Source of the DNA: Nemertoderma westbladi
Taxonomy: Eukaryota; Animalia; Xenacoelomorpha
NCBI GenBank assembly: GCA_032718475.1
Contig: JAUCBJ010000397.1
Location: 1 to 48,855 of the forward strand
Direction: 5' to 3'
DNA length: 48,855 nucleotides
Under the pieces are notes generated by a model that was not told where the DNA came from, did no database searches, and saw nothing but the letters and a program-made list of their open reading frames with translations. The position numbers and the translations under genes are program-made. Below are positions 1-48,855 of the stretch, piece by piece (positions within the stretch are counted from its first letter, which is position 1; the number at the start of each line of letters is the position of its first letter).

Positions 1-1803
1 AGTCAGCGTGTATCCTACGTAGTTCTAGTGGCTGTAGGCCTAGATATGTCAATCTCTCAATATATGGGATATCTGGGTCCAGATGACAACGAAAAAACAG
101 ACGCTTTGAAAAGTAGCGCTGCACGGCTTCAAGTTTATCAGTGAAACCAAAGAAAGGTACTCCCTTTGTAAATGGATTACAAACACAACTAGCATATTCT
201 AGAACGGGCCGAGTGTATGATTTATAAGCCGTAATCAGCGCTTCTCTGTTAGACGTAATAAAACACCGAAATATTTTATTAACAGACCGATATGCTGACG
301 CTGTAATATTCAAAATATGCTCTGAGAAATTAAGCCTACTATCAATAGTTACACCAAGATCACGGTGGTAAGCATGCACAGAGTCTAGATATTTGCCGTT
401 AATTGTATACATTGGAGATACTAAAGTACCGCCATTTATTGTTAAAACCTTACATTTGTCGTTGGCAACACTCATATATACATATTAACATATTATTATA
501 TTACTCTTTCTTACTAATATAACTGTTCCATTACTCATTACTATATTATATATATATATTATTATATTACTCTTTCTTACTAATATAACTGTTCCATTAC
601 TCATTACTATATTATATATAAATATTAACATATTATTATATTACTCTTTCTTACTAATATAACTGTTCCATTACTCATTCCTATATTATATATACATATT
701 AACATATTATTATATTACTCTTTCTTACTAATATAACTGTTCCATTAATTATTACTATATTATATATATATATTATTATATTACTCTTTCTTACTAATAT
801 AACTGTTCCATTACTCATTACTATATTATATATACATATTAACATATTATTATATTACTCTTTCTTACTAATATAACTGTTCCATTACTCATTCCTATAT
901 TATATATACATATTAACATATTATTATATTACTCTTTCTTACTAATATAACTGTTCCATTACTCATTACTATATTATATATATATATATTATTATATTAC
1001 TCTTTCTTACTAATATAACTGTTCCATTACTCATTCCTATATTATATATGCATATTAACATATTATTATATTACTCTTTCTTACTAATATAACTGTTCCA
1101 TTACTCATTACTATATTATATATACATATTGACATATTATTATATTACTCTTTCTTACTAATATAACTGTTCCATTACTCATTACTATATTACATATATA
1201 TATATTATTATATTACTCTTTCTTACTAATATAACTGTTCCATTACTCATTCCTATATTATATATGCATATTAACATATTATTATATTACTCTTTCTTAC
1301 TAATATAACTGTTCCATTACTCATTACTATATTATATATATATATATTATTATATTACTCTTTCTTACTAATATAACTGTTCCATTACTCATTCCTATAT
1401 TATATATGCATATTAACATATTATTATATTACTCTTTCTTACTAATATAACTGCTCCATTACTCATTACTATATTATATATACATATTAACATATTATTA
1501 TATTACTCTTTCTTACTAATATAACTGTTCCATTAATTATTACTATATTATATATACATATTATTATATTATTATATTACTCTTTCTTACTAATATAACT
1601 GTTCCATTACTCATTACTATATTATATATACATATTAACATATTATTATATTACTCTTTCTTACTAATATAACTGTTCCATTACTCATTACTATATTATA
1701 TATACATATTGACATATTATTATATTACTCTTTCTTACTAATATAACTGTTCCATTAATTATTACTATATTATATATACATATTATTATATTACTCTTTC
1801 TTA

Positions 1804-1993
1804 GGCCGCGTTCACACTACCGAGTGAAAGTCAAAGTCAAAAGAAAATAAATATAGCTAGCTAACAATAATAAATAATAATAAATTATATAGGCCTAATA
1901 TAATACATAATGGCGTTCTAGAAAAAAATAAATTTCTTGTTATTTTTTTTACATTTTGTCTTTTGACTTTGACTCGGTAGTGTGAACGCGGCC
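1804..1993. mobile_element. PIF/Harbinger-like MITE inserted in the minisatellite
   Basis: TIRs GGCCGCGTTCACACTACCGAGT…ACTCGGTAGTGTGAACGCGGCC; flanks TTA/TAA at a TTA of the satellite unit (TWA-type target, one mismatch). Confidence 0.85.
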
Positions 1994-2031
1994 TAACTAA
2001 TATAACTGTTCCATTAATTATTACTATATTA

Positions 2032-2697
2032 CACCATGACCCGTAATATAATGTCATTTTCTGATGACACGGACCCCCCCCCCCCCCAAATTTTTCAACA
2101 AATCTTTATCATATTGCTTGAATTTTGAAACACAACTAGTTCAACTCACCGTGGTTGTTACCATGAAGCCGGAATTTTCGAAATTGCCTTTAAATTTTTT
2201 TATGAGCGTTTTAAAAAAGCGTCTTTTGCGAAATTGCACATCTCCTACCATCGCCATTCTTCACATTAACCTCGCTTTATAGATATTATTAAAAAGCTTG
2301 CGTTCCACGGATTCCAAATATGTAACAATATCTGAATTTCGTTGAGAAACAGCTGAGATACTGTATTATAGGCGTTCAAAGATTGCAAGAACTATCGTTC
2401 GCTGCAGGCCATTTATTCTATTTAATAATTACACAATGATGTGATGATTTAATAAATACCAACTACTGTGGAGAATGGCAATTATACGGATGGTGCGATT
2501 TCGCAAAAGACACTTTTTTAAAACGCTTATAAAAAAATTTAAAGGCGAAATCGAAAATTCCGGCTTCATGGTAACAACCACGGTGAGTTGAACTAGTTGT
2601 GTTTCAAACTTCAAGTAATATGATAAAGATTTCTAGAAAAATTTGGGGGGTGGGGTCCGTGTCATCAGAAAATGACACAATATTACGGGTCATGGTG
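2032..2697. mobile_element. Tc1/mariner-like MITE with long (~230 bp) TIRs
   Basis: CACCATGACCCGTAATA…TATTACGGGTCATGGTG with TA on both sides (2030-31, 2698-99); removing it restores the satellite unit. Confidence 0.9.
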
Positions 2698-2850
2698 TAT
2701 ATATACATATTAGTAAGATATTATATTATTATTATATTACCATATATTACTCTTTCTTACTAATATAACTGTTCCATTAATTATTACTATATTATATATA
2801 CATATTATTAAATTATTTCTTACTAATAACTGTTCCATTAATTAACGTAG

Positions 2851-3043
2851 GATCCCCACGGAAGGAAGAAGCGGAGATAATTTCATAAAGTTAGAAAAAC
2901 CTGGTACCGAAGCGAACGTCATATATTTATGGAATCCACGTCCCAGCGAAGCTGGGGGAGTGGTTGTACAAAATTCGAAAATTTCTGGTTGGCAAGAAGA
3001 AGTTCGCACACCAATTAAGTTCCCTCTGGGATCACCAGTCAAG
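2851..3043 (+). CDS. Galectin-like gene, internal exon (IPTEGRSGDNFIKLEKPGTEANVIYLWNPRPSEAGGVVVQNSKISGWQEEVRTPIKFPLGSPVK)
   Basis: AG acceptor 2849-50, GT donor 3044; open frame; galectin CRD motifs NPR, VxN and WxxExR; phase-0 end matches the exon at 10216. Confidence 0.8.
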
Positions 3044-3353
3044 GTACAGTATTTTAAGTAGGGAGGGTTGTACTGTACAGTATTATAGGGACGTGTAGGC
3101 CTACTTGGAACGTGCTACTGGTACATACTGTAGTAGATACATAAAATTCATTAGTCTGCTACCTAGGATCTTGGTTTTGGCGATCTTCTGAAGACCCCAG
3201 AATCCGAAACGATAAGCCTAGTAGATCTCAAAGGAATGGAAATCATCTGCAATTAAACCTTCTCTTAAGGTATATTTGTTGCGGACAGCGATAGAGCCTG
3301 TACCATCATATGGCAAATGCAACACCTCAGTTCGCGATTAGTCATGTTTTAAT

Positions 3354-3616
3354 CAGAGGCGTAGCGAGGCGGGGGGGGGGGGGGGGGGGGGGGGGGGTGT
3401 GTTCCCCCGGGAGCACTCACCCGGAAGCGCTGAAATGTCAGGCAAATGTCATGGAATTCTTGTAAAAATAAGACATATCAGTGAAAATTCAGGGATTGTG
3501 ATACAGTATACAGCACAGGACATGTGTCATAAGCGAAAAATGTAAAATTTTTCTCGGCTCGCCATTCAATATCAGCTTCATTCCCCTGGGCGCCAGAAGG
3601 GCTCGCTACGCCTCTG
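3354..3616. mobile_element. hAT-like MITE
   Basis: TIR CAGAGGCGTAGCGAG…CTCGCTACGCCTCTG with perfect 8-bp TSD GTTTTAAT (3346-53, 3617-24). Confidence 0.92.
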
Positions 3617-3682
3617 GTTTTAATCTAAAGCTATCTGGTTAAAGATACCAGATAACCAGACCAGTTATGTTGTCTTTTAGCT

Positions 3683-3945
3683 ACTACTAGGATCGGCATG
3701 CTGCATTGCAGCTGCATTTTAAATTTTTAAGAATGCTGTGCCGGCTTGTCAACAAAATTGCACCGCCACAACTCCCTATCACCCATGACATTTGCTAGAT
3801 CATCCGCATCTTTAAGGCCAGTGTCCTTTAAGATGCGTCTCAAGAAAGTCATGGGCTGTCCACCATGCTTATTCACTCCATGAGGCTGCCAAAGTACAAG
3901 ATTATGCACTGGCTGGTCCTCACGGCGAAAGCAATGTCCTGCAAG
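3683..3945 (-). mobile_element. 5'-truncated 3' end of an RTE-like non-LTR retrotransposon
   Basis: Nearly identical to 38108-38370; encodes RTE-type C-terminus (LVLWQPHG…DTGL…MGDRELWR) and ends in a short TAG-repeat tail. Confidence 0.8.
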
Positions 3946-4902
3946 TTTAGCAGACGTGTCTTGAATGTTGCTTCACACGTTTCCAGCCGTCTGCCACTAA
4001 TCTTCTCTTCGATAGCAATGTCTGGCAGCGTGGCAGGTCTCATCCTTCAACCCAGAATTGCCGAAAGGGCAAGATTTCATTTTGCAATCCCACAACGTTG
4101 TAGTCTGTGAATTTACTATCATAATTTGCTTTTTACCCTTTTTTTTAAAATAAATTAGTTTCTTATAAATATCATCAGCAGTTCTACAGATAGCATTATT
4201 CTTGCTATGATTTTATAAATATTATATCCCAGTCTGCAGCTCGCCGCTGCAGCCCACTGCCCTTGTAGAACTTGCTCTATTTTTTGAGCGGCGAGTGTCG
4301 GCGGTGAGCGGCTTCTGTGTTTTTCACCAATGATAAAGATTGGATCTGATCACATGAGAAAAAGGAAAGACTGGGGGCATTTCGTGATATTTTTACTCTG
4401 TACAGACAGCTGCAGAGACGTTGTAATTTATATGCAATTAGGCACTAGTGTGTGTTTTTAGCAAAACTTTTTATTTGTACTACCGGTACCTAATTGCAAA
4501 TAACGGTCGGGGTGGGGTATCAGGCACTGCGATCACATGATCTTGGGGTAAATGAAAAATGTACTCCTTGGGATATATTTAGTTGCGAGTAATGCTGTGA
4601 GGAACGGCGCAGTTGGGAGGGAGAAATACACGCGATCTGTCGGGTGTTGAAGTCGCTAAAAATGTAATAACTTTTACTGTTGTAAAAGTCAGGGCTGCAG
4701 GCAAAAAGGTCCGGAAAGTGACGAAACAGCGCCTTTATAGACAGACATATTGCAAATCGGGATCGGAGCATCTGAATGCTGATTGGCTATAGTCCCTAAT
4801 TGGTCGGAGCTACAGTACTAGTTGGGTAAACAGTTACGTTTCGATCCTATTGCACATATTGGCTGGTGAGGGCTGAGGTCAATGACATATACTGTACGAC
4901 CA

Positions 4903-7867
4903 ACTATAGATACGACCCGCCAAGCTGCTGCAAAGCCCCTAAATCTAGTGGGCCAGTTATTTCTCTTTGATAGATATTTAACCCTAAAACAATATGTCAG
5001 GCGCGTCGAAAGTACTTGTTCCTAACTAAAATTATGTCCTCTTTCAGAGGAGATAAATACAAATGTAATAGCTCCAGTAGTTTTCGAGATTTGAGGAGTT
5101 CCTTGCACCCATGCCATATCACCACTTTTCGGAATATATAAAAATACTCAAAATACATCACCCTTCAAAGACTTGGGTATAACCATGAAACCATACTATG
5201 CTTTTTTGGTTAGTCGAATTCATTATTAGTAATCGAAAGCGAAATTAGAATAAAATCTTCATTGTTTATTTTTTAATAGACACTAAATGAGCACCAAATT
5301 TACAAGTAGCTCGAAATTGTCAAATAGCCAGGAAAGTGATAAATGAAAATGGCCAATTTGTCAGTCGAAAATTCTCAGCGCCAGCCAGTGCACTTCTATT
5401 TCAGTACTGCAGTACTATTGCCGGTAATGTAGTGTATTATTCTGTACAGTATGTGTGTGGTATGTGCATTGCACTGCTGCACTCGGACTGTACTGCCTCA
5501 CTTGCACGTTAGGCATTCCATTACTGCTGACTGCATTATGCTGTTACGCATCAATGCCTTATCATTATTATTGTTATCATTATTACATTACCTGATTACG
5601 TCCGTACCTGTATTTATTTGAATAGTTATTATCACCTCTACACGGGCTGGTAGCCACGGCGCCGCGGGGGCCTAATCTTTGGTCTGGACATAGTATCTGA
5701 ATCGGTCGGTATGCAGGCCGTAACAGAACAGTTTTAGTTGGATAGTGCTGTGTGTATATTATACTGATAGATGCCGCTCGCGCGCTCGGTCTACAGTGAC
5801 GAGTGACACTTAGTTCTACTAGTCAAGGCTTTTCTACAGAACAGATGACACCAGGGCCTTCCCTTCCACTAACATTCTGGCATTTGTACATTTGGACGGG
5901 CGATATATTCAGTAAACCCGGAATCTGTTCCGACTTCATTGTGCTATATGCCTCCAATTCCTCGGAGACCGCCAGTAAAAAGAATATACCGTCCATCGCA
6001 CCATCGAAATTCATGAAGGAGAGTAAAATTAGCTTTTTTTTATCTGATGTAGAGATGAAGCCACTGCTCGACTTGGGGTTGGAGGGTCCGGTTATTCTTT
6101 AAGAACCATAACGCTAGGTTTATTCTCCTGCCTAAACCAGCGTGACTCCTATCTGAATCCCTCGAAGACATATCGGCCCTTTCGGAGGATCTCTAGTAAG
6201 ACAGCATGCGTGGCCACTGGCCACCTTAACAGTGTTCGCTTCTTACTGTCTTGGATTTAATAGACAAAGGTTATTGATACATAATAGATATGCTGAGATA
6301 AATTAATATTACGACTTCAATATAATGAGGAACTGATATTATTTAGGGGAATTATTATTAACTGCAATAATTATTGATATGTAATGGAGTATGGTTACTA
6401 CTTAACTACACTAACACTATGTCCTGGAAAATAGTGTCGTTTAATGATGGAGAAACTGATCTGATATATTACTCTAACTCTACTACACTATGTGTTTGAT
6501 GCGGAATTAACGAGATTCATTATTCAGTTATTAGTTACTACCGTAATCTTGAGTTTCCGGTACGTTTAACCCTATCTGGCCCGGGTTATTTTTCTACAGT
6601 ACTTTAATTGGCACGGTGCAGGGGGTGTGGGGGGGGGGGGGGTCATTTTAGAATTTGGTTAGATCTTGCTCAAAAATTACAATTTTGATGGAATAAGGGT
6701 TTTCGAGGTCGATGATCACTATAAAACTTGTTAAACATATTTTCTGGCAAAGTAACCATCATTTTTGGTGCTATTTTGGTCCCCTAGGACGAAAAGTATA
6801 AGTAACAAATTGTCAAACTAAAACATTTTTTTGTGTTTGGTTTGATAATTCTGAAGGTATACGGTTTCCGGGGTTGCTGATCACATTGAAAACTGGTTTG
6901 AAAAATTCTGGAATGCAAACGAAACATCATTTTTGGTGCCATTCAGGTGCCCCAGATAGAAAAGTACAAGTAGCAAAAATTTCCAACTGTTAAATTGTGC
7001 CTTTGCTTAGGTAATTCTGAAGCTGCTATACTGGTGGTTCAAGGCCGCTGATACGATACAACTAGTTAAAAATCATTCGTGGTAATGCAACTATCATTTT
7101 TTTGCGTTTGTCTAGTGGGACGAAAAATACAAGTAGCATAAAATTTCAAACGGCAAAAATCAAATTTGGTTGGATAATACTATATTGTTGAGTGTCGTAT
7201 TCGTGATCAGAATCTCCGAAAAACCTATATGGTCATGAGATCAATTTGATTTCGAGATGATTTTTCATTATCATATTTCCACAACTTGTTTTTTTCGCGC
7301 TCCAGGGGCATAAATAACTGACTAATAACTAATATAAATAGCAACGTGCCTATGTTGTTATATTACACAACACCTCGATATGTTGGATGTAGGGGAATAA
7401 ACGTTCCCAATGAAATCAGCACATTCTAAAACCTCAGTAGCCAAACTTTACGGCTAATTTACCACTTTTGGGAAAAGTGCTACTTGCGCTTTTGGTCCTC
7501 TTTTAGTATCCATTAAAAAAAATTGTTGCTTCTAATCGTGCTTTCGATTACTAATAATGAATTCAACAAACCAAAAAAGCAATGGTTTAATGGTTATACC
7601 AAAGTCTTGAAAGGTGATGTATTTTGTGTAATTTTATCAATTCCGAAAAGTGCTGATACGGTGTGGGTGCCAGGAACTCCCCATATCTCGAAAACTACTG
7701 GAGCTATTAAATTTTTATTTGTCTCATCTGAAAGAGGACATAATTTTAGTTAGGGACAAGAACTTTCTACGCGCTAGACATATTGTTTCAGAGGTTCTAT
7801 CTCAGAGAAATAACTGGCCCACTAAATTTAGGGGCTTTGCAGCAGCTTGGCGGGTGGTATCTATAGT
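4903..7867. repeat. Diverged ~345-bp inverted pair (4903-5250 / 7525-7867): long-TIR element or two inverted copies of one repeat family
   Basis: ACTATAGATACGACCCGCCAAGCTGCTGCAAAGCCCCTAAAT… is matched in reverse complement by …GGGGCTTTGCAGCAGCTTGGCGGGTGGTATCTATAGT, with many substitutions; no clear TSD. Confidence 0.75.
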
Positions 7868-8115
7868 AGGTCATGATAGAACGTATCGGCTTGTGGCAAA
7901 CCAAACGAGATTATTCACAATGGGAATGCCAATAACAGACTGCGGGGAATTTTAGGTCATTATGATTCGATGTGCAACAATGGCTAAATGAATTGGACAA
8001 CTCTTTAAAATGCAAGTAAGTACTGTGTTAAGTTTAAAATATTGGGGCGGATGGGGGTTAATGACTCTCGGTATAAGAAAATCCCACTATATCGTAGGGC
8101 TATTTCGTGGCATCA

Positions 8116-9193
8116 TGTGTATAAACCAAGGTGTACTAAATAACAGGTCATGCAGCGAGCGGATTGCTGAAATTAGCGGAGGCCGATCTTTTCACTATTT
8201 ATGGCACTTTTTTCATAATATTTCCTTAGAAACTTCTTTTGTGCTACTTTGGTTAGGTGGATATGATGACTAGGGTTCATAGAAATGTAATAAAATGTCT
8301 TTCTGGAATTTTTATCTTGTAGTTGCCAAGGTAACCGGGTGCAAAGTTCAACTTTCGAGCGTCTGTAATTCAAAACGACAAGGGATTCTGTTCTTGAGAT
8401 TTGGTATATGAGTAAAGGGAATAAAAGTCTATCAAATTATTTTACACTTAATTTATTTTTCAATCCCGTTTCCATGGTGACGGGAATTACGATAATTTCC
8501 CATTATGACCGCCAGATAGAAATTGGGCTACTATTTACTACTTATATAATTTTCAACAAACATGCCTGGTTGCTGACCTTTATTTCTAATATTTTCTAAC
8601 CGAAATGTAATATTCTGGAATGTCAAAATCATTCTATTACAGGTCTTGCTCTCTGATTGGACAGTTTAGTTTATTTGCAAATATTGACTTTTAGAGATAT
8701 GATTCACAATTGACGAATTATAAAATATAATGTTGGCAATTTTAACTTATTATTTAGACTGACAAACCGAATAAAAATGGTGTTTTATAGAATTTGTAGG
8801 CAATTTTTAAAATTTTCCATTTCTACTTATTTCCATGGCAATGGGAATGTAAACAAATTCAAATGTAAAATATTTTGATAGACTTTTATTCCCTTTACTC
8901 ACCTACCAAATCTCAAGGGAAGAATCCATTGTCGCCCTGAAATACAGGCGCGCAAAGTTTGAACTTTGTGCCCGGTTACCTTGGCAACTACAAGATAAAA
9001 ATTCCAGAGAGACTGTTTATTACATTTCTATGAATCCTAGTCATCATATCCACCTAGCCAAAGAAGCCTAATAGAAGTTTCTAAGGAAATATTATGAAAA
9101 AAGTGCCATAAATAGGGAAACGATCGGCCTCCGCTAATTTCAGCAATCCGCTCGCTGCATGACCTGTTATTTAGTACACCTTGGTATAAACAC
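8116..9193. mobile_element. MITE/foldback element with ~340-bp TIRs
   Basis: ACCAAGGTGTACTAAATAACAGGTCATGCAGCGAGCGG… at 8125 mirrors …CCGCTCGCTGCATGACCTGTTATTTAGTACACCTTGGT ending 9185; exact termini uncertain. Confidence 0.85.
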
Positions 9194-9372
9194 AAACATT
9201 CTAGAATAAATAATATCAGTTATCCCCAAGGTGGTATTTAAAAGTCGTCGAAGTACTAAATATTTTGAGGATGTGTAATTTAATATGTAATGTGTAATTC
9301 AATTTGCACTAGTGATGAGATCTTTAATCAATACTATTTAATTTATCTATATAATTAATTCTAGAATATAAA

Positions 9373-9652
9373 ATGGCCGCTAGCTGCGGACGCTCATTTT
9401 CAATTTTCAATTTTTTCAATTGCGGCCGCTCGCCGTGTCTGCCCGCCACTGTCGCCCGCCGCGGCCGCTCGCCGTTTCTCTGGTGTATCATACCAAAAGT
9501 GGCCGCTCACTGCGGCCGCTGGTTGCGGCCGCCCGCCGCTGCCGCCCGCCGCTCCTCTGGTGTATCATACCAAAAGTGGCCGCTCACTGCGGTAGCCCGT
9601 CGCGGCCGCCCGCCGCTGACGCTCGCCGCTCCTGTGGTGTATCATGGCCTTA
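9373..9652. repeat. GC-rich subterminal repeats and one Harbinger-like end
   Basis: Repeated GGCCGC-rich blocks with TGGTGTATCAT three times, the last ending GGCC followed by TTA; other end not found. Confidence 0.55.
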
Positions 9653-10215
9653 AGCTGCAGCTGCAATACAGTAATACTGTAGGCCTACTCCGAACTCCAA
9701 TAATGCAATGCAATAGGTGGATAGGGCGGAGTGGCTCAGTACTATTTGCATACCGGTCAGTCAATCTGCGAGTTTATAATTGTGAATTGGTTCATTTAAT
9801 CAATGTTCATCACCATGAATTTAATTAATTGTGGTGTCAAAAGAGGCGCAAGACTCTCTGCTTTAAATTATATAAGCCACGTATGAAATGATTGAGATTA
9901 AATGTGTATTTTAATGGATCTAAAATCACCCTCCATAGAAAACAATATAAGAAATTATCCGAGCACTGCGTAATGACGTCAAATATGTAGCAGCCAATCA
10001 CAGCCGATTTTCAAAATTGGCTTCCCACTCTTACTTAAACCCGTCATTTAGACCGTTTCCTCGTGTTTTACAAAGAACACACCACGCCACTCGATTCAGA
10101 GCACCTTGTTACCCCCTATTTGTTTATTTCTAGCCCAACAATTTTTTCGCGCACCAACCCTATTGCTGAAATTTTAAATTTTACTATATAATTATTCCCA
10201 TTGTAACTTTATCAG

Positions 10216-10431
10216 GTAGAGATTTGTTTGCCAGATAAAGATCACCCCAACATTGACACCCAAGTAAATGGAATCCCCGCGGGGAGTTTCCCAGTAAGAA
10301 GTGACTTTGAGGAATCCAAGAAGGAATACATCTGCTTCAAGATCAATCAATTCGAACAGATCATCGGTTACAACCTCAAGGTTGAGATGGATGTGCGAGA
10401 CTATTTCTATTTCACGTGTATAAACCAATAG
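10216..10431 (+). CDS. Galectin-like gene, downstream exon (VEICLPDKDHPNIDTQVNGIPAGSFPVR…); ends at TAG 10431 or splices at 10380
   Basis: Acceptor ctttatcag at 10215; in frame with exon 2851-3043; VNG-x5-F-x2-R pattern typical of the C-terminal galectin strands. Confidence 0.75.
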   Translation, partial: VEICLPDKDHPNIDTQVNGIPAGSFPVRSDFEESKKEYICFKINQFEQIIGYNLKVEMDVRDYFYFTCINQ

Positions 10432-12055
10432 TCAATGAAGTCTATAGGCTGAATATATTACACAGTAGTTGCTTAGGAAATGGTTCAATGTGGTTAGGCT
10501 TATTACGTAATTACGTTACGTAATTATATTACGTAGTTAGATGCTCATAAATTGCTCAATGTTATACATGTTGTAGTGGTTGTGCTGCCTATTATTAAAT
10601 GTTCAGCGAAAATTATGACATTGTAGAGCCTACATGAATTATATGGGTAATTCTTCTCTCACATTTAAATTTTCTTTAAATAGTAAAACCACATTCACAC
10701 ATTTATATGTACACATATTATATTTACATACACATTAATCACACAATTGGTACAGTAGAAGTAGGAGCTGGTTAAAAAAGTATCTATTATTCGGATATTC
10801 AGTTACACACGATATTTAAAATTTGTTATGAAGTTCCCAGGACATCCATAACTAAAGATGTTAACCGATCGGCTGATGCATTTACTACTGTATACTATGG
10901 GTTCCAGCTGAGTGACTCAGTGCTTCGTTGTAAAAAAAAAGTAAAAGTAAAGTTTTTCTCTTAAGCTTACGCACAAAATCTGACGATATATTACCAGTGC
11001 GGTCCCACCAGAACTATACTCCACCGGCGAGACTGGTAGTCATTTAGCTAAAGAATGTAAGGTTGAGATGCCCCACCGTCTATGGTGTCTATATTGAATA
11101 CCTGTGGTTGAGCTACAGTAGTTTAGATTTAGTCATGACCCACACTGTTCCCTATCTCCTGTTCCTTTAATTATACGGAAATTGTCACCGTATTACCTTT
11201 TTACTGTAATTAATATTGTTATTTTGAAATTGGTTGTAGGGGATGAGGTAAATCGTTTCGAATGATTAGGTAGGCTACTTCCTTAAGAAGTTTCTATAGG
11301 TTTGGTTTTTGTTGATTGCATGGCTCAATTTTATTGTTAACCCAGCAAAGCATCTGAATGTGCTGTTCAGCTCCAATGCAACAGGCCAATTATAGTAATA
11401 GTGATGGTAAGTTATTGTATTGCAGTGGAAATTTGTGGGGGCTGGCCCGCACTTTAATCGATGCGGCGGATTACAAGTTTGTGACTTTGTTTGTGTGAGT
11501 AAGATAATGAGTAACATTTTATAGTTTGACTTCGATTTTAGTAGGGTTTTATTAAATTTGATAATATAATTATTAAGGGGGGGGGGGGGGGGGGGGTAGC
11601 GCATTTTCTGACCAAAAATTCGAATTTTTGAAAATATCCTATCTGATGCAGAATTTAATGCTGAATCCAAATATGGAAACCGTTTTCCCATATCTTGCTT
11701 AGTTTTCGAGATATCTGGGATAGAAGATAATGGCTCCGATATATCACGATATCGGTAAATGCGATGAAGTTTGGGGTTTGCATTCAATTTCTGCAAATTT
11801 CTGTGCTCAGTGGTGCCAATTGGATGCCTCCACGAGAAAGAGCACAAAATTTTAAATTTTATTTTATTTTAAATTTTCAATTTTATTGAAAAGGTATTTT
11901 TTATGATTATTTGACCTACTGATCAGTTTATAAGACAACTTCAAGTCTCCGGAATAAAGACGGGACTCGAATAAGCGACTCTGCGGTCTTTGCGGGATTA
12001 CGCGGAATAGACTTATCGGTCATCGGAGATCTTCAAAATATATAATCTCCAGGTT

Positions 12056-12248
12056 TTGGTTAGTGAAACTGTATGCCTGAAATGCTATTGCTTAGTGAAA
12101 CTGTAGGCCTGTAATGCTATTGGTTAGTTAAACTGTAGGCCTGTAATGCTATTGGTTAGTGAAACTGTAGGCCTGTAATGCTATTGGTTAGTGAAACTGT
12201 AGGCCTGTAATGCTATTGGTTAGTGAAACTGTAGGCCTGTAATGCTAT
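12056..12248 (+). repeat. 32-bp minisatellite, ~6 copies
   Basis: Unit TTGGTTAGTGAAACTGTAGGCCTGTAATGCTA. Confidence 0.95.
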
Positions 12249-12415
12249 GATAAATTCGTGGAGGGCAAGCATCATAATGAGGTTTAGAAAAAATAATAGC
12301 GTAATCCCTAAATTATAAAATTCCTAGACGAAATTTCCACGGAGGCCTCTTAGATGCAAGACAGAGTGCGCCCTGGATTGTTCCTTTACAATCCAGTTAA
12401 TCTAACAAATCTTTC

Positions 12416-12850
12416 TTCTATATCTAAAGCTCAAATACTGTATGTATGTATGTATGTTTGTTTGTTCCTCTATCTCTTCCTAAACTACTGGCTCTCGCGA
12501 TATGGGGAAAATGCCGTTGGATTCAGCGTGGTCCTGGGCTCTGTATAAAGTGATTTTCACCGATATGCAGTGAATATTTTCGGTATTTTTAGCACTTTTT
12601 CGGTATTTATTGCAATTCGATTGGTGTCTTTGCTTGAACACAGTTAATAAAAAGCCAGCTATAAGAACAAACAAACGTAGTGTCGTTGGGTCCCTCTCCA
12701 TTCATTATTATTATCCTACAGTACAGTACTACAGTTGAAAGCCTACATTATTACTAAAATTCATTCACCTTGAATTAGTAATAGTAAATTATTTCTTTCA
12801 ATACATCCAACCCTTTTGCTTTCCAGTTCCCGGCACCAATACTGATAGTA
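12416..12850 (+). mobile_element. Possible non-autonomous Helitron/Helentron-like repeat
   Basis: Starts TCTATATCTAAAG followed by a (GTAT)n/(GTTT)n microsatellite; internal segment 12648-12702 recurs at 47457-47519; boundaries uncertain. Confidence 0.4.
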
Positions 12851-13196
12851 AATTAGTACTACATACAGTACAATACGGCCCTTATATTCCAAAACCGTGT
12901 ATTTCGATTTTTGACGAAAATGACATATTTATATATTTGGAATCAGAATTTCAAGGCGCATCTTTCTATCCAGGCCCGAAGCTTGAAAATCAAATGCAAA
13001 GAAAATAGTTTGCGACCAAAACCGTGTATCTCGATATTTTTTGAAGCAATTTTTATCAAAACCATTTATCTGAGAAAAATTAACCGAAAAAAACTAACTG
13101 ACCAATAGGATGCAAGATCTCCATGATTATTAATTTATCAAAACAGTGTATCTCTGTTTCGGAAATTCGTTTAATTTATCAAAACCATCTATCTGG

Positions 13197-13416
13197 AGAT
13201 AGACGGTTTTGGACCACCTCTAGAACAAATCTTTCTCAGATAGACGGTTTTGGACCACCTCTAGAACAAATCTTTCTCAGATAGACGGTTTTGGACCACC
13301 TCTAGAACAAATCTTTCTCAGATAGACGGTTTTGGACCACCTCTAGAACAAATCTTTCTCAGATAGACGGTTTTGGACCACCTCTAGAACAAATCTTTCT
13401 CAGATAGACGGTTTTG
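13197..13416 (+). repeat. 41-bp minisatellite, ~5.3 near-identical copies
   Basis: Unit AGATAGACGGTTTTGGACCACCTCTAGAACAAATCTTTCTC. Confidence 0.95.
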
Positions 13417-13879
13417 ATTACAAATTCAATGTTCAATAAATGTTCTAGAACAATGTTCTGAACAATTCATTTGCAATTGTCGCGGCCAGCTACCGTTTAC
13501 CGGTAGTTAATTCATAAATCAACAATTCAGGCATTAACAAACTACACAAAGCGTTATGATAACATATTGTAAAGTTTCAGTTTAGGTAAACAACCATGAG
13601 AGTTTAGGTAACAAGAGTTTACCAATACTTATAATATTAATAATATTATCATATTACTGTACCATACTGTTTTGTCATCTATAAGTAATTCATCGATCAA
13701 AGAATCAGAACAACAGTTTTTTTAAACACTTTCTTGACTCTTGGTAGCAAGCCAGTTTGTTTATTTTATATAAAGCATAGCACTGATATTCGTGTAAGTA
13801 AACAATGTCTGCCACACGCAAACAATATCCTCTACGGAGGAAGGCTATACCCCCTAATGATTCCAATGCTTCTGGTAAA

Positions 13880-14290
13880 TGGTGACGTTGGAGGGGGACA
13901 TACAGAGGGGAGTGTGAGTGGTGATGTTGGAGGGGGACATACAGAGGGGAGTGGGAGTGGTGACGTTGGCGACTCATATTTGTATAAAACCGATCTATGT
14001 ACTGTATTAAACTCATATTTGTATAAAACCGATCTACAGTATATATTAAACTCATATTTGTATAAAACCGATCTACAGTATATATTAAACTCATATTTGT
14101 ATAAAACCGATCTATGTATTTTATATATTAAACTCATATTTGTATAAAACCGATCTATGTATTAAACTCATATTTCTATATAACTGATCTACAGTATATA
14201 TTAAACTCATATTTGTATAAAACCGATCTATGTATTTTATATATTAAACTCATATTTGTATAAAACCGATCTATGTATTAAACTATAAAT
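13880..14290 (+). repeat. Two adjacent ~39-bp minisatellites (G-rich x2.3; ACTCATATTTGTATAAAACCGATCTA… x~8)
   Basis: Tandem units read directly; they explain the repetitive ORFs at 13705-14147. Confidence 0.9.
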
Positions 14291-14776
14291 TGTATTAAAC
14301 TGATCGTTACATTAAACTGACTGTTCATTTTATTTTATTCCCTTACCACAAATTGTAGTTTATTAGTTAATGGTTTTCAATATTAATGGCAATTATTAAT
14401 TAATAATATAAAAGTTTATATTTAAACATAGAGATAAACGGTTTTGTTAAAAAATAAAATATAAAAGATAGCTGGTTTTGAAGAATAAAAAATGAGTTAG
14501 GCGATTTTGATCCAAAAAAAGTTACATGTTTGCGGCGCAAGTATATTGACCAATACTTGCTATGGTGTACTATCGGTGTACTATGGTGTTTTTAACATAT
14601 TTCCCTTTATTTTCACGCCTTAATTTTGCCTCAGGTGGATTCGGCACATGTGTTTACCCTATATTGAATATTAATATGGAAATTTCCCGAATTAATCCCA
14701 GTAAGAATTTAAAATGAATAACCATAAAAAACCGGAATGGTTTTTGGCCATTTTCTGAAAATGCCAAAAATTGAGA

Positions 14777-15466
14777 TAAAACAATAAAATAGGACATGGG
14801 GTCTATTCCCTCAGATACTACCTAGCATTTAGGGCCACTTGGGCCACTGTTAGTACCCAGGCACTAGGCCCATCAAAAAACACAAAATACCAAATCGATT
14901 TTAGTGCTACATAACCCAACCCAACTACCACAAGAAAAATTGCACCAAACCATACAGTAACTACAGGTTCCGGTAAGTATTGCACGAAATAGGCTATCCC
15001 ATAAATTACGAAAAATATATAGGACATTTTATCCGCCAAATTTTGTCCGGTCATTGTCTTAATTTAGTGGTGCAGTTTTGTTAGGGTAGAGGTGGGGTTC
15101 GTGGCACACTGCTGATGAGGAGAACCACGAATCCCAGGGTTCAGTGTTTAAATCTCCGAAACCCTTTTATTTTTATAAAATTTATTACTTAGACTTACCT
15201 TTTTGGCGGACAAAATGTCCTATATATTTTTCGTAATTTATGGGATAGCCTATTTCGTGCAATACTTACCGGAACCTGTAGTTACTGTATGGTTTGGTGC
15301 AATTTTTCTTGTGGTAGTTGGGTTGGGTTATGTAGCACTAAAATCGATTTGGTATTTTGTGTTTTTTGATGTGCCAAGTGCCTGGGTACTAACACTGGCC
15401 CAAGTGGCCCTTAAATGCTAGGTAGTATCTGAGGGAATAGACCCCATGTCCTATTTTATTGTTTTA
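14777..15466. repeat. Near-perfect inverted duplication, arms 14777-15040 and 15202-15466, 161-bp spacer
   Basis: Arms are reverse complements with only a few differences; they produce twin ORFs 14818-15054(-) and 15203-15421(+). Confidence 0.95.
15094..15165 (+). ncRNA. Candidate hammerhead ribozyme with atypical strand order
   Basis: CUGAUGA 15112-18, GAAA 15158-61, GUU 15139-41; helices 15106-11/15142-47, 15119-23/15153-57, 15136-40/15161-65 and 15094-104/15125-35. Activity untested. Confidence 0.6.
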
Positions 15467-16704
15467 ATATTAATATTACAATCCCTCTAAAGTCGTGGTT
15501 GTCAACATCATATAAAAATTGAGATACACGGTTTTGGAATATAAGGGCCGAATAGAGCAACTGGTATGTACAGTATACCTTGCATTTCACCTGCCGGGTC
15601 GTTACGAATGTTACCAGTATATTGCCAATAAAACTCCAAGGCTGTAAGACACAAGTTGGGGGGAGTCAACACCGTCCTTTATATTGATAGAATTATATTG
15701 TATTATTTTTCACTACAGTATATTGTATTGTGTGCTACATTTACACTACACTATCAAGGCGATGGGATGGGGAGTATATTTAATACTTTTATTTGATAAA
15801 ATCAAAAATTTTAATAAACTAAATTTGAGAGCATCAACAGTAGTACCTACTGTATACAGTAGTATAATAGATACTACTGTAGACTAGCAAGCCTGGCGCG
15901 CAAAGCGCGCCAGTTTTGCTAGTCTAACAAAAAAGAGAGGATAAGCAAAAACAAATTCACAACTCATACAGTAAGGCCTATGTACCAATAATTTGTATTC
16001 TACTACGTTTCTGTATCTTGCTAATAGCACCAAAAAGTCTATAAAAATAAATTATGCGGATCACTTTCAATTTCATGGTTTTTTCCTTGGCAACGGATTT
16101 TACAAAGCTATCTGTTGACTATTAATTAATTGCTGGGATTTTTATTGATGTAAAATTATGGTTTTGTTCAGAAATGAAAAAATTAGGAAGCTCTCGACCG
16201 GTGGTTAAACCAGCGCTATACGTAACGTCCGTGTATACCGTGTATACGTGACGCTATACGTAACGTCCATTTGAAGAATACCAGGTTATCACTTTTCGGT
16301 CAAAATTTTATTCAATTTTTATATGTGAAGAGTTTGTATTTTTTTAATTACTCCTTATTGTGTGTTTTATGACGCTGATTTCTTTCTTTTAACCTGTATA
16401 CTAATTCGTTTATTATTTTGGTTAGTTTCATCCCTGGGTTTTTAGTGAAAATCTGATAACCTTATATTGTTCACATGAACGCAATAATATGCGAAAAATC
16501 TTCGCTAACATTTAATAGAAATTATTAAAATTCCTTGCAATGAAATTGTATTTATTTTTTTATCACTTACATACTTTGTATATCAGACAATTTTTATATG
16601 TTGTCAATTGTTGCAAGTTACGTTAATATACTGTATATTGGATATTTGTGTGCGTACATACTGGATAATAAGTTATTTGTTGCTCTAATCTGTGTAGCAA
16701 ACAT

Positions 16705-18477
16705 CTACGCGAGGCCGTTACCGGCAGGGTCAATAGTTTCAGCGTTACATTCTCCACCTCCTACTCCAACTCTACCATCGCGAGAGGCCGGGGAATCTGC
16801 TCGATACACAATCGTTGATGTTTTTCCTGTCCAGAATTTCTGGAATTCTCCACGTAGAACCGCCACCAGACATACCGACCCAACGCAGGCGGGCACGAGA
16901 TAAAACAGAGCTGGTTGGCCCTTCTTCGTAACCATAGACGCAACGAAAGCCGCAATCAACCCCGCTGTGTACGCCGTAGCGCACACAACGAAGTAAATCG
17001 GGAAGTTGTTTCTAATTTCTTTATCGAAACTCTTGCAGTACACAACCAAAATACCTGGCACTAGGATATCCCCTAAACCGAGCATCGAGATGTGTGACAG
17101 AGCACAGCTGTGGTAAGGCGAGTACATCAACTGAGGTACCTTGAGTAACAGCGGAATGGATTCACCGGAAGTGGAGCCGAATCCAGTAGCAACCTGCTCC
17201 ATGATACTAGGGGTCCCTTCCGCGGTAAACAACGGAGAAATAAACACCATAAAGATGTCGTATACATAGAAAGCGCACAGGAGGATTGCGCACAGCCTAC
17301 AGTTGTCAACTCGCATTGTTTCTAACAAGTTGACACATAGAGCTATTGCTAAGATGTCCTGGAGTATCCAGGCATAATAAGCGTTGCGTTCAACCACCCA
17401 GAACACAACAAAACCAACGCAGCAAACCAAGAGGATTAAATCCAAGAGCATAGTGTAACGCCTAAGGGATGCCACTCGCCACTCAATTGTGGCCCTGGCC
17501 AGTAAGGGACGCAGTAGTGAGAATATGGCTCGAACTGACCCCAAGGCGAATACTCCTATAACTACGTAGATAAAAATATCATAAAAGAAGTAGAGCAACA
17601 GCAATATTGACACCACGCCAATTACCAAGGGAGTCACAAGGGCGGCAGTTATATTGGTTAAGTTTAGTTGAACTCCGCACAATGTGTCGGTAGTCGACGC
17701 AGCAGATATACACGGGTCAGACCTAGGGGTGGGGCTGGTCACAGGAGGTCTGATTGAGGTGGGGGCGGGGCTGCTCACAGGGGGGTCTATTATGTATGGT
17801 GCCGTTGGTGATGTCCTTTGTGTGGAGGGGCTAATGTTGTTGGTGATGACGTCAGGCAAACAACGAACATCCTCAGATATTCTCATTCGCAGAGTAAGTT
17901 TGGTGGGAGGAACAGCGTAAAAAGCACTAAATATAACCGTACCAATGGCCATGATTCCCAACACGAAGATCTGTATATCCCATGAACGGATCTCAGGTGC
18001 GTACAGATTGGCTTTCAAGCTCGAACCTAGTTCCTGAATTGCTTTCAAGTTTTTCGATGAAATTGTAAAAGTCGGTATCTGAAAAACGCTAAATTTTATT
18101 TTATCAGTTACATTTAATTTTCCACAATTAACTAGAATTAAGGCGTTTCCTCCAGCAGCTTTAACATTGGCAGCGCGATCTGCAATTGAACAGTTACTTA
18201 AGCAGCTGACGGCAACGTAAGTTTGGGCCTGTTGGTCTGGAAGGTCTGAGCAACCATCCGTGTCGAGTATAGTAAGATCATTTGTCGGAGTCCCAATTAC
18301 TAGGGGCAACTCTGATCTGTTGGGTTGGTAAATGTCGACACAGACTTCAATGTAGGGTTTATCTGAGGTTTTGACTCGCATAACACCATCAAAAGATTTT
18401 GAGTAAACCAATTGCCATGGCAACATTGTCATGTATATTATGGTAAACAAGGTAAATAGATTGCAGTTAGACGCCAT
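16705..18477 (-). CDS. SPPL2: Signal peptide peptidase-like 2 (SPPL2A/B-type) GxGD intramembrane aspartyl protease, 590 aa, single coding exon
   Basis: Signal peptide, PA-like luminal domain, multiple TM helices, catalytic YD (FYVYDIFMVF), GLGD (MLGLGDILVPG) and QPAL (GQPALFYL) motifs. Confidence 0.95.
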   Translation of the reverse strand: MASNCNLFTLFTIIYMTMLPWQLVYSKSFDGVMRVKTSDKPYIEVCVDIYQPNRSELPLVIGTPTNDLTILDTDGCSDLPDQQAQTYVAVSCLSNCSIADRAANVKAAGGNALILVNCGKLNVTDKIKFSVFQIPTFTISSKNLKAIQELGSSLKANLYAPEIRSWDIQIFVLGIMAIGTVIFSAFYAVPPTKLTLRMRISEDVRCLPDVITNNISPSTQRTSPTAPYIIDPPVSSPAPTSIRPPVTSPTPRSDPCISAASTTDTLCGVQLNLTNITAALVTPLVIGVVSILLLLYFFYDIFIYVVIGVFALGSVRAIFSLLRPLLARATIEWRVASLRRYTMLLDLILLVCCVGFVVFWVVERNAYYAWILQDILAIALCVNLLETMRVDNCRLCAILLCAFYVYDIFMVFISPLFTAEGTPSIMEQVATGFGSTSGESIPLLLKVPQLMYSPYHSCALSHISMLGLGDILVPGILVVYCKSFDKEIRNNFPIYFVVCATAYTAGLIAAFVASMVTKKGQPALFYLVPACVGSVCLVAVLRGEFQKFWTGKTSTIVYRADSPASRDGRVGVGGGECNAETIDPAGNGLA

Positions 18478-18720
18478 TGTGAATATAAACTGATCCGTTT
18501 AAGATTTAAAGGTCAATAATAGAGTGTTTTCCGCATCCTTATGTTTCACACATTGATTCCCATTGTTACTCATTTATTAATAATGTAAAATTAATACCGG
18601 TAAACTGGTAAATGCATTAAGTACTATTGAAGAGCTGCCGTAGAGTACAGTATGTAAAATATGTATATCACACAGTACCGAAGACTAATCTTACAATGTT
18701 ACAACTACAGTATCTGACTA

Positions 18721-20124
18721 CAGTGACGGGTGCTTAGATCGTGGCTTTTCCAGTTAACATTATTCCATTTTGTATAAAACAAGTGATGTGGTTGGAGAAA
18801 CCTGCTAGGGGCGGCTACTAAGCAGCAACCAATCATGTTAATCGTGTTTAACACAGAGTCAATGAGAATGGAATATTGCTAACTTCAAAAAGTTCAGGTT
18901 ACCATTATTCCAAAGTAATCAGATATTACAGTAATTAAGCTGCTAGTGTTGTTAGTCAGTTAGTATTCGAGTAAGCCATAGAATATTAATTATATGGTAC
19001 AATAGGCAGATAGGATTACAATGATGTAAACTGTAAATGAAATATTTATATATAGGCCTAGTTAAGTCTAGGTTTAGGCCTAGTAATAAACATACTGTAC
19101 TTATACAATATCTCATTGAAGTACTTGCCACGTAGGCCTAGTATATTCAATGTGGGCAAAATACAGGCAAACAGGTCTCACATATCGTGTTGCGTTTTAT
19201 TCATACAACGTTTATGATACCAACCACTTTCATCCAAACGGGGTGTAAGTAAATGAAACGCCGTAACGCCGACAACCAGACAACTGACAGCCAACACCGA
19301 CAACCATTATTAAAGCCAATTAATTAAATGTTATGTATTAATTGAGGGAAAGGAACAGGATACAGTGCAGGAAGGTTAGTCTAACCAAAACAAACGAGAG
19401 TTACGAACTCAGGTTACATTTTCATATTTGCTGTTGTTGGGCAGTACTGTAGTCTGGTGGTTGACTGTTGTCGGCGTAGTGTTTACACCTGTGCAAACGC
19501 TACATCATATCCATTCAATTGGTCCAAGGTCTGTCTGTAGCATTCCCAACATGCGAGTAGCAAAAAGAAGTGCTGGCAGGCTGGACAACGTGGAAATGGT
19601 TTAGTTTCGCTGTCGGTTCTCCTTTTATTAATTTTTTGTTTGTGTCTCGATAACATGATAACGCAGAGGTTGTTGTGTACTTCTTATCGCATAAGCAGAT
19701 AAATTACATTCCACTACTTTTTTAATCGTCTCATTACTGCTCCCATGTACTGTAACTACAATGATATACCTTAATAATTTGATTTGCTGTACCTTCTGTT
19801 CTGCCTGACGCCTGACTGCTTTCGGTATAACTTGTACAGTATAATGAAACAGAAAAAGCCAGTCTCAGGGTAGGGGAAGGGCCTAATAGAATAATGAATA
19901 CAGATACTGAGATATGGAATAATGTTAACCTGAACTTTTTCATGTTAGCAATATTCAATTCTAATTGACTCTGTGTTAAACAGGATTAACGTGATTGGTT
20001 GCTGCTTAGTCAGTTAGTAGCAGCCCCTACCGTAGCAGCTTTCTCCAACCACATTACTTGTTTTATACAAAATGGAATAATGTTAACTGGAAAAGCCACG
20101 ATCTAAGCACCAGTGACTACACTG
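18721..20124. mobile_element. Old Tc1/mariner-like non-autonomous element with ~190-bp IR/DR-type TIRs
   Basis: TA|CAGTG…CACTG|TA; arms 18721-18912 and 19914-20124 are reverse complements, each with a GTTA(A/C)CATTATTCCA direct repeat near both ends. Confidence 0.8.
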
Positions 20125-22096
20125 TAGTGTAGGCCTATATAGTAGGCCTATCAGCCTATAGACTAATTATTGTCTGGTAGGCCTGTAGGCTACCTACAGT
20201 ACATTTTTATACTGTTCTGTATTGACTACAATACACTACTGCACTAAATATAGTCTGGTAGACTAATTCTACAATACATTATACTGTTATGTCCACTGTA
20301 CCTAATGTCCAATGCACTACAGCATTTTCCACTGACATGACATCCGACAGTCCGACTGACTTATGAATGGATAGTGAAACTAAATAGTGTTCGGTGCGGT
20401 ATTCATATCGGTCACTGCAGTACTGCTCTGCCGGTAGGCCTCCTACAGTCTTACGGCAGTATTATGGACTGGACATGACTTCATACTGTCATTTGTCCTG
20501 TCCAGACAGTCAGAACCAGAATCCAGGCTCCAAACTGTCAAAGCAGCAATCAGCTCATCAGCCAATGAAGGCCTATTACCGGTCTGCCGGTAACTGATAA
20601 AACTTTAATTAACTGAAGAGCACAGCTGCACAGTCTGACAGTACTGCAGTACCGGCTGACCGGACCGGTAGCGGTAACACAATTACAATTTACACTTATC
20701 CAGTTATCAGCTTATTACACTACAGTATTCCGATTACAGTACCGGTACAGGATTACCTCATACCTAACCCAAGGTCTTCTAAACATCTAAAAGACCTTAC
20801 AGCCTTAGGTGTTAGCTCTTTTTGTAGGCCTTGGCCTAACCCTGTAACCCTAGCTGCTATTTGTATCTTAGTACGGTTGCGATGTCGTAGGCCTACCACC
20901 TACTACCGTAAAACAGATGCAGGCAGATCAGCAGTAGGCTTCACATCCCCCAGACTGCCTGAACAGTCAAGAGTGTCAGTCAATCTGCAACTGCAATCAG
21001 TGACATAGTTGATAGTCTGACATCTGAGACTGACCTTACCGGTACCTAAGCACTAAGTACAGAAGTACTAAGTGCTAAGTGACTAATGACTAGAGAGTCA
21101 TGGGACTACCCGACTAGCCAAGCCACGAGACCGAGACCGACTCACGACTACTTGATTAGGCCTAACTATTTTAATTAATCGCCTGATCGCGTCAATTTAT
21201 TAATATGTCTGTTCTGTATGTTGTGAATTGTTTGATAATAATAATAATTAATAATACCGTAAGTGTAAGCGTGCTGAAACCGATGTGAGCCCTAAGTACT
21301 GAAGTAGGCCTGAGCTGCTAAAATAGAAGTAAAATTGGCCTTTTAACCAGGCCCAATAAAAATTCAGGGAAATAGGCAGGTTACAGTTACAGAGGCAGAG
21401 TTTGCTAACCAAAATACAGAAATAGTAGCTTAAAAGATCAGACGACAGGCCTACTCAAAGAACCTAGTACTTACCGGTACATAGGACCTAAACATGTGGC
21501 ATGTGTGGGACTGTGGGAGTGGGGTGCGAATCGATTCGCCCCTCGACCTATTCCAGTATTCCAGTAGGCCTATTCCATATTCGCCCCACGTTTTAGGGGC
21601 ATATGGCAGTACTGCAGTATGGACTTGGGGCGGATTGACTTTGTCAGTTGACCAATTCGCCCCACCTTCCCAAAATCCCAAGTCTATTCGCCCTCGCCCC
21701 ATATTACTGTATTAATATATTTAATGTTCTGACTATTACAGTAATCTGGTAATAGGCATATCTGCTTCTGCATATACAGATATATCTTGTATATGCCTGT
21801 ATGCTAATATGATATTAGCTCAGTTCAAAAGTTCGCCATACTCAGAACTTAGATTGTCAAATCTGCAAATAATTAAATTTACTGACATACCGGTAACAGC
21901 TTAAGATAAGGTTGAAGGCGTACGGTACCGACAGACCAGTACGCAGCCAGACTCACTGACTGTTCGTTACGGTACCTTCACAAGGCGTTACTTGCCCTCT
22001 GCTACCTTCTACTTCCACCTTGCTCCGGCGCCGTGCTTAAACATTGCACATTGCTGCATTGCTCAGATTCTTTCCTGGAGAACCAATTAGAAGGAC

Positions 22097-22299
22097 ATGT
22101 CTTCTGATAACGAATCCGACACTATTGGAACTGGCAATCTTGTCATTCAGGATATGGATGGACTGCAGCAAGATGAAGAAGACGAAGATGATGATTATGA
22201 TGGTCTGGATGAGGAGGAAGATGATGACATAACAATTAACACAGAAGGTGGTGGTTCCATGAAGATTATCTTAAACCCTGGGGGATCGCGTGACAAAAA
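22097..22299 (+). CDS. max: Max-like bHLH-ZIP, exon 1 (acidic N-terminus)
   Basis: ATG 22097, MSSDNESD…, poly-D/E tract, GTTAGT donor at 22300; phase 2 joins exon 2 to give RDKKAHHNALE. Confidence 0.85.
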
Positions 22300-22885
22300 G
22301 TTAGTGTATTTCACTCAGTGTCGGTATTGATTCAGGTTTATTTCGCTACCCACCCCGCATTCTGTAGTACGGTAGTTTAGGTTAGGTCAGATTGCCCAAC
22401 ATAGACGCAATTTGATATTTCAGGAAAACATACATCCTTACAAGCTACACCCCTGCGTGTACCTGTAGTTCAGGTGGTTCTATGCTACAGGATATTGGAT
22501 GTGTGGAGTATGATTACCAGATTGGTGTGGTTTACCTGTAATCTACTGATCTACGAAATCCAGATAGATCTTCAGCAATAAAATATATAAATTTATCATG
22601 TTATATTGGGTTTCATTTATTGTTTTAGTTAGAATAACGTGCCCATTGTAACCTGATTCTTCCTCTTAATTAATAATAATAATAACCTTTAATTCACCAA
22701 GCTGGGATTTGAATCACCACCACTCCGTCTCACCACAGCACACAACAACTCTATTTTAATATGTAAATTCTTACACTCTATTATCTAAGTTAATCTTAAA
22801 TTGAAACGGGTATTTAGTTTAAGTGAAGGTGCTAAAGGATTTGCCTTAAACCTCATAAACGAATAATTATTTATTGTTATTGCAG

Positions 22886-23063
22886 AGCTCACCATAACGC
22901 ATTAGAAAGACGCCGAAGAGACCACATAAAGGACAGTTTTACGAGTCTCAAGGACTGCATTCCGGTTGGGTCAATAATCATAGAGAAACCCTCGCGAGCT
23001 CATATACTCAACAAAGCCACCGCCTACATAGACGAAATGAGAAGGAAAAATATATCCCACCAA
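22886..23063 (+). CDS. max: Max-like bHLH-ZIP, exon 2 (bHLH domain)
   Basis: [26 protein letters not shown]…[27 protein letters not shown] closely follows the Max bHLH; acceptor ttgcag 22885, donor GTTAGT 23064. Confidence 0.95.
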
Positions 23064-23077
23064 GTTAGTGTGTCGGC

Positions 23078-23140
23078 TTGACTTCCGGGTGGGATCGAAC
23101 TGAGGACATCCAGGTTGGAAGTCTGACGTTCTAACCATTA
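23078..23140 (-). mobile_element. tRNA-derived SINE head or tRNA pseudogene
   Basis: Minus strand TAATGGTTAGAACGTCAGACTTCCAA…GTTCGATCCC: A-box and B-box-like motifs, no intact acceptor stem. Confidence 0.55.
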
Positions 23141-23739
23141 ATTACAATAATGGATATAACCGGAGCCTTTTTTTTATGGATGGAGTGATTGTATCAGTTT
23201 ATCTCCAATGTGATAATTATTTTATATTATATTGCGTGTTTGTGAGGTGGTCCGTGATCTATGTGAAATGCCCATATATGGAGGGAATCTGGACGTAATA
23301 AAAATTCAACCCTCTCCACGGGAAATTGGATGCAAATAACAGCTGATTATTCTCAAAAATACTGTAACCTGTTCTATTGTGTTTTGTTTATAGTTTATTG
23401 TTTTGGTTAAAATAACGTGCCACTGTAACCTGCTCCTTTCCATAAATTAAGAATATAACATTGAGGCGGGATATTAATTCGCCAAGATGGGATTTGCGTT
23501 CAGTTCCCCCCCCCCTGACTCGACATGTCTGTGATTAACTATAACCGGGTTGGCTCTATTGTTTTATTCTAGAACTCTTATGATTTCGTTATTCAGACTA
23601 CTAGGACCACTCTCAAATTACAGGCAGTTTTGTTTTGTTCATACCTCCCACTATATAAAATGGGTTGGTTGTTTGAAATCATAAATCAGAATGTTTTTTG
23701 GAGTTTTAAAATAAAAATCCTGATTTTCTACAACCCTAA

Positions 23740-26074
23740 GGGGCCATCCATAAATGACGTCACGTTTTTTAAACACATTTTTGCCCCCCCCCCCCCTTCC
23801 CCCTCCCCAATGTCACGTCACACTATATAAAATGAAATGATTACTATTATGTAATTAGAACAATAAATCTGTAATAAATTGGTCAACTATATAAACTAAA
23901 CTAACATTACTAGTTTTAACTCTTAAACTGGTTGAAACACATTCTGTGTTTTCAGAATACAATGTTGACTTGGTCCTGTATATATTTCGTTGTGGTATTG
24001 ACTTGGTAAAAACACAAATATAATATGTGTTTACAGTTTTATGTCACGAGCTGGTCTAACCATTTTAGAAACTACGTTTCGAGTTGGTATGAACACAAAT
24101 TTGTGTTTTAGTACGAATTGTCTGACTTGGTGAGATGTTTTTTATGAGTTTTATCCCACTTGGTCAGCGTTTTCTTTGGATTTTATAATCATTTAGATGT
24201 TCATACAAAAATGTTTCTTTTAAAATAAGGAGAAAATTGATTTTTTTTTATTGATGCATTATACATTAATATTAAATACAAGATAAACAGTTAAACATTT
24301 AAGACAGACAGTTTGATTAACTGTTTTAATCAGTTAGATAAACATTTAATCAGAGTCAGAGTTAATGTGGCTATCATCTGTCCCATAACTTTTTTCGTAT
24401 GATAGTTTTATATAGTCTACTATATAGTATTACCGTTATAAAATCAAAGGGTACTGATATTTAAATGTAACTATTTATTAACTTAGGCTTAGGAATAAAA
24501 GTAGCCATTTTATTTAAACTCCATATTTCATGAGCAAGGTGTGAAAAATTAATAAACGAGGCAGGAGTTAACGGCTATTGTTCTTAATATAATAAATAAG
24601 AACTATAAATAAATAAATAAAAATAAATTAAAATAGTAAATAAATAATAATAAATTAAAATAATAAATTAAAATAATAAATTAAAATAATAAATTATAAT
24701 AATAAATTAATAATAATAAATTAAAATAATAAATTCATTAATAAATAAGAAATAAGTTTATCCAATTTGATAACATGAATCGAATAAATATCGGAGTAGA
24801 AAAGTTTTCCACGTCATAAAAAAAATCCATCCAAATAAAGATGGTAGTTAAAAAGAGTAAAATATAGTTATTTTCTTCCACAGTAGGTCTATCAATCTGT
24901 TGATACTAAAACGAAGTAACGAAAAACCATTTATATAAGTTTATGGGGTGTGGGAATATTGCAGCCGAAGTATTGAGATTCAGTTATTGTTATACTGTGA
25001 AGAATACCCGTGGGAAAACCTCATGTGTGGGCGTTGGGGATGCCAAACTGGCGGATATGAGGTATCGAAAGAAAGCCCATAAGCAGGGCTATCTAGTAGT
25101 GGTAATCTTTTGTTCATCCGACATAATGTTAAAAAACAGCCATTCCTTAAACTTTTCTATATTTTAGAATCTTTCTCACACCACTGCGTCTGCCATAGTG
25201 GGCGATTCGAGATGATTCAACTACCATTGTGTAGCTCTACATTCAAGCGATTGAATACCGGTAATGATAAACCCATAGGGATTCATTAAGTAGTAGTATT
25301 ATAGGAATACGTAAAATATGTCTAAAACACAAAAAAACGTCAGCACCATGTGGATAGCCGCTCAGGCAAACACATATTTGTGTTCTTACCAACTCGGAGA
25401 ACGTCAATCGATGTTTTCCCACCAGTTCGCGTACATTCACATAAAACACAAATTTGTGTTTCTACCAAGTCAGATGAGTTCACAAACTTATACCTGACCA
25501 ACAGCGATAGAAATTGATAAAACATAAATTTGTGTTCCTACCAAGTCGAAACAAAAGTAAATGAAGACGCAGACCAGTTTAAGTGTCAATAATATATCAA
25601 TCAAATAACTAATACTAGTTTTTCAGACATGCCCCCATTGGCACGACAGGTAGTCTGTCATACTTATAATTGCCATTGGTGAGACATTAGCTAGTGCGTG
25701 TGGGTTCACAGGGGGTTCATAATCAAAACGGGTTTTGGAACTACCGCTATCATGAAGGGTTATAAAGTGATTTTTAAGTAAAACTTTCGATGCAAAGTAA
25801 AGATAACTTTCTTTACTACTGAGTCCTACTGAGTTCTACTGAGTAGAATTAGTTGGATTGTTCTGGATAGATGACTCCTTGAATAGTTTGCGTTATCGGG
25901 ATGGGTGGAGGCAGAAATCGAATAATTAATTTATAATTATTATTATAATTAATTAATAATTAAACGAATTTAATATTCAGTTAATATATCGGAAACTTAT
26001 AATTAGACGTCACGATTTGGCGGACCCCCCCCCCCCCCCACCTGTTCAGCGTGACGTCATTTATGGATGGCCCT
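23740..26074. mobile_element. PIF/Harbinger-like non-autonomous element in Max intron 2
   Basis: TIR GGGGCCATCCATAAATGACGTCACG…CGTGACGTCATTTATGGATGGCCCT with TAA TSD (23737-39, 26075-77). Confidence 0.9.
23919..25586. mobile_element. Decayed nested TIR element with GACTTGGT/AACACAAAT subterminal repeats
   Basis: CTTAAACTGGT…ACCAGTTTAAG ends; inverted subterminal motifs at 23960-24170 and 25320-25550; contains a 13-bp AT microsatellite at ~24600-24750. Confidence 0.6.
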
Positions 26075-26197
26075 TAAATATAAATAATAGTACCGGTACT
26101 AATACTTTCTATAGGAAGCGTGCAAGTAGGCAGTTATGTATTAGGTGAGACACTCCCCATTACTGTGAGCAAATAGAGCGCCACTTGTATATACCGG

Positions 26198-26952
26198 TGT
26201 ATGGGGGGGGGGGGGGGGGGCACTGTGTACAGACAGAGTGTATGGGGCACTGTGTACAGACAGAGTGTATGGGGGCGTTGTGTACAGACAGAGTTTATGG
26301 GGGCGCTGTGTACAGTCAAAGTTTATGGGGGCGCTGTGTACAGACAGAGTGTACGGGGGCACTGTGTACAGACAGAGTGTATGGGGGCGCTGTGTACAGA
26401 CAGTGTATGGGGGCGCTGTGTACATACAGAGTGTATGGGGGCGCTGTGTACAGTCAAAGTGTATGGGGGCGCTGTGTACAGACAGAGTGTATGGGGGCAC
26501 TGTGTACAGACAGAGTGTATGGGGGCGCTGTGTACAGACAGAGTGTATGGGGGCGCTGTGTACAGACAGAGTGTATGGGGGCGCTGTGTACAGACAGAGT
26601 GTATGGGGGCGCTGTGTACAGACAAAGTTTATGGGGGCGCTGTGTACAGACAGAGTGTACGGGGGCACTGTGTACAGACAGAGTGTATGGGGGCGCTGTG
26701 TACAGACAGTGTATGGGGGCGCTGTGTACATACAGAGTGTATGGGGGCGCTGTGTACAGACAGAGTGTATGGGGGCGCTGTGTACAGACAGTGTATGGGG
26801 GCGCTGTGTACATACAGAGTGTATGGGGGCGCTGTGTACAGTCAAAGTGTATGGGGGCGCTGTGTACAGACAGAGTGTATGGGGGCGCTGTGTACAGACA
26901 GAGTGTATGGGGGCGCTGTGTACAGTCAAAGTGTATGGGGGCGCTGTGTACA
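26198..26952 (+). repeat. 28-bp minisatellite, ~27 copies
   Basis: Unit TATGGGGGCGCTGTGTACAGACAGAGTG with 26-bp variants. Confidence 0.97.
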
Positions 26953-27321
26953 CTGTAGGCCTACAGTGTACGTACGTACACATTATTACTGACCCGTTAA
27001 TTAGTTACAACTTCCCCTTTACGATAACAGTATCTGTTATCATAAATTTTACATGACAACCCGAGGTTCTTTTTCTTATAATAATTATATGTTTGACAGG
27101 TTGCCTTGTCAACGAAATTTGTAGGTTTACACTTAATGTTAGGTGTGTTGGCTTGAACGAAATCTATACCAGTAGTTCTTTATGTGAAGATTTAAGAATT
27201 AAGATTGCTCTTTTTCCCAAGACTCAATATAATTACTTTACTTTTACTGAAGACAATGTTCTGTGGTGTGGTTGTGTACGATTCAACTGGAACTGATATC
27301 ATATAACAATCGCTACTGCAG

Positions 27322-28421
27322 TTGATCGGACCGGGATCCTGGGATCGGTCTGGGATCCCGGTTGATTGGTCTGGGATCCCGGGATTGGTCCGGGATCCCG
27401 GGCTCGGTCTGGGATCCTGGGATTGGTCTGGGATCACGGGATCGGTGTGGGATCCCGGGATTGGTCTGGAATCCCTGGATCGGATCCAGGTATTGGTCTG
27501 GGATCCAGGGATTGGTCTGGGATCCCGGGATCGGTCTGGGATCCCGGGATTGGTCTGGAATCCCGGATCGGATCCCGGGATCGGTCCGGTATCCCGGGAT
27601 TGGTCTGTGATTCCGGGATCGGTCTGGGATCCCGGGATTGGTCTGGGATACCGGGATTGGTCCGGTATCCCGGGATTGGTCTGGGATCCCGGGATTGGTC
27701 TGGGATCCCGGGATCGGTCTATAATCCCGGGATTGGTCTGGGATCCCGGGATTGGTCTGGGATCCCGGGATCTCGCGATTGGTCCGGAATCGGTCTGTGA
27801 TCCCGGGATTGGTCTGGGATCCCGGGATTGGTCTGGGATCTCGGGATTGGTCCGGGATCCCGGGATTGGTCCGATATCCCGGGATTGATCTGGGATCCCG
27901 GGATTGGTCTGGAATCCCGGATCGGATCCCGGGATCAGTCTGGGATCCAGGGATTGGTCTGGGGTCCCGGGATCTGTCTGGGATCCCGGGATCGGTCTGG
28001 GATCCCAGGATCAGTCTGGGATCCCGGGATCGGTCTGGGATCCCAGGATCAGTCTGGGATCCCGGGATCGGTCTGGGATCCCGGGATTGGTCCGGGATCG
28101 GACCAGTAACCAGGGATTGGTCTGGGATCCCGGGTTCAGTCTGGGATCCCGGGATCGGTCTTGGATCCCGAGATCAGTCTTGGATCCCGGGATCGGTCTT
28201 GGATCCCGGGATCGGTCTTAGATCCCTGGATCGGTCTGAGATCCCAGGATCGGTCTGAGATCCCGGTACTGGTCTGGGATCCCGGGATTGGTCCGGGATC
28301 GCTCCGGTATCCCGGGATTGGTCGGGGATTCCGGGATTGGTCCAGTGATTCCGGGATTGGTCTGGGATCCCAGGATCTGTCTGTGCTCCCGGGATTGTTC
28401 TGGGATCCCGGGATTGGTCTG
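27322..28421 (+). repeat. 19-bp minisatellite, left part
   Basis: Unit GGGATTGGTCTGGGATCCC; continues after the LTR element. Confidence 0.97.
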
Positions 28422-28867
28422 TGTTATGTTATATAAATATATAGAAATCTATATAAACATTATGACATTATAATATTATTATAATAGAACATTCATTATG
28501 TAACAGGTTAGCAACACATGCATACCGGCACCACAGTACTAATGCACTGTATACTATACATATAACATTATATTATATTATATTAGATATTGTAGGCCTA
28601 GCCTAAACAACAGTATGGATATATAACAACTCCCATTTCTTTCAGTTTAATGTCTGGACTATAGTTAATTATCCTATAATTCCCTTTCCTTTCGTTTTTT
28701 ATTTTTTTTTTAAATTTCAAGTTTAAAATATAACTTTCTTCCTATTTAAAATATTTTAACCACAATGAACTTTCTTAACCTTATTAGCGAGTCTCTCTGA
28801 CCAACGCAGCATTGAAGGTTTCACATCACTGCTTATTGGAACATGGATAGAGGTTTCTTCCATCGAT

Positions 28868-31800
28868 TCAGTTTCTCCCAATAAACGTTGTCGTAGAAAT
28901 CGACGATTTCTCCAAAGTGTATGGCCTGAAGGTAGGTAGCTTCACTCTGTAATCTCTATATTTCCCGACGGAAACGATTTTGCCACTTCGATCCCACAAT
29001 TTCGATTTAGGGTTTTGAATCCAAACTTCCATGTCAACCTTCAATGGTGTTAGATCGTGCGCTGTAGCATTATATTGTGATGCTACTTTATCTTCCAACT
29101 TTATTTGTTTGTCAACAAAATCGGCATGTTGTACCCATGTTTTCATAAAATTCGAATGATATATTGGCAACCGATTTCGAATATTATGGCCAAAGATCAT
29201 CTCATTTGGTGATGCACCCGATGATCTCGGCGTATTGCGGTATTCCATCAGTGCTTCTTGGAATTGTTCATCGTTGATATGTATGTTATCCATTTTCAGT
29301 AACATATTTTTAACAGTTTTAACCGTTGCCTCTGCGAGTCCATTCGCCTGCGGGTAATGCGGACTACTTGGTTCCCATTTTGCTCCCCGCTGTGTTAGAA
29401 ATTTATTAAAACTTCAAGCCATAAACTGCGGCCCCCCATCGGATTTAAATAATTTTGGAGCTCCTGTTAAGATGAAGAATTTTCTGACGACGAATTCCAC
29501 ATGTGATGAATTTGGTACATGACTCCACTCAGCAAGGAGGGGATATCCAGAGAAACGATCAACATAAAGTGTCGTCCTGCAGCCTCAAACAGGTCAGCGG
29601 ATACACTCTCGAATGGGTACTCAGTTTGCGTTTGGTTTTTAATGTCTCCTTTGGTAGACTTTCTCGTCGAGTTTGACATTCATCGCATCGATTAATCATA
29701 TCCATGATATCCTGATTCATCCCTGGCCAAAACACAGCCAAGCGTGCACATTGTTTTGTTCTAGTACACCCGAGGAGATGAGAAGTATGTAAAATAGTTA
29801 ATATATCCTGTTGTTTGGATGTGGGAATAACTATTTTAGAACCATAGAGTACCAAACCTCGTTCAATGGATAACATATCTCTCAATGAATAAAATTTCTT
29901 TATATATGGTGAATAATTGTTTCTATGAAATCCCATTTTGAATTTCGTCATATAGTCATCATCTCTTTTACAAGAATCTCGAAGGTTCTCAAGTATAGGA
30001 TCATTGATACTGTAATTTTCAGTTTCTTCCTCGTCATTATCACATGTACCTGTACCAGAAATAATAGAGATCTGAACTCTATTTAATGAGAAGTATTCTT
30101 CGGAGTTCTCTTCAGGGTTATCGATCAGAGCTCTGCTCAGACAATCAGCAATGCGGTTCTCAGAGCCTTTCCACCATTCAACTGCAAAGCTATATGTATA
30201 CTGAAGATCAGATTTAATTTTTTGTAATTTCACATTTTCAACTTGAACTAATGTTTGTTTATTGAATATACTCGTCAGTGGCCTATGATCAGTGACCACA
30301 TGAAAGTGTTGCAACCCGGCAAGATAAACTCGACATTTCTCTATTGCATATTTAATGGATAATGCTTCTAGTTCGACCGTGGCATACCGACTTTCAGGGT
30401 CAGTTAGAAACCTGCTGCCACATGTAACTAAATGCCAGCCGTCGTTGTGCTTCTGTAACAAGTCATACCCAAAGCCATTCAGGCGACTTGCATCACATTC
30501 TAGAATAACTTTAATTTTGGGTTGAATATACTCAAAATCGGTGATTTTGTTAATAAGTCTTTCGTTTTATTAAATGCATTTCTATGGGTTTCTTCCCATA
30601 AAAAACAGTTTCTATTACTCAGAAGATCGCGTAATGGTGTAGCGACTGAGCTTAATTCTGAGTTGAAACAGCCTAGTTAGTTCGCTAAGCCCATGAATGA
30701 CTGTAAATCGCTTATATTGCATGGTTCTGGGAATTCTTTTATTGCGGCTATTTTCTTTGGGTCCACAGATATACCAGCATCGGATACAACATATCCAGCG
30801 AACTTTACAGACTTCTGTCCCAAAATAAATTTACTTTTATTCAGTGTAATGCCGTGAGTTCGACATCGATCTAGCACTTCTCTACTCGACAAATATTTTC
30901 TTCCAAGTTATTGCCTTCGATGATCACATCGTCAATGATCTTTCTAGTACCTTGTAAACCTTCCAAAGCTGCATCTGCACTAAGGTTATAATGGTACAAG
31001 GCGGATATAAAATCCATTGGTGCGCGTGTGTATCGGTATCTGCCCCATGGCGTTATAAATGTGGAAATTCAGCAAATTCATGGAAGTTCATGCAGCTCCA
31101 CTTGCCAGTATCCTTTCTGGGCATCCAGGGTTGTAAAATACTTTGAAGTAGGACTAATTTCTGACACTAAATCAAAAGGTGATGGTGCGTTATGAACTAC
31201 GCGCTTCACTTCCAAGTTCAACCTCATCAAATCGACTGTCATGCATATGCCTCCTGCGGGTTTGGGCACGATGACGCAGGGGTGACACCATTCTGTCGAT
31301 CTATCACCTATACGTTCAATTACTCCGGTTTTTCCATATTTGCTAGCTCTTCTTTCACTTGTTCACGATATGCGTATGGAACAGGGCGAGCCGCATATGT
31401 TATAAACGGTGTAGCATTATCTTTCAACTCAATTATTATCTTCTCACTATTCATAGGTTTCAATTCGTCTGATGACGCGAAACATCTTTGTATTTATTGA
31501 TCAACTTTTGTTTCAACTTATCCATATCAGTGAGGTTGTCTCGAACATTTGAAATTTTGCTAATAATAAAATTATTTGAGTTTATTGGTTCTGGAAAGTT
31601 TTGGTGCACGATATTGATGTTTTTACATGCATTAAATGAAAGATATACCTCATCCTTTGGTACATCAGAGCAGAATATTACCCGCTCAGTACATTCATTT
31701 ATACCTATTTTTAGTTTCATATCAAAAGATCCTAAACTTGATAGTTTATTTCCATTAACAGATTGAAGATTTTCCTTCATTATTGACAGTTTATTTGTCC

Positions 31801-32050
31801 TTATACCAAGTTTCCTTAAGATTTGGGCTCCAGCAACAGTAGCCTGTGCACCTGTATCGGCAACTGTTTTAATACAACCTAGGTGGCTATTTCCAGTTGT
31901 ATAGAAATCAATTGAGATCGTTGGTTTCTCTAATTCATCTCGAATTGGTGCAATGTTTAGTTTAATCATGCCAGTTTGTTTTACTGGACCTTTATAATTG
32001 TTGTATTTTGGTGTCCTACATTTCTTAGCAAGATGACCGGTTTTATGCAT
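28868..32050 (-). pseudogene. Disrupted pol (protease, RT, RNase H, integrase)
   Basis: ADTGAQ (protease), TLDAQKGYWQV (RT), RYATVELEAL and TDHRPL (RNase H), zinc-binding His/CxxC and ALMEYRNTP (integrase); split by stops and frameshifts. Confidence 0.9.
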
Positions 32051-33267
32051 TTATTACATGTCCTTCCACGAGCTTTGCATGGTTTTCCCTCCTCATGGGG
32101 CCATGGTTCACCGCAACGATAGCAGTCATTATTGCTCGAATGTTCCGATCCTGAATTATCTCGCCTCGGTGTTTTTGATCGCCATGCAGATCGGTTTCTA
32201 TCTGATTTGTAACGAATTTTTGAGTGAGCTCGACCTCGAGTGTTCGAATTTATTATTTCACTACATTGCGATTTGAACCGGTTGTCGTCTTTTTGAGCCA
32301 GTTTGCGGTTTCTACAGAGAGTTACAGTTTTCTTGTAGATTCAATGTCGGTTTCTTAGCCAACAATTCTTGTCGGACCTCATCATCCGTTATACCGCACG
32401 TACTGATGGTTGTCAGCCAGTCATCTTCAGACATAGAAGCTAATCCAGCATCCTCATCTAGCTCACGAAGACGGACGTAAAAATCGTCGAAACTTTCCTC
32501 GGACTTTCGGATTGTTCACGTCGAATGAGTTCATAACGATCGACTGCGATATTCTGCTGAATTCGTAGATATAGTCGAATTTCCTCCAACACCTCGTCAA
32601 TGTTGAGCGTTGTATCCTGCTGTATTCCCATCGCGTGTTCTACGCGTCGCAGAAAGTTTGGGGAACAATACAACCAAAGAGTGGTGGTGACCTGGTCGCT
32701 TCGAGATCGGTCACCTAATTTCGTAACGTGGCAGTAGTTTATCCACGTTGTCTTCCATTTTTTAAACTCTCCGAATGTTATTTTGTCTTCAATTTGGTTC
32801 GGAGGTCTCACAGTCAGTTTTGTCCCCATCATATCAGTGCGGTTTCCGGTTGCAGTTGTGCGTTGCATTCCTTCCTCGTCCCGTCTCCTGGGATTTGAGT
32901 CTGGTGGGTGTTCTCCACTGCGTATCACATTGAGAAATTCACTCATTTGTTCCCGCTGGTGTTCGAATATTCGTTCCATAAAATTAATCATCCCCCGACT
33001 GTCGGGTTCGGTGATAGCAGTTTCGTCGTATTCTCCAACAGTTTCCCCATATTCTTCCTCTGCGTCCTCCTCCGTAGGTGGATCGTTGGTAGGGTTCTTT
33101 CTAGCCGCTTTATTGTGGCTACGAATCTTCCGGCGCATTTCTTTAGTCGCCGTTCTTTCGTCGTATCTTAAACCGAGAATATCCAATATTTTTTTTAGTT
33201 TTACTCGATCGATGTCATCGTCGGAAAGCAGTAGTATTTCGGAACGGGTTTCAACGAACTGCGCCAT
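32051..33267 (-). pseudogene. Disrupted gag
   Basis: 269-aa ORF 32458-33267, frameshifted continuation leading to a zinc-knuckle remnant (KTGHLAKKCR). Confidence 0.8.
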
Positions 33268-33470
33268 GTTATGTTATATAAATATATAGAAATCTATATA
33301 AACATTACGACATTATAATATTATTATAATAGAACATTCATTATGTAACAGGTTAGCAACACATGCATACCGACACCACAGTACTAAACTAATACACTGT
33401 ATACTATACATATAACATTATATTATATTAGATATATTGTAGGCCTAAGCAACAGTATGGATATATAACA

Positions 33471-33660
33471 GTCTGGGATCCCGGGATTGGTCTGGGATCC
33501 CGACATTGGTCCAGGGATTCCGGGATTGGTCTGGGATCCCGGGATTGGTCTGGGATCCCGGGATTGGTCTGGAATCCCGGGTCGGATCCCGGGATCGGTC
33601 TGGGATCCAGGGATTGCTCTGGGATCCCGGGATCGGTCCGGGATGCAGATCGTCTGGATC
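33471..33660 (+). repeat. 19-bp minisatellite, right part
   Basis: Same unit as 27322-28421, resuming in register after the TSD. Confidence 0.95.
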
Positions 33661-34036
33661 ACGTCATGGAATATATACGTATTCATCAACTGTGGTTATG
33701 TTTTGTGTTTCCTTTATGACCCATTAACCTGGCTCGGTAAATTATGCACAGGGGTTCACCGGATATCCATCCGGTTGTGTCGGTGTTTGTCGATTATCCG
33801 GAACTTCGGCCGGATAAGATGGCCGGATATTTAGTTTTATAGGACGAAATAATACGCATTTTAATATAATCTTGTATTGATTATAATCTTATAATGATAA
33901 TAATTTTTATTCATTTTTTTAATAAACGACATTCATAACAAAGCGCAAAATCGCTCAAAGGTCCGCGTGCGTCTCCTAACGCATGGACTGTCTCCTTGAA
34001 CGGATTACTAACAATCTTACTACCACAAAAATTCAA

Positions 34037-34103
34037 AGGAATGTGGGATTGAACTCTGTACCTAGAGATGCCAAGTCCCACGCTCTACCAACTTCGCCAC
34101 TGC
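34037..34103 (-). mobile_element. tRNA-derived SINE head or tRNA pseudogene
   Basis: Minus strand GTGGCGAAGTTGGTAGAGCGTGGGAC…GAGTTCAATCCC with A-box and B-box; cloverleaf imperfect. Confidence 0.6.
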
Positions 34104-34720
34104 TCCGTATGAATCCTTCTAAAACTAAAAATTATCTGGAAATTAACAACATCAACACCAACAACAACGGAGTGAATACTAGAGGTCTCGCTGCGCGGAC
34201 CTATGCGGACCTAAAAATCAGGACAATACGAAGCAACTAAAAGGCATGTTTCTCGTTTAGCAAGATTTAATATCCTTTCTGATATCCCATTCGGCCAGAT
34301 GTCAAAAAGTGATATCTGGAACACTCATCCCTAATCATACCTAATAACAAACAAAAACAAAGCTAATAAGCGTACGTTGTTGAGCGCAACCAAACCACAT
34401 TTGCAACCGTAACTCAACCCAAATCCACACCTAAACTGATTTGTTTACATTAGTAAGAAATAACTCGATAATATTCCAGAGGGATAAACTAATTGATATT
34501 ATATGTACGAAATATATAATTACCTCTGCAGCGGTTTCCATTTTATTATTAACAACATCACAAGTGGGCGTATTAGAGGCTGTCCTAGCTGAGGCTAAGT
34601 AATGTTTACAGTTTCGACTAATAAAAATAACTAACTACCATATTTACTTTACGCGAGCTGGCAGTGCAGATCTGACCGGATACAAATTTATCAAACCAAG
34701 TGTTTTTTTTTGTTATTCAG

Positions 34721-35038
34721 GAAGAGATTGAGGCAATTCATAGACAGAATGACGCTCTGGAACGACAAATCATTAAACTAGAGACAGTTTATGCGACTGT
34801 TAACTCTGATAAATTCGATAAGATAATGGGTACGAGCGAGGGTAGATCCCTGTTAGCTAGTATCCAGGACACAACGGTTGGCGCTGGTGACTTCCAGACT
34901 GGTACGAAGCGAAGTGGAGTCCCCTGGTGGGACGTGGAACCCAGCGACGACGAAACCAGTGTGACTAGCAATAACGTTTCGTCCCCCAGGGGGCCTTCCT
35001 TTAAAGTACTGCGGTATGACGGCTTGTCTTTGGATTAA
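34721..35038 (+). CDS. max: Max-like bHLH-ZIP, exon 3 (leucine zipper and C-terminus); spliced product 232 aa
   Basis: Acceptor tttttgttattcag 34720; EEIEAIHRQNDALERQIIKLE aligns with the Max zipper ([21 protein letters not shown]); phase 0; TAA at 35036-38. Confidence 0.92.
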   Translation, partial: EEIEAIHRQNDALERQIIKLETVYATVNSDKFDKIMGTSEGRSLLASIQDTTVGAGDFQTGTKRSGVPWWDVEPSDDETSVTSNNVSSPRGPSFKVLRYDGLSLD

Positions 35039-35109
35039 TCTGGTTTTGTTGCAATTTCAGGGATGACCCACTTTATTTGTACATTTTTTCAGTTATGATG
35101 TAAAGTTAA

Positions 35110-36150
35110 GGGGAGATGGAACCTTTAGATTTTCCCATACATTCGCCTTTTTCTCTAGAATTACTAGTTCGATTCTTCAGAAATTTGGTATGCTTTTACA
35201 GTAGCCAATGCTCTGACATACCTGGAACCTAAAAAAAATTCGAAATTTTAGATTTTTTCGTATTATTTTTCACAATTTTGAAAAAGGTCAAAAATTTGGA
35301 ATTTGGTCCTATAACGCCAGCATGAGGATGAGCTAACTACGATATTAGAGGTTCCAGTTATGCGCCTCAGCGCCACGGATCATTTGTAAAATTTCAAGAA
35401 ATTTCATTGAGCTGTTCTCGAGTTAATGGGGCCTTTGTAACCAAAATAACACTGAAAAGTAATATAGGAGAAAAATGCATTCAAAGTTTTCAAATCTTCC
35501 CGCAAATTTTCATAAATGGTGGGAATTTTCAAACATACGTCCAATTTTGAGGGACATTTTTTCAAACTTAAACTAAAACCTTCGCTATGAGGTTTTCCTG
35601 GCCGGTGATTTCATTTCCGACGTCAGTTTTCACTATTGATGGTATTGTCTGGTGTATTTTTTTTTAATATTTCGACAGGCAAACTGAAAGAGACCGACCA
35701 ACAGACGTTCAGACAGGACTATAAACATAATCCGTAAGTCACAGAAACTTATACCAGAAACGAAATAACCAAACCGACCAGGAAAACCTCATATGAAACG
35801 TTTAGTTAGATTTGGTGTATTTTTTTATATTTTGAAAAAGAAAAGACCGAAAAGTCAGACAGACCGATTGGCGGACAGATAGGACTATAATCTATAATTC
35901 GTATCTATAATTCGGAAAACCCCATAGCGAAAGTTTTAATTAGGTGTGGTGGGATTTTTATACTGCATTATCATAAACACTGAAAAAGACCAAACGACAG
36001 ACAGACCGACAAACGGACAGAGATTCGAGCGGTTTTGGCTTATGATATGCTTTTAAAGTGTCAATATCTATAATCTACGGAAAATTGCGATCTTAATCAA
36101 CTAAAAAAAAATGTTTTTTTTTTAATTGTAAGGGTTCTTTCCACCTCCCC
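35110..36150. mobile_element. TTAA-targeting non-autonomous DNA transposon (Kolobok-like termini)
   Basis: TTAA|GGGGAGATGGAA…TTCCACCTCCCC|TTAA; RR…YY ends; internal GACAGAC repeats. Confidence 0.8.
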
Positions 36151-37329
36151 TTAAGCTATTTTGTTGTTTAGAATTTATGTGAATGTCATTGCTTTAGATA
36201 TTTGTTTCCATGGTGCTGCTCTTATAACTTTCTTTTAATAATTGTTTAGTGCAACTGCCATTTCACACACATTGCGCAGTGCGCATAACGTATTGAGCTT
36301 ATTATTTATACATTCTCGCAGGACGCACCCGCATTACGTATATATCTCACATGTTAGTACAGTTGTACTCTATGTAGAATAGTGTCATATTTAGTACGTA
36401 ACTTAAAACTTATATTTCCTATTTTTGCGTAACTTTTCTATATTTTCCTATCAAAAGTTTATAAATGCTACACACAGACAGACTTCTATAGTTACTTTGT
36501 CGGCCGCTGCGCTAGGGTGCGAATTGCAAGAATCCTGAAGTAGCTATAATTATAGAAGAAACCATGACATCCATCTAAATTTGGATGGTGTGACTTTTAC
36601 AAATATTGCTGTAGTAATTAATTATACACACAGACAAACCTCTATAATAGTTCCAGGGTAGACGGTCCACTAATTGTACCGATATGCTAAGGCTAATCTA
36701 GATGTCGTGCTGCTCGAAGGCCTCACGAACATTTTTGCAGAATTTCCACTGTTACGCCGTGTGTCGCACGCTATGTGTTTATTCTTAGGCCTCAACTAAT
36801 TGTGACTAATTCTCTATTTTAAATTGATTTGTTAAAGAATATTTGAATTAAATTAGCTACGTTTGTGGTATCCTTACAAGCCTTGTTATGGCTTAGATAA
36901 TTTATTTGTTTTATTGAGTATATTTTGTAAATTGTTGCGGGGCAACTGTTTAAGGGAGGGGTCGTTATGATTTGTTCACAACTAATCTAATCTATTTGGT
37001 CTAGCGGGCAGGGGGTATACGTGTATGGCGACCCCCCGATAGCGATTTTTATGAAATCGCTATGCCACTCCCCACAAATAACAAATAACATTGATAATAT
37101 TAATAGATCCCTCGCTCTGGACATCAAGAATCACTGTGAGGAACTATCAGCTGAGTGACACTGAACGAGAGACATTCGGCCTTAAACCCCGCAGACCCAG
37201 GGGAACAGACGGTACTACCCATAGTGAATGGGCCACCAACATACCACAATCTCAGAACTGACAATCACAGGGAGATGGAGTGGCTATATCCCTTTGGAAA
37301 TTTGAAGGGTTGAAGTTTTTAATAATCAA

Positions 37330-40300
37330 TATCTCAAATACTGAACTGTATGGAAGGAAACGCGGACGTAATGCTTTTAACCGAGACAGTTTTTTACTGA
37401 AGTTAGGTTTAATGATAATAATAATTACTACAATTTACATCAGCATTTAAATACAGCCAGCATTTAAACCATACACATAGAGGACGCCCATCAGGTGGAC
37501 TTTCTATTTGAATCAAACCCACCTTAAATCCCTCCCTAGTCTCCAAAACTAAATCCAATATGGCAACTTTTATAGTATTTTATATTAAACCAGATACTTC
37601 CCTAGATGATATTATTTTAAGAATCACTGAAGCTTTAACTGATACCGGCCCAGACAAACCGATTGTTATAAGGGGTGACAACGGTAAGAGGGAGCAGGAG
37701 TGCAGGACCTAGTAAACTTTCTCCACACACTGAGATTCTCACGTCTAAACGATTCCGAGGTACCAACCTATATATCCCCTCAAGGGGAAAGTATTTTAGA
37801 CCTGTTCTTTGTCCGTTACCCAGGGACCATCCCCCAACACCTTCCAAATGCTGTGGTAGAAAATAACCCTATTCGTAAACATCAAAAGGTCTTAAACTAA
37901 TGGTCTACAAGTCTCACCACCGGACAATCAAAATACTACTCGACCTCCATTGTTAAGTAGGAAGATTGTGGCGCAACAACTAACCCAAAATTTTAACACG
38001 CAGTTAATTCTAGAACATTTAGAGTCACACCAAGATGGTAATACAGGGGCAGCACTCATAACTGATGCAATAGTTGACTCTGTTCCCCACCCCGACGTGA
38101 ATCGCACTACTAGTACTACTAGTATCGGCATGCTGCATTGCAGCTGCATTTTTAAGAATGCTGTGCCGGCTTGTCGACAAAATTTCGCCGCCACAACTCC
38201 CTATCACCCATGACATTTGCTAGATCATCCGCATCTTCAAGGCCAGTGTCCTTTAAGATGCGTCTCAAGAAAGTCATGGCTGTCCACCATGCTTATTCAC
38301 TCCATGAGGCTGCCAAAGTACAAGATTATGCACTGGCTGGTCCTCACGGCGAAAGCAATGTCCTGCAAAGCGGAGGCGATTTTGTTCTAGTGTCAATGAG
38401 ACAATGAGACACCTCAAATGTTATATAGTCTCTGGTTGGAGATGTGTGCATTGCACTTAACACAATGAACCCGGCTTAGCATTCTAGTGAATGTGCCATC
38501 CAGAGATTTGGTGTCCTCAGCAGTTAGAGCCTAGCATGGACTCCCATAGATGAGTACTGGAACTACTGCTGCTCTAAATAATCGGACCTTAAGTTTCCGA
38601 TTAATTCTCGGTAACTTCCAATTCCTGGAAAGCCTATTCAAGGCTGCCCATGCCTTTCCCTTACGTATTCGAAGGTCCTCACCTGACTTCCGGATCCATG
38701 ATCCCAGGTAACAGAAGTCCTCCACATGCTCAAGCATACCATCCTTTGAGCTTATGCTCATCCGATCAGGGACTTTCTGAGAACTTTCAAAGTTAACTGT
38801 CAAAATTTTGGTCTTTCTGGAGTTAATATAAAGACCAACACTAGAAGCAGCATGTTCTAATGAGCTGAGGAGCCGTTGGGCTCCCTCTAGTGATTCTGAG
38901 AGTACTCCTAAGTCATCAGCAAAGTCTAGATCAGTTAGGTACTTGGCAGGATTTCCTCGACTTCTGGAGCCAGTAGGTGGAGTTATCATCACCCCATCAT
39001 CATTATGATGATCTAATGATGCACAGCGGTAAACCGTGGTTCGACCAGGAATGTAAAGCTAAAAAAGAAACTCCAATCTTAGCGATGGCTGTGCGCAACC
39101 AATGCGATAATGACAGGGACTATTACTGGAATATTCGTAAACAGTATAAACAGCTGATAATTAAGAAACGCGAGTTATACGAGGAGCAGCGTTTACTTGG
39201 TTTAATAGACAGCTGATATGAAACCTTGGCTTCTGTTTGAAAATCCGAAACCAACAGCAGCCCCAATCGCATTTAATACACCGGAAGCGCACTTTAGCAG
39301 TTGATTGGGTAAAGTCCAGAGCAACAATACTGACCCCACTGTCCCAGTCCCTACCAACGAGGAGTGTAAGGAAGACGCTTGGTATAATCAACCAATCACG
39401 TCAGAGGAAATTGAGTCTACTATTAACGATACAACCAATAACAAAGCTTGTAGCACTGATAGAGTTTACTACGGACACCTAAAATAGGGGCTCCCATATA
39501 TTATGTTAATACTAACTGTACTCTATAACACTTGTTTAAATATCGGCCGAGTACCAGTCAATTGGAAAGAAAGTATAATTAAGATATTATATAAATGAGA
39601 TAGTCCAATAAACAACCCCGACAATTATAGAGGGATAGCACTGTTATGTGTTATGTTAAAGATTCTCACCTCAATAATTAATAAGCGAGTACGTTTATAT
39701 GCCGCAGCAGTAATACCACCAGAGCAATCTTAGAGATATATCCCAAAAGACCCAAGGAGAGACCGACGTAAATTTTACGTAGCATTCGTCGACTTCCGGA
39801 AAGCATACGGCAGTGTAATTTGAGCGATGTTATTATACAAGTTATATAAGGCAGGTATCAAAGGGAAGTTATTAAACCTCAAAGAACATTCTCGATATCT
39901 ATATAAGTATTTTTGACGGCCCAAGACTACGTAAATTAATTAAACAATTGTGAGGGTTACTGCAGGGAGATTGTTTCTCTCCCAGTTGTTTTAACATTTA
40001 TTGCCGATTTAGCTGTGTGTCTCAGACAAGCAATTAATCATCTTAAATTCATGTTTAAATAATCCCGACGATATCCGGCATGGCCTGACGTTCTCCACGA
40101 GTGGTGCGACCGGAACTGTATGGAAGTTAAGCTTATAAAGACCAAGATTGTTAACTTCCGTAAAGGTGGACATCTTGCCCAATCGGATAATTTTACCTAT
40201 GGCGGGGAAGCTGTCAACATCACATCCGAGTATAAATACCTAGGCGTCATCCTACATCCCTCTCTATCCTTCGCTTGTCATATTAAATATAAGAAAAAGA

Positions 40301-40740
40301 ATGCGTATTCAATCATCGGATCACTAAGTAAGCTTCAACTCGTATCCATAGAAACCGGTTTAAAAATATTCAAAATGAAGGTCTCTCCTACTGTTACTTA
40401 TGCAATAAATGAAATTGGCCCATTCCTCACCCTAAATAATCTCAAAGACCTCGATAAAACGAAAACTACCTTTATTAAACGAATGCTAGGGCTACATCTA
40501 TCTGCATCCTCAACCCTAGCAATAAAACTGGTTGGCGAAAAAACTTTCGTAGAAGAATTACTCCACACCTCACCCAACATCTTTAAACAAGTCGTTATTG
40601 CCTTATATCGCAGCTTCCAAGACGAACTTTCGAAATTTCGGTATTGAAATTGCGAACTTTTAACCGAATTTTTAATGAATAGTATTCGTATAAATATAAT
40701 AATATTCGTATTTGTATAAACACGTTCGCTATTTAAAATA
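37330..40740 (+). mobile_element. Decayed LINE (AP endonuclease plus RT), clade not assigned
   Basis: Fragments LLTET, SILDLFF, KPWFDQEC, NYRGIALL, FVDFRKAY, LLQGD, KTKIV and YKYLGV in the expected order, with many stops; 5' limit uncertain. Confidence 0.85.
38108..39020 (-). mobile_element. 5'-truncated RTE-like LINE nested antisense in the older LINE
   Basis: LDFADDL, KTKIL, FCYLGS and VLIYG motifs, RTE-type C-terminus, TAG/TAGTA tail; GCAC flanks both ends. Confidence 0.88.
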
Positions 40741-40877
40741 AATGGATTTCACGCCAAAATAAACAGCATGTCGATCATTTAATAAATCTTACCATAACAA
40801 TAACCCCACACCCAAGCCAATTATCATTGACAACTGTTCTCCCTAACGGATCTGTATATACCTATATCTCCCTAATG

Positions 40878-41004
40878 TTAAACTACGCCGATTGTTTTAT
40901 TTATTACCCCTTGTGGCGGGGATATCTTTGTCTTGAGGTTTGTGATACAGCCTTCACTACATCTGGACTCAACATCATCTTTCTCACAGGATATTACGTG
41001 GCAC
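40878..41004 (-). CDS. CTL-mucin-ZP protein, exon 2 (CHVISCEKDDVESRCSEGCITNLKTKISPPQGVINKTIGVV*)
   Basis: Acceptor ttattgtttcag; phase 2 joins to YVDIK; supplies the terminal cysteines of ZP-C. Confidence 0.85.
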
Positions 41005-41321
41005 CTGAAACAATAAATTATATTCATAACTATTTCAGTATTGACATTGTGTGAAGTATCATTATGACAGGTTGATGATAAGCAAATGTGCAAAATTAAT
41101 ATATGTACAATTTTGGAATAAAATTGTTTCAATTTGGTCAACGCTTAATAATCGAATTATAATTTGTCTAAAATAAAATCTAACAAGCAAGATGTTGTTA
41201 AAAACAGGGTATAAGAAATAAATAAATAAGAAAAATAAATAAATAATAAGAAATAAATAAATAAGTTGTCAAGACATCTTCAACGTAGGTCAGGAATCCG
41301 GAACTGACAGACCACACTTAC

Positions 41322-43225
41322 TTGATGTCAACATAGTTTGACCCGTCGGCAAACTTAAAGGCTGTAAATGTAAATGACTGTTTTCTACTATCATCATTGT
41401 GTTGAAATACTACTGTTTCGTCAACAGCGCAACCATTATCAACCAGATAATGGGTGACTGATTCCTTCTCATCACCTGTGCTATGACAAGGCGTGCCATA
41501 ACAATTGTCAATAAATATTTCTAGATCCGTGTCAGTGGAATTTAGCGTGGCCATCAAAAGAATTCTCTCTCCCAGTTCTGAGTGTTGGACCGGTAGAAGT
41601 AAAAGGCTCTCAGAGTTCTCATGATACATATTTAATGTGAAATCAAATTCGCCGTCTCCACCAGTTAGGTCAGTGATGTTCCCTATAGGTGAATATATAT
41701 CTTCCAGGTTAGCATCTTCTACGTCATAGTCACATTCAACAGTTATGTAAATTGGCTTCAATCGAGTGATATTATCCTCTTCTGGAATAGGTGTACCTAT
41801 AGCTACATTACTATAAGTCAGCGTATCGTTGCCACTTTTGTATCTCATAAAGCCACACTCACTGGGAATTGTTTCCAACGTATGCTTACCATTTGTATAG
41901 TTGCCGTTGCAGTTACTGTTGCTGAAACTGAATATGTAGTTTTTCATTTGTGACGAAAAACTATCGTGTATTTCGACTTTAATCAAATTTGGTTCGCATA
42001 GCACGCTTGTAGTTGGGCAGGATATTTTGCATATTTCTGGAGTACTGTTCGTTGCTGGTGGTGGATTAGTTGTGGTCAAAAAGCCAGTTGTTCCCTCTGT
42101 TGCAACGGTTGTTGTGTGGTTTGGTTTTTTTGTTGTAGTTCTTGGTGGTGTGATTGTTTGGGTTGTGGTTATTGGTGGTGTGACTGTTTGGGTTGTGGTT
42201 ATTGGTGGTGTGATTGTTTGAGTTGTAGTTTTTGGTGGTGTGATTGTTTGGGTTGTAGTGGGTGGTTGTGTGATTGTTTGGGTTGTGGTTATTGGTGGTG
42301 TGATTGTTTGGGTTGTGGTTATTGTTGGTGTGATTGTTTGGGTTGTAGTTCTTGGTGGTGTGATTGTTTGGGTTGTAGTTTTTGGTGGTGTGATTGTTTG
42401 GGTTGTAGTTTTTGGTGGTGTGATTGTTTGGGTTGTAGTTCTTGGTGGTGTGATTGTTTGGGTTGTTGTGGGTGGTTGTGTGATTGTTTGGGTTGTAGTT
42501 CTTGTTGGTGTAATTGTTTCTGTTGTAGTTCTTGGTGGTGTGATTGTTTGGGTTGTAGTGGGTGGTTGTGTGATTGTTTGGGTTGTAGTTCTTGTTGGTG
42601 TAATTGTTTCTGTTGTAGTTCTTGGTGGTGTCCCTGAAGTTAGCATTGTAGTTGCTGTTGGTGTGGTTTTCTCAGTAGTTGGCGGTGCCGTTTGGATTGG
42701 TGTAGATGTTGATTCTGTAGTTGATGTACTGGTAGTGGTTACAAGGGGAGCAAAGAATTGGCATATGGATGGGTGGGTATCGTCTGCACAATTTACAGTA
42801 ATCCATCCTCCTTCTTGTACATCATATGTAACACAAAAACTTGTCAATGGATAATAATGTCGCCACTTATTTGTTCTGGTGTTTATTGTATCATCTGACC
42901 ACTTCCAATCTACCACAATGTTATCCTCAGTTATGGCTTCTAAACCAATCCATACCTCACTTACCATCAATTTACGATTCATCAACAACTCTATAGCATA
43001 GTCGCTATCGATATCCTTGTTCATTACGAGCAGAGCATTGTACTTATTCTGACAGAACTCTTTAGATCGATTCAATGTAGCTACCTGTACTTCAAGGACG
43101 TAACAAGTCTGGGCAACGATATCGTAATAGTAGTTGTCACCTTGGCAGCTATTTGAATCTAAAATACCTTCAACAAATGTCCCAACGAATAAAATTGATA
43201 ATATAAAAATACTCATTATTACCAT
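41322..43225 (-). CDS. Secreted C-type lectin domain, Thr/Pro mucin repeat and zona pellucida (ZP) domain protein, exon 1; ~676 aa spliced
   Basis: Hydrophobic signal peptide after Met 43225; CTLD (CY, WIGL, WKWSD); TTTQTITPPR repeats; ZP motifs (ECG, YSN, NCYGTP, LVDNGCAVD, FTFTAFKF); GTAAGT donor at 41321. Confidence 0.9.
42130..42630 (-). repeat. Coding 30-bp tandem repeat, ~17 copies (mucin linker)
   Basis: Period-30 repeat encoding TTT(Q/E)TIT(P/Q)(P/T)x. Confidence 0.95.
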
Positions 43226-43989
43226 TAAAATGTCAAGTAGATTATTAGCAATGCATGATAAATACCACTTCTGCAATTCGTTATATTGTAACCCACGTGA
43301 AACCAGCACATTTTTTAGTCTAAGATAAGATATAAATTGAATACCATAAATGAGTCATATGGATCATTTGACAATGTACACACATGTCATTTCCCAGTAA
43401 TACATTTCCTGCGTTTTCAATGACGCATACATCTGTAACATGAAAAGAATCTGATGCTGCAATACTATTTGTAATAAATGAATTGGTTTGAAAACATCCA
43501 ACAATCATTATATTGTCACGTCGTCAATTGTCTCATGTAATGATTGTTTTTTTGTCTGTTTTTTTCCTTGCTTGCATCAAATTCATATAAGACAATATTG
43601 TCGCCAATGTACCAAGGGGTTGGTCCCGAGTTTATTGCTGTTCGTTGTTGCTCAGTGTCCCACATTATTCTACCCCCATCTACTTTGTTTGGACTCCATA
43701 AAAAAGAGAAAATGTTACCATGGGCTCAATTACGCAGAATATATCCTACTGTAGGCTAATCTCAAATCGAATGCAGACGACATGCTTGTGACGGCTGCTA
43801 TGCCGAACACAACGGAACATTTCGTGTTATGAAATCACTTCGATGTGACTCATACCGACCGGTATTGACATAAGGCTACCAGCGGCGTATATAATCCCAC
43901 ACATTTCTTTACCATATACCATCTACAACACCATGAAACTTTATATATTAATAAGAGGATCCCTACCAATGCATACAGTGGAAGAGCTA

Positions 43990-44595
43990 TGTGAACTGAG
44001 TACCTCGCCCTCCTCGAACATTTACTGTAAGTCAGGTGAAGATCTTCTGATACGTAAGGGGAAGGCATGGGTAGCATTAATAATAGTCTGTCCAGGATTT
44101 GGAAGTCCCATAGATTAAACGGAATCTCAAGGTTCGATTATTTAGGGCAGCAGTAGTACCTACCAGTACTCTTATATGGGAGTCCATGCTGGGGTCTAAC
44201 TGCAGAGGATACCAAATCTCTGGGTGATAATTAAAGGTAACAAACAAAACAAACAACAAACAAAAACAAATATAATAACCTGCTCAACATACAGGTACAG
44301 GATGAGTACTATTTTGGGCTTAATGTCCATATTCTATATCTTTTGTAGTTTGTACAGTAGAGAGCAAGACTTTTGTGTTTACCTTTCAGTTTATACGTAA
44401 ATTCCTGGTTAGAACTTATACAAGAATGCTGTGCCGGGTTCATTGTTTCATGTACAATGAACACACTTCCAATCAGATTCTATACAACCTTAGTGGTTTT
44501 TTTTAATCTCCTCAAGCTTGACACTTGAACGGAACCGCCTCTGCTTTGTAGGACTTTGCTTTCATTGTGAGGACCAGCCAGTGCGTAATCTTGGT
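43990..44595 (+). mobile_element. Older RTE-like fragment with a ~200-bp internal insertion
   Basis: Collinear with the reverse complement of 38325-38740 (KSGEDL.IRKGKAW), interrupted at ~44226-44420. Confidence 0.75.
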
Positions 44596-45483
44596 TTAGG
44601 GTTCATCAGAAAAACGCAAGTGTTTATGACTTGGCTATTCATCAACGAAGTTAACAACTGAATAGAAAAAATATAGAGAAAATATATAATAGAGAAAATG
44701 TTATAGTACGTGTTCGCTGCTAGGATTGAATTAGTGTAAACGCGCACCAACACACCATTTATACTTATTGCCTATCTACATAATCTGTGCAAATACATGT
44801 TGAAAATAGGCCTAATAATAGTAAGTTGTTCTGATTTATTTAACCTGAGATAATCGATCCAGCATTGTTATGTTACAATCAATGCCATATATTGATTGAT
44901 CTTATATAGGCCGCCTAGCCTATCCTATATAAATAATGAACTAATCAATACCACCAAACTGCTGTCGAAGATTGCGTGGCTAATGATAGATCCCCGATGT
45001 ACTTTTGGTAAGCGCTATGATTCTGTCATTGAGATATATTTCGCACCTGTCATATTAGAACCAACGATTATCATATTATTATTATTTTTTGCATCAACCA
45101 TTTATTGGTTTGACTAATTAATCATGTTCCCACTTTTTCTTTTCTTTCCCTTTGGCATGTTACTTAATATACTGTGGCCTGTATAGATTTTATCACATGG
45201 CGGTGAATTAATTTGATCTGTAAATTTTTTTTAAAAATGAAATGTTGTCGATCTCCTCCAAATTCCACTTGGTTGGTAAAAAGTTTGGAACGACTGAGAT
45301 AGATTCTTAAAAAAAAGTTGCAATCTGATGCATAATCTATAATTTAGATATTATATTTATTATTATTATTTCATCCTAGACGTATGTTTTTAAGTACATT
45401 TACCATTCATAAGGCAAGGATAACTTTAACGCATGTGACAACGGTACCTTTATTAGCCATGGCGCTTGTTGTAAGTGTATCCT

Positions 45484-46575
45484 TATCATTCATAACTTAT
45501 GGGATAAATGTAATTTATCATTCATAACTTATGGGATAAATGTTATTTATCATTCAAACGTGATAAATGTAATTTATCATTCATAACTTATGTGGTAAAT
45601 GTAATTTATCATTCATAACTTATGGGATAAATGTAATTTATCATTCAAACGTGATAAATGTAATTTATCATTCATAACTTAAGTGACAAGGGTAACTTTA
45701 CCATTCACAACATATGTGATAAATGTAATTTATCATTCAAAATTTATGTGATAAATGTAATTTATCATTCATAACTTATGTGATAAATGTAATTTATCAT
45801 TCATAACTTATGTGATAAATGTAATTTATCATTCATAACTTATGTGATAAATGTAATTTATCATTAAAAACTTACGTGATAAATGTAATTTATCATTCAT
45901 AACTTATGTGATAAATGTAATTTATCATTCATAACTTATGTGATAAATGTAATTTATCATTCATAACTTATGTGATAAATGTAATTTATCATTCATAACT
46001 TATGGGATAAATGTTATTTATCATTCAAACGTGATAAATGTAATTTATCATTCATAACTTATGTGGTAAATGTAATTTATCATTCATAACTTATGGGATA
46101 AATGTAATTTATCATTCAAACGTGATAAATGTAATTTATCATTCATAACTTAAGTGACAAGGGTAACTTTACCATTCACAACATATGTGATAAATGTAAT
46201 TTATCATTCAAAATTTATGTGATAAATGTAATTTATCATTCATAACTTATGTGATAAATGTAATTTATCATTCATAACTTATGTGATAAATGTAATTTAT
46301 CATTAAAAACTTACGTGATAAATGTAATTTATCATTCATAACTTATGTGATAAATGTAATTTATCATTCATAACTTATGTGATAAATGTAATTTATCATT
46401 CATAACTTATGTGATAAATGTAATTTATCATTAAAAACTTACGTGATAAATGTAATTTATCATTCATAACTTATGTGATAAATGTAATTTATCATTCATA
46501 ACTTATGTGATAAATGTAATTTATCATTCATAACTTATGTGATAAATGTAATTTATCATTCAAAATTTATGTGAC
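45484..46575 (+). repeat. 32-bp minisatellite with an internal hairpin and higher-order duplication
   Basis: Unit TGATAAATGTAATTTATCATTCATAACTTATG; variant block AAGTGACAAGGG recurs at 45681 and 46152. Confidence 0.97.
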
Positions 46576-47390
46576 TTTCGTGAATAATAAGTGCGGAAGC
46601 AAAGGATCTAAGCCTCGATACCAAAAATATAAATATTAAAATTTAATTATTATTTACAATACGCATTTCGGGCGTGACGCCCGAAATGCGTACACGAGCG
46701 TGACGCTCGTTTAAAAAATACAACATAACAAAATTAAATAAAAATTAAATAATTTACGACAATCAAGTAGAATGGATAGGCTAATTTATAATCATATCTG
46801 TAGGTTATCTTCCCTCAAAGGATAGTATTGATGGGGTCGGGGAGGGGGGAGGGGGGGGGGGGGTGGTATTGGTGGGTGGGGTTAACCCAAATGGAAAGAA
46901 TATGGTGGGGGTGGGGTCATATTGCAGGGTAAACCTTATTGAGGGGGGTTGTAAAAGTTAATGTGCCCTGCTCCACCACATAGTCTGCGAAGGTGATTAC
47001 TAACAGATTTTATTACTGTAACAGTAAAGGTTTTCTTCCATCTCGCAGGTAAGGAAGTGATCCAATAGGATCCTTTCGGGATGTTCAAGGAGTGAAAGTT
47101 TACCCGGTCGTGCATCTCGCATTGTGGTCCGGTGTGCATTCATACGTTTATGTGTGTACTGTTCGGTGTGTCCCACATAATAAAACGATGTTGAGTAGCA
47201 TTGTTTTACTGTGGTCGCTGGTGAAGTGGATTGGTAGTTTGTTTGAGGTGGGTTTTATGTATACGGAGGTATCGAGTTTGCCGGTATTGCTGTGGCGTAA
47301 TGTGACGTCAAGGTAATTAAGTTTTTCGCCAAATTATTGTTTTAGATCGACAATTTTAAATTAATTGATTGAATATTGTTGTCTAATTGT
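46576..47390 (-). mobile_element. Degenerate Penelope-like element remnant
   Basis: Minus strand reads LNYLDVTL…LDTSVYIKPT…IHFTSDH (PLE RT thumb), then YYVGHT…KRMNAHR (GIY-YIG endonuclease), followed by a pLTR-like tail. Confidence 0.75.
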
Positions 47391-48236
47391 ATAAGGAAAT
47401 ATACAGGACACAGAGCTTAATTTTTACACTTGTATGGGTATGGCTGTAATATAACTAAAAGCCAGCAAGCAGGAAGCTGGCTATAAGACAAACGTAGTGT
47501 CGTTGGGTCCCTCCTCATTGAACAGCTTTGCTTACAGTCTGAGAGAGAGAAATGTCATTATTATTAACCTATAAAACATTTGAACGGCCCAGTGCTTATA
47601 ATTCAATCAGCTTGTGTCCCACCTCCTAGCAGTCACTAACCCTATATATATTCCGGATTCCCATAGGATTCACAGGGAAGTGCTATTCAGCTGGCGGGCT
47701 AATACATTACTATGTTTGCTTTCTGTCTGGGATAGAGTGAGATAGTAATAAATTGGGCAAGTAATATACTTCTCTGCAGTTTGGGCCTATCCATTCAATC
47801 AATAGTAGTAGCTTACTAGGCCCTCATGAGCACCAGCACCTGGTTTTTCTATCATTGAGTCTATGGCTATATTCGTGTTTTGAGGGTATTTTTCGAAATA
47901 AAAAAAGACACTTTTAAATAATTTTTTTCGAAGCTTTTTTTTACAAATCCTGGGGTTGAGCTGCGTCGATTGATATAACTTTCATTGACGGACGAGCTAT
48001 AGCTATAGTTTTTACTATTTTTGCTACTATAGCTTTACAGTAAGAAGTCCTAACGGTCTTATAATTATAGATGAATTGGAGTTGTACAAAACCATAATAT
48101 TACACCTGTAATTATATAGAATTAGATAACTGATCGCTTGTATTACTGCGGAGATGACCAATTCGTGTGGGATAGAACTGTACATGTCTTATACGTCCAT
48201 TGCGACAATTGTATACTCGGGGCGGCTACGAAGAGT

Positions 48237-48855
48237 AATTAGTTCACGTTTAAATCAAGGGAGCTAGCTAGGTAGGCTGCGGAGATTGTTGATAGGGGAC
48301 GTAAATAATGGTTGAGCAATCTGGCGAGTGGTGTTAAGAATATTAATACGATAAAAATATCCGAAATGGAACGAATACTTAATGATAAAACCAAATACAA
48401 AAACTTTACCGCGACCCCACTGCTAATTCTTGAACGCAATTATGGGAACTATTACAAGATATGAATATAAACAATAAGTATAAATTCATATTTGTAGGGT
48501 CTATTACTTTTTTTACGTTCCTCGAAACAATATTTGCCAGTCTGCTGTGTACTTTACTTTATAGCCCTATAAAATCCGGTTCCAGGACACATTAGTGTTT
48601 AGGGTTTCACCTGGCACTATATCAAACCAGTAGGGACATCGGATACCTTTTCATAAACTTAAAAGACAACAAGCCTGCAGACTAATGAATCACGCAACCT
48701 AGTGACCGTATCCTGCCGAAAGGGCGTCCCATTGTATGCAACACTGGCGCTTTCTTTACACCACTAGCCAGATTGCTCAACCATTATTTACGACCCCTAT
48801 CGACAATCTCCGCAGCCTACCTAGCTAGCTTCCTCGATTAAACCGTGAACTCATT
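48237..48855. mobile_element. MITE-like inverted repeat, probably extending past the window end
   Basis: 48240-48335 is the reverse complement of 48758-48852 with few mismatches. Confidence 0.75.

What the first reader, a model, noticed from the sequence alone, without database searches (positions are those of the whole stretch)
15094..15165. Complete hammerhead core in a permuted, multiply pseudoknotted strand order
Seen: stem I ACACTG(15106-11)/CAGTGT(15142-47); CUGAUGA(15112-18); stem II GGAGA(15119-23)/TCTCC(15153-57); GAA(15158-60); stem III ACCCT(15161-65)/AGGGT(15136-40); cleavage triplet GUU ending 15141. A fourth 11-bp helix GGGGTTCGTGG(15094-104)/CCACGAATCCC(15125-35), with one G-U pair, uses up the linker. 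All canonical core nucleotides are present. Known: type I/II/III hammerheads are circular permutations with the cleavage strand outside stem II; here it lies between the two strands of stem II. Inference: either an unusual pseudoknotted monomer (the 5-nt link joins the ends of stems I and II, which are neighbours in the active fold) or a dimer-dependent ribozyme. A competing nested minimal type I fold would have a defective core (GAAU at 15129-32).
Basis: partly seen in the sequence, partly recalled or inferred. Interest (0 to 1): 0.88.

Follow-up and report, generated by a model that had tools for sequence, protein, structure and literature searches.

The report
Scrambled hammerhead ribozyme in animal retrotransposon
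This stretch has every part of a self-cutting hammerhead RNA in a rare scrambled order first described from two soil-DNA sequences; here it sits in a repeated element that is likely a Penelope-type jumping gene, the same fold can be read in published roundworm elements reported to lack such an RNA, and cutting is predicted but untested.

Summary
The block order is C-S-G, the type-CSG non-circular permutation that Eckert et al. 2023 found in two soil-metagenome sequences and showed to cleave slowly; their CSG has the same fourth helix. So the topology is not new. The setting appears to be. The motif lies in a 735-bp insertion (14779-15513) with a 13-bp target-site duplication, a 262-bp inverted 5' copy and a 49-bp one-sided tail. 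The family is highly repeated in reads of this organism. These features match Penelope-like elements (PLEs). Read by eye in Craig et al. 2021's supplement, 8 of 8 nematode Naiad PLE consensus sequences carry a full CSG fold near their 3' end. Their stem sequences differ from the window's while all four helices are kept. Naiads were reported to lack canonical hammerheads. No convincing CSG fold appeared in 303 viral, prokaryotic or metagenome loci. Best reading: a probably monomeric CSG hammerhead that cuts the element's RNA after U15141. Cleavage, monomer versus dimer, Naiad membership and host phylum are untested or unresolved. Verdict: new member of a known kind in an apparently new biological home. 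Interest 0.65.

The parts
14766..14778 (.). left target-site duplication, 13 bp
   Evidence: identical to 15514-15526 and not extendable; empty-site joint 14765->15514 with 13 letters fitting either side in 3 of 4 runs
14779..15040 (-). inverted 5' copy of 15202-15464 (262 bp, 98%)
15049..15513 (+). 3' portion of the repeat family (5'-truncated copy, pLTR-like)
   Evidence: contigs of all 4 runs continue 5' of 15049 with one shared other sequence; many contigs leave the element at 15503-15515
15094..15104 (+). P4 5' strand (stem I-stem II joining helix)
   Evidence: same helix in CSG-1/2
15106..15123 (+). block C: stem I 5' strand, CUGAUGA, stem II 5' strand
15125..15135 (+). P4 3' strand, joined to stem III with no linker
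15136..15147 (+). block S: stem III strand, H17 = U15141 (GUU triplet, predicted cut between 15141 and 15142), stem I 3' strand
   Evidence: site inferred by analogy with CSG-1/2, which cleave at the analogous position
15148..15152 (+). 5-nt linker UUAAA between stems I and II
   Evidence: CSG-1/2 also have a 5-nt linker starting UUAA
15153..15165 (+). block G: stem II 3' strand, GAA, stem III strand
15465..15513 (+). 49-bp tail present only at the 3' end
   Evidence: absent from the inverted copy; a 30-40 bp one-sided tail is a PLE feature
15514..15526 (.). right target-site duplication, 13 bp

Best explanation
The motif has the type-CSG hammerhead fold, and it likely cuts the RNA of a Penelope-like retrotransposon (probably Naiad clade) after U15141, predicted to act as a monomer. 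Shown: the sequence, the four possible helices, the C-S-G order, and the insertion anatomy (13-bp duplication, inverted 5' copy, tail, repeated family). Inferred mechanism: P4 and stem III form first as two adjacent hairpins. Their loops then pair twice (stems I and II), which assembles the ordinary hammerhead core. P4 acts as a strut in place of the usual loop I-loop II contact. Cutting would trim or monomerise tandem element transcripts at a fixed point in the terminal repeat, the role proposed for type I hammerheads in other PLEs. This genomic copy is a 5'-truncated, ORF-less insertion that kept the ribozyme intact.
For: (1) All core nucleotides and four helices are present, beyond chance. 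(2) Block order, fourth helix and 5-nt UUAA-led linker match CSG-1/2, which cleave at the predicted site at 0.004 and 0.026 per min. (3) PLE hallmarks per Craig et al. are present: inverted 5'-truncated copy and one-sided tail. In one search, 6 of 15 listed joints link the inverted arm to the body at six different breakpoints, at low depth (17-50). Summed depth over the ribozyme is 15,000-42,000 against 150-420 in the left flank in X1, X3 and X4 (not a copy number). (4) By eye, 8 of 8 nematode Naiad consensus sequences carry the full CSG fold near the 3' end. Helix lengths are P4 9-18 bp, I 5-6, II 4-5, III 6-12. The pair next to the cut is G-C here and in CSG-1/2, A-U in seven Naiads and U-A in one. 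Naiad_Hpol has the same GUU triplet and 0-nt P4-III join. The two Pristionchus elements have the same unpaired C and A flanking P4. (5) A rough length check allows a monomer: II + core + III about 36 A against P4 + link about 37 A (rise per bp is an assumed textbook value).
Against: No cleavage test exists for this sequence. No RT or GIY-YIG ORF of the element lies in the window (motif scan) and the genome is not held, so Naiad membership rests on anatomy and ribozyme type. The 49-bp tail is longer than the 30-40 bp reported. Craig et al. list a TSD for only one Naiad (4 bp) and (TA)n targets for many, unlike this 13-bp duplication. Several non-nematode Naiad ends seen in the same file put GAAA before CUGANGA, so they are not CSG. 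Host phylum is unresolved (best hit 30%). No covariation within this family was obtained: none of the 40 listed of 56 difference rows at >=5% falls in 15094-15165. The Naiad pairings were read by eye, not computed. U at position 17 is usually slower than C (recalled).
Confidence: 0.75

Rival explanations
1. Same ribozyme, but it works as a domain-swapped dimer or multimer. Each RNA is a coaxial P4/III rod with a loop at each end, and the loops pair between two molecules or two tandem repeats. This would restrict cutting to tandem transcripts.
For: P4 and III abut with no linker, so a monomer needs a sharp bend there. Eckert et al. flag this join as not obviously compatible with the crystal structure. 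Other PLE hammerheads are thought to act as dimers (PMC4209133). In the Pristionchus Naiads P4 (11 bp) is short for II + III (5 + 12 bp). I saw no RNA-concentration series in parts 2-6 of Eckert et al.
Against: Stem III here is a stable 5-bp G-C-rich helix, unlike the 1-2 bp stem III that forces dimers. The lengths fit a monomer here and, by the same rough arithmetic done by hand, in Hpol, Hcon and CSG-1. Only one copy lies in the window.
Confidence: 0.2
2. The ribozyme is real, but the carrier is not a Naiad. It could be a non-autonomous retrozyme-like repeat, another PLE clade, or the 3' UTR of a LINE-type element.
For: No ORF is seen. The 13-bp duplication is LINE-like (recalled). Animal retrozymes are proposed to be non-autonomous PLE derivatives (10.64898/2026.07.22.740005). 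Unchecked scan notes report rewired hammerheads in HERO 3' UTRs.
Against: An inverted duplicate of the 3' part plus a one-sided tail is the PLE pattern. No joint from the 3' end back to the 5' part, as in a tandem retrozyme array, is among the 15 listed of 16. The only genomic elements in which I saw CSG folds are Naiads.
Confidence: 0.35
3. A MITE or fold-back DNA transposon with 262-bp terminal inverted repeats, whose spacer happens to hold the motif.
For: The two arms are 98% identical and begin 2 bp inside a TA dinucleotide on each side.
Against: The empty site shows a 13-bp duplication and an asymmetric 49-bp tail inside the insertion. Other copies continue with a different shared sequence 5' of 15049 and have other inversion breakpoints.
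Confidence: 0.04
4. A chance arrangement, or a dead relic that no longer cleaves.
For: Activity is untested, and Rfam finds nothing.
Against: 0 equivalent hits in 304 Mb of shuffles, no core defect, and the same four-helix design with different sequence in ten published sequences.
Confidence: 0.06

Closest known systems
Type-CSG hammerhead ribozymes CSG-1 and CSG-2 (Eckert, Friedrich, Weinberg, Weinberg 2023, PMC10085705; read: main-text parts 2-6 of 8 and all 28 'CSG' passages of the supplement)
   Same: C-S-G block order, intact core, 6-bp stem I with G2.1-C1.1, 5-bp stem III, 5-nt I-to-II linker starting UUAA, and a helix joining the 5' leader to the strand after stem II.
   Different: Different stem sequences. 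P4 is 11 bp with a 0-nt join to stem III (theirs 8 bp, 2 nt). The triplet is GUU (theirs GUC). It lies in an animal genome inside a mobile element, whereas theirs were 2 unique sequences from soil metagenome DNA with none in genomes of known organisms. Their RNAMotif descriptor as printed (II-III linker <=10 nt) misses this motif, which needs 12.
Naiad Penelope-like elements (Craig et al. 2021, PMC8557442; read: 12 of 20 main-text passages, supplement part 1 of 59, and search passages of File S5)
   Same: Inverted 5'-truncated copy, one-sided tail, high copy number. CUGANGA and GAAA lie 39 nt apart here; their 'HHR_half_core' class is 35-50 nt. A CSG fold is readable in all 8 nematode consensus sequences.
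   Different: No ORF is available here to test the clade. This copy has a 13-bp TSD and a 49-bp tail. The paper describes Naiads as lacking canonical hammerheads and reports no permuted fold in the passages I saw.
Type I and minimal hammerheads of Penelope, Neptune and Hydra pLTRs and of retrozymes (PMC4209133, passages; bioRxiv 10.64898/2026.07.22.740005, parts 1-2 of 5)
   Same: A hammerhead in the terminal repeat of a PLE-type element, with a proposed role in cutting tandem precursors.
   Different: Those are C-G-S three-way junctions with a weak stem III and are thought to need dimers. This one is multiply pseudoknotted with a stable stem III.
Type-SGC hammerheads (HRIMA-1; PMC10085705)
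   Same: [quoted passage not shown]
   Different: The chain opens at a different point, and SGC forms were found almost only in metatranscriptomes.

Membership tests
Type-CSG hammerhead | 5'-to-3' block order C, S, G with uninterrupted blocks | tested here: met
   15106-23, 15136-47, 15153-65; definition
Type-CSG hammerhead | All conserved core nucleotides (CUGANGA, GAAA, UH) | tested here: met
Type-CSG hammerhead | Stems I, II and III pair and cross as pseudoknots | tested here: met
   6/5/5 Watson-Crick pairs possible, mutual crossing; actual folding not measured
Type-CSG hammerhead | [quoted passage not shown] | tested here: met
   11-bp P4
Type-CSG hammerhead | Covariation in the helices | tested here: inconclusive
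   Across families all four helices are kept with different sequence (by eye). No computed alignment, and none within this family.
Type-CSG hammerhead | Site-specific self-cleavage after H17 | not testable with these tools
   needs an in vitro assay
Type I/II/III hammerhead | Nested three-way junction (CGS, GSC or SCG order) | tested here: not met
   Alternative S blocks in 14900-15400 give only 4/2, 4/2 and 5/3 bp for stems I/III; no Rfam hit
Penelope-like element | Inverted 5'-truncated copy and one-sided tail | tested here: met
   criteria (tail 49 bp against 30-40 reported)
Penelope-like element | PLE-type RT and GIY-YIG endonuclease ORF | not testable with these tools
   This copy has no ORF and no genome is held
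Naiad clade | N-terminal GIY-YIG, CxC motif, C-terminal RT | not testable with these tools
   upstream part of the family not recovered
MITE / DNA transposon | TIRs at both termini shared by all copies, short fixed TSD | tested here: not met
   49-bp tail outside the right arm, 13-bp duplication, variable breakpoints

The most novel reading that the evidence does not exclude
Type-CSG hammerheads are the native ribozyme of a Naiad retrotransposon lineage in animals, and the two soil-DNA founders of the class come from soil animals' elements. CSG and the GAAA-first forms at other Naiad ends would be one family wired in the reverse cyclic order and opened at different points, which would explain why Naiads seemed to lack hammerheads. 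The P4 helix would be a length-matched strut or a monomer/dimer switch.
Probability: 0.5. Interest if true: 0.78.

Novelty: new member of a known kind. Interest (0 to 1): 0.65.

Why it matters
Type CSG rested on two similar sequences of unknown origin, and its authors called the evidence for its biological relevance weaker than for type SGC. This copy and the eight nematode Naiads give it a host, a plausible job and divergent sequences for a covariation test. They also bear on a stated puzzle: Naiads were thought to spread without the hammerhead that other PLEs carry. The short, G-C-rich, zero-linker version here is a direct test case for how a fully pseudoknotted hammerhead folds, and whether it does so as a monomer.

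Tried and rejected
Rfam scan: no hammerhead; 5 weak miRNA-like matches, all below their gathering scores. No genome is held. No RNA holder was listed among 8 sequencing runs, which says nothing on expression. Pattern scans for CSG folds: viral contigs gave 50, 4 and 9 loci. Metagenomes gave 120 loci of about 230 stretches (34 of 64 parts scanned). Prokaryote genomes gave 120 of about 170 (45 of 64 parts). Of these 303 loci, 6 pass stems 3/3/3, 1 passes 4/4/4 and 0 pass 5/4/5. The patterns were narrow and two scans were cut short, so this is no proof of absence. Host placement by the signal-peptide-peptidase ORF failed (best hit 30% to a nemertean). A six-frame scan with recalled PLE protein motifs gave 2 short chance-level matches. 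My first idea, that all 'HHR_half_core' Naiads are CSG, is only partly borne out: 3 of the 8 so labelled (Parc, 3_Nbra, Hpol) are CSG, and I did not resolve the other 5. A few contigs join other sequence at 15135 and 15145, close to the predicted cut; they are too few to count as evidence. Variation among copies inside the ribozyme below 5% remains unexamined. No paper placing type CSG in animals or retroelements was found in searches; the library lacks most subscription journals, and bioRxiv supplements were not seen.

Full report
Observation. [quoted passage not shown] Five of six helix pairs cross; P4 and stem III are adjacent hairpins with no base between them. A descriptor for this order finds only this site in the window. 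In 3113 dinucleotide shuffles (304 Mb, both strands) it found 17 loose hits (4/3/4), 2 at 6/5/5 with G-U allowed, none at 6/5/5 all Watson-Crick, and none with a fourth helix of 7 bp or more. Nested alternatives are weak: the other GAA sites give 0-1 bp of stem II, and other cleavage strands in 14900-15400 give at most 5/3 bp for stems I/III. Rfam has no hammerhead hit.

What the RNA is. Eckert et al. 2023 (PMC10085705; main-text parts 2-6 of 8 and supplement passages read) divide the hammerhead into blocks C, G and S and name six orders. The window has C-S-G. They found type CSG in two unique sequences, five in all, from soil metagenome DNA, and none in genomes of known organisms. Both cleaved at the predicted site, at 0.004 and 0.026 per min. 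Their alignment shows the same joining helix and a 5-nt linker starting UUAA between stems I and II. The window's stems differ in sequence, P4 is longer, the P4-III join is 0 nt and the triplet is GUU. Their printed RNAMotif descriptor allows 10 nt between stem II and stem III. My re-implementation misses the window motif at 10 and finds it at 12 or more.

Where it sits. The window looks like animal DNA: an SPP-like gene, a lectin/ZP-domain ORF, and LTR and LINE remnants. The phylum could not be placed. The motif lies between 262-bp arms that are 98% complementary. Contigs from four DNA runs of one organism (three samples, three studies) were laid on 14500-15800. Three of the four runs hold a joint 14765->15514 with 13 letters fitting either side, and the window has an exact 13-bp repeat at 14766-78 and 15514-26. 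The insertion is therefore 14779-15513. The empty site may be an allele or a paralogous copy of the flanking repeat. The last 49 bp have no counterpart in the left arm. Contigs of all four runs continue 5' of 15049 with one shared other sequence, so the left arm is not a fixed terminus. Six of the 15 listed joints link the arm to the body at six different breakpoints, at depth 17-50. Summed depth over the ribozyme is 15,000-42,000 against 150-420 in the left flank in X1, X3 and X4. The tool warns that this is not a copy number, so I read it only as highly repeated. An inverted 5'-truncated copy and a one-sided tail are the PLE features listed by Craig et al. 2021 (PMC8557442). Against this, their tail is 30-40 bp and they rarely discerned TSDs.

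Relatives. Craig et al. report that Naiads lack canonical hammerheads but that eight have a half core with GAAA 35-50 nt away; here the gap is 39 nt. I searched their consensus file for core words and folded the passages by eye. All 8 nematode Naiads carry a complete CSG fold near the 3' end (names from header order). Pairs in P4/I/II/III are: Ppac and Parc 11/6/5/12; 1_Nbra 12/6/5/11; 2_Nbra 13/5/5/6; 3_Nbra 9/5/4/6; Hcon 15/6/5/11; Hpol 18/5/5/9 with GUU; Asuum 11/6/5/6+5 with one inserted U after the core. Five have a 0-nt P4-III join like the window. The pair beside the cut is G-C in the window and CSG-1/2, A-U in seven Naiads and U-A in Asuum. This is a by-eye reading and not a full survey of the 54 Naiads. 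Several non-nematode ends that I saw (Bfor, the three Acropora, Ptep) have GAAA before CUGANGA and are not CSG. That agrees with unchecked scan notes on a split-core form. A word search of those notes for an intact nematode CSG returned nothing.

Mechanism. Shown: sequence, possible pairings and insertion anatomy. Inferred: on the + strand transcript P4 and stem III fold first (the MFE contains both). Their loops then pair twice to make stems I and II and close the standard core, and the RNA is cut after U15141. A rough length check allows a monomer in which P4 runs back beside the II/III stack (36 against 37 A; assumed rise per bp). The role would be to cut tandem or read-through element transcripts at a fixed point of the terminal repeat, as hypothesised for PLE hammerheads; Craig et al. 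note that this function is still unclear. The main rival is a domain-swapped dimer. It is natural for a two-loop rod and is proposed for other PLE hammerheads (PMC4209133). Eckert et al. themselves flag the short P4-III join as a structural puzzle. My odds: selected CSG fold 0.93, cleavage in vitro 0.8, monomer 0.75, PLE 0.85, Naiad 0.6.

Novelty. The topology is known, and the testable defining features of type CSG are met. Eight paper searches returned no report of type CSG in animals or retroelements; a 2026 paper (PMC13725137, two passages) cites the 2023 work for alternative permutations and has no occurrence of 'CSG'. The library is incomplete. I file this as a new member of a known kind in an apparently new setting, and score interest 0.65 because it gives a two-sequence class a host and bears on why Naiads seemed to lack hammerheads.

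Noticed in passing
window 1801-1996: A 196-bp element with about 46-bp perfect terminal inverted repeats, inserted at the end of a 74-bp tandem array (556-1793). It has TTA/TAA at its ends, like a Harbinger-type MITE (recalled). It gives the weak MIR841 match.
   Followed up: partly
window 16705-18477 (-): An intronless 590-aa signal peptide peptidase-like gene (PA and A22B domains), only 30% identical to its best hit; possibly a retrocopy or a fast-evolving lineage.
   Followed up: partly
window 41318-43309 (-): A long ORF with a C-type lectin domain, Thr-rich mucin-like repeats and the start of a ZP domain.
   Followed up: no
window 28868-33273 (-): A degraded LTR retrotransposon (gag-like, protease-like, RNase H and integrase pieces).
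   Followed up: no
window 12873-13457, 14420-14490, 15514-15553: The target site lies in another repeat whose short motif recurs in both orientations and in a perfect 41-bp tandem array (13197-13416), so the insertion is nested in an older repeat.
   Followed up: partly
window 27324-28421 and 33471-33644: The same G-C-rich 19-bp minisatellite flanks both sides of the LTR-element remnant.
   Followed up: no
PMC8557442 File S5: Naiad_Bfor, Amil, Aacu, Anas, Ptep: 3' ends show cleavage strand, then GAAA, then CUGANGA, with the stem II 5' strand apparently upstream of the cleavage strand. This looks like the CSG chain opened between the core and stem II (by eye).
   Followed up: partly
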